A DNA stretch of 64,000 bases, taken from assembly GCA_963785085.1 (NCBI GenBank), contig CAWAUD010000007.1, forward strand, positions 28,613 to 92,612, read 5' to 3'. A model generated the notes under the pieces. It did not search any database. It saw only the letters and a program-made list of their open reading frames with translations, and was not told the origin of the DNA. The DNA is from an uncultured Solirubrobacterales bacterium (GTDB taxonomy: Bacteria; Actinomycetota; Thermoleophilia; Solirubrobacterales; JBBDJG01). The translations under genes and the position numbers were made by a program. This document shows positions 1 through 64,000 of the stretch, one piece after another; position 1 is the first letter of the stretch; each line of letters begins with the position of its first letter.

Positions 1-456
1 TCCACCCCGGGGTCGTCGGGCTCCTCGGCCTCGGGGGCGAAGTCGTCCCCCGCGTAGTCGTCGATGCAGTCGGCGAAATCGCCCTGCGGCGCTCCGCCGT
101 CGCCCGTCTGGGGCTCGTCGCCGGACTCGAAGTCGATCTCCTGGAAGTCCGAGTCGAACTCCTCCCGGCAGTCGGCCTGAGCCTGGCGAATCGCCTGCGC
201 GGGACTTGCCCTGGCCGGGCATCTTCTTCAGCGTGCGGCTGGTCCGCTTCACGCAGCGCTTGAACGCACGGCGGTCGCGATTCGCGCCGTAGGCGACGCG
301 GAATTTGCCGGCGCCCATCTCGCTGCGCAACTGCTTACATAGGCGAGCCGCGTTGCGGTTCAGCTTGCCGTGGCCCTTCTTGGCCGACGCAGTGGCCGGC
401 AGAGCCAGCATCGCAAGCACCACGACGAACAGCACGATTCGTATGCTCTTCGCCAT
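1..456 (-). CDS. Secreted hypothetical protein, 3' end off window, probable frameshift
   Basis: ATG at 456 reads MAKSIRIVLFVVVLAMLALPATASA (signal peptide), then a basic Cys-containing segment and an acidic segment after a frame change near 200. Confidence 0.55.
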   Translation of the reverse strand, partial: MAKSIRIVLFVVVLAMLALPATASAKKGHGKLNRNAARLCKQLRSEMGAGKFRVAYGANRDRRAFKRCVKRTSRTLKKMPGQGKSRAGDSPGSGRLPGGVRLGLPGDRLRVRRRAPDGRRRSAAGRFRRLHRRLRGGRLRPRGRGARRPRGG

Positions 457-513
457 GCCGTCCTCATCGACGCCGCTAGCCACACCCAATAGGAAAAGCC
501 GGGAGTACTAGAC

Positions 514-1071
514 ATGAGTAGGAGTCCCGTCCATGAGTCCAAGCTGATCGACACCCCGGCCGGACGACAGGCCGAGGGTCCGGGCTGGTTCGTCGTGAAC
601 ATGGCCGACGCCGCGGCGATCGACACCCCGAACGCCGGGCATGCCTGGACGTTCTCGCCCGCCGAAGGCCGCTTCCCGCACTTCGGGATCAACGTCCAGG
701 TGCTGAACCCCGGCGAGCCGAGCGCCAAGTACCACGCCGAGGAAGGGCAGGAGGCGTTCCTCGTCCTCCAGGGCGAGATACGGCTGATCGTGGAGGACGA
801 GGAGCGGATCATGCGCCAGTGGGACTTCTTCTATTCGCCGCCCTGGGCTGCGCACGTCTTCGTCGGGGCGGGCGAGGGGCCCAGCGCGATCCTGATGGTC
901 GGCGCGCGCAACGCCGGTGAGGGGCTGGTCTACCCGCGCAACGAGCTGGCCGCCAAGTACGGCGCCAGCGCCGAGGAGACGACCGAGAAGGCCGAGGAGG
1001 CCTATGCCGGGTGGCCGCAGCCCGAGCCGGCGCGGAAGGAATGGCCGCCGCCTACGGGAGGCAGCCGATGA
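514..1071 (+). CDS. Cupin domain protein
   Basis: Cupin motifs PGEPSAKYHAEEGQEAFLVLQGE and YSPPWAAHVF. Confidence 0.85.
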   Translation: MSRSPVHESKLIDTPAGRQAEGPGWFVVNMADAAAIDTPNAGHAWTFSPAEGRFPHFGINVQVLNPGEPSAKYHAEEGQEAFLVLQGEIRLIVEDEERIMRQWDFFYSPPWAAHVFVGAGEGPSAILMVGARNAGEGLVYPRNELAAKYGASAEETTEKAEEAYAGWPQPEPARKEWPPPTGGSR

Positions 1072-1429
1072 GGAAGTTCGTGCTGGTCATCCTGGGTGGA
1101 GCACTTTTCGGAGCGATCGCGGGGCTCGTGATCGTCGGCCTCAAGGACGACCAGGCGCCTGACGCGGTCACCGCGCTGAAGACTCCCGTGAGGGTGGCGC
1201 CGCCGGCCGAGGCGAGCACGCCGAAGGTGCCGGACGCTCGTCGGCGCTCAGCTCGACACAGCAGAGGACGAACTCGACGGTGCCGGCATCGACCACGACA
1301 CCGTCGGCGGCGGCCTGTTCGGGATCATCGACCCCTCAGCGTGGGAGGTCTGCGCGACCGACCCGCCCGCGGGCGACGACGCTTCGGGCAGGAGTGACCC
1401 TCTACGTGCAGCGGCCCGGGGAGTGCTAG
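1068..1429 (+). CDS. Membrane-anchored PASTA-like protein (frameshifted)
   Basis: N-terminal TM (MRKFVLVILGGALFGAIAGLVIVG); joined frames give VPD..VGAQLDTAEDELDGAGI..WEVCATDPPAG..VTLYVQRPGEC*. Confidence 0.5.
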
Positions 1430-1431
1430 CG

Positions 1432-1830
1432 ATGGATGCGATCGACAAGGCGCGCGAGGTTCACGTCGCGGCAGTGAATGCCAGTGATGTGGCCGGGTGG
1501 GCGGCTTGCTTCACGGACGACGGCGTTCAGATGCCGCCCGGGTTTCCCGCCAACGTCGGCGTCGAGACGATTCGAGCGTGGATCCAGGGCTTCGTCTCTC
1601 AATTCGAGAATGTGGAGTTCGCCTTGTCCCCGAGCGAGGTCGAAGTCGTCGGCGACGACTGGGCATTCGAGACCGGGAACTGGGAGATCGCGCTCACTCC
1701 ACCGGGCGCCGCCGAGCCGATGCGAGATGCCGGCAAGTACATAACCGTCTACCAGCGCCGGCCCGACGACTCCTGGGGGATGGCGCGCGACATCTGGAAC
1801 AGCAACACCCCGCCGCCCGGCATGCCATAG
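1432..1830 (+). CDS. SnoaL/DUF4440 NTF2-like protein
   Basis: FTDDGVQMPPG..GDDWAFETG..GKYITVYQRRPDDSWGMARDIWNS. Confidence 0.85.
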   Translation: MDAIDKAREVHVAAVNASDVAGWAACFTDDGVQMPPGFPANVGVETIRAWIQGFVSQFENVEFALSPSEVEVVGDDWAFETGNWEIALTPPGAAEPMRDAGKYITVYQRRPDDSWGMARDIWNSNTPPPGMP

Positions 1831-2630
1831 CCGCCCGGCCCGATCAGCTCGAGCGCAGCGCGGTTGCCGGAGATCCAGTTCCCGATCACCTCGCTCGACG
1901 AGGCGACGACACCACCTCCCTCGTTGCCGACGATTCGATTGCGACGGATAGCGCTGTGGTCGCCCGCAATCCCGAGTCCCCCGTTCCAGCCGATCCGGTT
2001 GTCGGAGATCTCGGCCCGGCAATTGCCATTGAGGAAGATTCCGCCGCCAGCATTCCCGATCACCGAGTTGCGCCCTATGACGCCGTTGCCGTGCCCGCAC
2101 TCGAACCCTTCGCCGCCGTTGTGACTTATTTCGTTGCCCTCGAGATCAAACGCGACGAAGGCCGTTGAGATCCCGCCATCGCTGTTTGCGGTGATTGAGC
2201 TATTCCTGACGGTTATCCCGGTGCAGTGCTCGCTCGTAACGCCGATGTGGTTGCGCCGAATACTGAGGAGCGCAATGTCGGCTTGCTCGGGGGCACTGGA
2301 AAACGCTACGCCCTGTCCGAATCCTTCGATCGCTCCATTGCGGATAGCTACGTGGGACCCGGCTTCACAGCTCTCTGAGGTCGGGTCGCCAGAGCGAATT
2401 CCGACGCTCGTCGGCTGGCCGGTGATGGAGTGGCCGTTGAGATCGAGGGTTACGTCTTGGCCCGCGATCATCAATCCATCGCCGGCGCAGTTCAGGTCAG
2501 ATTCGAGCTTGGTGTCCTGCGTGACGATGTCGCCGCATTCGACATTCTGCGCGAGTGCTTGGCCAGTGGCTAGAGCGAACACCGTGGTGGCGGCACCCAC
2601 TGCCGCGAGGCACCCAAGAAACCTCCGCAT
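1749..2630 (-). CDS. Secreted right-handed parallel beta-helix (NosD/pectin-lyase-like) protein
   Basis: Signal peptide, VECGDIVTQDTKLESDLNC..LDLNGHSI and repeated xxNxIxxNxGxGI strands; 3' end overlaps the convergent gene. Confidence 0.75.
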   Translation of the reverse strand: MRRFLGCLAAVGAATTVFALATGQALAQNVECGDIVTQDTKLESDLNCAGDGLMIAGQDVTLDLNGHSITGQPTSVGIRSGDPTSESCEAGSHVAIRNGAIEGFGQGVAFSSAPEQADIALLSIRRNHIGVTSEHCTGITVRNSSITANSDGGISTAFVAFDLEGNEISHNGGEGFECGHGNGVIGRNSVIGNAGGGIFLNGNCRAEISDNRIGWNGGLGIAGDHSAIRRNRIVGNEGGGVVASSSEVIGNWISGNRAALELIGPGGYGMPGGGVLLFQMSRAIPQESSGRRW

Positions 2631-2820
2631 TCCAAAATCCCCCTTTGTGCGAATCCGTGCCCGAGGGACCGTACAGGGGAACAGATACTCACGGTAGCCT
2701 CGAACTTGCCAAGAGCTTCAGTACGTCCGTTCGATAGCCCGTGCTGAGGCAACTGTTGCGTGACGTTGCCCTGAGCTTGACCGCCACCTGCCGCCGAAAG
2801 AGGATAAGCGCGCTGAGACG

Positions 2821-3817
2821 ATGGTCCCGCGCTCGTTTATTACCGCCGCCCTGGCCGTGCTTGCCCTCGGGGGATGCACACTGCCCTCGTCAGCTTCGGC
2901 GTCCACCACGTCCAGCGTTGTATGGCAACCAGGATGCGGCTACGGATACGGCCACGAGCAATGCTTTGACGGAAACACGTGTTACCTGAGCGGTCGGCTC
3001 GGCCTCCAGCTCACTCCGGACGCCTTCGCGCTCATCAGGCAAGACGCGACGCCTGACGACACGGGGATCCCCGAGCTGGACTCGGTCAACATTTCATTAG
3101 GCGTCACGCGCTTCACACACTTAGGGTCGTGGCCGCACCCTGGCGACGACCCATCGGAGCCGTACTTCCGCTGGTTCTACGCACGCTTCCCCGGGAGCGT
3201 GCCTGAGGCCATCGCGGCCTACTTGAGCTCTGCACGGGATCGTTGAGATCGCACAGGCAGATTCCCTCGCGTACACCCCCGAAGCACCACCGGCTTACCA
3301 ATTGGCAAGAGACGGCGCAGCGGTGGCACTCGGCGACGACCCCTGCGAGACGGTCGACATGTTCGGGCGATTCGATAACCATGCAACGGATCCGTGTGGC
3401 GGCGGCTGCGATGAGGAGGTCGCGGCCTCAATCCCGTCAGAGAATCCACAGCCGAAACAGTCCGCGAGCCCCACAGGGCGCTTGGTCGTAAAAGAGAAGT
3501 TGGCCGGCAAGCTATGGCCCATCGAGGGCGCGTACTCGTATCTCATCCTGCGGCGGGGCAGAACCGCGATAGAGCGAAAGACGTTCCCGAGCGGGCGCTC
3601 GCATCTCGACCGAACACTCCCCGCGGGCGACTACAGGCTCACCATCTACAAACGCTTTTGCGATGGCAACTGTGGGAACCTCGATCCGCCCAGCGACAGG
3701 TGCTCGAGGTCGTTTCGCATCCGGCCCGACGACCGCCTGACGGCAAGAATTCGCACCGAGTACGGGGCTGAAGAAAGCTGCGCTATTCGATTCCGCCGCG
3801 CTCGCCTCGCAGGTTAA
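2821..3817 (+). CDS. Secreted hypothetical protein (ORFs 2821-3246 and 3302-3817 joined by a frameshift near 3230)
   Basis: Signal peptide; the second frame is open from 3230 (LHGIVEIAQADSLAY...) into the Cys-rich C-terminal part (RFCDGNCGNLDPPSDRC). Confidence 0.5.
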
Positions 3818-3885
3818 GCGCTCTACTCCGTCGTGCCGGGCTAGACTCAGCCGTGCTTCTATAGCCCAAGCTTGAGGGGACAAGG

Positions 3886-4296
3886 ATGAAGCGAGCGGCT
3901 AGCTTGGCGCTGGTGACAGCAGTTACCGCGGTCTTGTGTGCCGCGTCCACTGCGGATGCGGCCGACATCTACGAGGGATATTCCAAGGTGGGTCGCGTCA
4001 CCCGGAGCTACGGGACCACCTGGAACATTTATGCCGGCTACCAGAAGGTCGGCTATATCCGCCGGAGCTACGGGTCGACATACAACGTCTACGAGGGCTA
4101 CAAGAAAGTGGGCTACCTCCGCCGCTCGTACGGGTCAACTTGGAACGTATACGAGGGCTACAGCAAGACCGGATACACCCGCCCTGGCTATGGGTCTACG
4201 TACAACTGCTACGAGGGCTATTCGAAAGTCGGGCGATCTACTGGATCTGGGGCACAGTTCGGATGCGCCGCCCTGCTTCTCTACTTGGTCGGATAA
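3886..4296 (+). CDS. Secreted protein with five 20-aa Tyr/Gly repeats (beta-flower-like)
   Basis: Signal peptide ending ADA-A; repeats xYEGYxKVGYxRRSYGSTWN; hydrophobic C-terminus GCAALLLYLVG. Confidence 0.8.
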   Translation: MKRAASLALVTAVTAVLCAASTADAADIYEGYSKVGRVTRSYGTTWNIYAGYQKVGYIRRSYGSTYNVYEGYKKVGYLRRSYGSTWNVYEGYSKTGYTRPGYGSTYNCYEGYSKVGRSTGSGAQFGCAALLLYLVG

Positions 4297-4298
4297 GG

Positions 4299-4346
4299 GA
4301 TTCCGGATGATTTACCCCACCAGAGGGGGTCAAATCTTCCGGAATC
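4299..4346. repeat. Imperfect palindrome between convergent genes (terminator or REP-like)
   Basis: GATTCCGGA-TGATTT-ACCCC...GGGGT-C-AAATC-T-TCCGGAATC. Confidence 0.65.
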
Positions 4347-4414
4347 GCCGTGGCATCCGGCGGAGTGACGCTCTACGTCCAGCGGCCGGGCGAGTGCTAG
4401 CGGCGCCCCGCCGC

Positions 4415-5164
4415 TCAATCTGAGCGCAGTGCGGCCGAAGCCGCCTGCTCCACGTCTTCCGAAAGCCAGTCTTCGAGCAGCGGGTCGTCTTCGTCGCGGA
4501 CGATCCGCTCGAGCTCGGTGATCAGCGGACCCCGGACCTGCCGTTTCACCCGGGCGTAGGTATCCGGCGGAGACGACGCCAGCTCCTCCGCGACGGCGAG
4601 CGCCCGTTCGATGAGGAGCTCCGCGTCGACAAGCTCATCGAGCACCCCGAGCTCGAGCGCTTCCGCCGGCTCGATGAGGCGGCCGGCCAGGGTCAGCACC
4701 CGCGACGAGGCCGGCTCCAGCTCGTGACGCACGATCGCCATCGCACCGGCCGGATACGGGACGCCGACGCGCACCTCGGTCAGGCCGATCTTGCCCACGG
4801 GACAACCGATGCGGTAGTCGCCTGTCAGAGCCAGCACGAGACCACCGGCGATCGCGTGGCCGTTCACGGCCGTGACGACCGGGCACGGGAGCACGCACCA
4901 TGAATGCACGAGCCTGCTGATGCCGAGCACCATCTCGCGCTGCTGGGCGCTGCTCAGTGTGGGGACCGCCTTCAGGTCGAGCCCGGCGCAGAAGAACCGC
5001 CCGGTTCCGGTCAGGATCACCGCCCGCGGAGGCTCGCCGGCCAGCGCCTCGGCGGCTTCGATCAGCGCGAGGCCGAGCTCGGGGTCGAGCGCATTGGCAG
5101 GCGGGCGGTCGATGCGGACGAGGGCGATTCCGTCCTTCGACTCGATCGGGCAGAGGTCCGACAT
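4415..5164 (-). CDS. Enoyl-CoA hydratase/isomerase family protein
   Basis: FCAGLDL, AVNGHAIAGG, GLTEVRVG crotonase motifs. Confidence 0.9.
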   Translation of the reverse strand: MSDLCPIESKDGIALVRIDRPPANALDPELGLALIEAAEALAGEPPRAVILTGTGRFFCAGLDLKAVPTLSSAQQREMVLGISRLVHSWCVLPCPVVTAVNGHAIAGGLVLALTGDYRIGCPVGKIGLTEVRVGVPYPAGAMAIVRHELEPASSRVLTLAGRLIEPAEALELGVLDELVDAELLIERALAVAEELASSPPDTYARVKRQVRGPLITELERIVRDEDDPLLEDWLSEDVEQAASAALRSD

Positions 5165-5170
5165 GCCGCT

Positions 5171-5860
5171 TCAGTATGCCCCGAGCCGCCGCTTCTGCAG
5201 GCCGTTCTCGTCGAAGTTCTCGGGCGCGAGCCATACCTCGAACGCAGCCCGGACCGCCGGCCACTCGTCATCGGTGATCGCATACCACGCGGTGTCGCGG
5301 TTGCGGCCCTTGTGCACCTCGTGCTGTCGGAACACGCCTTCGAAGGTGAAGCCGAAGCGCTCGGCAGCGCGCCGGGAGGCTGCATTCAGCGCGTTGCACT
5401 TCCACTCCAGCCGCCGGTAGCCCAGCTCGTCGAACGCGCGACGAGCGAGGAGGTAGATGGCCTCCGTCGCGGCCGTGGTTCGCTGCAACGGGGTGCCGAA
5501 CCAGATGTGCCCGATCTCGATGACGCCGTGCTCCGGGACGATGCGCAGGTAGGAGACGATCCCGCTCGGACGTTCCTCCGGCAGCTTCACGACCGTGAAG
5601 AAGAGCTGATCCTCGGAGCCCTGAGCCTGTTCAAGACTCCGCTGGAAATCGCCCGGGCTCTCGTACGGCCCGTGGTGCAGATACGTCCAGATCGCCGGGT
5701 CGCCGTCGGGCGGATGCGAGACCGCGTAGAGCGATTCCGCGTCGGCGGCGGCGTCGAGCGGGCGAAGCAGGACATGCGAGCCGCGCAGTCGGCTCGCGCG
5801 ACGGCCATTCGACCGGCGCCCAGTCGACTTCCTCGCCAAGCGGGCGCTCGACCTGCCGGC
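5171..5860 (-). CDS. GNAT N-acetyltransferase (RimJ/RimL family), 5' frameshift
   Basis: EIGHIWFG..LQRT..LGYRRLEWKCNALNAASRRAAERFGFTFEGVFRQ..KGRNRDTAWY; start uncertain. Confidence 0.9.
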   Translation of the reverse strand, partial: AGRSSARLARKSTGRRSNGRRASRLRGSHVLLRPLDAAADAESLYAVSHPPDGDPAIWTYLHHGPYESPGDFQRSLEQAQGSEDQLFFTVVKLPEERPSGIVSYLRIVPEHGVIEIGHIWFGTPLQRTTAATEAIYLLARRAFDELGYRRLEWKCNALNAASRRAAERFGFTFEGVFRQHEVHKGRNRDTAWYAITDDEWPAVRAAFEVWLAPENFDENGLQKRRLGAY

Positions 5861-7201
5861 TTACCCCTTCGGCGACTTCCACTCCTCGTTCAGCCGCTTC
5901 TGCAGCGTCTCCCCCACCGCGGCGGCGGGGAGGCGGATCTGCTCGAGTGAGTCGCGGTCGCGCAGCGTGACCGTGTCGTCGGCCATCGTGTCGCCGTCGA
6001 TCGTCACCGCCCACGGCGTGCCGATCTCGTCCTGGCGGCGGTAGCGGCGGCCGATCGAGCCGCCCTCGTCGAACTCCGCCGGGATCAGGCGGCGCAGGTC
6101 CTCATATATAGAGCGCGCCTTCTCGGGCATTCCCTCGCGTGACACGACCGGCAGCACGGCGACCTTCACCGGCGCCAGGCGAGGGTGCAGCCGCAGCACC
6201 GTGCGCTTGCGGCCGGCGATCTCCTCCTCCTCGTAGGCGTCGACCATGAAGGCGAGCGTCGCGCGGTCCGCGCCGGCCGAGGGCTCGATCACGTAGGGGA
6301 CGTAGCGCTCCTCGGTCTGGGGGTCGAAGTAGGAGAGGTCCTCGCCCGAGTACTCGGAGTGCTTGCGCAGGTCGTAGTCGGTGCGGTTGGCGATTCCCTC
6401 CAGCTCCGACCAGCCCATCGGGAACAGGTACTCGATGTCGCTGGTGCCGGCCGAGTAGTGCGACAGCTCGTCCGAGCCGTGCTCGCGCAGGCGCAGGAAG
6501 TCCGTCCGGATGCCGAGCTCCTGGTACCAGCTCATGCGCGCGTCCATCCAGTGCTGGTGCCACTTGGGCGCCTCGGCCGGCGGGACGAAGAACTCGATCT
6601 CCATCTGCTCGAACTCGCGCGTGCGGAAGATGAAGTTGCCCGGCGTGATCTCGTTGCGGAACGCCTTGCCGATCTGCGCGATGCCGAACGGCGGCTTGCG
6701 GCGCGAGAACTGCAGCACGTTCTTGAAGTTGACGAAGATGCCCTGCGCGGTCTCGGGGCGCAGGAAAATCCGCGCGGCGTCGTCGCGCACGGGGCCCATG
6801 AAGGTCTCGAACATCAGGTTGAACTCGCGCGCCTCGGTCAGCTCGCCGCCGCACTCGGGGCACTTCACGCCGCCGTTCTCGTCCGGGCTCAGGTGGTCGG
6901 CCCGCCAGCGCTTCTTGCACTTCCCGGTGCACTGGACCAGCGGGTCCGAGAAGCTCTGGATGTGCCCGGAGGCCTCCCAGGTGCGCGGGTGCATGAGGAT
7001 CGCGGCGTCGAGGGCGACCATGTCGTCGCGCTCCTGGATGTTGGCCCGCCACCACTCGGCCTTGACGTTGTTCTTCAGCAGCACGCCGTAGTGGCCGTAG
7101 TCGTAGGTCGAGCCGAGCCCGCCGTAGATCTCCGAGGACTGGAAGATGAAGCCGCGCCGCTTGCTCAGCGCGACGATCCGGTCCATCGAGACGCCGGTCA
7201 C
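5861..7201 (-). CDS. glyQS: Glycine--tRNA ligase (alpha2 type)
   Basis: KRRGFIFQSSEIYGG, LRPETAQGIF, FRNEITPGNFIFRTREFEQME, SIGRRYRRQDEIGTP. Confidence 0.97.
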   Translation of the reverse strand: MTGVSMDRIVALSKRRGFIFQSSEIYGGLGSTYDYGHYGVLLKNNVKAEWWRANIQERDDMVALDAAILMHPRTWEASGHIQSFSDPLVQCTGKCKKRWRADHLSPDENGGVKCPECGGELTEAREFNLMFETFMGPVRDDAARIFLRPETAQGIFVNFKNVLQFSRRKPPFGIAQIGKAFRNEITPGNFIFRTREFEQMEIEFFVPPAEAPKWHQHWMDARMSWYQELGIRTDFLRLREHGSDELSHYSAGTSDIEYLFPMGWSELEGIANRTDYDLRKHSEYSGEDLSYFDPQTEERYVPYVIEPSAGADRATLAFMVDAYEEEEIAGRKRTVLRLHPRLAPVKVAVLPVVSREGMPEKARSIYEDLRRLIPAEFDEGGSIGRRYRRQDEIGTPWAVTIDGDTMADDTVTLRDRDSLEQIRLPAAAVGETLQKRLNEEWKSPKG

Positions 7202-7304
7202 CGCGGTCGCATTTTGCGTGTTTTTTGCCGTAACTAAGCCTTTCCTGGGTTGTCCGAAGGGGAATCTACGCTAGCCGGGCTGTTTGATCGGAGTGGCGAG
7301 GCAC

Positions 7305-7323
7305 TCGAACATTCGTTTACAGT
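7305..7323 (+). promoter_or_regulatory. Candidate LexA (SOS) box overlapping a -10 element
   Basis: TCGAAC-ATTC-GTTTAC resembles the Gram-positive/actinobacterial CGAAC-N4-GTTCG box; overlaps TACAGT at 7318-7323. Confidence 0.5.
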
Positions 7324-7358
7324 CTTTCAGCAGGGGGACGGACGCTCTGGAGGGCGAG

Positions 7359-7547
7359 ATGGACCAGAAGAGCAACAGCACTGACGCTAACCCGCTCAGC
7401 CTCAAGGTAGTTCCGAGCCTGCCGCTTCGCGCCGGCCGCCATCTCACCGCCTGGGTTCTTTGGCACACCGCCCGGGTCTGCACCGAGGACCGCGCGCTTG
7501 GCACCGGCCCCGCGGACGGCACGCTTCGCACGAAGCCCTCGGCCTAG
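7359..7547 (+). CDS. Small hypothetical protein (62 aa)
   Basis: GGAGGG SD upstream of ATG 7359; lies downstream of the candidate promoters. Confidence 0.45.
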   Translation: MDQKSNSTDANPLSLKVVPSLPLRAGRHLTAWVLWHTARVCTEDRALGTGPADGTLRTKPSA

Positions 7548-7632
7548 AGCGCTTCGGGCAGCCTTCGCCTCTTCCTATAATCGCTTGAGCCGCAGGATGG
7601 TCCTGCGGGTGACCACAGGACCCATCTGAGCC

Positions 7633-7978
7633 GTGCCGATTTACGAATACCGCTGCGATAACGGGCACAACTTCGAAGTGATGCAGCGGATGAGCGACGA
7701 GCCCATTCACGTCTGCGAGGTCTGCGGCGCCCCTGTGCAGCGCGTCTTCCACCCGGTCGCGGTCCACTTCAAGGGCTCCGGCTTCTACTCGACCGACTAC
7801 GGCAAGGGCCGCGGCGGCGGGGGCGGGTCGGAGAGCAAGGACTCCAAGGGCGAGCGATTCGTCCTCGGACTCCAAGCCGGACACGAAGAAGGAGCCGGCC
7901 AAGGCGGAGTCGGGCAGCAGCAGTTCCTCGAGCGGCTCAGGCGACGGCGGCTCGAAGAGCTCGGGTTCCTCGGACTAG
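7633..7978 (+). CDS. FmdB family zinc-ribbon protein with Ser/Gly-rich tail (frameshift in tail)
   Basis: MPIYEYRCDNGHNFEVMQRMSDEPIHVCEVCG..VHFKGSGFYSTDYG; TATAAT at 7576-7581. Confidence 0.9.
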
Positions 7979-8064
7979 CTCCAGCGCGTGTTCACCTTCT
8001 TCGCCGACGCAGTACTGATCCGACCCTTCATCGCCGAGCTCGCCCACGCTGAGACAGCGCCTCT

Positions 8065-8994
8065 TTGATGCGGGCCGCCGGTATCAGCGAGTTCGGCGGT
8101 GCTGTCGGGTGGATCGACCTCCCAGATCCGCGCCCCCTCGCGGACGACGAGGTCCTGATCGAAATCCGGGCCGCGGGCGTCGGCAACTGGGAGGAGTTCG
8201 TCCGGACGGGCGAGTGGGAGGTCGGGCGCGCCCCTCCAATGGCGCTCGGCGTCGAGGCCGCCGGGATCATCACGACGATCGGAGATTCCGTCGAGGACTG
8301 GGAGCGGGGCGATGAGGTGCTCAGCCACCCCCTCCCGCTGCGGGATCAGGGAACCTGGGCGCCCTTGCTGATCGCGTCGGCGACGGTGCTCGCGCGAAAG
8401 CCTGCCGCGCTCTCGTGGGAGGCCGCTGCAGCGTTCCCCGTCCCGGCCCTGACCGCCACGCAGGTGATCGACGGAGCCCTGGCGGTGCGCCCTGACGACC
8501 TGGTCCTTGTCAATGGTGGGAGCGGGGTGACCGGCACGCTGCTCGTTGGACTGGCCGCGGCGCGTGGCGCCGAGGTGATTGCGACCGCGGGACCGGCCAG
8601 CCATGAGCGCCTGCGCCGGCTGGGAGCGGCCCATGTGCTCGACTATCACGACCCCGACTGGCCGGAGCAGGCGCGCGCCATCGGCGGCGGCTTGGGCGTG
8701 ACCGCCGCGGCGAACGCGGTGCCTAACGGCTCAGCGGACGCGATCGGCGCCGTGCGCGACGGCGGTCACCTTGCGACGATCACCCAGGACCCACCGGACG
8801 AGCAGCGGGGCATCGAGATCTCGCCGGTGATCGTGGAGCCCGACGGCCGCGCGCTCGGCGAGCTCGCCGAGCTGCTCGCGGCCGGGAAGCTCGAGGTCTC
8901 GACCGCGGCGACGTTCCCGCTCGAGGATGCCGCCGCGGCCCTCGCGGCAGCAACCGGGGGCAGCGCCGGCGGAGCGGTAGTGCTGCGCCCCTGA
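8065..8994 (+). CDS. NADPH:quinone oxidoreductase / MDR family oxidoreductase
   Basis: EVLIEIRAAGVG, VLVNGGSGVTG nucleotide-binding loop. Confidence 0.85.
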   Translation: MMRAAGISEFGGAVGWIDLPDPRPLADDEVLIEIRAAGVGNWEEFVRTGEWEVGRAPPMALGVEAAGIITTIGDSVEDWERGDEVLSHPLPLRDQGTWAPLLIASATVLARKPAALSWEAAAAFPVPALTATQVIDGALAVRPDDLVLVNGGSGVTGTLLVGLAAARGAEVIATAGPASHERLRRLGAAHVLDYHDPDWPEQARAIGGGLGVTAAANAVPNGSADAIGAVRDGGHLATITQDPPDEQRGIEISPVIVEPDGRALGELAELLAAGKLEVSTAATFPLEDAAAALAAATGGSAGGAVVLRP

Positions 8995-9033
8995 CGGGGA
9001 CGCCAGCCCGCGCCGCCTGGGTGACGACTCGGA

Positions 9034-10161
9034 CTAACCGTCCAGGAACCGCTGCACTTCGGCCTGTTTCTCGGCCGGTGAGACGACAAGCGGGTTCGCG
9101 CCGGGGTTGATCGGCCGCAGGATCCGGGGCTTGATCTTGCCTCCGGTCTCGATGTCGAGGTAGAGCGCCATCAGCGCCGCGCCGCCCATGTCGGAGATCA
9201 CGGCCTTGGGCGCGCGCCAGGCCACCCATGGCCAGCGCGGGAAGGTGAACGGGTTGAACAGGCGGCCCTTGACAGCCTCCAGGAACTGCTGCTGCCGGCG
9301 GGCGCGCGTCAGGTCCGACTCCTCGGGCGCGCAGCGGTTCTTGCGGATCCGCACGACGTCGAGCGCCTGCTGCCCGTTCAGATGGTGCTCGCCCTTTCGG
9401 AAGCGCACCGTGCGGCCCTCGAACCGCGACACGATGCAGTGGCCGAACGTCATGTTCACGCCGCCGAGCGCGTCGACGAACTTGGGGAAGCCCTTGAAGT
9501 CGACTTCGACGATGTGGTTGATGTCGATGCCGAGGTACTGCTTGAGAGTCTCGATCATCAGGGGCGGACCGCCGAACGCATAGGCGGCGTTGATCTTGTT
9601 CGGCCCGTGGCCGGGAATGTTCACCAGCGTGTCGCGCGGGATCGACAGGCGCGCCGCCTTGCCGCCGCCGTAGCGCATCAGCATGATCGTGTCGGCCCGG
9701 CCCACGTCCTCGCCGGGACGCTTGTCGGAGCCGAGCAGCAGGACGTTGTTGGCGCTGAACAGCATGTTGCCGCCGTCGTCGAGCGCGTTGCGCGTGTCCT
9801 GGCTCACCTTCTGCGACTGCTGGTGGGCGCTGAAGAAGAAGAGGACCAGGCTGAGGAGGGTCCAGCCGGCGATCGCGGCCGCAACATAGGCCAGAACTCG
9901 CTTCCACGAGATCGGCTTGCGCTCGCGCGGCTCCTGTTCGCGACCGGGGCGGTAGTCCCGCCTGGGCAGATACGGGCCGCCCTCGGCAGGTGGGCGATCG
10001 GCCGTCCCAACGCCGCCGTTCTTGGGGGGCGCTCCGCCCTCCTCTTCACCGCGCAGCGTGTCGAATCGCGCGCTCTCGCGGCGATTGAAGAAGCGGCTGA
10101 GGATCCCGCGGCGGGCGCGGTAGACCCGGTATTCGGGCTTGTCGGGGGCCATCGGCTGCAT
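9034..10161 (-). CDS. LCP (LytR-CpsA-Psr) family cell-wall glycopolymer transferase
   Basis: TM followed by LLLGSD, RADTIML, SIPRDT, KINAAY, SDLTRARRQQ. Confidence 0.92.
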   Translation of the reverse strand: MQPMAPDKPEYRVYRARRGILSRFFNRRESARFDTLRGEEEGGAPPKNGGVGTADRPPAEGGPYLPRRDYRPGREQEPRERKPISWKRVLAYVAAAIAGWTLLSLVLFFFSAHQQSQKVSQDTRNALDDGGNMLFSANNVLLLGSDKRPGEDVGRADTIMLMRYGGGKAARLSIPRDTLVNIPGHGPNKINAAYAFGGPPLMIETLKQYLGIDINHIVEVDFKGFPKFVDALGGVNMTFGHCIVSRFEGRTVRFRKGEHHLNGQQALDVVRIRKNRCAPEESDLTRARRQQQFLEAVKGRLFNPFTFPRWPWVAWRAPKAVISDMGGAALMALYLDIETGGKIKPRILRPINPGANPLVVSPAEKQAEVQRFLDG

Positions 10162-10242
10162 CAGGAGGCGACCCGGCGGATTTCGCCGTGTCGCCTCCCC
10201 GCCCTTCTATAGTGCCGGATTCTTGAGGCCGGGAGGGACACC

Positions 10243-11187
10243 TTGCGCCGCGTGATCGGTGCCGATCTGGGCGGAACGAAGCTCCTGGCGGGCGTCGTGG
10301 ACGAGCAGCTCGAGGTTCACGCACGTACCCACCGGACCGTTCGCGGCAAGTCTCAGGAGGAGATCGTCGATACCGTCGCCGACGCGATCCTGGAGCTCCG
10401 CGACCAGGATCCGGACGTCGAGGGGGTCGCGTTCGGCATCCCCTGCCTGATCGACCAGCGCACCGGCGTCGCGGTCACTGCCGTAAATCTCGACATCAAG
10501 CACTTCCCCTTCCGCGACACGATGACGGAGCGTCTCGAGCTGCCGGTCTTCCTCGACAACGACGGGAACGTGATGGCGCTCGCGGAGCAGCGATTCGGCG
10601 CGGCGCGCGGCGCGCAGGACGTGATCGGGCTGACGCTCGGGACCGGCGTCGGCGGCGGGATCGTGATCGACGGCCGGGTGTTCCGGGGCTCGATGGGTGC
10701 CGGAGCCGAGCTGGGGCACATGGTGATCGACCACAACGGGCCGCGCTGCCAGGGCAACTGCCCCAACTTCGGCTGCCTGGAGACGTTCGTCTCCGGGATG
10801 GCGATCGCGCGCGAGGCTCGCATGGCCGCAGACCAGGAGCCCGACTCCGAGCTGGCCGTCAGAGGGATGGACGAGGAGCTGACCGGAACGCTGGTGACCA
10901 CGATGGCGCTGGGCGGCGAGGAGGTCTCGCGCATGGTGCTGGGCCAGGTGGGCCGCATGCTCGGCGTCGGCCTGTCGAACTTCGTGAACATCTTCAACCC
11001 CGAGGTGATCGTCGTCGGCGGGGGCGTGATGGCCGCGGGCGACCTGCTGCTCGAGCCGGCCCGCACCGAGATGCGCGCGCGGGCGCTCGAGCCGAATCGC
11101 GACCTGGTGCGCGTCGTGAGCGCGAAGTTCGGGCCCGAAGCGGGGATGCTCGGCGCCAGCGTGCTCGCGTTCGACGAGCTGGGCTGA
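10243..11187 (+). CDS. ROK family glucokinase
   Basis: DLGGTK, DNDGN..ALAE, TLGTGVGGG, GELGH..CQGNCPNFGCLE. Confidence 0.9.
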   Translation: MRRVIGADLGGTKLLAGVVDEQLEVHARTHRTVRGKSQEEIVDTVADAILELRDQDPDVEGVAFGIPCLIDQRTGVAVTAVNLDIKHFPFRDTMTERLELPVFLDNDGNVMALAEQRFGAARGAQDVIGLTLGTGVGGGIVIDGRVFRGSMGAGAELGHMVIDHNGPRCQGNCPNFGCLETFVSGMAIAREARMAADQEPDSELAVRGMDEELTGTLVTTMALGGEEVSRMVLGQVGRMLGVGLSNFVNIFNPEVIVVGGGVMAAGDLLLEPARTEMRARALEPNRDLVRVVSAKFGPEAGMLGASVLAFDELG

Positions 11188-11190
11188 GCC

Positions 11191-12000
11191 TTGGCGGACG
11201 GGCGGCTGGTCGTTTGCCCGACGCCGATCGGCAATCTCGAGGACGTCACGCTGCGTGTGCTGCGGGTGCTGCGGGGAGGCCGACGTGCTCGCCTGCGAGG
11301 ACACTCGCCATACGCGGAAGTTGCTCGACCGCCACGGGATCGAGCCGCGGGGCCAGGTGCTCAGCTACCACGAGCACAACGAGCGCAAGCGTGCTGCGGA
11401 GCTGGTGGAGAAGATCCAGGGCGGGGCGGTCGTGGCACTGGTGAGCGACGCGGGGATGCCGGGGGTGTCGGATCCAGGCGCGGTGCTGGTCGCGGCTGTC
11501 GCGACGCCGGCCTGGCGGTGGAGGTGCTGCCCGGGCCATCGGCGGTCGTCACGGCGGTGGTCGCCGCCGGGCTTCCCACGGAGACCTGGTGTTACGTGGG
11601 CTTCCTTCCGCGGAAGAAGGGCGAGCTCGAGCGCACACTGCGCGGTGACCGCGGGACCCTGGTCGCGTTCGAGTCGCCCCGGCGGCTCGCCTCCACCCTC
11701 GCGGTGCTGGCCGGGATCGACCCGGAGCGGCCGGTCGCCGTCTGCCGCGAGCTGACCAAGGTCCACGAGGAAGTGGTGCGCGGGTCGGCAGCGGAGCTGG
11801 CCGAGCGGTTCGCCGAGGGAACGCGCGGCGAGGTGGTGCTGGTGATCGGTCCGGCCAGCGCCGGCGAGCCAGATCCAGGCGAGGCGCACGCGGCGGTCGA
11901 GCGGCTGGTCAAGGCGGGCGCCCGGCGCCGCGTCGCCGCAACGGTGGTGAGCGGCCTCACCGGGGTCCGGGCAAATACTCTCTACCGCTCCGGCGAATAA
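11191..12000 (+). CDS. rsmI: 16S rRNA (cytidine1402-2'-O)-methyltransferase (frameshifted)
   Basis: PTPIGNLEDVTLR, ACEDTRHT, VSDAGMPGVSDPG, FESPRR, VCRELTKVHEE over two frames. Confidence 0.92.
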   Translation: MADGRLVVCPTPIGNLEDVTLRVLRVLRGGRRARLRGHSPYAEVARPPRDRAAGPGAQLPRAQRAQACCGAGGEDPGRGGRGTGERRGDAGGVGSRRGAGRGCRDAGLAVEVLPGPSAVVTAVVAAGLPTETWCYVGFLPRKKGELERTLRGDRGTLVAFESPRRLASTLAVLAGIDPERPVAVCRELTKVHEEVVRGSAAELAERFAEGTRGEVVLVIGPASAGEPDPGEAHAAVERLVKAGARRRVAATVVSGLTGVRANTLYRSGE

Positions 12001-12005
12001 GAGGG

Positions 12006-12860
12006 ATGCAGATGGCTGAGCAGCCGCTCGACGACTATCGCAAGAAGAGCCTCGAAACGTGGGAGACGATGGCGCCCGTGTGGGCATCGGAGCGAGAGTT
12101 CCGCTCGCGAACCTCGAACGACGTCAACTCCTGGCTGATCGAGAAGGTCGCGCCGAAGGCCGGCGACACCCTGCTGGAGCTCGCCGCCGGCACCGGCGAG
12201 ACGGGCTTCCAGGCCGCGCGCATGGTGGGCGACTCCGGCAAGGTGATCTCGACCGACTTCTCGCCCGGGATGGTCGAGACCGCTCGCTCGGCGGGCGAGG
12301 AGCAGGGCCTTTCGAACATCGAGTACCGGGTCGCGGACGCGGAGCACATGGACCTCGGTGACGACAGCGTCGACGGCGTGATCTGCCGCTTCGGCTACAT
12401 GCTGATGGCGGATCCTGCTGCCGCGCTGGCGGAGACCCGGCGCGTGCTGCGTGCGGGTGGAAGGCTGGTCTTCGCGGTCTGGGGAGCGCCGGACCGCAAT
12501 CCGTGGGTGTCGCATCTCGGGATGCTCGCGGTCCAACGCGGGCTGATGCCTCCGCCCCAGCCCGGAATGCCCGGGATCTTCGCCCTGGCCGACCCGGACC
12601 GGATCCGCTCGCTCGTCACCGGCGCCGGGTTCGGCAACCCGCAGATCGACGAGCTCGGGCTCGAGTGGGACTTCGGGAGCTTCGACGAGTACTTCGAGTT
12701 CGTGTCGCGGTCGGCCGGGCCGGTGGCGATCGCGATGCGGGACCTTCCGGACGAGGATCGGGCACAGATGCGAGAGGAGCTCCACGAGCGCATGTCGCAG
12801 TTCGAGAGCGACGGAGGCTTCCGGGTCCCGCGCCTATGCCTGTGCGCGGTGGCGCAGTAG
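12006..12860 (+). CDS. Class I SAM-dependent methyltransferase
   Basis: LLELAAGTGE, DFSPGM, ADAEHM, CRFGYML. Confidence 0.9.
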   Translation: MQMAEQPLDDYRKKSLETWETMAPVWASEREFRSRTSNDVNSWLIEKVAPKAGDTLLELAAGTGETGFQAARMVGDSGKVISTDFSPGMVETARSAGEEQGLSNIEYRVADAEHMDLGDDSVDGVICRFGYMLMADPAAALAETRRVLRAGGRLVFAVWGAPDRNPWVSHLGMLAVQRGLMPPPQPGMPGIFALADPDRIRSLVTGAGFGNPQIDELGLEWDFGSFDEYFEFVSRSAGPVAIAMRDLPDEDRAQMREELHERMSQFESDGGFRVPRLCLCAVAQ

Positions 12861-12878
12861 ACCAGGCGTAGCCGGGCG

Positions 12879-13628
12879 CTAACCGCGCCTGTCGTCGAGC
12901 TGCCGGCGAAGCGCCTCGATCTCGGCTTTCTTTGCGGCGACCCGCTCGTCGGCCTTTCGCATCTCCGCGCGTGAGCGAGTCAGCTCGCGCTCTGCCTCCG
13001 AGACAGCGCGCGCGGCGCGCGTCCTCTTCGATCGCAGGTCGCGCTCCTCGGCGACGGCGCGTTCGATCTGGCCGCGCAGCTTCTTCGCCCGCGCCGAACG
13101 ACGATCCGGCTTGCGGGCGCGCGCCTCGCCGGCCGGAACATCGAACGCCTCCACCCCGCTTGCCCGCTGCTCCCGCGTCAGGCGGCCCGTCTCGGCCAGA
13201 GAGCGAACCTCATCGTCGACCGAGACGGCGTGCAGCGTCTGCTCCACGCGGTCGAGCACCGGTTCGCTGAGCCCTCGTCCCTGCGAGTCCGTGAGTCCGC
13301 GTGCCGCCCGGGTCAGGTGCTCGATCGCCGCACGCTGAGCGTCGACCGCATCGCGCAGGTCGGCGGGACTTGCATTGCCCGCGGCAGCGGCCGAGTGAGT
13401 CTTTCGCAGGCGCTGGCCGGCGTCCAGCAACGCCCGGGCGTCCTTGCGCTGGGTGCGCATCAGCTGGTTTACCGCCCAGGCCGCGGTCGTTGGCTTCGGC
13501 AGGGCCGCCACCTGGCTTGCGGCCTCACGGTCTCCATCCGCGCGAAGCTTGTCCGCGAGCTGCTTGCGGGCGCTCGTGAATTCCTCGAGCGGCAGGCCGT
13601 AGAGGGCGTCGGCTGGGTCTCCCGGCAT
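12879..13628 (-). CDS. Conserved actinobacterial hypothetical protein with coiled-coil C-terminus
   Basis: ADALYGLPLEEFTSARKQLA..PKPTTAAWAVNQL motif; Arg/Glu-rich coiled-coil tail. Confidence 0.75.
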   Translation of the reverse strand: MPGDPADALYGLPLEEFTSARKQLADKLRADGDREAASQVAALPKPTTAAWAVNQLMRTQRKDARALLDAGQRLRKTHSAAAAGNASPADLRDAVDAQRAAIEHLTRAARGLTDSQGRGLSEPVLDRVEQTLHAVSVDDEVRSLAETGRLTREQRASGVEAFDVPAGEARARKPDRRSARAKKLRGQIERAVAEERDLRSKRTRAARAVSEAERELTRSRAEMRKADERVAAKKAEIEALRRQLDDRRG

Positions 13629-13780
13629 CGTGTCATTAGACCGCACCTCGGAAGGAAACTCATCGGAACCGCACGGCTTTGCGACGCGGGTGCTGAAGAG
13701 GGCATACAGCCCGCTGATCCGGTCCGTGAGCCGCGCTAGCGTCGCCCGCGACCCACGACACGACCGGCAAGGAGGCCCGG

Positions 13781-14740
13781 ATGCGACGACTCGCATGGAA
13801 GACGAGCATGCTCTGCCTGACCCTGGCGGGGTGGACGGCGCTGATCGCTGCCCTGGCGCCCGATGCCAGATCGGCGGATGGCTGGACCTGGCCGGTCCGA
13901 GGCGAGGTGCTGACGCGCTACGCGAACGACGACGCGAATCCCTACGCGGGCGGAATGCACCGCGGGATCGACATCGCGGCGCCGGTCGGCGCGTCCGTGG
14001 TCGCGGCGCATTCGGGCGAGGTCACCTACGCCGGTGCGCTCGGCTACTCGGGCATCACAGTCGCGGTGCGAAGCGACGACGGCCGCTACGTGGCGAGCTA
14101 CCTCCACCTCTCGGCGGTGTCGGTCCGCCGCGGCGAGCAGGTGAGCGCCGGGCAGCGGGTCGGTGCGGTCGGGACGACCGGGCGCCGGTCCGTTGACCAG
14201 CCGCACCTGCACTTCGGAGTCCGGCTCGCAGACCAGGAGAACCGCTACGTCGACCCGCTGAGCCTCTTGCCGCCGCTGGGCGAAGCGCGGACCGAGCCGC
14301 CGGTGTCGACTGCCCCGTCCACGGTGCCGGTCGCGACGCGGCCCGAGCCGGTGAAGGCCCATGCCCGATCGCGTGTACGTGTGCGGGTCCGGCACCCGCT
14401 CGCCCACCCCGAGGGCGTTCCGGTGCTCGCGGGCCTGCGGCGGGCGCCCGCAACCGTCCCGGCGCCGGTGCTCTCGCGTCGTGCTCGTGCCACCACGCAC
14501 CGCGTGCGCGCGGGTCGCCCCTCCACTCCCCGCCTGCGCGAGCCTCTTCCGCACCTGCGCACCGGAGTGGTCACCGGACTGCCTGCCGCGGCGCCACGCG
14601 TGGATGGTGCGCATAGACATCCGGTCCCGCCGGCCGTGCTGGTCGCGCTGGGCGGTCTCGTGCTTGCGCTCGGCGCTTGGGCCCTGTACCGCCGGCCCGC
14701 GCCGGGTTACTTCAGGCGGATCGTGACCTTGTCGAGGTAG
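13781..14740 (+). CDS. M23 family metallopeptidase, secreted, C-terminal TM
   Basis: HRGIDI and HLHFG zinc motifs; AAGGAGG SD; C-terminal hydrophobic segment. Confidence 0.88.
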   Translation: MRRLAWKTSMLCLTLAGWTALIAALAPDARSADGWTWPVRGEVLTRYANDDANPYAGGMHRGIDIAAPVGASVVAAHSGEVTYAGALGYSGITVAVRSDDGRYVASYLHLSAVSVRRGEQVSAGQRVGAVGTTGRRSVDQPHLHFGVRLADQENRYVDPLSLLPPLGEARTEPPVSTAPSTVPVATRPEPVKAHARSRVRVRVRHPLAHPEGVPVLAGLRRAPATVPAPVLSRRARATTHRVRAGRPSTPRLREPLPHLRTGVVTGLPAAAPRVDGAHRHPVPPAVLVALGGLVLALGAWALYRRPAPGYFRRIVTLSR

Positions 14741-17700
14741 AGGTTCCGGTCACAGGAGCCGTCGGCGGTCTTGAAGTTGTTCAGGAACTCGACCTTGATC
14801 GTGTGCGTGCCGGCGGCTCCGCCGTTGGCGTTGGTCAGAGGCAGCGTGTAGTCCGTGTACGCGGTAGCCGGAACGTCGATCACGCGCGCGGCGAACGAGT
14901 CGAACGTGACCGTGGCCTGCGGCGAGCCCTGGCAGACGTCGGAGCGCATGCGGAGCGTCACCTGGTCGGCGTCGGTCGCGGTCGTGTACTGGCGCGTGCC
15001 GGCACTCGGCGAGCTGCGGAAGCCGAGCGTGTTGCCCGCGGAGGCCGGCGCCTCGGCGATCACGCGGACCGCCACGTTGTCGTTCGGGACCCGCGTCATG
15101 ACCTCGCCCTCGAAGACGAGCGGCGGGCTCGCAGGCAGTGTCGGCGTCGCGGAGCGCTCGGCCGAGGGATCGCTTTGATTGGTGTTGTTGTCGTAGGCGC
15201 GCACGACGTAGTAGTACGTCGTTCCGTTCGTGACGTTCGTCGTGTCCGTGTACTGCGACGAAGTCAGGTTCGCGACGTTCTGCTTCAGGTACGGACCGCC
15301 AGTCGTGGTCGAGCGGAAGACGTCGTAGTGGTTGAGGTCGGGCTCCGTGTTGTCGGCCCAGTCGAGCGCCACCTGCGCGTTGCCGCCGGTGGCCGTAAAT
15401 CCGGTGGGCGCGGCGGGTGGCGTCAGGTCCGGTGGCGGCGCGGCCGGGGTGGCCGACTTCTCGGCCGACGGGTTGCTCGGGTTGCCGGCGTTGTCGAATG
15501 CGCGCACGACGTAGAAGTAGGTCGTCCCGTTCGTGACGTTGGTCGTGTCGGTGAACTGGGATGCGGTCAGGTTCGCGGTGTTCTGCTTCGTGTAGGGCCC
15601 GCCGGTCGTCGTTCCGCGGAAGACGTCGTAGTGGTTGAAGTCGGGCTCGGTGTTGTCGTCCCAATTCAGGGCGACCTGCGCGTTGCCGCCGGTCGCCGTC
15701 AGGTTGGCCGGCGCCGCGGGCGGCAGGTCAGGCCCGCTGACCTGGCGGATCGTGACCTTGTCGAGATACAGGTTGCGGTCGCACGAGCCGTTCGCGGTCT
15801 TGAAGTTGTTCAGGAACTCGACCTTGATCGTGTGCGTCCCGGTCGCTCCGCCGTTGGCGTTCGTGAGCGGCAGGGTGTAGTCGGTGTAGGCGGTCGCGGG
15901 CACGTCGATCACCCGCGGCGCGAACGAGTCGAAGGTGACGGTGGCCTGGGGCGATCCCTGGCAGACGTCGCCGCGCATCCGCAGCGTCACGAGGTCCGCG
16001 TCGGCCGTGGTCGTGTACTGGCGCGTGCCCGCGCTGGGCGAAGAGCGGTAGCCGAGCGTGTTGCCGGCCGACGCGGGCGCCTCGGCGATCACCCGCACCG
16101 CCACGTTGTCGTTCGGCACGCGGGTCATGACCTCACCCTCGAAGACGATCGGAGCGGGCGGCGGCCCCACGGGCACGGTCGGCGTGGCCGACCTCTCCGT
16201 CGAGGGGTCGCTCTCGTTGTTGTTGTTGTCGTAGGCGCGAACGACGTAGTAGTAGGTCGTGCCGTTGGTGACGTTGGTGTCGGTGAACTGGGACACGGTC
16301 AGGTTGGTCGTGTTCTGCTTCAGGTACGGCCCGCCGGTCGTCGTCGAGCGGAACAGGTCGTAGTGGTTGAAGTCGGGCTCGGTGTTGTTGGCCCAGTCGA
16401 GCGCAACCGTCGCGTTGCCGGCGGTCGCCGTGAACGCGCTGGGCGCGGCCGGGGGAGTCAGGTCCGGTGGCGGCGCGGCCGGAGTCGCCGACTTCTCGGC
16501 CGACGGGTTGCTCTCGTTGGTGTTGTTGTCGTAGGCGCGCACGACGTAGAAGTAGGTCGTCCCGTTCGTGACGTTGGTCGTGTCCGTGAACTGGGATGCG
16601 GTCAGGTTGGCGGTGTTCTGCTTCGTGTACGGGCCGCCGGCCGTCGTTCCGCGGAAGACGTCGTAGTGGTTGAAGTCGGGCTCCGTGTTGTCGTCCCAGT
16701 TGAGGGCGACCTGCGCGTTGCCGCCGGTGGCGGTGAGATTCGCCGGCGGTCCGGGCGGCGTGAGGTCGGGCGGCGGCGCGGTCGGCGTGGCCGACTTCTC
16801 GGCGGAGAAGCCGCTCGGGTTGGTGGAGTTGTCGAACGCCTGCACCACGTAGTAGTAGGTGGTGCCGTTCTGGACGTTCACGTTGTCGGTGAACGCCGAG
16901 GTCGTCAGGTTGGTCGTGCTCTGCTTCGTGTACGGCCCGCCCTGGATCGTCGAGCGGAAGACCTCGTAGTGGTTGAAGTCGGACTCGGCGTTGTCGGCCC
17001 AGTCGAGCGACACCTGCTGGTTGCCGCCAGTCGCGGTCAGGCTGCCGGGAGGCGCGGGCGGCGTGAGGTCCTGCGCGGGGCTCGTCTGGCGGATCGTGAC
17101 CTTGTCGAGGTAGAGGTTGCGGTCGCAGGAGCCGTTGGCCGTCTTGAAGTTGTTCAGGAACTCCACCTTGATCGTGTGCGTCCCGGTCGCTCCGCCGTTC
17201 GAGTTCGTGAGCGGGATCGTGTAGTCGGTGTAGGCGGTCGCCGGCACGTCGATCACCTGGGGCGCGAACGAGTCGATCGTCACCGTCGCCTGCGGCGAGC
17301 CCTGGCAGACGTCGGAGCGCATGCGGAGCGTCACCTGGTCTGCGTCGGTCGTGGTCGTGTACTGGCGGGTGCCGGCGCTCGGCGAAGAGCGGTACCCGAG
17401 CGTGTTGCCGGCCGACGCGGGCGCCTCGGCGATCACCCGTACCGCCACGTTGTCGTTGGGCACGCGGGTCATGACCTCGCCCTCGAACGTGATCGGGGAG
17501 GGCGGCGGCTGCGAGACGACGTAGTTCGCGGTCAGCGTCGTGTTAGTCGCCGGGATGGTGATGTTGTGCTGTCGCGCCCCGCCGTCGGACCAGCCGGTGA
17601 ACGCGTAGGTTCGTCCCGCCGGCCGTGAAGGTCTGGGCTGCGGAGATGGTCCCGTTGAAGCCGACCGCCACGGCTCGCGTCCAGGGCGCCGCATTGGTGG

Positions 17701-19711
17701 CACCCGCGTAGGTGAGCGGCGCGCCGGGCGGCGAGCTGTCGAGCGTCAGGTTGACCGCCTGCGGGAAGAGCTTGATCGTCTTCGTGTCGGTCTGCCCGCG
17801 GCTGTCGGTCGCGGTCAGGACGACCTTGTAGAAGGAGTCGGCGTCGTGGTTCGGGTCGCTGGGGAAGCTCGGGGTCTCGCCCGACAGGAACCCGAGGTCA
17901 TGGACATGCGTGTTGTGGATCAGGATCACGTGCCACGACAGCGCGTCGCCCGTGAGCTGGCCGTCCTGGTTGTCGGTGACCGTGGCGTTGAGGTTGATCG
18001 TGTCCCCGACCAGGAAGGACGAGTTGTCGGCGGGCGAGTTGATCGTCACGTTCGGCGGGTCGTTGCCCGGGAACACCTTCACCGTCGCGGTCGCCTGGCC
18101 GCCCTTGCCGTCCCGCACCGTGAGCGTTGCGGTCGCGTTGGTCGCGCTGGAGTACCGGTGAGTCGGGTTCGCCAGACTGCTGTGCGCCGTGCCGTCGCCG
18201 AAGTCCCACTCATAGGTGAGCGGGTCGTTGTCCGGGTCGCTGGAGCCTGTGCTGCTGAAGGTCACGTCGAGCGGCACCGGGCCCGAGATCGGCGTGGTCG
18301 CACTCGCCGCGGCGATCGGCGTGGAGTTGCCGCCGAGCACGTAGGAGATCTTCCGCACCGAGCCGGTCCCGTTCGAGCCGTCGGCGAAGTTCGTGTAATA
18401 GATGAGGTTCCCCGGCCCGAGCTCGAGGTCGACGCCCGGCCAGTTGGTGGCGAACGGCTGGGTGCCCGTGACGTTGCCGTTGGCGTCGAACGTCAGCCGC
18501 TTTATGTACTTGGCGGCGTAGTTGCCGTAGAACATCGAGCCGTCGAAGTCGTCCGGGTAGGGGCCGCCCGGGTAGAACGGGCCGCCGACGATCGCCGAGG
18601 AGAAGTTGGGCTCGTCCGAGTGGGCCGTGACGAAGATCGGCGGGGTGGCGGCGTTCGCCGTGCCCTCGGCCTGGTACTGCGGCGTGCATCCGGAGAGGTC
18701 CTTGTAACCGCTCGTGTGCACGAGGCCCTCGTAGCAGGGCCAGCCGTAGTTCTTTCCGGGGGAAAGGAGGTCGATCTCCTCCCAGGTCTCCCAGCCCACG
18801 TCACCCACCACGGGCCCGAGCGGAGCCGGGCGTAGGGTGAACCGGAACGGGTTGCGCAAGCCCTTCGCGTAGAGCTTGGTGCACACATGCGTGAGGTCGT
18901 TGTCGGCAGGGCAGAAGGGGTGACCGGTCAGCCCGAGGCCGTTGCGGTCGACGTGCAGGATCTTGCCGGCCATCGTCTGCTCGTCGTAGGTGCGCAGAGC
19001 GACCGGGTCCACGCGCGACCAAGATGCGGCGTCGCCCGAGCCCAGCCACAGCGTCCCGTCTGGCGCCGAGCGGACCGTGCCGATCGCGTGCGAGTCCTCG
19101 TCGGCCGGGATGCAGTCGACGGCGTTGTTGGGTGTCGGGCAGGGGGGCGTCCCGATGCTGCCGAGCAGCACGGTCTCGCCGGAGGCCGTGTTGTCGTCGT
19201 TGACGGTCACCCGCGTGAGCCGCGAGGTCCGCGGTCCGCTGCCGCCCGAGCCGGGGACCATGTAGACGTACAGCAGGTACAGGTAGTGGTTGTTGGCGAA
19301 GTCGCTGTCCGCCGCGATGCCGAGCAGGCCGTGGTCCCCGACGCCGTGGACGTGGTTGGAGATGTCGAGCATCTGCACCACCGATCCGGAGGTCGTCAGC
19401 ACCTTCACCCTCCCGGCTTTCTCCGCGATGAACATGCGGCCGTCGGGCGCCCAGGCGATCGCCGTCGGCCCGGAGAGGTTCGAGGCCACCGTGGTCTCCT
19501 CGAAGCCGGTCGGCAGCGTGGCGCCGTGGGAGACCGCGGGCGCGGCCATTGTGAAAAAGCAGGCCAAGCCGAGTACGGCCAGCAATGCGTGGCGCGCACG
19601 GCCCCATCCCCTGATGGCTGTGTAAGTCAGCTGCGAAACCCTTCCCTGGGCAGGGCGCACTCCGTTCGCCCTCGCCGATGCCAAGCTACCACCGCTCTTG
19701 GCGGCGGGCAA
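14707..19711 (-). CDS. Large secreted PQQ-dependent sugar dehydrogenase (GSDH) + PKD + 5 FN3 + 3 CBM60-like modules (frameshift near 17615)
   Basis: DHGLLGIA, AGKILHV, GLRNPFR, DVGWETWEEI, NYGWPCYEG; PKD YEWDFGDG; FN3 repeats LTATGGNAQVALxW..YYVVRA; three modules ending CDRNLYLDKVTI; start uncertain. Confidence 0.85.
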
Positions 19712-19719
19712 CCTTATAG

Positions 19720-21282
<1,563 letters not shown>

Positions 21283-21286
<4 letters not shown>

Positions 21287-22192
21287 GCACACGCCAGGTA
21301 GGGCTGTTGATCGCCGTCTCGGCGATCTGGGGCGCCTCCTACCTGCTGATCAAGATCGCGCTGGACGGGTTCGAGCCGGGGGTGATCGTCTTCCTGCGCG
21401 TGCTGCTGGCGGCGGCACTCCTATATGCGGTGATCCTTGCCCGCGGCGGCGCCGACCGCGCGGCGCTCGCGAACCTGCGCCGCCGCCCGCGCGACACGCT
21501 CATCCAGGGGACACTCGCGGTCGCGCTGCCCTTCTCGCTGATCGCTTTCGGCGAGACGCAGATCACCTCGGGGCTGACAGGCGTGCTGATCTCCCCGGGC
21601 CCGTTGTTCGTCGCGCTGCTTGCGCCGGCGATCGACCGCTCGGAGCAGGTCGACCGGCGCGGGGCCATCGGCCTGGTGATCGGCTTCGCCGGAGTGATGC
21701 TGCTGATCGGGGTCGACACGGTCGGCAGCGCCGGTGAGTTCCTCGGAGCGCTGGCGATGCTCGGCGCCGCGCTCGCGTATGCGCTGGGCGCGATGTTCGC
21801 GAAGCTGCGCTTCGCGTGCGACGTGCCGCCGATCGTCGTCAGCTTTGGCGCCTGCGCGGTGGCGGCGCTGGTGACTCTGCCGATCGCCGCGGCGACGATC
21901 GGCGACACGAGCCCCGACCTGGGCGAGATCGCCGCGGTGGTGTGCCTCGGCGTGCTCGGGACGGCGACCGCGTTCGTCCTCTACTTCACGCTGATCGCCG
22001 AGGCCGGTGCCGGGCGCGCGGCGCTGTGCGGCTACCTGATCCCGCCGCTCGCGCTCGCCTACGGCGCGATCTTCCTGAACGAGACGATCACCTGGGCGGC
22101 CGATCGGCGGCCTGGCGCTGATCCTCTTCGGCGTCGGCATGGCCGGGGGCGAGCGGGGCGTCCAGGCACCCGCCGCCGAGGCTCGTTCCTAG
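21283..22192 (+). CDS. DMT/EamA family transporter (frameshift near 22100)
   Basis: [13 protein letters not shown] and ~10 TM segments; [14 protein letters not shown]. Confidence 0.85.
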
Positions 22193-22201
22193 AATCCGCT
22201 C

Positions 22202-22952
22202 ATGGTCGATACCCACTGTCATCTCGATGCCTGCGAGGAACCGGTCCCCGAGCTGGTCCGCAATGCGCGCGAGGCCGGCGTCGAGCGGATGCTCGCGATC
22301 GGGATGGACAGCGGCTCGTGCCGCCACGCGCTCAGCGCGGCCGACGACTTCGAGGAGGTTTTCGCGTCGGTCGGGCGCCACCCGCACGAGTCCGAGGGCT
22401 TCGACCAAGCGGTCGCCGACGAGCTGGAGCTCTTCGTCGAGCATCCCAAGGTGCGCGCCGTCGGCGAGGCCGGCCTCGACTACAAGCGCGACTACGCGCC
22501 CCGCGACGACCAGCGCCGCGTCGTTCATCGCGCAGATGGAGCTGGCGCGCGAGGCACGAATCCCGCTCGTCGTCCACACCCGTGAGGCCGCGGACGACAC
22601 GCTCGAGCTGCTCGCGAAGCACGCGGACGGAGTCGAGGTGATCATCCACTGCTTCTCGCTCTCCGACCAGCTGGACGAGTGCATCGAGCGCGGCTACTAC
22701 TGCTCGTTCGCGGGGAACGTCACCTATCCGAAGGCGACCGACCTGCAGGAGGCGGCGGCGCGCGTCCCCGACGAGCTGATCCTCGTCGAGACCGACGCCC
22801 CGTTCCTCTCTCCCCAGGAGCGGCGCAGCAAGCCGAACGAGCCGGCGTTCGTGACGTCCACGGCCGGCTTCCTGGCCGAGCTGCGCGGCACGCCGCTGCA
22901 CGCGATGGAGTCGATCCTGGACGGCAACGCAGCGCGCCTTTTCGGCTGGTGA
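22202..22952 (+). CDS. tatD: TatD family hydrolase (frameshift near 22520)
   Basis: [40 protein letters not shown]. Confidence 0.92.
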
Positions 22953-23767
22953 GCGAAGCGCGGGCGAGCCGCGAGCGGCTCGAGCGGCACGGGATCTCAC
23001 CGAACCGCGAGCTGGGCCAGAACTTCCTGGTCGACGACAACATCCTCGGCGTGATCGGGCGCCTCGCCGAGCGTGCAGCCCGGCGACGTCGCACTCGAGA
23101 TCGGCGGCGGGCTCGGGAGTGCTGAGCGCCTACCTCGCGCCGCGCGTCGCCCATCTGCACGTCGTCGAGACCGACGCGCGTCTCGCCCCCGTTCTCGAGG
23201 AGGCGCTCGCCGGTGCGCCCGCGACACTCCATGTCGCCGACGTGATGGACCTCGACCTCTCGGCTCTGGACCCGGCGCCCGACAAGGTGATCGCCAACCT
23301 GCCCTACGGCGTCGCGGTACCCGCGCTTCTGCGGACGATCGCCGAGCTGCCGCAGGTCAGCCTTTGGTGCGTGATGGTGCAGCGGGAGATCGCAGACCGG
23401 ATCGCCGCCGCTCCCGGCACGCGGGTCTACGGCGTGCCCTCGGTCCAGGTGCAGCTCGCCTGCGAGGTCGACCGCCGTGCGCGCCCGTCTCGCGCACGAT
23501 CTTCCGCCCCGCCCCGCACGTCGACTCGGCGATCCTCGTGCTCCGCCGCCGCGGGCCGGCCCCGTCGCCGGCGGTTCGCGACCTGGTGCGGGCCGCGTTC
23601 GCGCACCGGCGCAAGGCGCTGGGCGGCTCACTGGCGCTCGCCACGGGCGATCCGGCGGTGCGCGACCGGGCCGAGCGGCGCTCGAAGAGATGGGCCACCC
23701 GCCCGACGAGCGCGCGGAGCGCCTCGCCCCCGAAGAGTTCGCCGACCTGGCCCGGAGGCTCGCTTGA
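22949..23767 (+). CDS. rsmA: 16S rRNA dimethyladenosine transferase (frameshifted)
   Basis: LGQNFLVD, LEIGGGLG, IANLPYG, MVQREIADRI, FRPAPHVDS, AFAHRRKAL. Confidence 0.92.
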
Positions 23768-24624
23768 CCGCGCCACTCACCGAGCGCGCGCCGGCGAAGC
23801 TCAACCTCTGCCTCTACGTCGGCGGCGTCCGCGACGACGGGCTGCACGAGATCTGCTCGATATTCGTGCCGCTCGACCTGGGCGACGACCTGCGACTCGA
23901 GCCGGGCACCGTGGCCGACCAGGTCATCTGCCCCGGGGTGCATGGGCGCAATCTGGCCGAGACGGCCATGGGCGCGTTCCGCAAGCGCTTCGAGTGGGAC
24001 GGGCCACCGGTGCGCGTGACCATCGAGAAGCGGATTCCCGTCGGCGGCGGGCTCGGCGGCGGGTCCGCGGACGCGGCGGCGACTCTGCGCCTGATGTGCA
24101 GGTCGTCCGGGCTGGAGCCCGAGCCGGCCGAGCTCGCAGACCTCGCGATGGGCCTCGGGGCCGACGTGCCGAGCCAGCTGGAGCCGCGCTTGCAGCTGGT
24201 CACCGGCGCCGGGGAGCACCTCGAGGAGCTCCAGTGGCGGCCAGTTCACGGCGTCCTGCTCACCGGTCCCCGGGGGCTGTCGAGCCGCCGGGTGTACGGA
24301 CGCGCCGACTCGCTGGAGCACGAGGACTCCCGCGTCTCTGCAATGGCCGAGCGGCTGAGGAGCGCGTGGGCCACCGCGGAGTCCCCGCTCGACCTCGGCG
24401 AGCTGCTGCACAACGACCTTCAGCCGGCGGCGACGTCGCTCGAGCTCCGCATCGGTGACGCAATCGATCTGCTCCGCGGAGCGGGCGCCGCGGTCGCGCT
24501 CGCGAGCGGCTCGGGCCCAAGCGTGTTCGGGCTGTTCGCGGGTCCCGACGAGGCAACGGCTGCGCGCGCGCGGATCGCCGCCGATTGGGATGGCGAGGCG
24601 ATCGCCGTACAGGCGGCGGCGTGA
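23764..24624 (+). CDS. ispE: 4-diphosphocytidyl-2-C-methyl-D-erythritol kinase
   Basis: APAKLNLCLYVG, KRIPVGGGLGGGSADAA, LGADVP, NDLQ, SGSGPSVFG. Confidence 0.93.
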   Translation: MTAPLTERAPAKLNLCLYVGGVRDDGLHEICSIFVPLDLGDDLRLEPGTVADQVICPGVHGRNLAETAMGAFRKRFEWDGPPVRVTIEKRIPVGGGLGGGSADAAATLRLMCRSSGLEPEPAELADLAMGLGADVPSQLEPRLQLVTGAGEHLEELQWRPVHGVLLTGPRGLSSRRVYGRADSLEHEDSRVSAMAERLRSAWATAESPLDLGELLHNDLQPAATSLELRIGDAIDLLRGAGAAVALASGSGPSVFGLFAGPDEATAARARIAADWDGEAIAVQAAA

Positions 24625-24639
24625 CACACTGAGCGCGCG

Positions 24640-26103
24640 GTGATCGAGCGGCTGATAACCGACCTCGGCCACAGCCTTGGCCACTGGGCCTACCTGCTGG
24701 TCGCGTTCTGCGCCATGGCCGAGACGGCCGCGTTCGCAGGCTTCATTGCCCCCGGAGAGTTCGCGGTCATCTTCGGCGGCGTGCTGGCGGGCGAGGGAAC
24801 GCTGAACGTCGTCCTGCTGGTGGGCGTCGTTTGGATCTCATGCGTGATCGGCGACTCGATCGGCTTCTACCTGGGGCACCGGCTCGGCCGCGCGTGGGCG
24901 GTCAAGCACGGGCCGAAGGTGCGCCTCACCGAGGAACGCCTGGCCAAGGTGGAGTCGTTCTTCGGCCGTCACGGCGGAAAGGCGATCGTGATCGGGCGGT
25001 GGGTCGGCTTCGTGCGCCCGCTGATGCCGTTCACCGCCGGCACGTCGGGGATCAGCTACCGCAGGTTCCTTCCCTACGACATCATCGGTGCGGGCCTGTG
25101 GGGAACCACGTTCACGCTGCTCGGCTACATCTTCTGGCAGAGCTTCAGCCAGATCACGAGCATCGCCAGCCGCGCCGCGCTCGCCTTCGGGGTCCTCGTG
25201 GTGCTGGCGCTCGGCACGCATCAGGCGGTCAAGCGGCTGCGCACCCCCGAGGATCGCGCCCGCGCCGCCGCCTGGTTCGAGCGCCAGGCGCAGCGGCCGG
25301 TGCTGCGGCCGGTCGCCGCGGTCGTGCGGCCGCTGTGGCGCTACGTGCTGCATCCGCTGTGGCGCTTGATCGCCCCGCCGCTGCGGTTCGTGATCGACCG
25401 GCTGCGGCCCGGGGGCCTCGGGATCGAGTTCACGACCATCACCGCGATCTTCGTCGTGTCGATCTACACGGTGATCCTGCAGATCGGCCTGATCGAGGAC
25501 GGCAAGAGCATCACCGGCGACAGCTGGGCGCTCCACCTCGCGCGCGACATCGAGATGAGCGCGCTGACGACGCTCGCCGAGGTGGTGAGCTTCTTCGGCC
25601 GCCTGTATGTGGTGACCTCGGCCGTGCTCGCGACCGCGCTTGCGCTGCTGATCAAGCGGCGAGTCTGGGAAGCGGCGACCCTGGTCGCGGGCTTGATCGT
25701 GACCGAGGTGTCCGTCCAGGTGATCAAGGAGGCGGTGGAGCGGGCGCGGCCCGCTGACGGCCTTGTCGGCGCGAACGGCTTCTCATACCCCTCCGCGCAC
25801 GCAGCGATCGCGGTCTCATATCTCGCCATCGCCGTCGCGGTTTCGCGCCTGGTCTCGCTTCCCTACCGCCTCGCGCTCGTGCTCACCGGTCTCGGGATGG
25901 CGATCGCAATCGGGGTCTCGCGGGTTTACCTGCGTGTGCACTATCTGAGCGATGTCGGCGGCGGCTGGGCGGTGGGCCTGGCCGCATATTCAGGCTGCGC
26001 GATCGTGGCGATGCTGGCCGTCTACCTGCGCGATGCGTTCTCCGATCGGGAGCGCTCGCCGGCGGCCGCGGGCGACGTCGCATCGCGCCGTGCAGGCGGC
26101 TAG
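24640..26103 (+). CDS. Bifunctional DedA / PAP2 phosphatase membrane protein
   Basis: GFIAPGE..GDSIGFYLG..GRWVGFVR (DedA); K..ERARP, SYPSAH, SRVYLRVHYLSDV (PAP2). Confidence 0.9.
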   Translation: MIERLITDLGHSLGHWAYLLVAFCAMAETAAFAGFIAPGEFAVIFGGVLAGEGTLNVVLLVGVVWISCVIGDSIGFYLGHRLGRAWAVKHGPKVRLTEERLAKVESFFGRHGGKAIVIGRWVGFVRPLMPFTAGTSGISYRRFLPYDIIGAGLWGTTFTLLGYIFWQSFSQITSIASRAALAFGVLVVLALGTHQAVKRLRTPEDRARAAAWFERQAQRPVLRPVAAVVRPLWRYVLHPLWRLIAPPLRFVIDRLRPGGLGIEFTTITAIFVVSIYTVILQIGLIEDGKSITGDSWALHLARDIEMSALTTLAEVVSFFGRLYVVTSAVLATALALLIKRRVWEAATLVAGLIVTEVSVQVIKEAVERARPADGLVGANGFSYPSAHAAIAVSYLAIAVAVSRLVSLPYRLALVLTGLGMAIAIGVSRVYLRVHYLSDVGGGWAVGLAAYSGCAIVAMLAVYLRDAFSDRERSPAAAGDVASRRAGG

Positions 26104-26113
26104 CCTCCGCACC

Positions 26114-26371
26114 TTGGACAGCCTCACCGCCACGTACGTGATCCTCGGCACAGCCGGCGTCGTCGGCCTTGCCGCCTACGCGACGCTGATACTCGTCCCG
26201 GCCTGGACGGCCTACGGCCGGACCTGGGAGCGGGTGTGCGCTGCCTTCCTGACCCTGTTCGTGCTGGCTGCATTCGCCGGCTGCGGGGTCCTGCTGGGAC
26301 TCCTGATCGTCTATTACTGGGACCAGATCCTGGAGTTCCTGCACCTGCAGAATGCAATCCTGCTGTTCTGA
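26114..26371 (+). CDS. Small two-TM membrane protein
   Basis: TTG start 7 nt after TAGCCT; two hydrophobic helices around PAWTAYGRTWER. Confidence 0.7.
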   Translation: MDSLTATYVILGTAGVVGLAAYATLILVPAWTAYGRTWERVCAAFLTLFVLAAFAGCGVLLGLLIVYYWDQILEFLHLQNAILLF

Positions 26372-26386
26372 GCACTCTGTGCGCCG

Positions 26387-27629
26387 ATGGCTGAATCTCG
26401 AACCAAAACCCCTGCAAAGATGGGGTCCGCGGAGCGGGCTCTGGCACTCGACGCCCTCGCCGAGGCGGTCGAGTCCGGCGCCGGCCTGCCCGAGACCGCC
26501 CGCCGCGCGGCTGCGGCGCTGGGCGCCAGCGTCGCGCTGATCGACGCCCGCGGCGCGGTGCTCGCGGTCGCGGCCGGCGCGCCGAGCGAGGAGAGCGCGC
26601 TGCTGTCCGTGCAGGACGGCGTGACGTCGATCGACCTGCGCGTGTCCGAGTCGCTCGTCGGCCAACTGCGCTTCCGGGCCGCGAGCGAGCTGCCCGAGCC
26701 GTCGCTCCTGCGGATGGTCACGACGCTGCTCGCGCTCGAGGTCGAGCGCACCCGCGCGCCGGAGCGGGCCGGCGAGGCCGCGGTCGGAAGCTTCCTGAAA
26801 GCGGTTCTGGACCGGGAGATCGGCGATCGGCGGGACCTGATCGCGCGCGGCAAGGAGCTCGGCGTCGACCTCGAGGAGGGCGGCAGCGTGCTGGCGGTGG
26901 CGCCACACCCGCGTGTACCGGCCGAGGGCGACTGGCAGGCGCGGGCACTCACGATGGCGGCGCGCGCGGCGCGCGGAATCGTGGCCGGGTCGCTGGCTTC
27001 CCTGCGCGGCGAGCCACATCGCGGTACTGGTGCCCGGGGCCGACGAGAACGCAGCCCGCCGCGCCGCCGCGGGGGTGCTGCGCTCGCTCGACGACTCGCT
27101 GCCCGGCTTCGCGGTCGTGGTCGGCTACAGCCGCGTCGCGCTGGACCCCATGGACCTGCACCGCGCCGCGGCCGAGGCGCTGCTGGCGGCCAACGTCGCC
27201 GCGCCGGACGCCGGCCCCGAGGAGCGGCTGATGTCGTTCGACGACACCGGCGCCTACCGCCTGCTGCTGCCCGCGATGAGCGATGACCCGGCAGAGCTCG
27301 AGCGCTTCTACGCCGACACGGTCGCGCCGCTGCTCGCATACGACGAGCAGTACGGCACCGAGCTGGTCCGGACGCTCGAGACCTTCCTCGACAACGACGC
27401 CTCGATGGCCGCCACCTACAAGCAGCTCTTCACCCACCGCCACACCATCCGCTACCGCCTCGACCGGGTGCGCGAGCTGACGGGCCTCGACGTCAACTCG
27501 ACGGACGGCCGCGAGCGGCTCGGGCTCGGCCTGAAGGCGATGCACGTTCTTGGAGTGCGCGCCCCGAGCGCCCCGGTGTTCGAGCCCGGCGCCGAGAGCG
27601 GGCGCGTGCCGAAGCCTCCGCGCCACTGA
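26387..27629 (+). CDS. PucR/CdaR family transcriptional regulator (frameshift near 27010)
   Basis: C-terminal PLLAYDEQYGTELVRTLETFL..LFTHRHTIRYRLDRVRELTG HTH. Confidence 0.88.
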
Positions 27630-27686
27630 CGCCGTCGACCGGCGGGCGAGCGGCCTAAGCTTGCCTGGCCGGCCAGGCCGGCCCAC

Positions 27687-27757
27687 TGCGGAGTGGTCTA
27701 ATGGCAGGACGCCGGGTTTTGGTCCCGGAAGTGAGGGTTCGAGTCCTTCCTCCGCAG
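27687..27757 (+). tRNA. tRNA-Gln (anticodon TTG), CCA not encoded
   Basis: Acceptor stem TGCGGAG/CTCCGCA, D-arm GTCTAATGGCAGGAC, anticodon arm CCGGG-TTTTGGT-CCCGG, T-arm GGTTCGAGTCC. Confidence 0.95.
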
Positions 27758-27765
27758 CCTTGCTG

Positions 27766-27942
27766 CTACGCGCGGTCTCGCCGTAGCAGCCAGCCCGCCA
27801 GCGCTCCGAGGATCGCTCCCGCCTCCGGCGCCAACGGGACATCGGTCAGCACGCTCACGAGGACGCCGAGCGTCAACCCGACGACAGCGCCGATCGCGAT
27901 CGCGGCTCCAACGGTCAGGCCGGGTTCGCCCGGGGAATCCAT
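27766..27942 (-). CDS. Small hydrophobic membrane protein (58 aa)
   Basis: MDSPGEPGLTVGAAIAIGAVVGLTLGVLVSVLTDVPLAPEAGAILGALAGWLLRRDRA*. Confidence 0.6.
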   Translation of the reverse strand: MDSPGEPGLTVGAAIAIGAVVGLTLGVLVSVLTDVPLAPEAGAILGALAGWLLRRDRA

Positions 27943-27971
27943 CCAGGCACACTAACGCCGGCGATAGCGCA

Positions 27972-28010
27972 GCCGGGCGGGGGCCCGCGGACGCGCAGGC
28001 CCCCTCCGGC
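27972..28010. terminator. GC-rich hairpin downstream of the repeat-protein gene
   Basis: GCCGG..GGGGGCC-CGCG-GA-CGCG..GGCCCCC-TCCGGC inverted repeat; no U-tract. Confidence 0.45.
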
Positions 28011-28067
28011 ATCTGCCGAGACCCGGGCGGTCAGCTATCCCGCCGGTCCCGGTCAGCTATGTGAGCG

Positions 28068-29510
28068 TCACCTGACCAAGCGCGACACCCTTGCCTTCGT
28101 CCGCTTGCTGGACTTCGCCCGCTTGCTGGACTTCCTGGCCTTCTTGGACTTCGACTTCGCCCGCGAGTGCGACACCTGGCTGTCACGCCCGGAGAGCTGG
28201 TTCGACTGCTCGTTCTCGAGGCTGTTGTACGTCGCGGCGTCGCCGCCGTTCGCGTACGCGTCACCTCCGACCGACTCAGCCTTGTAGTCGTCCTCGACGA
28301 CCTCAGAGGGGCCGCCGTAGCCACCCGTCGCCTCGCCGCCGGCGCCGCCTGTCGCGGTCGCCGTCTGCGTGTTCGTGGTGGTGTTGCTCTGGTGGCACTG
28401 GTCGTTCCCGTACGTGTTACCGGTCGCCAGCAGGTTGCAGATGGCCGAGTTGTTGAAGCCATCCCAGCCGTAGCCACCAGACCCCGAGCTGTCACGCCCG
28501 GAGATCTGGTTGGACTGCTCGTTCTCGAGGCTGTTGTACGCCTCGGCGTCGCCGCCGTTCGCGTACGCGTCGCCTCCCCACGAGCCGGCCTGCGAGCCGT
28601 TCCCGACGACCTGCACGGGCCCGGCGTTGCCACCGGTGGCCGAGCCGCCGGCGCCACCTGTTGCGGTGGCTGTCTGCGTGTTCGTGGTGGTGTTGTCCTG
28701 CCTGCACTGGTTGGCACCGTTGGTGTCACCGGTCGCCAGCTGGTTGCAGACCGCGGCGTTGTTGGCGCCGCTCGGGTCCGACACGCTCTCGTCGGACCCG
28801 TAGCCGCCCGATCCAGAGCTGTCGCGCCCTGAGATCTGGTTGGACTGCTCGGTCTCGTTGCTGTTGTACGCCTCGGCGTCGCCGCCGTTCGCGTACGCGT
28901 CGCCTCCGACCGAACTGGCGTGCGAGTCGTCGCCGACTACCTGCACGGGCCCGCCGTTGCCACCTGTGGCCCTACCGCCGGCGCCACCTGTTGCGGTGGC
29001 TGTCTGCGTGTTCGTGGCCGTATTGCTCTGGTGGCACTGGTCGTTGCCCTGCGTGTTGCCGGTCGCCAGTTGCTTGCAGACGTCGGTGTTGTTGTTGCCT
29101 TCCCCGACGTAGCTCCCCGGGGAGCTGTCGCGCCCGGAGATCTGGTTCGACTGCTCTGTCTCGTTGCTGTTGCCCGCCTCGGCGTTGCCGCCGTTCGCGT
29201 ACGCGTTACCTCCATACGAGCCACCGCGCGAGCCGTTGCCGGTGACCTGCACGGGCCCGGAGTTGCCACCGGTGGCCGTGCCGCCGGCGCCAGCCGTGGC
29301 GGTTGCTGTCTGCGTGGTGGTAGCGACGTTCTCCTGTCTGCACTGGCCGGCCGCGTTGGTGTTGCCGGTCGCCAGCTGGTTGCAGACGGCGGAGTTGTTG
29401 GTGCCCGGTGGGCTGGTCAGCAAGCTGTTGCTTGCCGCCGCGCCCGCGGGGAATGCCATTGCAGCCGCAATTCCCCAAGCCAGGACACCCAGCTTGAATC
29501 GACATTGCAT
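28068..29510 (-). CDS. Secreted Q/N/G/T/A-rich protein with four ~100-aa repeats and a basic tail (amyloid-like candidate)
   Basis: Signal peptide; 4 x [NNxxxCxxLATGxTxxxxQCxQxN..TQTATATGGAGGxATGG..GGDAYANGGDA..NSxExEQSNQISGRDS]; K/S/R-rich tail; SD GAGAGGA. Confidence 0.85.
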   Translation of the reverse strand: MQCRFKLGVLAWGIAAAMAFPAGAAASNSLLTSPPGTNNSAVCNQLATGNTNAAGQCRQENVATTTQTATATAGAGGTATGGNSGPVQVTGNGSRGGSYGGNAYANGGNAEAGNSNETEQSNQISGRDSSPGSYVGEGNNNTDVCKQLATGNTQGNDQCHQSNTATNTQTATATGGAGGRATGGNGGPVQVVGDDSHASSVGGDAYANGGDAEAYNSNETEQSNQISGRDSSGSGGYGSDESVSDPSGANNAAVCNQLATGDTNGANQCRQDNTTTNTQTATATGGAGGSATGGNAGPVQVVGNGSQAGSWGGDAYANGGDAEAYNSLENEQSNQISGRDSSGSGGYGWDGFNNSAICNLLATGNTYGNDQCHQSNTTTNTQTATATGGAGGEATGGYGGPSEVVEDDYKAESVGGDAYANGGDAATYNSLENEQSNQLSGRDSQVSHSRAKSKSKKARKSSKRAKSSKRTKARVSRLVR

Positions 29511-29597
29511 GGTGATTCCTCTCGTACTTCGAGTTCTCACTGCTGCCGGGCGTCTCAGGGCCCCCGGCGCGGCCCGGAATCACAAGCCGGATGTCGG

Positions 29598-30376
29598 CTA
29601 ACCGGGCAACTCGATCGGAGAGACGTAGGCCGACGGCCTCCAGGGGGCCGCGGGCATACGAAAAGCCTGGAAGCGGTGGTTCGGAAGCACGATCGCGACC
29701 CCCAGCACCGCAAGTACGAGCAGTATCAGCCCCGTGCCACCCCCGCCGGAGCCGCTCAGGAGGCTGAAGAAAGGATCCGGGCTGGGCAACTGGCCGCCGC
29801 GGCCCGGCACGCCACCGTTCGACGGCGAGGACTTCCCTGGTTCGTGGCCGCTGCGCTGTTTGTCTCCCCTGGGATGACGCGATCTGCCTTGCCCGACTCG
29901 CGATGTGCCGACTGGAGCGCTTCGTGGTTCGGGCCGCTGCGCGGTCCGAGTCCCCGCCGTTTGGGGCTCTGGACAACGAAAGTGTCCTGGCCGTCCGACA
30001 CGAAGCCGTAGCGGTCGCCGTTACCTCCCGAGCTGGACGAATAGCTGTCACGCCCGGAGTTCGACTGCTTGCTCTCGAGGCTGTTGTGCGACTCGGCGCT
30101 GCCGCCGTTCGCGCTGGCAGCGCCTCCATGCGAGCCGCCGCTCTGCGCGGGACCGGCGTTTCCACCGGTCGCGGTGCCCCCGGCGCCTCCGGTCGCGGTC
30201 GCCGTCTGCGTGTTCGTGACGGTGTTGCTCTGCGGAGCGGTCGCCGCGGGCTGGCTGTAGCCAACTGGCCCGGTCGTACCGGAGGTGTCGGCTGAGGCAG
30301 GCGCGGCGGCGGCGAGAAGCAGCGCTGCTGCCAATGCGATCGCGCGAAGCACTATGCCTGAAACCGGCGCCGACAC
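29598..30376 (-). CDS. Secreted, C-terminally membrane-anchored protein with one copy of the same repeat (frameshift near 29840)
   Basis: Signal peptide ..APASA-D; QSNTVTNTQTATATGGAGGTATGGNAGP..ANGGSAESHNSLESKQSNSGRDS; second frame gives TM GLILLVLAVLGVAIVL and ends RPSAYVSPIELPG*. Confidence 0.7.
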
Positions 30377-30541
30377 TCGACGAAAACCTCGGAGTTCGGA
30401 GGTACCGAAACGTCGCAGGCAGGCGCACCAGCGTCAATCGAATACGTGTTGATGTTGACAGCGCCTGACCAGCCCCTGGACGGCGCCGTGGGCCGGCGTT
30501 AGGGTCGGGAGGCCTCGCGTCACACGAGTCTGGAGCGCGCC

Positions 30542-32772
30542 ATGTCCTCTTCGCCGTCCTCTTCCCGGAATTCGACGACCCTCGCGGGCCGGATGGGTCG
30601 CTGGAGCGCGACCCACCGCAAGGCCGCGATCCTGGGCTGGTTCGGCTTCGTGATCTTCGCCATCTTCGTCGGGATGACCGTCAGCCCGAACAAGATCACC
30701 GACGTCGACGGGTTCAACGGAGAGTCGCACCGCGCCGAGCAGGCACTGGACCAGTCCGGCCTGCGGCCGACGAGCGAGGCGGTCTTCATTCAGAGCAAGG
30801 ACCTGACGATCGACGACCGCCAGTTCAAGGCGGCGGTGCAGGACGCGACGCGCAGCGTCGGGAACGTCAAGTACGTGCGGAATGTCGAGTCACCGCTGCG
30901 TGGAGGGGGCCAGGTCACCACGGACGGCCATTCGGCGCTCGTGCAGTTCGATATCGCAGGCGACTCGGTGGAGACCGCGGATCGTGTCGATCCGGTCCTC
31001 ACCGCCGTCGACGGCGTCAAAGACCGGCATCCCGCAGTGCTCGTCGAGCAGTTCGGTGACGCGAGCGCCAACAAGGCGGTCAGGGACACGATCAACGACG
31101 ACCTCGCCAAGGCCGGAGAGCTCTCGATACCGATCACCCTGATCATCCTGCTCTTCGCCTTCGGCAGCTTCGTGGCAGCCGGGATACCGCTGCTGATCGG
31201 GATCACCTCGGTGATCGCCGCCCTGGCGCTGGTCGGGGTTCCGAGCCAGGTCTTCCCGATCGACGACAACCTCTCCGCCGTGATCCTGATGATCGGCCTC
31301 GCAGTCGGCGTCGACTACTCGCTCTTCTACCTGCGGCGGGAACGCGAGGAGCGGCGCTGCCGGCCGCAGTCCCGAAGACGCGCTTCAGGTCGCTGCGTCG
31401 ACCTCGGGACGCGCCGTGCTGATCTCCGGCTTGACCGTGATCGTCGCGATGGCCGGAATGCTGATCAGCGGCGACAAGACCTTCATCGCATTCGCGGTCG
31501 GGACGATGCTCGTCGTCGCCATCGCGGTGTGCGCCTCGCTCACCGTCCTGCCGGCGATGCTGGCCTGGCTCGGAGACCGAGTCGACAAGGGGCGGATTCC
31601 GTTCCTCGCGCGCAGGCGCGCCGGGGGCGCGCAGTCGCGGTTCTGGACCGCGATCGTCGACCGCGTGATGCGCCGTCCGGTGGTGGCGCTCGTGCTGGCC
31701 GGCGGCGCGCTGATCGCGCTGTCGATTCCGGCGCTCAGCTTGAAGACCGTCGTGACCGGCGTCGACGACCTGCCGCAGGACCTCGCCGTGATCAAGACCT
31801 ACAACCAGATCAGGAAGGTGTTCCCGACGGAGGGAGTCACGGCCACCGTCGTCGTCAAGGCGGACAACGTGCGCTCCGGTCGAGGCCGCGGCCGGGATCG
31901 AGAACCTGCGCCGCCAGCTGCAGGCGTCCATCTACCCGCCGGGACCCGACGTCACCTACAGCAAGGACAGCACGGTCGCGAAGATCGACGTCGCAACCCC
32001 CGGCACGGGGACCGACGCCGCATCCACCGACGCGCTCGACGAGATCCGGGGCGAGATCATTCCCGAGACGATGGGCGGCATCGGTGGGACGAGCGTCAAC
32101 GTCACCGGAGACGCAGCCGCCTCCACCGACTTCAGGGACCAGCTGGACAGCAGGTTGCCCCTGATATTCGCCTTCGTCTTCGGCCTGACATTCATCATCT
32201 TCCTGGTCACCTTCCGCTCGATCGTCATCCCGATCAAGGCGATCCTGCTCAACCTGCTCTCGGTTGGAGCCGCGTACGGCGTGCTCGTGCTCGTCTTCCA
32301 GGACGGACACGGCGAGTCGCTGCTCAACTTCTCCTCGAACGGGGGCGTGACCTCATGGCTGCCGCTGTTCCTGTTCGTGATCCTGTTCGGGCTGTCGATG
32401 GACTACCACGTCTTCATCCTCTCGCGGGTGCGCGAGCTGCACGACCGTGGCATGCCGACGGACCAGGCGGTCCGTGAGGGGATCACGGCGACCGCGGGCA
32501 CCGTCACCAGCGCCGCGTTGGTGATGGTCGGCGTATTCGGCGTCTTCGCCACGCTGGACTTCCTCGACTTCAAGGAGCTCGGGGTCGGACTGGCGGTGGC
32601 GGTGCTCATCGACGCCACCATCGTGCGGGCGGTTCTGCTGCCCGCGTCGATGCGAATTCTGGGCGACTGGAACTGGTATCTGCCGAAGTGGCTCGAGTGG
32701 ATCCCCCGGGTCCGCTCGGAGGACGAGGTGGCCCCTCCGTTCGAGGACGACACAGCAGCGGCTCCCGTGTAA
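30542..32772 (+). CDS. MMPL/RND family transporter (frameshifted)
   Basis: IGLAVGVDYSLFYLRREREE, LFGLSMDYHVFILSRVRE, LIDATIVRAVLLPA. Confidence 0.9.
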
Positions 32773-32778
32773 GGCCTG

Positions 32779-32805
32779 ATACCCCCCTAGGGTATGTGCT
32801 AGCCT
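32779..32805 (+). promoter_or_regulatory. CsoR-type operator adjacent to an extended -10
   Basis: ATACCCCCCTAGGGTAT (TAC/C-tract..G-tract/GTA) at 32779-32795, then TGcTAGCCT; csoR lies two genes downstream. Confidence 0.8.
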
Positions 32806-32814
32806 CGCAATCGA

Positions 32815-33396
32815 GTGGAGGCCTCAGCACACAGCCATCACGATCACCACGCGATGCCGACCTCGGGGGCGGCGCTAACCGCGGTTGCCTTCAGCGCGAC
32901 GCTGCACTGCCTGACCGGCTGCGCCCTCGGCGAGATCGCGGGGATGGCGATCGGCACGGCGATGGGGCTCTCGAACCTCGCCACGATCGTGCTTGCGATC
33001 GTGCTGGCGTTCGCGTTCGGCTACACGCTCACCAGCCTCCCCCTGCTGCGCGCGGGCCTGGCGCTGAGCGCCGTCGTGCCGATCGCGCTGGCTTCGGACA
33101 CCTTGAGCATCCTGACCATGGAGATCGTGGACAACGTCATCGTCCTGACGATTCCTGGCGCGCTGAACGCGGGCCTCGGCGATCTGCTGTTCTGGGGCAG
33201 CCTCTCCTTTTCCCTGGTGATCGCGGGCGCGTTCGCGCTGCCCGTCAACCGCTGGCTGATCGCGCGCGGCAAGGGCCACGTCGCGGTCCACGAGACGGGT
33301 ATCCACGGCGGCCCGCCGCCCCGGCTCGTCGCCATCGTCGCGGCGGCGGGGTTCATCTTCGGAGCGGTCGTGCTGGCGGCCGAGGCAATTGGCTAG
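32815..33396 (+). CDS. DUF4396-like membrane protein with His-rich N-terminus
   Basis: HSHHDHH; ATLHCLTGCALGEIAG; MEIVDN; PVNRWLIARGKGH. Confidence 0.8.
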   Translation: MEASAHSHHDHHAMPTSGAALTAVAFSATLHCLTGCALGEIAGMAIGTAMGLSNLATIVLAIVLAFAFGYTLTSLPLLRAGLALSAVVPIALASDTLSILTMEIVDNVIVLTIPGALNAGLGDLLFWGSLSFSLVIAGAFALPVNRWLIARGKGHVAVHETGIHGGPPPRLVAIVAAAGFIFGAVVLAAEAIG

Positions 33397-33682
33397 CCCG
33401 CCGACACGCGGATACACCGCCTCCAAGGACCAGCTGCTGAAGCGGCTGAGCCGGGTCGAGGGCCAGGTGCGGGGTGTCGCGAGCATGGTCGAGGACGACC
33501 GCTACTGCATCGAGATCCTGACGCAGATCTCAGCGGTGCAGGCCGCGCTCGACAAGATCGCGCTCGGCCTGCTGGACGGCCACGCGCGCCACTGCCTCGC
33601 CGGTGAGGGCGAGGGCCCGGTCGAGCCGGGCGATCAGGCCGACGAGCTGATGGGCGCCGTCGGCCGGATGCTGCGCCGCTGA
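33389..33682 (+). CDS. csoR: Copper-sensing repressor, CsoR family
   Basis: LKRLSRVEGQVRG..DRYCIEILTQISAV..HARHC (C-H-C ligands). Confidence 0.9.
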   Translation: MASPPTRGYTASKDQLLKRLSRVEGQVRGVASMVEDDRYCIEILTQISAVQAALDKIALGLLDGHARHCLAGEGEGPVEPGDQADELMGAVGRMLRR

Positions 33683-33720
33683 CCGCAGGCAAGCGCGCCG
33701 GATCGCGCTAGCCTCGGCGC

Positions 33721-34441
33721 ATGTGGGGTTGGAGGCTCCTGGCCTGCGCCGGCGTTGCCGTGGCACTTCCCGCGCTGCCGGCGGGAGCGGCGAGCCAGAA
33801 CGTCAACGCGACCGGCAGCAACACGTTCGAGCCCGCCAACGTGACGATCCTTCAGGGTGAGTCGGTTTCGTGGCAAAACGACAGCGGGTCTCACAACGTG
33901 CACTTCGAGGACAACGCCTTTGTCCAACCGCCGGCGCCTGATTCATCGGCTTGGAGCACCACGCGGACGTTCCCGACACCAGGCGTCTACAAGTACTACT
34001 GCGACGCACATGTGACCTCGGACAACATGCGCGGGCACTGTCACAGTCCTGCCTCCCGGCAGCACTCCCCCACCGCCACCTCCGCCGGTCACCGACAAGT
34101 CCGCCCCCGCCCTGAAGCTGAGCGGCAAGAGCACCCAGCGTGTGCTTCGCCAGCGCGCGGTGCGCCTGGTGGTGCGGGTCGACGAGGCGGCGAGCGTGCT
34201 CGCGCGTGGGCGAGTCTCGGTTCCAGGAGCGAGCGCGACCGTCCGCGCGCGCGACGCCAAGGCGCAGCTCGTTCGCGGCCGCGACACGAAGCTGCGGCTG
34301 AAGTTCACGAGCAAGTCGCTGCGCCGGCTGCGCGGGGCGCTCCGCAAGCGCTCGGTTCTCACCGCGCGAGTGACGGTCACCGCCACCGACAAGGCCGGCA
34401 ACAAGCGCACGCTCAAGAGCAAGTTCGCGCTGCGGCGCTGA
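33721..34441 (+). CDS. Secreted plastocyanin/azurin-type cupredoxin with basic C-terminal domain (frameshift near 34037)
   Basis: Signal peptide; SHNVHF..YYCDAH..MRG type-1 Cu ligands; tail ..VTVTATDKAGNKRT..LRR. Confidence 0.8.
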
Positions 34442-34477
34442 CTTGTCGCGGACCCGGCGCCGGGTTACGCTCACCGC

Positions 34478-35407
34478 ATGAGGGTCCGTTGGCAGGGGAT
34501 CGGAGTCCTCGTTGCGGTCCTGTTCGTCTGGCCGGCATCAGCCGGCGCGGCCAACCAGACCGTCGAGGCAACACCCTTCAGCCAGTTCACACCGAACAGC
34601 GTCACGGTGGACGTGGGTGACACGGTGACGTGGAACAACACCGGCGGCTTTCACAACGTCGTGTTCGACGACGGCTCGTTCACCCAGCCGAACCCGCCCA
34701 GCTTCGAGAGCTGGTCGGTCTCGCGGAGCTTCCCGACCACGGGAACGTTCCGCTACTACTGCCAGATTCACGGCTTCCCGGGCGGGGGCGGGATGTCGGG
34801 CACCATCACGGTCAACAGCCCCAGCTCGGAGCTGAAGCCCTTCCGCACGCCACTCGCCGTCGCGTACAAGCCGTGCCCGGAGGCGAGCGCGAACCGCAAG
34901 CACGCCGACCCGCTGGGCCACCCCGCGTGCAGCCCGCCGGTGCCGGTGTCCGACTACCTGACCGTCGGGACGGCGGACAGCAATCAGCGCAAGACGAGCT
35001 CGGTCGGATCGGTGACGGCCGCCGCGGATGCGGGGAACATCCGCCTCGCCGCTTCGGTCACCGACGTGCGCCAGAAGGCCGGGCTCGGCGACTACCGAGG
35101 CCAGCTTCAGGTGAAGCTGCCGCTGCGGATCACCGACTCGAGCAACGGCCCGGCATCGAACGAGCGCGCGACCGGCGACACTTCGTTCACCGTCCCCGTC
35201 CCCTGCAGCGCGACCGCGGACTCGAGCACCGGCTCGACGTGCGCGATCACGACGACCGTCAACGCGCTCAACCCGGGCGCAGTGGTCGAGGGCCAGCAGG
35301 CGATCTGGGAGATCGGCGCCGTGCAGGTGTTCGACGGCGGCTCGGACGGCGTCGCGGCCACTCCGGGGAACACCCTCTTCATGGATCAGGCGCTGTTCGT
35401 GCCCTGA
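34478..35407 (+). CDS. Secreted cupredoxin with ~190-aa Cys-containing C-terminal domain
   Basis: Signal peptide; FHNVVF..YYCQIHG..MSG; ends QALFVP. Confidence 0.85.
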   Translation: MRVRWQGIGVLVAVLFVWPASAGAANQTVEATPFSQFTPNSVTVDVGDTVTWNNTGGFHNVVFDDGSFTQPNPPSFESWSVSRSFPTTGTFRYYCQIHGFPGGGGMSGTITVNSPSSELKPFRTPLAVAYKPCPEASANRKHADPLGHPACSPPVPVSDYLTVGTADSNQRKTSSVGSVTAAADAGNIRLAASVTDVRQKAGLGDYRGQLQVKLPLRITDSSNGPASNERATGDTSFTVPVPCSATADSSTGSTCAITTTVNALNPGAVVEGQQAIWEIGAVQVFDGGSDGVAATPGNTLFMDQALFVP

Positions 35408-35802
35408 GCCGCGGCGTCGAGCTCCCTCACCAGCGCATCGACGCGCTCTGCTATCTCGTCGCGCACCACCCGCACCTCTTCGACGGGCAGGCCCTTCGGG
35501 TCCCGCAGCTCCCAGTCGAGATAGCGCTTGCCCGGTATGTAGGGGCACTCGTCCCCGCAGCCCATCGTCACCACGACGTCGGCGCGCTCGGCAAGCTCCT
35601 TCGTCAGCTTTCGGGGCCGGCGACCGGCAAGGTCGATGCCAAGCTCACGCATCGCCTCCACGACCTCCGGGTGCACTCGATCGCCAGGGGTGGTGCCTGC
35701 CGACTCGGCCGCATGGCGACCCGCGGCAGCCTGCTCGAAGAGCGCCTGGCTCATCTGAGAGCGGCCGGCATTGTGCAGGCAGACGAAGAGGACGCGCGCC
35801 AC
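35386..35802 (-). CDS. arsC: Arsenate reductase, LMW-PTPase family
   Basis: VLFVCLHNAGRSQMS, VTMGCGDECP, DWELRDP. Confidence 0.92.
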   Translation of the reverse strand: MARVLFVCLHNAGRSQMSQALFEQAAAGRHAAESAGTTPGDRVHPEVVEAMRELGIDLAGRRPRKLTKELAERADVVVTMGCGDECPYIPGKRYLDWELRDPKGLPVEEVRVVRDEIAERVDALVRELDAAAQGTNSA

Positions 35803-35803
35803 G

Positions 35804-36487
35804 TCAGGCCGACACCGGGTGCTCGCCGCGGACCAGCTGGTAGGCGAGTGCGCCGAGCGCCGCGCCCACGACTGGCCCGACCACGTAGACCCAGAAGTCG
35901 CTCCATTCCCCGAGACCAGCGCGGGGCCGAACGAGCGCCCGGGGTTCATCGACGCTCCGGTGATCGGCCCGCCGAACAGCGCGTCCAGGCCGACGGCGCC
36001 CCCGATCGCGATCGCGGCGGCTGCTCCCACCGCGCGCGTATCCGTCGCCACCGCCGTTATGACGAACATCAGCAGCGCCGTCATCACCGTCTCATAGACG
36101 AGCGCGCTGCCGGCTCCGACCGTTGGAACCGTTGCGCCGAGATTCGCCGGGGCACTGGTCCAGACCGCCAGCAGGAGCGAGCGCCCCCGCGGTCGCGCCG
36201 GCGAGCTGCGCCGCCACGTACACGAGCGCATCCCGCCGCGGGAAGTGACGGGTGAGCGTGAAGGCCACCGTGACTGCTGGGTTGATGTGCGCTCCCGAGA
36301 GGTGACCGGTCGCGTAGACCATCACCATGATCACGAGGCCGAAGACGAGCGCCACGCCGACCGTGCCGAGCGGGTTCTGCCGCACGGCATCCGTGACGAT
36401 CGCTCCGCAGCCTGCGAACACCAGCGCGAAGGTGGCAATGCCCTCGGCGGCCGCCCGCCGGCCGAGGCCGGGCCGCGCGCCCGTCAC
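35804..36487 (-). CDS. Aquaporin/MIP channel, probably arsenite-permeable (frameshifted)
   Basis: SGAHINPAVT and GASMNPGRS (NPA/NPG) motifs; located in the ars operon. Confidence 0.88.
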
Positions 36488-37320
36488 GCGGCGAGCGAGA
36501 CGCCGATCACCTTCAGCCTGCGCGTGAGTGCGTTCAGCCCGTACTCGCCGAGTGCGCCGTCCTCCACGCCGAGGACGTCCCAGGCTCCCTCGCTCGGCGG
36601 CGACACGGATTCGGCGACCGCCGGCAGGAGGTCGAGCAGCCGCTCGCGGATCACCTCCGCCATGCTCGGGTCCGCGGCGACGGCCTGCTGGAGGAACTGC
36701 GTGCCCCAGGCGATGTGGCGCTGCTCGTCAGCGGCGATTCGGCCGTATCCGTCGACGAACCCCGGCAGGACGCCGCGGTCGCTCAGGAAGTCGAGCAGGA
36801 AGTGGGACGCCGTGATGCCGAGCGTTCCCTCGATGATCATGTGGTAGATCGTCACGAAGTCGACCTTCGCCTCGCGGTCGGCGGGCTCGCGCCGCAGCCG
36901 GTCGTGGGCGTTGACGAGCGCTTCGTCGAAGACCCTGCGAAACGGGTCGCCGAGCACCTCGCGAGCGCGCGCGACGTGGGCGCCGATCGCCGCCGGGTCG
37001 GCGACGACCTCGTTCTGAAAGCGCGCGTAGAACTGCATGTGGCGCACCTCGTCGACCAGCTGGGTCGACAGGTAGCTGCCCTCCTCCTCGTCGTCCTGCG
37101 CCAGCACCAGACCGCAGAACTGCGTCGAGATCCGCTCCTCCGCCACCATCAGCGAGCTGAGCACCCAGTAGAGGAGATTGCGCTGCTCCTCCTCGAGCGC
37201 CTTCCAATCGGACTTGTCCTGCTCGAGGTCGATGTCCTGGGCGGCCCAATGGGCGCGCTCCCAGTCCTCGTAGAGCTGCTGCGGTGTGCGCAGGCGCGGC
37301 TGCGCGGCCGCGGCACTCAT
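36484..37320 (-). CDS. Ferritin-like diiron-carboxylate protein of the R2/R2lox family
   Basis: AEERI, DEVRH, YHMIIEG, DEQRH; N-terminal WERAHW..DIDL..D..DW. Confidence 0.85.
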   Translation of the reverse strand: MSAAAAQPRLRTPQQLYEDWERAHWAAQDIDLEQDKSDWKALEEEQRNLLYWVLSSLMVAEERISTQFCGLVLAQDDEEEGSYLSTQLVDEVRHMQFYARFQNEVVADPAAIGAHVARAREVLGDPFRRVFDEALVNAHDRLRREPADREAKVDFVTIYHMIIEGTLGITASHFLLDFLSDRGVLPGFVDGYGRIAADEQRHIAWGTQFLQQAVAADPSMAEVIRERLLDLLPAVAESVSPPSEGAWDVLGVEDGALGEYGLNALTRRLKVIGVSLAA

Positions 37321-37757
37321 GAGCAGCAGGCAACCGGCTCGGCGTTCGCCTCCAGGTTGCCCGCGTCCGCGTGAGCGTCGCTGTCGCCATGCGTGGTGAA
37401 GACCTCCCACGGCGTTCCGTCGGGGTCGTGCACCCAGATCTTGTCCTGCCGCGCGTAGCAGCAGGTGGTGTCCATCTCGTCGAAGGTCGCAAGGCCGGCC
37501 TGCGTCAGCCGCAGCCGCGCGGCGAGCACGTCGTCGGTCGATCCAACCTGGATGCCGGCGTGGTTGAACGCACCGAGGCGGCCGTCGGCGCGGTCGCCCT
37601 CGTTGAGGGTGAAGTTGAGCGCCGGATCGGCGACTTCGAACTTCGCGTAGCCGGGCTTCACCTTCACCGGCGCGGCACCGAACAGCGCCTCGTAGAAGGG
37701 AACCGACCGCTCGATGCTCGAGACGGTCAGCGCCAGGTGTGGTCTCAGGACAGCCAT
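37317..37757 (-). CDS. arsI: ArsI/CadI family C-As lyase (VOC fold)
   Basis: HLALTV..FYEALFG..YAKFEVADP.LNFTL, NHAGIQV, TTCCYARQDKIWV.DPDG..WE, C-terminal CC. Confidence 0.85.
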   Translation of the reverse strand: MAVLRPHLALTVSSIERSVPFYEALFGAAPVKVKPGYAKFEVADPALNFTLNEGDRADGRLGAFNHAGIQVGSTDDVLAARLRLTQAGLATFDEMDTTCCYARQDKIWVHDPDGTPWEVFTTHGDSDAHADAGNLEANAEPVACCS

Positions 37758-38098
37758 TCGCTCAGCTCCTCGAGTGCTTCTGCGTGGACGAAGTAGTAGG
37801 CCCACAGGCCCTGCTTCTCGTAGCCGACGATGCCGGCGTCGCGCAGGACGCGCAGGTGATGCGAGACCGTCGATTGCGAGAGGTCGAACAGCGGCACCAG
37901 CTCGCAGACGCAGACCTTGCCGGCGTGCTTTCGCAGCACGTCGACCAGCTGGACCCGCACCGGATCGCTGAGCGCCCGGGCGAGATTCGCCAGGCGGGCC
38001 GCCTGATCCGGCGACGCGTCCGGGTACACGACGGGCTCGCAGCAAGCCTCACCGGCGGCGCGCTTCTGCTTGGGAGCCAGCGTTAGATCGACGGTCAT
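37745..38098 (-). CDS. arsR: ArsR family repressor
   Basis: ALSDPVRVQL..VCVCEL..LSQSTVSHHLRVLRDAG; N-terminal CC. Confidence 0.92.
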   Translation of the reverse strand: MTVDLTLAPKQKRAAGEACCEPVVYPDASPDQAARLANLARALSDPVRVQLVDVLRKHAGKVCVCELVPLFDLSQSTVSHHLRVLRDAGIVGYEKQGLWAYYFVHAEALEELSEWLS

Positions 38099-38185
38099 CG
38101 ATCTAACACGCTACCAGCTATTTGCGGTGGTCGGCCTTTTCCGGCGTATAACCGTAAAACGCCGACCAGCGCCGGTTGTTGGAGG

Positions 38186-39337
38186 CTAGTGCTCGGGAAC
38201 CGGTGCGACCGGGGGGCCCGTGTAGTGCGGAACCGTGTCGGCCTTGTAGACCACGGCGCGGTTGCGGCCGCGGCGCTTGGCCTCGTACATCGCGCGGTCT
38301 GCGGCGTGCAGCAGAGCCTCGACGGTCTGACCGTGCGTCGGGTAGGTGACGATGCCGAAGCTGATCGAGACCGGCAGCGCGCCGCGGCGGGCGGGCTTGC
38401 CGTCGTGCGCGGTGCCGAACATCTCGGAGAGCTCGCGGCGGACGCGCTCGGCCACCGAGAAGGCGCCCTTGGAATCGGTGAAGGGAGCGATCAGGGCGAA
38501 CTCCTCGCCGCCCATCCGCGCGGCGGTGTCGATCCGGCGGCGCGTGGTGTCGAGCAGCTGGCCGACCTTGGCGAGGACGTCGTCGCCGGCCGGGTGCCCG
38601 TAGCGGTCGTTCAGCTCCTTGAAGCGGTCGAGGTCCCCGACGATCAGGCTGAGCGGGCGGCCGCTGCGGCGAGACAACTCGAGCTCGTACTCGATGCGGT
38701 CCATGAAGCCGCGTCGGTTCAGCAGGCCGGTGAGGTAGTCGGTCTTCGCCGAGTCGGCGAGGCGCTTGATCAGGCTGTCCAGGCGCTCCTTCATGCGGAC
38801 CACCAGAGCGGCGGCGGCACCGAATGTGGCCACCGAGAGCACCCAGTTGGCGCCCTCGCCGGGCCCGGGGTCGGTGAGCGCGAGCGCAGCGCCATAGGTG
38901 ACGGCGATCGCAACGATGTGGACGGCGACCATCCGGCGGGTGTAGAAGTAGGCGGCGTAGAGCGACAGCAGCAGGAAGAGCATCTCCTCGTGAGACGGCG
39001 AGCGCTTGCTTCCGTAGAAGTAGACGGCGGTGGCAACCCCGGCACAGCCGGCGAGCGTGAACACGGGGTAGAGGGAGTCGCTGATGCGGCGGCCGAGCAG
39101 TGCGAAGAGGCCGGAGAAGGCCAGCAGCACCCCGGCGGTGGCGAGCAGGCCGGCCGAGTTGGCCTCGGCGGAACCGGGAAGCGCGACCGGCGCCGCTACG
39201 ACTACGGCGCAGACGAGGAAGAGCCAGGCCGCGACGCGGCTCTTGCTGGTTCCATCTGCATGCTTTTCGGAGGCCTGGGCGTCGCCAGGCTCGCGCACGT
39301 GGAGAGGGGCCGAGGGAGGCTTGCGCTCTTGTGCCAT
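38186..39337 (-). CDS. Membrane-bound diguanylate cyclase (GGEEF, RxxD I-site)
   Basis: ~6 TMs; DYLTGLLNRR, DLDRFKELNDRYGH..GD, RRID..RMGGEEF, ADRAMYEAK. Confidence 0.93.
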   Translation of the reverse strand: MAQERKPPSAPLHVREPGDAQASEKHADGTSKSRVAAWLFLVCAVVVAAPVALPGSAEANSAGLLATAGVLLAFSGLFALLGRRISDSLYPVFTLAGCAGVATAVYFYGSKRSPSHEEMLFLLLSLYAAYFYTRRMVAVHIVAIAVTYGAALALTDPGPGEGANWVLSVATFGAAAALVVRMKERLDSLIKRLADSAKTDYLTGLLNRRGFMDRIEYELELSRRSGRPLSLIVGDLDRFKELNDRYGHPAGDDVLAKVGQLLDTTRRRIDTAARMGGEEFALIAPFTDSKGAFSVAERVRRELSEMFGTAHDGKPARRGALPVSISFGIVTYPTHGQTVEALLHAADRAMYEAKRRGRNRAVVYKADTVPHYTGPPVAPVPEH

Positions 39338-39344
39338 GCGATCA

Positions 39345-39371
39345 CAATCGGCCGCCCGCTTTCAACCTTGA
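39345..39371 (-). promoter_or_regulatory. Sigma28 (FliA/WhiG/SigD)-type promoter of the diguanylate cyclase
   Basis: Minus strand TCAAG-N14-GCCGATTG, 7 nt before the ATG. Confidence 0.65.
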
Positions 39372-39418
39372 CAGCTGAGCCGCGCCCTGCAACGACAAGC
39401 TGAGCCGTTGACGGAACG

Positions 39419-40036
39419 TCAGGCTGAGGCGGTCCCGTCGGGGTAGAGGGCGTGAACCCAGATGGCGGTCAGCGCGTCGGCTGTTTCCTCCGGCGTCCGC
39501 CCCTTCAGCAGTCCCACGTAGTGGCAGCGCTCGCCCATCCAGACGAGCACTTCGGCACTGCGGTCGGGATCCACGTCCTGGCGCAGCTTCCCGGCGTCGC
39601 GCTCGCGGCGCAGGTGCTCCTGGGTGGCGCCGATGAAGTCGTCCATCAGGCCGTTGTAGAACTTCGAGAACTCCGGGTCGTACGACATCACCTCGACGGC
39701 CGCCCGCAGCACACCGGCATGCGTCTCCCACAGAGCGCCGATGTTACGGGTCACCGAGTGGATCATCACGGCGGGCTCGCCCTCTCCACTCCACCACTCC
39801 GCCGCCTGCTCGATCGCGATATCGCGGAGCCCCTCGAGCACGGCCCCGAGGACCTGGTTCTTGTCGTTGTAATAGAAGTAGAACGCTGTGCGGGACAGCC
39901 CGGCCTCCCGCGCAAGCTCGTCGACGGTCACGTCGTTGAACGGCTTGTGCTGGAGAACCCGCACCAGCGCGTCGCGTACATCCGCGACGATTGCCGCGCG
40001 GTCGCGCCGCTGCGATTTCTCTTCCTGGGCCTCCAC
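39419..40036 (-). CDS. TetR/AcrR family regulator
   Basis: FNDVTVDELAREAGLSRTAFYFYYNDK HTH. Confidence 0.9.
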   Translation of the reverse strand: MEAQEEKSQRRDRAAIVADVRDALVRVLQHKPFNDVTVDELAREAGLSRTAFYFYYNDKNQVLGAVLEGLRDIAIEQAAEWWSGEGEPAVMIHSVTRNIGALWETHAGVLRAAVEVMSYDPEFSKFYNGLMDDFIGATQEHLRRERDAGKLRQDVDPDRSAEVLVWMGERCHYVGLLKGRTPEETADALTAIWVHALYPDGTASA

Positions 40037-40202
40037 CCCGAGTGACCAACCTAGCCGGGATCGGTGCTTAAAGGGGAAAATAACGCGCTTATGGGGACAA
40101 TAGTTCGCGCCTATATCGCGGCGCGCGAGCGCGAGCCTTTACGATGAGGAGCCTCTGGCCGGTGCGGCCCGGGAGTGAACCCGTAGCGTCAGTCCCCAGC
40201 GC

Positions 40203-41617
40203 ATGAAGATCCCCTCGGTCCTGATCATGGCCGCCGGCCGCGGAACGCGCATGCGGTCCCAGCTGCCGAAGGTGCTGCACCCGCTCTGCGGGCGGCCGCT
40301 TCTGCTGTGGCCGGTCGAGGCCGCGCGCGAGGCCGGCGCGGAGCGGATCGTCGTGGTGCTCGGCAAGGGCAGCGAGGACATCCAGGCGGTGCTGCCGCCT
40401 GACGTCGAGATCGCGATCCAGGATCCGCCGGCCGGGACAGGCGATGCGGTGGTTGCGGCGCGCGAGGCGCTCGGCGACTCACAGGACGTGATCGTCCTGT
40501 CAGGCGACCACCCGCTGCTCGACGCCGGCTTCATCACCGCGCTCGCCGAGCGGCACTCCTCCGCCGGGGCGGGCGCGACCGTCACCACCCGCGTGATGGA
40601 GGACCCCGGTCAGTACGGCCGCATCGTGCGTGACGCGCAGGGCGACGTGGAGCGGATCGTCGAGACCAAGGCGCCGGGCGACGCGACTCCCGAGGAGCTC
40701 GCGATCCGCGAGATCAACAGCGGCACCTACGCCTTCGCGGTCGGTCCCCTGTACGAGGCGCTCGCCAAGGTCGGCACCGACAACGCCCAGGGCGAGATGT
40801 ACCTCGGCGATGCCCTGCCGCACCTGCGCGCGCGACGGCCGGCGGGTCGTCGCGCACCTGACGGACGACGAGGCCGTCAGCCTGGGCATCAACACGCGCG
40901 CCGACCTGGCGCTGGTGCAGGAGCAGGCGCGCCGCGGGCTGCTGGAGCAGCACATGCTCGCGGGCGTGACGATCGCCGATCCTTCCTCCACCTGGATCGA
41001 TGCCGGCGTGCGGGTCGGCGAGGACACCACCATCGAACCGTTCACCATGCTCCGCGGCCACACCGAGGTCGGCGGGGGCTGCACGATCGGCCCGGGCTCG
41101 ACGCTGGTCGACTGCGTGGTCGGTGACGGCTCGTCGGTGCTGCACTCCTACCTCGACCGCCTGCGAGGTGCGCAGCCGCTGCACGGTGGGACCGTTCACC
41201 CACATCCGCCCCGGCACCGTGCTGCAGGACGGCTCGAAGGCCGGGTCCTTCGTCGAGATCAAGAACTCGGACATCGGTGAGGGCGCGAAGGTTCCCCATC
41301 TCACCTACCTGGGCGACACCGATCTGGGTGCCGGAGCAAACGTCGGAGCCGGCACCATCACCGCCAATTACGATGGCCGCGCAAAGCACCGGACCACGAT
41401 CGGGCGCGGCGTAAAGACGGGCGTGCACACCGCGCTGGTGGCGCCGGTGAACGTCGGCGACGACGCATACACTGGCGCGGGCTCGGTGATCACGGAGGAC
41501 GTGCCGCCGGGCGCGCTCGGAATCACGCGCCCCGTGCAGACGAACGTCGAGGGATACGCGGAGCGGCAGCGGCAGGCAGCGGACAACGAGGGGAAGGCCG
41601 GTAAGACGGATGGCTGA
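40203..41617 (+). CDS. glmU: Bifunctional GlcNAc-1-P uridyltransferase/acetyltransferase (frameshifted)
   Basis: [37 protein letters not shown], hexapeptide repeats, GTITANYDG. Confidence 0.95.
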
Positions 41618-41622
41618 GGCAG

Positions 41623-42663
41623 ATGGCTGACAGCGTGACGATCCCGCTGCTGGACGACGCCGAGCTGCTCGCGTCGCAGCCGACCAGCACGAGCGTCCCG
41701 ACGCCCTACGACAAGCGGCTGATGGTGTTCGCCGGCCGCGGCAGCCAGGAGCTGGGCTCGCGGATCGCGGAGAAGCTCGGGGTCTCGCTCGGCGGCGTCG
41801 AGCTGAAGACCTTCTCGAACGGTGAGGTCTACTGCCGCTATCTGGAGTCGATCCGCGGCGCGGACGTGTTCATCATCCAGTCGACGCACGCTCCGGTGAA
41901 CCGGAACCTGATGGAGCTCCTGCTGATGATCGATGCGGCCCAGGGCGCCTCGGCTCACCGCATCATCGCCGTGACCCCGTGGTACGGCTACTCCCGCCAG
42001 GACAAGAAGTCGCTGCCACGCGAGCCGATCTCGGCGCGGCTGGTCGCCCGGATGCTCGAGACCGCCGGCGCCGACCGCATGCTCACCATGCACCTGCACG
42101 CCGGCCAGGTGCAGGGCTTCTTCCAGATACCGGTCGACCACCTGATCGCGCGGCCGATGCTGACCCAGTACTTCATCGACAAGGTCTCCGACGACGAGTG
42201 GGTCGCGGTGTCGCCGGATGCCGGGCGCGCGAAGCTGGCCGAGAAGTTCGCCGGCGAGCTGGGCGTGCGGCCGGCCTTCCTGACGAAGGACCGGCCGGAG
42301 CACAACATCGCCGAGGCCGGCTACGTGATCGGCGACGTGAAGGGCAAGGCCGCGATCCTGGTCGACGACATGATCGACACCGCCGGCACGCTCGTCGGGG
42401 CCGCCCGCGTGCTGCGCGAGTCGGGCGCCACGCGCGTCTTCGCGGCCGCCACGCACGGGGTGTTCTCGGGGCCCGCGTTCGAGCGCCTCGAGGCCTCGGA
42501 GATCGAGGAGATCATCGTCACGGACACGATCCCGCTGCCGCCCCACGCGCCCTCCAAGATCAGGACGCTGAGCGTGGCCGACATCCTCGCCCGCTCGATC
42601 CGCTCGATCTTCACCGACGGCTCCGTGTCGGAGCTGTTCGCCGGCGAGAACCAGCTGTTCTAG
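41623..42663 (+). CDS. prs: Ribose-phosphate pyrophosphokinase
   Basis: FSNGE, YGYSRQDKK, VSPDAG, VDDMIDTAGT, ATHGVFS. Confidence 0.97.
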   Translation: MADSVTIPLLDDAELLASQPTSTSVPTPYDKRLMVFAGRGSQELGSRIAEKLGVSLGGVELKTFSNGEVYCRYLESIRGADVFIIQSTHAPVNRNLMELLLMIDAAQGASAHRIIAVTPWYGYSRQDKKSLPREPISARLVARMLETAGADRMLTMHLHAGQVQGFFQIPVDHLIARPMLTQYFIDKVSDDEWVAVSPDAGRAKLAEKFAGELGVRPAFLTKDRPEHNIAEAGYVIGDVKGKAAILVDDMIDTAGTLVGAARVLRESGATRVFAAATHGVFSGPAFERLEASEIEEIIVTDTIPLPPHAPSKIRTLSVADILARSIRSIFTDGSVSELFAGENQLF

Positions 42664-42693
42664 TATTCGTCGCCGTAGAGCGGGAGGAGGAGG

Positions 42694-44763
42694 GTGATGA
42701 TCCGTACTGGCAGGATGCCAAGAGGATCGCGTATAGGGCTGGCACTGGCCGTTGTCGCAATGGCCGCGTGTACGCTCCCAGCTGGGACCGCTGCTGCACA
42801 GGACCTGCAGGTCACCACCGACCCGTCGCTCTACCCTGCGTTCGACCCCGGCGTCAGCGACTACGTGGTCCGCTGCACGCCAGGCACGCCGGTGCAGGTC
42901 ACGATCTCCGCTCCGGTGGGCACGGATGTCGACGTCGACGGTCACGGCGCCGCGCCCGGAGACTTCAGCACGGCCGTGGGCCTGGAATCGGGCCAGGCTT
43001 TCGCCATCTCTGTGACCTCCGCGGCAGGGCACGATCTGTATTACGTCCGCTGTCTGCCATCTGACTTCCCGAGCTGGACCTACCAGCGATCGGGCCAGCC
43101 CCAGGCCGAGTGGTATCTCGTGGATACGCTCAACGGGGCGCGCTACGGCATGGCGTTCGACCGCGACGGGGTGCCGGTGTGGTGGCTGGGGCCGGGAGCT
43201 GCGGCGCTCGATTTCAGGCTGCTCCCGAACGGGGACGTCATGTTCGCCCGCACCGGGCTCGCGGGCGATCAGGAGTACCGGCTGGACGGCACGCCCGTCC
43301 GGGTCGTCCAGGCGGTCGCGCCGTCCACCGATCCGCACGAGGTGCAGCTGCTTCCGAACGGCGACTACCTCGTCGCCGCGCAGCGAAGCGTCCCCGGACA
43401 GACCGCGTGCGGGCAGTCCGGCCTCACGGTCTCGGAGCACGGAGTGCAGGAAGTCCGGCCCGACAGCTCGCTGGTTTGGTCCTGGTGGCCGCTGGATCAC
43501 ATCCCGCTCACGGAGATTCCAGCCGCCTGGTGCTCGACCGCGCTCGCCGGCGCGCCCGGGGATCCGAAGGACGTCTACCACATCAACGCGATCGAGCCCA
43601 CGGCCGATGGGTTCATGGTCTCCTACCGCCACCTCGACGCCATCTACGCCATCGACCAGGCGGACGGAAGCGTGTCCTGGAAGATCGGCGGCGTGCACAG
43701 GCCCGAGAGCCTCACGGTGCTCGACGACCCGCTCTCGACCGGTGGCGGCGACACCTTCAGGGGTCAGCATGACGTGCGCCTGATGGACGACGGCACCGTG
43801 ACGGTGCACGACAACGGCTTCCATCCGGCTGGCGACACGCGGCCACCGCGGGCCGTGAGATTCGCGATCGACACCGCCGCCGGGACGGCGACCCTGGTCG
43901 AGCAGAAGGACGATCCGGGCGCGATAGGAACCCCGCTCTGCTGCGGTAGCGCGAGGAAGCTGCCGGGCGGCGACTGGGTGATCAACTGGGGCAGCAGCAA
44001 CCTGATGACGGAGCTCGATCCGCTCGGCGCCCGCATCTCGAGCCTCAGCCTCACCGGATCGTTCAGCTACCGCGCGCAGCCCCTGCTCCCGGGCACCGTG
44101 AGCAGGGACGCTTTCCGCGCGGGCATGATGCTCCAGTATCCGCGCGGGTACCCCCGGCCCAAGGGGGCCAGCATCATCAGGATCCAACTCGTGCCGGCAT
44201 ACGACGAGTGCACCTCGCCTAACGCGACGCACGCGGATCCCTTGGCGTTCGGCTCCTGTAGCTCCCCCTCGAGCGGAAGCTTCCTGACGGTCGGCACGCC
44301 GGACGCGAACGGGACGAAGGCCAACTCCGTCGGCTACGTCAAGTACCAGGTGCGCACCGGCAACCCGGCGACGCCCCAGGACGAGGCCGACGTGCGTGTC
44401 GAAGTGAACGTCACCGACGTGCGCTGGAAGAGCGACCTCTCCGACTACACGGGCTCGCTTCAGGTGCGCAACCCGATCCGGGTCACCGACCGGAACAGCG
44501 GCGCGGCCCAGGACGAGGCCGGGACCTTGCTCGACGCGCAACTGCCGATCGCCGTACCGTGCGCGACCACCGGCGATCCCAGTATCGGCGCGACCTGCTC
44601 GCTCTCGACCACGGTCGACGCGCTCACGCCGGGCGTGGTTGTCGAGGGCAAGCGCTCGAACTGGGAATTGGGGCAGCTGGAGGTCTTCGACGGTGGGGCC
44701 GGGGGAGTCGCCGGAGCCGCGGATGCACGCGTCTTCGAGCGCCAGGGGCTGTTCGTGCCGTGA
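42694..44763 (+). CDS. Secreted arylsulfotransferase (ASST)-like beta-propeller with the same C-terminal domain as 34478-35407
   Basis: DPHE, DVYHINAI, SYRHLD, WKIGG, QHDVR, HDNG, SYRA; ends QGLFVP. Confidence 0.8.
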   Translation: MMIRTGRMPRGSRIGLALAVVAMAACTLPAGTAAAQDLQVTTDPSLYPAFDPGVSDYVVRCTPGTPVQVTISAPVGTDVDVDGHGAAPGDFSTAVGLESGQAFAISVTSAAGHDLYYVRCLPSDFPSWTYQRSGQPQAEWYLVDTLNGARYGMAFDRDGVPVWWLGPGAAALDFRLLPNGDVMFARTGLAGDQEYRLDGTPVRVVQAVAPSTDPHEVQLLPNGDYLVAAQRSVPGQTACGQSGLTVSEHGVQEVRPDSSLVWSWWPLDHIPLTEIPAAWCSTALAGAPGDPKDVYHINAIEPTADGFMVSYRHLDAIYAIDQADGSVSWKIGGVHRPESLTVLDDPLSTGGGDTFRGQHDVRLMDDGTVTVHDNGFHPAGDTRPPRAVRFAIDTAAGTATLVEQKDDPGAIGTPLCCGSARKLPGGDWVINWGSSNLMTELDPLGARISSLSLTGSFSYRAQPLLPGTVSRDAFRAGMMLQYPRGYPRPKGASIIRIQLVPAYDECTSPNATHADPLAFGSCSSPSSGSFLTVGTPDANGTKANSVGYVKYQVRTGNPATPQDEADVRVEVNVTDVRWKSDLSDYTGSLQVRNPIRVTDRNSGAAQDEAGTLLDAQLPIAVPCATTGDPSIGATCSLSTTVDALTPGVVVEGKRSNWELGQLEVFDGGAGGVAGAADARVFERQGLFVP

Positions 44764-44873
44764 CGCGCTTTGAGCCGCGGAGCCCTTGTTGGTGCGGTTT
44801 CCGCGGACGGGTCAGTACGACTCGAGCACGATTGTGAAAGCACCAACTGGCGAGAACCAGCTCTTCTAGAGAT

Positions 44874-45290
44874 TCAGCTCTCGGGCCTGGCCCTGGACCG
44901 GGTCTCGAGCGCCGTGAGCGCGTTCGCGCGGTCCGGATACAGCTCCACCCGGGTGATCTTCCCGCCCTCGACGAAGTACAGGTAGCCCATCTTGGTGCGA
45001 ACCTCGGCGCCGCTGGTCCGCCCGTGGCCGGAGTGGTTGCTCACAACCAGCACGGCGTCGCCGACGTCGGTGATCTCCTCGAGCTCGAAGTGATAGCCGC
45101 GCCGGAAGTTCCGGAACCAGTTGGCGAACCACTCGCCAACCGCCTCCTTGCCCTGGAAGCTGCCGCTTTCGAGCAGGAACTCGTCCACATACAGCTCGAC
45201 ATCCTCGGCGTAGAACTGCATCGCCCGCTCGAAGTCCGCGTCGTTTGTGGCCGCGAACTGGTCGCGCACGACCTGCGCCGGGTCGCCACG
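44874..45290 (-). CDS. SnoaL/NTF2-like domain, apparently in frame with the upstream sulfotransferase
   Basis: VVRDQFAATND.DFE..YAEDV..GKEAVGEWF..GHGRTSGAEV..GGKITRVELY. Confidence 0.8.
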   Translation of the reverse strand, partial: RGDPAQVVRDQFAATNDADFERAMQFYAEDVELYVDEFLLESGSFQGKEAVGEWFANWFRNFRRGYHFELEEITDVGDAVLVVSNHSGHGRTSGAEVRTKMGYLYFVEGGKITRVELYPDRANALTALETRSRARPES

Positions 45291-46053
45291 CCCGGCTCCG
45301 GGCCACAGACCCGGGTCGATCTCGGGCGCGAACTCCCGCAGGCGGCGCAGGTCCTCGGCGAACGTCGCGTCACAGGTCCTGCTCGAGTGCCGGCGGGACC
45401 TCGACTACCGGATGGCCCCGTGTTGATCGCCCGCTCGGCGTCGGGCGGCACCCAGTCGACGTCATCCAGGCCGAGGAACTCGAACGTGCGGCGCAGCTCG
45501 CCGGCCGTGTCGGCGACGCAGCGCTCGTGCTGGAGCACCAGCAGCTGCTCGCGGGGGAAGTGGCGCAGAACGCGCAAGAGGGGATATGCGTAGAGGCTGC
45601 GTGACAGCGCGATCGCGGCGTCGGCTCCGAGAAAAGCGTCGTCTGGCAGCACAGCGATCCGCGTGCGCAGATGCGAGCGGTACCGGTCAAGCGGATCGCG
45701 CAGGCTGACCAGGAGGCGCGCTCCGGCGCGGCGCGCGCGAGCAGCGCCGGCGTCCACACGTCGTACATGTAGCGCGGGGTCCACTCGCCGGCGATCGCTC
45801 CCTCCGCACGCGGAAACTGCTCGCGGTAGCGGGCGGCGTCGTCCTCGCCGAAGCTGCCGTCCCAGAAGGGGTCGAAGAAGTGCACCTCCTTCTCGGCGCC
45901 CGGGGCGACGCTCACCTGCGGATGCGAGGAGATGAGCGAATGCCACCAGGTCGTTCCGCTGCGGTCCGCGCCGATGCCCACGAAATCCGGAGGGCCGGTG
46001 CTCCAGCCGGGCGGGCACTCCGGCGGCGCAGCGGGTTGTCCGGGGCTCGCCAT
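45291..46053 (-). CDS. PAPS-dependent sulfotransferase (frameshifted)
   Basis: PPDFVGIGADRSGTTWW, KEVHFFD, GEWTPRYM, LRDPLDRYRS, FEFLGL. Confidence 0.85.
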
Positions 46054-46064
46054 CGGCGCGGAGA

Positions 46065-47468
46065 CTAACCGCGGCTTCGCGGGGTCCCGCCGCGGCTCTC
46101 CCAGAAGTCGTGCTCCGCGCGGCCGAGCTCGGTCGCCGGCTCGTCTCCGAACCACCACTCGCGCGCGATCCGGTGCCAGTTGCGCTGCGCGCGCAGCTGT
46201 CCCAGTACCGCGAGCACTCCGATCTCCATCCGCCGGCCCATCAGCTCGTTGGCCGGCACGTTCTCGCGCCGCATGAGGGCGTAGAAGTCCGACCGCGGGT
46301 CGGAGATGGCGGTGATCACCGACATCACGTACTCCGGGGTGATCGGCCGCTCGGTGTCCTGCCAGTACCAGCCTCCGACCGCGTCGACGTGGTGCATCAG
46401 CCGCTCGGCGTCGACGCGCTTCGGGTTGCGCAGGAAGCCGAGCTCGTGCAGCTTCTGCCGCAGCCGCTCGGCGTCGCCGTCGAGGCGCGCCTTGACGACC
46501 TCCTCCTCGAGCCGGATCTGCTCGATGTCCAGCCGTTTCGTCATGCCGAAGTCGAGGAACGCGACGCGCCCGTCGTCCATCAGCAGGTAGTTCCCCGGGT
46601 GGGCGTCCGCGTTGAAGTGCTGCAGCTGGTAGATCGATCCGAGGTAGAAGCGGAAGACGATCTCGCCGAACCGGTCGCGCTCGTCCTGTCCGAGCTGCTT
46701 CACCTGCTCGAAGCCGGCGCCCTCCACGTACTCCGAGACCAGCACCCGACTGCGGGACAGACGCGTCACCACGTCGGGCACGTGTATGAACGGGTGGCCC
46801 CGATAGGCGCGCGCGAACGAGCGCTGGCTCTGCGCCTCGTACTCGTAGTCGAGCTCCTCGAGCACCCGCTCGCGCAGCTCGTCGGCGGCGGCGCGCGCGT
46901 CGAGGCCGGGCGCGATCGCCTTCGCCAGCCGCAGGAGCATCCCGGCGTTGGAGAGGTCCGCCCGCAGCGCGGTGTCGATGCCGGGGTACTGCACCTTGAC
47001 GGCGACGCGGCGGCCGTCCGGCAGCACCGCGCGGTGGACCTGGCCGATCGACGCCGCCGCGAACGCCTCGGGTTCGATCTCCTCGAAGATGTTCTCGCAG
47101 GGCTCGTCGTATTCCTCGTCGAGCACCTTCCGCACGCGGTCCCACGGCATCGGGGGCGCTGAGGTCCGCAGCGCGCCGAGCTTCTCCTGGTACAGCTCGC
47201 GGTACTCGTCGGGGAGGAACTCGCTGTCGATGAAGGACGCCAGCTGGCCCATCTTCATGGCCACCCCCTTCATCGTGCCGAGCGTGTCGACCATCCGCTC
47301 CGCCGACTCCTCCGCCACCTCCTCCATGTGCTCCTGCTGGCGGTCGCCCGACCGCAGCACCCCGCCGGCCTTCGCACCGGCGAACCGGGCGCCCTCCAGT
47401 CCGGCGCGCGTGCCGAGCCGCATCGTGCGCATCAGGCGGTTGGATGGGATGGAGTCTTTCCGCGCCAT
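46065..47468 (-). CDS. ABC1/AarF/UbiB family kinase
   Basis: KMGQ, FAAASIGQVHRA, VAVKVQYPG, EELDY, NADAHPGN, LDFG. Confidence 0.93.
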   Translation of the reverse strand: MARKDSIPSNRLMRTMRLGTRAGLEGARFAGAKAGGVLRSGDRQQEHMEEVAEESAERMVDTLGTMKGVAMKMGQLASFIDSEFLPDEYRELYQEKLGALRTSAPPMPWDRVRKVLDEEYDEPCENIFEEIEPEAFAAASIGQVHRAVLPDGRRVAVKVQYPGIDTALRADLSNAGMLLRLAKAIAPGLDARAAADELRERVLEELDYEYEAQSQRSFARAYRGHPFIHVPDVVTRLSRSRVLVSEYVEGAGFEQVKQLGQDERDRFGEIVFRFYLGSIYQLQHFNADAHPGNYLLMDDGRVAFLDFGMTKRLDIEQIRLEEEVVKARLDGDAERLRQKLHELGFLRNPKRVDAERLMHHVDAVGGWYWQDTERPITPEYVMSVITAISDPRSDFYALMRRENVPANELMGRRMEIGVLAVLGQLRAQRNWHRIAREWWFGDEPATELGRAEHDFWESRGGTPRSRG

Positions 47469-47497
47469 GTGCTCTGAGGCTACAATCCGCGCTTCCC
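47469..47497. promoter_or_regulatory. 29-bp bidirectional promoter with interlocking -10 hexamers
   Basis: AGGCTACAAT: TACAAT on + (47481-47486) and TAGCCT on - (47482-47477); no SD for either gene. Confidence 0.6.
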
Positions 47498-48193
47498 ATG
47501 GCCGACAGACGCTCATTGCTGGAGATCGAGCCGCGCGAGGAGCGCGGGTCCCGCGCCAACCGGCGGCTGCGGCGTGCGGGCCAGGTGCCCGGCGTCGTCT
47601 ACGGCGGCAACGGCGATCCCGAGGCCTTCAAGGTCGACGGACGCCACCTGCGCGCGGTGCTGGCCGAGGGCCACGCGCTGTTCGACGTCGAGACGAGCAG
47701 CGGCCGCCAGCCGGTCGTGGTCAAGGACCAGGACCGCGACGAGGTACGGGGCTTCACCCGCCACCTCGACCTGCTGCGCGTCCGACTCGACCAGAAGATC
47801 CAGTCGCCCGTCGTGATCGAGCTGGTCGGCGGAGACGACGCCCCCGGCGTGAAGGAGGGCGGCGTGCTCAGCCAGGTGGTCCGCGAGGTCACCGTCGAGG
47901 CGCTTCCGACCGACATCCCCGACGGGATCACGGTCGACGTCTCCGGCCTCGGCGTGGCGGAGACCATGACCCTCGCGCAGGTTCCTGCGCCTGACGGCGT
48001 GGAGTTCATGGACGACCTGGAAGAGACCGTCGTCGCCACGATCACCGCTCCGACGCGCGAGGAGGAGCCGGAGATCGAGGAGGAGGCCGAGCTCGTCGGC
48101 GAGGATGGCGAGCCGATCGAGGGCGAAGAGGGCGAGGCGCCGGCAGAGGACGCCGAGGGCGGAGAATCCGCCGAGGGCGGCTCCGAAGAGTAG
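47498..48193 (+). CDS. rplY: 50S ribosomal protein bL25/Ctc
   Basis: RRLRRAGQVPGVVYG, HLDLLRV, APGVKEGGVL, acidic tail; located before pth. Confidence 0.95.
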   Translation: MADRRSLLEIEPREERGSRANRRLRRAGQVPGVVYGGNGDPEAFKVDGRHLRAVLAEGHALFDVETSSGRQPVVVKDQDRDEVRGFTRHLDLLRVRLDQKIQSPVVIELVGGDDAPGVKEGGVLSQVVREVTVEALPTDIPDGITVDVSGLGVAETMTLAQVPAPDGVEFMDDLEETVVATITAPTREEEPEIEEEAELVGEDGEPIEGEEGEAPAEDAEGGESAEGGSEE

Positions 48194-48204
48194 GAAGGAC
48201 CGTT

Positions 48205-48814
48205 CTGCGGCTCTTTCGTGGCCGCCAGACGGTCGCCCCGGTCGACTTTCTCCTGATCGGGCTGGGCAATCCCGGCTCGAGCTACACGGGAACGCGTCAC
48301 AACCTCGGATACGAGATCGCCGAAGAGCTCGGCCGCCGGTGGGAGCTGCCGCGGGCGCGCAAGATGTTCAACGGCCTGGTGACGGAGGGACGCCCGTGGC
48401 CGCGTGGGCCCGCGGGTGGCGCTGCTCCTTCCGCAGACCTACATGAACGACTCCGGGAACTCGGCCAGCCCGGCGCGTGGCAGCTATCGGGTCGACCTCG
48501 ACCACGTGGTCGCGCTGCACGACGAGATCGACCTGCCCTTCGGCGAGGTGCAGACGCGGCTGGGCGGCGGGCTTGCCGGTCACAACGGGCTCAAGAGCCT
48601 CAAGCAGGGCCTCGGCAGCGGGGACTTCCTGCGCGTCCGCGCCGGCGTCGGGCGGCCGGACTCGACCGACCCGGAGATCGTCTCGAACTACGTGCTCGGC
48701 AAGTTCCGGGAGCCACGCGGTGACGTGCAGGCGCTGATCGGCAGGGCCGCGGACGCCGCCGAGCGGCTGCTGCGCGAGCGCTCCGAAGAAGACAGCTTCG
48801 AAGAAGAGGAGTGA
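48205..48814 (+). CDS. pth: Peptidyl-tRNA hydrolase (frameshift near 48400; start uncertain)
   Basis: LIGLGNPG..YTGTRHNLG, PQTYMNDSG, HDEIDL, GHNGLKS, RVRAGVGRP. Confidence 0.93.
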
Positions 48815-50028
48815 CCACACCGGCGGTTCCTGCCGCTCCGGTGGCGCGCTACCGCGCGGTGCTGCGGATCCCGCACATGCCGTCGCTGCTCGGCGCGGGC
48901 TTCGTGGGCCGTCTGGGCGTGGGCATGATCGGGCTCTCGCTCGTGCTCCTGATCAGCCGCGCGACCGGCTCCTATGCCATCGCGGGGCTGGTTGTGGCGG
49001 TCCAGGCGATCGCGGGCGGAGTCGCCGCTCCGATTCTGGGAAGGCTGATGGACCGGATCGGCCAGACGCCGATCCTCGTCACCTGCGCACTTGCCTTCCC
49101 CTGCGCGGTGGGCGGCCTCGTGGCGGCGGCCGAGTGGGCGCCGCACACCCCGGTGCTGGTGGCGTGCGCGGTGCTCTTCGGAGTCTCCTACCCGCCCATC
49201 TTCGCGGCGCTGCGGACGCTCCTGCAGCAGCTCGGCGGACGTGTCGGGCTGACGGAAACCGCCTTCGCGCTGGAGGCGATCATGCAGGAGCTGCTGTTCA
49301 TCTTCGGCCCTCTGACCGTCGCCGCCGTCGTGGCGCTCGCGTCGCCGCAGGCCTCGCTCGCCGTGGTCGCCGCGCTGACCGCCACGGGGACGCTGGCGTT
49401 CGCCACCCTGTCGCCGTCACGGCGATGGCGTTCCGAGGGTCCTGCGAGCGGTGATGCCGAGACGGTCCTGTCATCCCCCGGCATGCGAACCCTGCTCGTG
49501 GTCAGCGCGACCTTCGGGGTCGCGTTCGGAACCCTCGAAGTGGCGCTGCCCGCGTTCTGTGCCGACCACGGCTCCCAGGGAACGGCGGGCGTCCTCCTGG
49601 CGGCCCTCGGCGTGGGGAGCATGGTGGGCGGGATCGTCTATGGCGGGCGTTCCTGGCAAACGCCGCCCCATCTCCTCTACATCCTCTTCGGCGCCCTGTT
49701 CGCTGTGGCCATGGTGCCGATCGCCCTCGCCGACTCGATCGCGCTGCTGTTCGTCCTGATGCCGCTGGCCGGGCTGGTGGTGGCGCCCGGCGCCGCGATC
49801 AGCTACGGCCTGATCTCCCATCTCAGCCCCGCCGGAACCATCAGCGAGGCCTTCACCTGGGAGACGACCGCGGTGATCGCCGGCTTTGCCTTCGGCGGAG
49901 CGGTCAGCGGAGTCCTCGTCGAGGGCCCGGGAGTCCGCGCGGCGCTGCTGTTCGCGACGGCGCTGGCGGCCACATCGCCGCTGATCGCATGGGGAAGGCG
50001 CAGGACCCTGGCGGGCGAGGGTGGGTGA
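48811..50028 (+). CDS. MFS transporter
   Basis: ~12 TMs; GRLMDRIG motif A. Confidence 0.88.
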   Translation: MTTPAVPAAPVARYRAVLRIPHMPSLLGAGFVGRLGVGMIGLSLVLLISRATGSYAIAGLVVAVQAIAGGVAAPILGRLMDRIGQTPILVTCALAFPCAVGGLVAAAEWAPHTPVLVACAVLFGVSYPPIFAALRTLLQQLGGRVGLTETAFALEAIMQELLFIFGPLTVAAVVALASPQASLAVVAALTATGTLAFATLSPSRRWRSEGPASGDAETVLSSPGMRTLLVVSATFGVAFGTLEVALPAFCADHGSQGTAGVLLAALGVGSMVGGIVYGGRSWQTPPHLLYILFGALFAVAMVPIALADSIALLFVLMPLAGLVVAPGAAISYGLISHLSPAGTISEAFTWETTAVIAGFAFGGAVSGVLVEGPGVRAALLFATALAATSPLIAWGRRRTLAGEGG

Positions 50029-50047
50029 CACGCATTCGGGCCCGGAG

Positions 50048-50203
50048 CCCGGTGCCAGGACGGGCTAGTAGGGAGGTGGTGCGGATTCGGTACGTCCGCG
50101 ATGCGTCTCCCGCGCGTTCCGTAACCCTTGCGTGACGGGCCCTTAGACGTGTGCGAGGTTGACCACGCTATAGGAGGCAAAACCACCCCCACGTCTGGCG
50201 CGG
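50048..50203. ncRNA. Candidate structured non-coding RNA (rod with paired ends; strand uncertain)
   Basis: GTGCCAG-G-ACG (50052-50062) pairs with CGT-CTGGCGC (50192-50201); GGGAGGTGGT (50071-50080) pairs with ACCACCCCC (50182-50190); internal hairpins. Confidence 0.45.
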
Positions 50204-50212
50204 TAGTACCGG

Positions 50213-50584
50213 CTACTGCTGCAGGAGCCAGGTGCCGGCCAGCGCGAAGACCGCTGCGGTGCCGGTGACCATTGCTGCGGATGCGGGAGGAAGCTGGCCG
50301 CGCACGCCGGCCAGGAGGCCGGCGCCGATGTCGGCGTAGTCGCAGGCGACTCCGGCGGTCGCCCACATCTGCTTCTGCTTCTTCGGGGCGCGCAGGACGC
50401 CGGCGCCGAGCACCACGTCGCGGGCGCCGAAGAGGCGGCCGAGATAGCTCGCCTGCGGGTTGCCCTCGGGGTCGAGACCGAAGAGCCGGCCGCTGAGATT
50501 GGGGGCCGCGTAGGCTGCTGCGCCCACCACGATCCGCCCGATCGCGATCCCGTCGAAGGCCTTGTCGCGCTGGCTGCGTGCCAT
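50213..50584 (-). CDS. Small membrane protein (DUF4267-like)
   Basis: GRIVVG..P..GRLFGARDVVLGAG; TAACCT -10 7 nt before ATG. Confidence 0.7.
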   Translation of the reverse strand: MARSQRDKAFDGIAIGRIVVGAAAYAAPNLSGRLFGLDPEGNPQASYLGRLFGARDVVLGAGVLRAPKKQKQMWATAGVACDYADIGAGLLAGVRGQLPPASAAMVTGTAAVFALAGTWLLQQ

Positions 50585-50640
50585 TGGCGAGAGGTTATTA
50601 CCTTTGGAGGGGAGACGGGCAGACGGCAGACCGCAGAGTG

Positions 50641-53600
50641 ATGTTCAAGCCACTACTAGACAGAGCCAACTCATCCGATGACCTTCAGCGCCTGGTGGCG
50701 GAAGCCGCGGCGTCGCCTCAGCGTGCCTTCGTATCCGCCTCCCTGCGGCCGTTCCTGACCGCGGCGCTGCTCGACTCGGAGCAGTTCTCCAAGTCCCCTG
50801 CCCTCGTCGTCGCAGCCGACGATCGCGGCGCGCGCGACCTGGCGATCGACCTGAGGGCCTACCTGGACCCGGCGCCGGTCCGCTTCTACCCGGCGCGCGG
50901 CGTCCGCTACGAGTCCCAGCTTGCGCCGCCGCCGCACCTCGTCGGGCTGCGGATCGCCGCGCTCGACGCACTCCTCGAGCCGGACGCAGAGCGCCCCGCG
51001 GTGGTCGTGGCGAGCGCAGTCGCGCTGATGGAGCGAATCCCCGACCCCGAGCTGCGCCCACACGGGTTCCGGCTGGCGGTTGGCGAGGAGGTCGACCTCG
51101 ACGAGATCCTCGAGCGGCTGGTCGCCTGCGGCTACACCCGCGAGGACCAGGTGTTCGAGCGCGGCCAGTTCGCGGTGCGGGGCGGCATCCTCGACGTCTA
51201 CCCGTCCACCGAGGAGCGCGCCGTGCGGATCGAGCTGTTCGGCGACGAGGTCGAGTCGCTGCGGTGGTTCTCGACCTTCACCCAGCGCTCGCTGGCCGAC
51301 GCCGAGGCGATCGAGATCGCGCCCGCGGCGGAGCTGGACCCCTCCTACCGGGAGCTGGCCGAGATGGCCGCGACGGAGGAGGGCGAGCGCCCGGACGTGG
51401 CCGAGGTGCTGCCGGTCGAGAGCTTCCGCTCGTTCCTGGAGCTGATCCCGGAGCAGGCGTGCGTGGTGCTGGCGGCCGAAGAGGAGCTGCGGCCCGCGCT
51501 CGGCGACCACTGGCAGGACGTCACGACGAGCCTGCATTCCCAGGACGCCCACCACCTGTACCTGCCGCCCGACCAGGTGGCGGCGGAGCTCGGCCGCCAC
51601 GCCGCGATCAGCCTCTCGTCCGTCTCGCAGGACCAGCCGCACACCTTCCGCGCCCAGGCCGCCGATGCCGCCGCGCGCACGATCCAGGAAGCCGAGCCGG
51701 AGCTGGAGAAGCTCGGCGCGCGACTACCTCACCGTCGTCGCCTGGTCGCGCGCCGGCGAGGCTGACCGCGCGGCCTACAACCTCGCCCGGCTGCGCCCCG
51801 GGCGACTCGACGACCCCGGCGATGCGGGAGACCCGGCGACCGCGGGCTCTGGAGTGTGGTTCGCGCGCGCCTCGCTGCGCGAGGGCTTCATCGCCCCGCA
51901 GATGCGCCTCGCGGTGATCCCGGACCACCGCCTGCTGCGGCGCCGCCGCGCCGAGCGGGCCGACGGGCCGCGGCGGGCGCTGCAGGCGTTCACGGAGCTG
52001 CGGCCCGGGGACATCGTCGTGCACACCGACCACGGCATCGGCCGCTTCTCGGGCTTCGACACCAAGACCGTCGCGCGGATCACCCGCGACTACCTGGAGC
52101 TGGAGTACCGCGACGGCGACCGCGTCTTCGTCCCCACCGACCAGCTCTCGAAGCTGAGCCGGTACGTCGGCTCCGACGGACACTCGCCGCCGCTCTCGAA
52201 GCTGGGCGGCAAGGCGTGGGACGCGATGAAGGCCCGGGCACGACGCGCAGCCGCGGAGATGGCGGGCGAGCTGCTGAACGTGTACGCGGAGCGCAAGCGG
52301 CGCAGCGGCCACCGCTACGCAGAGGACAACGACTGGCAGCTCGAGTTCGAGCGCGCATTCCCGTATCGCGAGACCGACGACCAGCTCGAGGCGATCGAGC
52401 AGACCAAGGCCGACATGGAGTCCGAGCGCCCGATGGACCGGCTGATCTGCGGCGACGTCGGGTACGGCAAGACGGAGGTGGCGCTGCGGGCGGCGTTCAA
52501 GGCTGCCAGCGAGGGGCGCCAGACGCTGGTCCTGGCGCCGACCACGATCCTGGCCCAGCAGCACTTCGGCACCTTCACCGAGCGGCTTGCCGACTACCCG
52601 TTCCGGATCGAGCTGATGTCGCGCCTTCGCTCCGCCAAGGAGCAGCGCCAGACCGCTCGCGCCTTCGCGGAAGGAAAGGTGGACATCCTGATCGGGACGC
52701 ACCGGCTGCTCTCGCGCGACGTGCAGCCGAAGGATCTCGGCCTGGTGATCGTGGACGAGGAGCAGCGCTTCGGCGTCAAGCAGAAGGAGGCCCTGCGCCA
52801 GCTGCGGCTGAACGTGGACGTGCTGGCGCTGTCGGCGACCCCGATCCCGCGCACGCTGCAGATGTCGCTGGCCGGCATGCGCGACATCTCGGTCATCGAG
52901 ACGCCGCCGGAAGGCCGGCGCCCGATCCACACCTATGTGGGGGCCCACGACGAGGACCTCGTCGAGGGGGCGATCAACCGCGAGCTGGAGCGCGGCGGCC
53001 AGGTCTTCTACCTGCATGACCGCGTGGAGGACATCGAGGAGGCCGCCGAGCGGCTGCGGGGCCTGGTCCCGAAGGCGCGGATCGTGGTCGCCCACGGCCA
53101 GATGGAGGCGGCCCGCCTCGAGGACGCGATGATGGGCTTCCTGCGCGGAGACACCCACGTGCTCGTCTCGACGACGATCATCGAGTCCGGGCTCGACATC
53201 CCGCAGGCCAACACGCTGATCGTCGAGCGCGCCGACCGGCTCGGCCTGGCCCAGCTGTACCAGATACGTGGCCGCGTCGGGCGCTCCCGCGAGCGCGCCT
53301 ACGCCTACCTGCTGTACCCCTCCGACGAGGCGCTCAGCCACGATGCTGCGGCCCGCCTCTCCACCCTCTCCGACTACACGGAGCTCGGGTCCGGCTTCCG
53401 GATCGCGATGCGCGACCTGGAGATCCGCGGCGCCGGCAACCTGCTCGGCGCCGAGCAGTCCGGGCACGTGGCGGCGGTCGGCTTCGAGCTCTACCTCCAG
53501 ATGCTCGACGAGGCGGTCGCGGCGCGCTCGGACGGCGAGACGGGCGGCGAGCCCGAAGGCGACGGCCGCTGGGAGCCGGTGCGGATCGAGGTCCCGGTCG

Positions 53601-54085
53601 ACGCCTACATCCCGCCGGCGTACATCCCCTTCGAGGTCGCGAAGATCGACGTCCACCGCCGGATCTCGGCGGCCCGCGAACCCGCCGATCTCGAGGCGAT
53701 CGCGGAAGAGCTGGAGGATCGCTTCGGCCCGCCGCCGGAGGCGGTGGAGAACCTGCTGCGCCTCCAGCGAGCGCGCATCCGCCTGGCGCCGGCCGGCGTC
53801 CGGGTCGCGGACGTGCGGGGCGAGCTGATCACGATCTCGCCGCTGCGGCTCGACTCCGCCACGGCCAAGGCGCTCCGCGAGGATCTCGGTCAGGTGCTCT
53901 ACAAATCGCTCGAAAAGACGCTGCAGGTGCGGATCCCCGAGGACGAGATGGATCGCCTGTCGGCTCTGCTTCGGGTTGCAGAGGCCCTTGCGGCCGCGCG
54001 GGCGGGCGAACCCTCTGGCGTAGCGGCCTCAGGACCATTGGTACAGTTGCGCGCGTCCCGACCCCCCGGCGGAGGAACTTCTTAG
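50641..54085 (+). CDS. mfd: Transcription-repair coupling factor (frameshift near 51720)
   Basis: GQFAVRGGILDVYP, VHTDHGIGRF, MDRLICGDVGYGKTE, DEEQRFGV, SATPIPRT, QIRGRVGR, DLEIRGAGNLLG. Confidence 0.96.
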
Positions 54086-54088
54086 ACC

Positions 54089-55413
54089 ATGCGCAACACT
54101 CGGAACTTCATCGGCGTAATCCTGCTCGTCTGTTTGGTGCTGCTCGGCATCTCCGCGGTCGTCTCCTCGGCTGGGGGAGTGGACAGCGAGGACTGTCGCC
54201 ACCGTCGACGGCGCCGGGGACATTCCGAAGACCGAGTTCAACCACTGGTTCAACATCATCGCCTCGCAGCCGCAGCCGGGCCAGAAGAAGAAGCCCGTGC
54301 CGCCCCAGCCGGGGTCGAAGGAGTACGAGACCATCAAGCAGCAGGTGATGAGCTTCCTCATCTCCTCGAAGTGGATCGAGGGCGAGGCCAAGGCCCGCGG
54401 CGTGAGCGCGACCCCCGAGGAGGTCCAGCGCCAGTTCAAGCAGGTCAAGCAGCAGTCCTTCCCCAACGAGAAGGCCTACCAGCGCCTCCTGGCGCGCAGC
54501 GGCCAGACCGAGCAGGACCTGCTCTTCCGCGTGAAGTCCGACGTGCTGGCCAACAAGGTGCGCGAGAAGGTCACCGCCGGCGCCACGAACGTCTCCGACA
54601 GCGACGCGCAGAGCTACTTCAACGCCAACAAGTCCCAGTTCGAGCAGCCGGAGCGCCGCGACGTCGAGCTCGTCAAGACGAAGACGCAGGCCCAGGCGCA
54701 GGAGGCACTCAAGCGGGTCCAGGGCGGCGAGAGCTTCAAGGCGGTCGCCAAGGACCTGTCGATCGACCCGGCCTCGAAGAACCAGGACGGGCGCCTGATC
54801 GCCGTCTCGAAGGGCCAGCAGGAGGGCGCCTTCGACGCCGCGCTGTTCGCGGGCGTGAAGAACAAGATCGCCGGCCCGGTGAAGACCGACACCGGCTACT
54901 ACGTCTTCCGCGTCACCAAGATCACTCCCGGGACGAAGCAGAGCTTCGCGCAGTCGAAGCAGGGCATCAAGCAGCTGCTCGCCTCGCAGAACCAGCAGAA
55001 GAAGCTGGACAGCTTCTCGACCAACTTCCGCAACGAGTGGCGCGCGAACACCAACTGCGCGACCGACTACGTCATTCCGGACTGCCGCAACGGCCGTGCG
55101 CCCACGCCTGAGGCTCCCCCCGCGACCGGCAAGCAGCCGGTGAAGGGGTCGAGCGGCGCGGCGCCGCCCGCACTCGATGGCACCGGCGCGCCGCTGGTCG
55201 GGACCAGCACCGGTGGCACCGTGATCGGGCAGCCGGCACCGTCGCCGAGCCTCGGAGGGCTTGGCGCCGCCGCCGGTGCTGCAGGGCCGACCCAGTCGGC
55301 TCCACTCGCGCTCGGCGGCGCTCCGCAGAAGGGCGCGGGGGCCGGCGGGCGCGATTCCTCCGGGTGCGCTCGGCGGCGGCGGAGCGGTACCGACTCCGGT
55401 CCCCGGCCAGTAG
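54089..55413 (+). CDS. PrsA/SurA-like peptidyl-prolyl isomerase foldase (frameshifted)
   Basis: N-terminal TM; SurA-like helices; parvulin domain PERR..F..VAKDLSIDPASK..G..FD.ALF..GPVKTDTGYYV. Confidence 0.85.
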
Positions 55414-55425
55414 GGCAACCGACCG

Positions 55426-57369
<1,944 letters not shown>

Positions 57370-57372
<3 letters not shown>

Positions 57373-57449
57373 TCCGCAGTCCGCAGTCGGCAGTCCGCCG
57401 ATAGGTCGGTCCCGAAGCCTGCCGACTGCCGTCTGCCGACTGCCGACTC
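57370..57449. repeat. Inverted arrays of 7-bp tandem repeats
   Basis: TAGTCCG CAGTCCG CAGTCGG CAGTCCG ... CCGACTG CCGTCTG CCGACTG CCGACTC. Confidence 0.85.
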
Positions 57450-57490
57450 GAACGAAGGACAGCGTCCGCGCAACGCGAACGTTCTCCCCG

Positions 57491-57862
57491 ATGAGCACGA
57501 CCGCTGCCAGGCCGCGGACGGCCGCCGATCGTGGGAGGAAGAAAGCCACGGCGCGCAGCGGTCGGGCTCGCCGCCGCTCCGGAGGGATCCGCTGGGACCG
57601 CGTTTCCCGGCTCGCGCTCCTCGCGGTGCTGGGGATGATCCTCCTGTCGTATCTCGGCCCGGCTGCCCGTTATGTGCGCAGCTGGCAGCTGTCGCACCAG
57701 ACCCGCACGGAGATCCAGCAGCTGCGCCAGGACAACGCCCGCCTGCGCACGGAGTCGACGCGCTTGCAGAATCCGCAGCAGGTGGAGCTCGAGGCACGGC
57801 GCATGGGAATGGCCCGCCCCGGCGAGCGCACGTTCGTCATCAAGGGCCTGCCGCCGGACTGA
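57491..57862 (+). CDS. Septum formation initiator (DivIC/FtsB family)
   Basis: TM plus coiled coil, VELEARRMGMARPGE; follows eno. Confidence 0.88.
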   Translation: MSTTAARPRTAADRGRKKATARSGRARRRSGGIRWDRVSRLALLAVLGMILLSYLGPAARYVRSWQLSHQTRTEIQQLRQDNARLRTESTRLQNPQQVELEARRMGMARPGERTFVIKGLPPD

Positions 57863-57924
57863 GCTTTGCGGCTCCGCGCGGGCCCGGAACTGGGCAGGTA
57901 AGGGGGCGAGTTTGGGGGTTGCGG

Positions 57925-57958
57925 TCACTTGTGTACCTGGTGGGTACACAATCGACCC
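57925..57958. repeat. Palindrome at the 5' end of the AbiEi/DUF559 gene
   Basis: GGTC-AC-TTGTGTACC-TGGTG-GGTACACAA-TC-GACC. Confidence 0.7.
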
Positions 57959-57984
57959 CAACGGTGGCGCAGCGGATCGCGCGC

Positions 57985-58854
57985 ATGGCGAGTGCGCAGC
58001 ATGGGGTGGCCACTCGGGCCCAACTCCTTAATGCTGGAATTTCGTCCCGCCAGATACACGTACGCCTCAAAAGCGGCACCTTTATCCGCGTCTACCCGGG
58101 CGTCTACCGCGTTGGCCACCAAGCGCCGAGCACCGAGGCCATCTACTTGGCTGCCGTACTTGCCTGCGGGCCGGGTGCTCTACTGAGCGGGCGGGCCGCC
58201 GCCTACCTGCTCCGGATCCTCAAAGGTCGCCCACCGGCCCCTGAGGTCAGCACGCCGTTGAAGCGCCGGGTCCAGGGGCTAAAGGTTCGGCGCGGCGGCG
58301 GGCTTAAAGAGGACGCGATCACGTGGCGAGGGATCCAGGTCACGAGCGTCCCCCGCACGCTGGTCGACAACGCCGCCTCCATGGCGGCCGAGGATCTCGC
58401 GCGCATGTGCCACGAGGCGGGCGTCCTTTACCGCACCAGCCCGCGCATGGTCGAAGCGGTCCTTAAGCGCCGGCCCGCGAGTCCAGGCGCGGCCACGCTG
58501 CGCGCGGTCATGAGCGGTGACGTCCCCGCGCTCCTCAGCAAGCTCGAGAAGGGTGCGCTTGGCCTTTGTCGCCGCGAGGGCATCCCTCCGCCCGATGACA
58601 TCAACCGCCCGGCCGACGGCCGGCGCGTCGACTTCCGCTGGCGCAAGCAGCGCCTGACCGTCGAGCTCGACAGCTTCACCTACCACAACTCCCGCCATTC
58701 CTGGGAGCAGGACCGGAAGCGTGAGCGCGAGGCCCGCGCGCGGGGCGACGAGTTCCGCCGCTACACGTGGGGCGACGTGTTCGAGGACCGTGCGTTCATG
58801 CTGGCCGAGATGCGGGCGCTACTAAAACAAGATCGGGTGGGCACAATGCGGGGC
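57985..58854 (+). CDS. AbiEi-antitoxin-like N-terminal domain + DUF559/Vsr-like nuclease-fold protein
   Basis: AQHGVATRAQLLNAG..RVYPGVYRVGH, SGRAAA, TSVPRTLVD, RVDFRW..LTVELDSFTYH..DRKRE; no stop before the next gene; start uncertain. Confidence 0.8.
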
Positions 58855-59205
58855 GTGATGGCATCGCCTGAGCGCGACCGGCGCCCTGATCAGAGCGTTC
58901 TCTTCTCGTGGGAGGAGGGCTATGACCGGCTCCAGGCCGCCCGATCTGACGCGGCCCTCTATCGCGCACTCGGCCGGCTGGTCGTCGCGGTGCAGGACGA
59001 GCTGCGCCGGCGCCTGGGCTCCACCTTCACGGTCGGGGAGCTGGTCGATCTCTACCGGCAGGGGACCGACTGGGCGCTCGAGCTCGCGATCGGGCGCAAT
59101 CCAGACGACAGCCGCCTCTGGGACCTGTCGATCGGCGCCGACGCCGCCTTCTACCTCTACATGCGCGAGGCCGCCGACTACGCCGGCGGCCGCGTTCCTG
59201 ACTAG
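58855..59205 (+). CDS. Conserved hypothetical protein, in frame with the upstream ORF
   Basis: WEEGYDRL..ELRRRLGSTFTVGELVDLY..DW..DAAFYLYMREAADYAGG; own CACAAT -10-like hexamer 7 nt before GTG. Confidence 0.65.
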   Translation: MMASPERDRRPDQSVLFSWEEGYDRLQAARSDAALYRALGRLVVAVQDELRRRLGSTFTVGELVDLYRQGTDWALELAIGRNPDDSRLWDLSIGADAAFYLYMREAADYAGGRVPD

Positions 59206-59209
59206 TTTC

Positions 59210-59956
59210 CTAGTCCTCGTCCGGCTCGTCGGACGGGCCAGAGCCGTCGGCCGGCCGGATCGTGATCGCCTCGGCGGAGACCGTCACCATCACGGCGCGC
59301 TTGCCGGCCCAGTGGTCTGAGTAGACCTGACTGTCGGCGACGGCCGGGTCGAGCCACAGCCCGTATCCCTCCTCGCCGTGGTCGAAGGTCGCCTCGAACG
59401 ACGTGTCCGAGGACTTCGACCGGCGGCGGCGCCCTCCGCGGCGGCCTCTGCGGCGCCGGGGGGGACGATCGGCGGGTGGGCCGTCCTCGTCCTCGTCGTC
59501 GGCCACGTCGGCAGCCGGCGAGTCGCCACCGGGGCCACTTTCGAGATCGGCCAGCTCGTCGTCCTCGGGCCGGTCGCGCCGCGACGAAGCGGCAGCAGGT
59601 TCAGGTTCCGGTTCCGGCTCCTGGTCGGGCTCTGGTTCCGGCTCGGGCTCGGGTTCGAGCTCGGCCTCTGGCTCGGGCTCTGGTTCCGGCTCGCGTTCTG
59701 GCTCCGGCTCGGGTTCGAGCTCTGCCTCGGGCTCGGGCTCGGGCGCCGATTCCGGCTCGGCGGCGGTGAGCGCTTCGGACGGGCGGGACTGGGCCTGGCC
59801 CTCCGGCTCAAGGTCGTGCTCGCGCTTGAACTTCCCGAGCTGGTCGATGGTGACGTCCAGCTTGTGGGCGATCCAGGCGTCCGTGCGTCCCTGGCGGACC
59901 CAGAGCCTGATCTGGTTCAGCTGCGAGCGCAGCGAAGGCTGTCTGCGGGCGTTCGT
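59210..59956 (-). CDS. Hypothetical protein: HTH-like N-terminus, Glu-Pro linker, Arg-rich motif, AbrB-like C-terminus
   Basis: [22 protein letters not shown]; (EP)n; [45 protein letters not shown] 7 nt before an ACG codon. Confidence 0.7.
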
Positions 59957-60230
59957 AGGTTCTCTCCTTCCGGGGCGCGGCCACTGCCGCTGTGTCAAGA
60001 AGTCTGCTCGCCGGCGCCGGATTGTACGCGCTCGCCGCGTGCCGGCAGCCGCCGCGGTGCAGTGAGGCGGCGCGATTTCGACGCCGAGGATGACGCGGCA
60101 CACCGAATTTCGGGTACCGCACGAAATATCGGGTGCGTAGTGCTGTCGGTTTGTTGCGCGGCTCGCCCTTTGCTGGTTTAGTTAGGCGCCCGGCGTGGAG
60201 CCCACACTTGCAGGGAGGCAGGCACACCTT

Positions 60231-60455
60231 TTGCTAGTCCTAACCAGGAAATCGAACCAGAGCATCATGATCGGAGACGACATCGAGGTGTCCGTCCTCT
60301 CGATCATGGGGGAAAAGGTGCGGATCGGAATTCAGGCGCCACGCAACATCCCCGTGTTCCGCAAAGAGGTTTACCTCGAGATCCAGCAGGAGAAGGCCAG
60401 CGGCACCCGCGGCGAAGTAGACCGCGCGCTGGAGAACCTCTCCGAAGAGAAGTAG
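60231..60455 (+). CDS. csrA: Carbon storage regulator / RNA-binding protein
   Basis: MLVLTRKSNQSIMIGDDIEVSVL..KVRIGIQAPRNIPVFRKEVY; TTG start, SD AGGGAGG. Confidence 0.96.
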   Translation: MLVLTRKSNQSIMIGDDIEVSVLSIMGEKVRIGIQAPRNIPVFRKEVYLEIQQEKASGTRGEVDRALENLSEEK

Positions 60456-60456
60456 C

Positions 60457-60696
60457 TCAGCCCATCAGCCAGGCGAGCGTCTCGAACATCACGATCGTGA
60501 CCAGCACGACCGTGAGCACGATCGAGAGCATCAGCATCACGAAGCGCAGCTGCTGACCGCGCTCCACCTGGGCGCGCTTGCGCTGTCGCGATCGCTTGAC
60601 CGCCTGCCGGCGGAGATGTTCGCGCCGGCGGCGTTCGAGAATCGACTGCTCCTCGAACTCGCGTTCGAGGTGGGCGAGGCTTTGGCGCATCTTCAT
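60457..60696 (-). CDS. Small protein: basic coiled coil plus C-terminal TM
   Basis: MKMRQSLAHLEREFEE..FVMLMLSIVLTVVLVTIVMFETLAWLMG. Confidence 0.7.
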   Translation of the reverse strand: MKMRQSLAHLEREFEEQSILERRRREHLRRQAVKRSRQRKRAQVERGQQLRFVMLMLSIVLTVVLVTIVMFETLAWLMG

Positions 60697-60727
60697 GCGA
60701 GGGCCAAACCTAGCGGAAACGGCCGAT

Positions 60728-62205
60728 CTAGTGGGTTTTCGGGGCCCTTCGGAGCCGATGCTCGTCGCCGATCCTCACGAGGAGGCCCTCGCCGTCGAAT
60801 CGCTCCAGAAGCGCCTGCGCGTAGCGACGGCTGGTGCCGAGAGCATCCCGCAGCGCAGCGATCGTGACGGCCCCATCACGCTCGCAGAGCGCAACGACCG
60901 CCGCGCGCACCTGCTTCATCACATCGGCATCGAAGAACAGGTCCGGGCCACATCGCACGACGAGCCCTTCGTCGGCGAGCCGGCCGAGCTCACGCAGCTC
61001 GTCACGCCCGGTAACCCGCGGCGGCTCGAGCCCCGCCTCGCGTACGAGCGTCAACAACTGCGCCCGCAGAACGCGATCGCTCGGACCCTGCAGTCTGCGG
61101 TCTGCGGTCTGCCGACTCCCGACTGCCGACTCCCGACTCGCCGACACTGCCAGCACCACCCCACCCCCGATCGTGTCGGGCGGCGCGATGCTCCGGACGA
61201 CGAACCGATCGCCTGGGACCGCGACCAGCTGCTGCTCGAGCAGCAGCTCCGTTCGGCCTTCGCGGTGCCGGACACGTGCCGCGGTCTGGCGCGTTCCATG
61301 GTGGAGCTGAACGCGCGCGCCGTTGTCGAGCGAGCCGGCGTTCAGGCTGACCGCGATCCGATGCGTCGCCCTGATGCCACCGCCTGGACGCGTGAGGACG
61401 TCCCCGCGGTTCACGGCGCGCCGGTCGGCGCCTGTCAACGCGACCGCGACGCGCTGGCCGGCCGCGGCTCGCTGGACCTCGGCGCCGTGGACCTGCACCG
61501 AGCGGATGCGGTACTCGGCGCCTCCGGGCTCCACGCGCACTCGCTCGCCGGTTGACAGCTCCCCCGCCCACAGCGTCCCGGTCACGACCGTTCCGATCCC
61601 GCGCAGGGTGAACGAGCGGTCGATGTGCAGCCGCGCCGGGCCGGGAGCCTCGGCGCGGCCTGGCAGTGCGGCGGCGGCGCGGTCGAGCGTCGCCCGCAGG
61701 GCATCGATACCGGCGCCATCGAGGCCTGAGACTGGCACGATGTCCGCATCGGAGTAGGGACCACCGGCGAGCAGAGGTCCCGGACCTCGGCGATCGCGGC
61801 CGCGACACGCTCGTCCGGGACCGCGTCGGACTTGGTGACCGCCACCACGCCGGCCGGCACGCCGAGCGCCTCGAGCACGCGGACGTGCTCGCGCGTCTGC
61901 GGCATCACGCCGTCGTCGGCGGCGACGACGAGCAGGAAGAGGTCCACCCCGGTCGCGCCGGCGACCATCGTCCGCACGAACCGCTCGTGGCCCGGGACGT
62001 CCACGACGCTCATGCGGCGCCCGGACGGGAGCTCCAGCGGAGCGAAGCCGAGCTCGATCGAGATGCCGCGCTCGCGCTCCTGGGGGAGGCGATCCGTGTC
62101 GACTCCGGTGAGCGCGCCCACCAGCACGGTCTTCCCGTGGTCGATGTGGCCGGCGGTGCCGAGCGTCAGCGGACTGGCGGCCGCGTCAGCTCCCGAGGGC
62201 GGCAT
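60728..62205 (-). CDS. selB: Selenocysteine-specific elongation factor, short form (frameshift near 61760)
   Basis: [58 protein letters not shown]-terminal winged helix [12 protein letters not shown]. Confidence 0.93.
61091..61145. repeat. 7-bp tandem repeat array inside selB
   Basis: CAGTCTG CGGTCTG CGGTCTG CCGACTC CCGACTG CCGACTC CCGACTC. Confidence 0.8.
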
Positions 62206-63583
62206 GCACGGCGTCCGCGACGGTTTCGAGCGCGTCGTCCTCCAGCGTGCGCACGTGCAGGAGCAGTGCGTCATCCCGAACCGGCGCGATCACCGGGGGG
62301 TCTCCATCGCGCAGACGCTGCTGGAGCATCTCCGCTCCGGCCGCGGACACGATCCGCACCGCCCAGCCGGGCAGTTCCTCCTCGGGCAGCGAGCCGCCGC
62401 CCGCAAACCCGGGCGCGGCGACCACATCTATCCCGTGATCGCCGCCCAGCAAACCGGCGAGCCTCCGCGCACGTGCTTCGAGCGCGCCGTCGTCCTCAGC
62501 CAGCATCCGCAGCGCCGGGACCTCGCCGGAGCCGAGGTGGAGCCGCAGCGTCGCCTCGAGCGCCGCGAGGGAGAGCTTGTCGATCCGCATCGCCCGCGCG
62601 AGCGGATGCGCGCGCATGCGCTCGATCGCCTCGGCCTGCCCCACCGCGATGCCGGCCTGAGGGCCGCCGAGGAGCTTGTCGCCGGAGAAGCAGACGACCG
62701 CGGCACCGGCGGAGACGCTGCGCCGCGCGGAGGGCTCGTCCTGCCGGCCGCCATCGAGGAGGCCCGACCCGATGTCGTCGATGACGGGGATCGCACACTC
62801 CTGCCCGAGCGCGCAGAGCGCCTCGATCTCGACCTGCTCCGTGAACCCGACGGTGCGGAAGTTCGACTGGTGGACGCGCATCAGGACCGCTGTGTCCGGC
62901 CCGATCGCACGCCGGTAGTCACGCAGGCGGGTCCGGTTCGTGGTGCCGACCTCGACCAGCCGCGCTCCCGACTGCTCCACGATCTCGGGGATGCGGAAGG
63001 AACCGCCGATCTCCACCAGCTGCCCGCGCGAGATGACCACCTCGCGGCCGCCGGCGATCGCGCCGACGGCAAGCAGCACCGCGGCGGCGTTGTTGTTCAC
63101 GGCGATCGCGGCCGCGGCGCCCGTCAGCTCGCGCAGCAGGTCCTCGACGTGACGGTGGCGGCTCCCGCGGGCTCCGGTCTCCAGGTCGTACTCGAGGTTG
63201 GTGTAGCCGCCGGCCGTGGCGGCGACCGCCGCGACAGCCTCGGGTGCAAGCGGCGCGCGCCCGAGGTTCGTGTGGACGACGATTCCGGTCGCGTTGATCA
63301 CAGGCCGCAGGCTCGGCCGCGCGCGGCGCATGGCCACGATCGCCGCCTCGGCTGCCAGCTCGGACGCGCCGGTTCCGGCGGGCTCGCCGGCCAGCAGCAG
63401 GGCGCGGCGGCGCTCGATGGCCTCACGGGCGGCGTCCACGGCGAGCGGCCGTGGGATCGCGCCGGCGGCTGAGCGCAACGGCTCGGTCCCAAGCAGGCGC
63501 TCCACCGAGGGCAGCGCGCGCAGGGCGCCGTCCTCAGCCGGGACTGTCGGCGGGTGGGCGCCTTCCGTCGACCCAGCGCTCAC
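62186..63583 (-). CDS. selA: L-seryl-tRNA(Sec) selenium transferase (start approximate)
   Basis: [69 protein letters not shown]. Confidence 0.96.
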
Positions 63584-63965
63584 CGGTTCCCTCGACTTCC
63601 TTCTTCCAGATCGGCGCCTCGGCCTTGATGCGGTCGATGATCTCGCGCGCGCCCTCGAAGGCCTCCCCGCGGTGGGCAGCGGAAGCGGCGACGAGGACGC
63701 TCGACTCGCCGAGCGGGACGGTGCCGATCCGGTGCTCGGCGGCCGCGCCTTCAAGGCCGTGGCGCTCGACCGCCTCGGCGACGATCCGCGCCATCCGCTC
63801 CTCCGCCATCTCGCGGTAGGCCTCGTATTCGAGCCGGTCGACGTCGCGCGTGGTCCCCTGGAACGTCACGACCGCTCCCGCCCCGGGGGCGCCGACCATC
63901 GCTGCCAGCCGCTCCACCGACAGCGGCTCCTCGGTGACCCGCACGTGATGCGCCGTGACGCTCAT
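63534..63965 (-). CDS. moaE: Molybdopterin synthase catalytic subunit
   Basis: GAVVTFQGTTR, LEYEAY, HRIG, SAAHRGEAF, IKAEAPIWKKE. Confidence 0.93.
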   Translation of the reverse strand: MSVTAHHVRVTEEPLSVERLAAMVGAPGAGAVVTFQGTTRDVDRLEYEAYREMAEERMARIVAEAVERHGLEGAAAEHRIGTVPLGESSVLVAASAAHRGEAFEGAREIIDRIKAEAPIWKKEVEGTGERWVDGRRPPADSPG

Positions 63966-64000
63966 CCCAGCTTCACCACTCTCGCCGTCGCCGTCGCGCG

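Follow-up and report, generated by a model that had tools for sequence, protein, structure and literature searches.

The question raised by this locus is what a protein that databases name 'ribonucleoside-diphosphate reductase beta chain' is doing in the middle of an arsenic resistance (ars) operon. The window, a 64,000-nt stretch of DNA from an uncultured Solirubrobacterales bacterium, carries the genes arsR-arsI-X-aquaporin-arsC in that order, all on the minus strand, where X is the R2lox-like dimetal-carboxylate protein under study. Profile matches and coordinates bore out this gene order, which an initial annotation had proposed. The arsR gene (37745..38098) encodes an ArsR/SmtB repressor of 117 aa (PF01022, E 3e-16; NF033788, 90 bits against a cut-off of 55) and overlaps by 13 nt with arsI/cadI (37317..37757), a VOC metalloenzyme of the C-As lyase family with 146 aa (NF041414, 161 bits against a cut-off of 116) and a Cys99-Cys100 pair. 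X itself (36484..37320; 278 aa; PF00268, E 1.4e-16) was said to overlap both neighbors, and it does: an ATGA is shared with arsI (37320-37317) and a GTGA with the aquaporin gene (36487-36484). The aquaporin (MIP; 35804..36487) is a likely arsenite channel, for which PF00230 was split over two frames; three-frame translation placed two frameshifts, near 36175 and 35910. Since a 95% identical metagenome contig differs over the operon by exactly two one-base indels (contig L252), these frameshifts are probably assembly errors. Assembly errors were frequent in the window. The arsC product (35386..35802) is an arsenate reductase of the LMW-PTPase type (PF01451, E 2.2e-22) with Cys8, Cys82 and Cys86, and no NCBIfam ArsC model scored above its cut-off (TIGR02689, 76 bits against 157.6).

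The database name implies a class I ribonucleotide reductase (RNR) beta subunit, and several features agree with it: PF00268 was above its cut-off, JGI uses the same kind of name, and a Tyr occupies the radical position. Compared with E. coli NrdB (hhalign probability 91.5), the Trp, His, Glu and radical-Tyr positions of class Ia align with X, Y98 being the equivalent of the radical Tyr. E61 aligns with the first-ligand Asp of NrdB, a difference from classes Ia and Ib. The alignment thus upheld the annotated combination of a Glu first ligand and a Tyr four residues after the first His (E61 in the motif AEERI; E91, H94 and Y98 in DEVRHMQFY). The alignment reached residue 326 of 376, X stopping some 50 residues short of the NrdB C-terminus, and X has no R1-docking tail; no R1 gene (nrdA/nrdE) was found in the ORFs of 30-44 kb of the window. 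Both observations agree with the initial annotation. In the source genome (G000, 52% complete), nrdJ on contig C16 was the sole large-subunit gene with the query used. In five of five carrier genomes (91-96% complete), a single PF02867 gene was present, with 70-89% identity to the NrdJ L196; in G168 it was split. NCBIfam models of class I beta subunits gave X 20-24 bits, against cut-offs of 237-310. With no docking tail, NrdJ as the only large subunit of carriers and beta models far below cut-off, X was ruled out as a class I RNR beta, and the database reading retains next to no probability.

Homologs of X were placed in a tree and their gene neighborhoods surveyed. X fell into one well-supported clade of 114 rows (SH-aLRT 100, branch 1.02), apart from 52 outside paralogs. 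Ars genes adjoined 103 of the 114 clade members and none of the 52 paralogs (0/52), all 103 ars-linked rows lying inside the clade; this linkage exceeds chance. Among metagenome loci, 67/80 were ars-linked. The survey had been set beforehand as a possible refutation, and it found the homologs not rare in ars operons; X recurs in ars operons as an integral gene, as proposed, and is not an RNR subunit. Because roughly nine in ten members of its clade lie in arsenic-resistance operons, X is likely an undescribed arsenic gene. No description of it was found in the arsenic and ars literature, although the gene may appear in supplementary tables of ars surveys; the earlier statement that no R2-like ars gene is known agrees with this.

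X persists with ars genes through 16 same-strand gene orders, and the linkage spans two phyla-level groups. Its presence is patchy: by hand count, about 88 of 300 genomes carry the clade. In the class of genome G688, 4/151 genomes carry it, one of the four ars-linked. Among the matches listed for 401 genomes of the phylum, none outside the order exceeded 45% identity, and 34 plasmid records, all below 60% identity (best rows 24-33%), included no clade member. Eleven of the 114 clade members had no ars neighbor, and an ArsR of this type was missing (E 1e-20) in 3/5 genomes with unlinked X, one of which, G264, is a single contig with 95% completeness. In a second genome of the same genus (G052), the syntenic operon encodes ArsR, ArsI and ArsC at 94%, 89% and 87% identity but an X at 56%, belonging to the other subclade, which suggests that the X slot was refilled rather than emptied. 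Distant paralogs of X are fused to SCP2 lipid-binding domains.

The six predicted metal ligands of X (E61, E91, H94, E164, E199 and H202) were each present in 100% of the 114 clade rows, a complete two-metal set that is compatible with both Fe/Fe and Mn/Fe. The available part of one source likewise describes the metal as not assignable from sequence or structure (PMC4118035). Residues specific to the clade are Y98, Y192, I64, A60, G168, H115 and H139; Tyr98 was found in 114/114 clade rows and 80/80 metagenome loci and nowhere outside the clade. No cysteine is conserved across the clade, C69 occurring in 81% of subclade A and 0% of subclade B. The AlphaFold model (pLDDT 93.5) predicts an R2-type ferritin-like fold, closest to R2lox 4HR0 (Z 31.6, rmsd 2.1, 257 aligned; next fold Z 26.4), whereas Dps, ferritin and rubrerythrin folds scored Z of about 11. 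With the same model, the top 10 Foldseek hits were all R2lox (TM 0.80-0.85). A pN/pS of 0.04-0.05 against two close strains indicates purifying selection on X.

The identity of the neighboring genes was then considered. Across 115 loci, the same-strand neighbors of X included arsM in 65, arsI in 20 and both together in none; 30 loci had neither on the strand of X, and 13 showed a bare arsR-X arrangement. NF008823 was above cut-off in 3/3 ArsM neighbors tested. The suggestion that X handles ArsI products is weakened by these counts. At an identity threshold of 51% or more, arsC lay within 2.5 kb of X in 82/112 loci. At the genome level, arsM was found in 27/40 genomes with the clade and 27/40 without it (groups chosen by best E-value and not all placed in the tree), and 13/40 carriers had no arsM match; X shows no genome-level dependence on arsM. 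ArsH was above cut-off in 0/80 genomes of the order (40 carriers, 40 non-carriers), an absence that does not discriminate, as non-carriers lack it too. The downstream ORFs at 20 arsM loci of non-carriers, read by eye with no family scan, included no substitute oxidase, and no partner reductase recurs among the neighbor clusters of X. Eight longer matches resembled ArsM-X and X-aquaporin fusions; in the six inspected, the sequence at or past the junction was out-of-frame junk, which marks them as frameshift artifacts and not as evidence of partnership.

The repressor carries Cys19/20 and Cys63/65 and has no C-terminal Cys pair near 101-102. By its cysteines it is predicted to be of the inorganic-responsive type, and it does not have the Cys101-102 pair that marks repressors selective for MAs(III). 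A perfect 10-6-10 inverted repeat (38082..38107) spans the arsR start codon and is, from its position, a likely candidate for the ArsR operator on a leaderless transcript. At the arsR 5' ends of clade loci, loose patterns without a shuffle control matched ATCGAT-like boxes in 82/88 and TTGACA-like −35 elements in 75/88, and a Shine-Dalgarno motif, also by loose patterns, in 0/88. A TTGACA −35 was not found at the operon in the window itself, where the promoter and terminator scan returned 0 promoters and 0 terminators. In three soil RNA runs, 6-7% of the words were recovered, in contigs that had small shares and came from a mixture of relatives; these speak neither for nor against expression of the operon.

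Our tentative reading, to which we give a probability of roughly 40%, is that X oxidizes methylarsenite or dimethylarsenite with O2, in place of ArsH. ArsM acts on MAs(III), and that it has this in common with the other enzyme neighbor of X, ArsI, suggests such a role. For ArsI, activity on MAs(III) is given in the available part of PMC6514093. The modeled structure also points in this direction, as the nearest folds are O2-activating enzymes and the metal-site residues are remodeled. In the proposed mechanism, ArsR would derepress the operon on As(III), X would load Mn/Fe or Fe/Fe, and the reduced cluster would activate O2. A small arsenical would bind at the site occupied by fatty acid in R2lox and take one oxygen atom, turning trivalent methylarsenicals into less toxic pentavalent forms. 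Tyr98 and Tyr192 might tune or protect the site, with no stable radical needed. More speculatively, as no reductase is encoded alongside X, the cluster might be re-reduced by another As(III) molecule or by some housekeeping donor. Against an oxidase of methylarsenicals stand the parity of arsM with and without X, the lack of a conserved Cys and the 11/114 unlinked members, as well as an ArsR without the MAs(III)-type Cys pair, the absence of a recurring reductase and the 30/115 loci without arsM or arsI.

Several of these observations would fit a protective role, in which X guards against arsenic-induced oxidative stress by consuming peroxide, superoxide or arsenic peroxyl species and arsenic conversion is not its main job. 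Such a role is compatible with any ars partner, including the bare arsR-X loci and the lack of arsM dependence, as well as with the missing Cys and reductase and the persistence of unlinked copies. Class Id R2, which also combines Glu and Tyr, scavenges superoxide according to the available text of PMC7239806. A general stress gene, however, should need no tight coupling behind arsM or arsI, and the nearest fold is R2lox rather than Dps, ferritin or rubrerythrin; we regard this role as unlikely. The tight coupling would suit an attack on the methyl group or C-As bond instead, whether by hydroxylation, by oxidative demethylation (such as turning DMAs into MAs for ArsI) or by building a modified organoarsenical with ArsM. 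The additional redox-capable Tyr near the site is in keeping with this, and the available part of PMC6060897 offers a precedent in the two-electron C-H oxidation by which R2lox forms its cross-link, although the same text has the R2lox cofactor leaving primary carbons unoxidized in the cross-link test. Demethylation next to arsM (65/115 loci) would amount to futile cycling, a biosynthetic ArsM-X pair should co-occur strictly, which it does not, and the apparent fusions are artifacts; this chemistry is distinctly unlikely.

A retained ancestral role in lipid or acyl oxidation, as in an R2lox-like protein, or the repair of an arsenic-damaged acyl or lipoyl target would make X merely co-regulated with, or carried by, the ars operon. 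The SCP2 fusions of distant paralogs, the retention of the cross-link Tyr159 with a beta-branched residue 64 and the 11 unlinked members speak for it. The patchy presence is unlike that of a housekeeping gene, and the retention of the linkage in 16 gene orders and in two phyla-level groups, with an apparent in-place replacement in G052, also argues against it, so that we consider it improbable. A role as cytoplasmic oxidase of inorganic As(III) or Sb(III), the former having been among the substrates first suggested for X, agrees with the cysteines of ArsR and with As(III) being common to all operon types. With arsC nearby in most loci, however, oxidizing As(III) would be futile, undoing the reduction that supplies As(III) for efflux; Sb(III) is unaffected by this argument. 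We hold this reading to be about as improbable.

X is a relative of R2lox whose genomic setting points strongly to a small substrate that can be assayed, which makes R2lox chemistry testable. If X is a dimetal arsenic enzyme, the orphan R2lox lineage would gain a defined physiological substrate, and about a third of Solirubrobacterales genomes would prove to encode a step missing so far from arsenic cycling. In this soil order, arsM is common (54/80) and ArsH was above cut-off in 0/80, and a new ars enzyme there would mean one more step in what happens to methylated arsenic in soils. Dimetal-site tuning also has a natural experiment here, in the clean replacement of Phe by Tyr at the radical position of class Ia.

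R2lox carries Phe at the position of the class Ia radical Tyr (15/16 R2lox rows), where the X clade has Tyr98. In other respects the likeness is close: the best sequence match of X was 7QBP (E 3.5e-25, identity about 26%), its four Glu and two His ligands, including the Glu first ligand, align to GkR2lox, and both proteins are without an R1 partner. The cross-link Tyr is kept (Y159, Gk Y162; 100% in all groups aligned), whereas its Val partner is replaced, with Ile64 in 114/114 clade rows and Val in 52/52 others. According to the available text of PMC6060897, the GkR2lox pair is V72-Y162, V72 is completely conserved and a V72I variant still forms the cross-link, so an Ile64-Tyr159 cross-link may form in X. 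Overall, R2lox G68, V72, A171 and Y175 become A60, I64, G168 and S/F172, which places Ala and Gly at the G68 and A171 positions of the fatty-acid channel. At the C-terminus X is shorter by about 30 residues, and with none of the five R2lox NCBIfam models did it reach the cut-off (NF006200 was best, with 133.2 against 194). Two plasmid R2lox loci inspected adjoin acyl-CoA-ligase-family genes rather than ars operons, and R2lox has no known physiological substrate (PMC9314684).

The Glu and Tyr combination is not a hybrid confined to X: class Id NrdBi, as described in the available part of PMC6754362, has both and no tyrosyl radical; Tyr98 therefore implies neither a radical nor a metal. X differs from class Id in having Ser65 and Phe68 where the available description of F. 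ignava gives Lys243 (+4) and Trp246 (+7) after Glu239. The class Id fold is also more distant (6CWO, Z 22.3, 16% identity), and X has neither an R1 partner nor a docking tail.

ArsH, ArsU and ArsV are flavin enzymes, and X matched no ArsH or flavoprotein model; its likeness to them and to ArsZ lies in the ars-operon location and the predicted reaction. All four are named as organoarsenical oxidases in the available parts of two sources (PMC11719878; bioRxiv 10.64898/2026.08.27.747368), the first of which adds ArsU and ArsZ to an earlier list that had ArsH and ArsV right. ArsI, adjoining X in 20/115 loci, is likewise an ars enzyme dependent on O2 and metal, with MAs(III) as substrate, but has a VOC fold with a Cys pair where X would be a ferritin-like dimetal protein without conserved Cys. 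Set against these systems, and at slightly under even odds, X may be the first non-flavin, ferritin-like dimetal arsenic enzyme, an R2lox offshoot with a rebuilt site (new Tyr98 and Tyr192, altered channel) that would transfer oxygen to methylated arsenic or cleave its C-As bond, possibly with the arsenical as reductant.

X, the R2lox-like dimetal-carboxylate protein (278 aa) encoded in the ars operon of the window, belongs to a real, ars-specific clade of R2lox-like proteins that is misannotated as ribonucleotide reductase (RNR) beta. The operon lies on the minus strand and comprises arsR (38098–37745; NF033788, 90 bits vs. a cut-off of 55), arsI (37757–37317; ArsI/CadI, NF041414, 161 bits vs. 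116), X (37320–36484; PF00268), an aquaporin (36487–35804; MIP by Pfam), and arsC (35802–35386; LMWPc by Pfam). The overlaps of X with arsI (ATGA) and the aquaporin (GTGA) reported in the initial annotation are both present, and the arsI–X joint was spanned gap-free by a DNA contig of another run (37025–37380, 8 differences). Two frameshifts interrupt the aquaporin reading frame; these were read as assembly errors because contig L252, with 95.25% identity to the operon across 2400 nt, shows two one-base gaps against it. The genome (G000) is 52% complete, and its MMPL-like gene (window 30542–32772), glmU-like gene (window 40203–41617), and nrdJ (contig C16) are also split by frameshifts; the assembly carries many indel errors, and broken genes here are therefore unreliable. 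The closest homologues were labelled Solirubrobacterales. The window arsR keeps a perfect palindrome over its start codon and is missing the TTGACA-like −35 element found at 75 of 88 clade arsR 5′ ends; ATCGAT-like boxes occurred at 82 of these ends, and none of the 88 showed a Shine-Dalgarno motif. Directly beside the operon (33389–35407) lie genes for a CsoR-type metal repressor, a DUF4396 protein, and two plastocyanin-like proteins; the last gene of the group shares 22 nt with the 3′ end of arsC. With the ars operon, these genes form a small copper/arsenic island.

A relative was encoded on each of 429 GTDB stretches, the best 80 of which were taken for neighbourhoods. In these 80 of 429, the immediate upstream neighbour was called as arsM (48, one fused to arsR through a frameshift), arsI (11), or arsR (6). 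The ArsM model cut-off was passed by all three neighbours tested, and one example each of ArsN1a, ArsJ, the ArsJ-paired GAPDH, and Acr3 was also verified. With 40 weaker matches, phylum-wide matches, and R2lox loci added, a quick IQ-TREE phylogeny of 166 proteins (SH-aLRT support only; L193 mis-cut, and re-cut for residue counts) placed 114 rows, including X, on one branch (support 100, length 1.02). The tree omitted L058 (internal stop), 26 duplicates, and the unpublished L160. Linkage was scored as an ars gene of at least 45% identity to the queries no more than 2.5 kb away. Survey and phylogeny together bore out the recurrence of homologues with ars genes, in 103 of the 114 clade rows vs. 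0 of the 52 outside, where flanks were mostly 1.5 kb (3.5 kb for 13 of 15 sister paralogues). Metagenomes, scanned independently with locus L079 as the seed, gave 67 of 80 ars-linked loci, or 31 of the 38 with at least 900 nt upstream; all these linkage counts are descriptions, not statistics, because kin are not independent. Counted by hand, about 88 of the 300 Solirubrobacterales genomes had a match of at least 51% identity; the figure takes in the unpublished G221, and two sister proteins attain that identity as well. Beyond Solirubrobacterales, a clade gene was carried in the class of G688 by 4 of 151 genomes, with ars linkage in one. No description of an X-like arsenic-operon gene was found in the literature searched, which fell short of most subscription journals and supplements; among the R2lox papers listed, no title concerned arsenic.

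Gene orders were scored on the same strand in 115 loci (R, arsR; M, arsM; I, arsI; Q, aquaporin; C, arsC): RMX 56, RX 13, X alone 11, RIXQC 9, RIX 7, RIXC 4, MX 3, RMXQC 3, and nine others single. Same-strand partners were arsM in 65, arsI in 20, both in none, and neither in 30. In one locus (L021:5468–5986), ArsN1a, an arsinothricin-resistance acetyltransferase (194 bits vs. 170), sits between arsM and X. Several X-bearing ars clusters (among L025–L081) adjoin an arsJ–GAPDH pair. Several in the same range also adjoin genes which we take to be phosphate-related (ppx-, CHAD-, pst-, phoU-, and ppk-like). The operon and flanks of the same-genus genome G052 (L113, G052:C3:199900–207700) are syntenic with window 33000–40500, with ArsR 94%, ArsI 89%, and ArsC 87% identical. 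The G052 X belongs to the other subclade and shares just 56% identity, and DNA identity falls to 61–72% across the aquaporin and X; X was apparently replaced in place, perhaps with the aquaporin. Against two close strains, pN/pS was 0.04–0.05 for X and 0.08–0.17 for its operon neighbours.

Paralogues outside the clade had other settings. Many sisters (42–50% identical to X, with Phe98) are transcribed divergently from a gene for a TetR-type regulator (L139, L142, L143, L146, L147, L148, L150, L154), and those in L147 and L148 are followed by a glmU-like gene comparable to that at window 40203; the window TetR gene (39419–40036) also adjoins a glmU-like gene, and an R2-like gene is absent there. 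In L138 (G236:C5), a sister is followed by a tandem second R2-like gene, 29% identical. Family f12 (L160–L177) is a paralogue of about 357 aa, 33–36% identical to X, flanked in 12 loci by putative prfB-like and ftsE/ftsX-like genes. Among distant paralogues (L158, L159; P0141, P0227, P0247, P0207), fusions to SCP2 lipid-carrier domains occur, and one protein is joined to an alpha/beta hydrolase; this unnamed R2lox-like family probably acts on lipids. The SCP2 domains suggest lipid substrates for the ancestral family.

A role of X in the ars operon is well supported. We tentatively favour X as an enzyme that would use O2 to oxidise MAs(III)/DMAs(III), with a probability of about 0.4; each chemical step of such a mechanism is our inference. 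ArsM acts on MAs(III). The other enzyme neighbour, ArsI, is reported to act on it too (PMC6514093). Both points count for this reading. No ArsH scored over cut-off in 80 genomes, which counts for it as well, as do the O2-activating fold and the rebuilt site. With arsC close by in 82 of 112 loci, oxidising inorganic As(III) would be futile, a further point in its favour. Against it count the equal arsM frequency in genomes with and without the clade (27/40 vs. 27/40), no substitute oxidase at 20 non-carrier arsM loci, no MAs(III)-selective Cys pair in ArsR, no recurrent reductase nearby, and 11 orphan X loci, of which three of five checked were without this ArsR type. Defence by X against oxidative stress is conceivable but unlikely, and attack by X on the methyl group or C–As bond is quite improbable.

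Of a retained lipid role of X we are strongly doubtful. An As(III)/Sb(III) oxidase is very unlikely. That X is an RNR subunit was rejected as practically out of the question: as claimed initially, X is without the R1-docking tail (the last 50 residues of E. coli NrdB in the alignment), and five carriers each had a single large-subunit gene, 70–89% identical to one scoring as NrdJ. G000 also carries nrdJ.

By sequence, X matched the R2lox models of NCBIfam best, every one below cut-off (top 133 vs. 194), the beta-subunit models reaching only 20–24 bits, and R2lox supplied the top 15 of 25 PDB matches. The predicted model (pLDDT 93.5, built from 94 sequences) is nearest to R2lox 4HR0 (Z 31.6, rmsd 2.1, 257 aligned; next Z 26.4), with a Foldseek TM of 0.80–0.85 to R2lox. 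The predicted ligands E61, E91, H94, E164, E199, and H202 are invariant in the clade, and no cysteine is conserved across it in the alignment. Against NrdB, E61 falls on the Asp ligand and Y98 on the radical Tyr. The Glu first ligand and the +4 Tyr of the initial annotation are both present; a radical is not implied, because class Id R2 shares the pattern and is described with no tyrosyl radical seen (PMC6754362). Tyr98 occurred in 114/114 clade rows and 80/80 metagenome loci, vs. Phe in 15/15 sisters, 21/21 distant paralogues, and 15/16 R2lox rows; when 150 cluster representatives (50% level) were compared, Tyr98 was seen in 39, and each of these matched the clade best. Further clade-specific positions include L57, M58, A60, I64, H115, H139, G168, Y192, and I203. 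G68, V72, A171, and Y175 of GkR2lox correspond to A60, I64, G168, and S or F172 of X; A171 is described as lining the ligand channel (PMC4118035), and the V72–Y162 cross-link is reported to form in a V72I variant as well (PMC6060897). Y162 is kept in X as Y159. GkR2loxI is reported as an alkane monooxygenase (PMC10867098). Overall, X has the fold and the ligands of an R2lox protein but lacks three of the features used to define that group.
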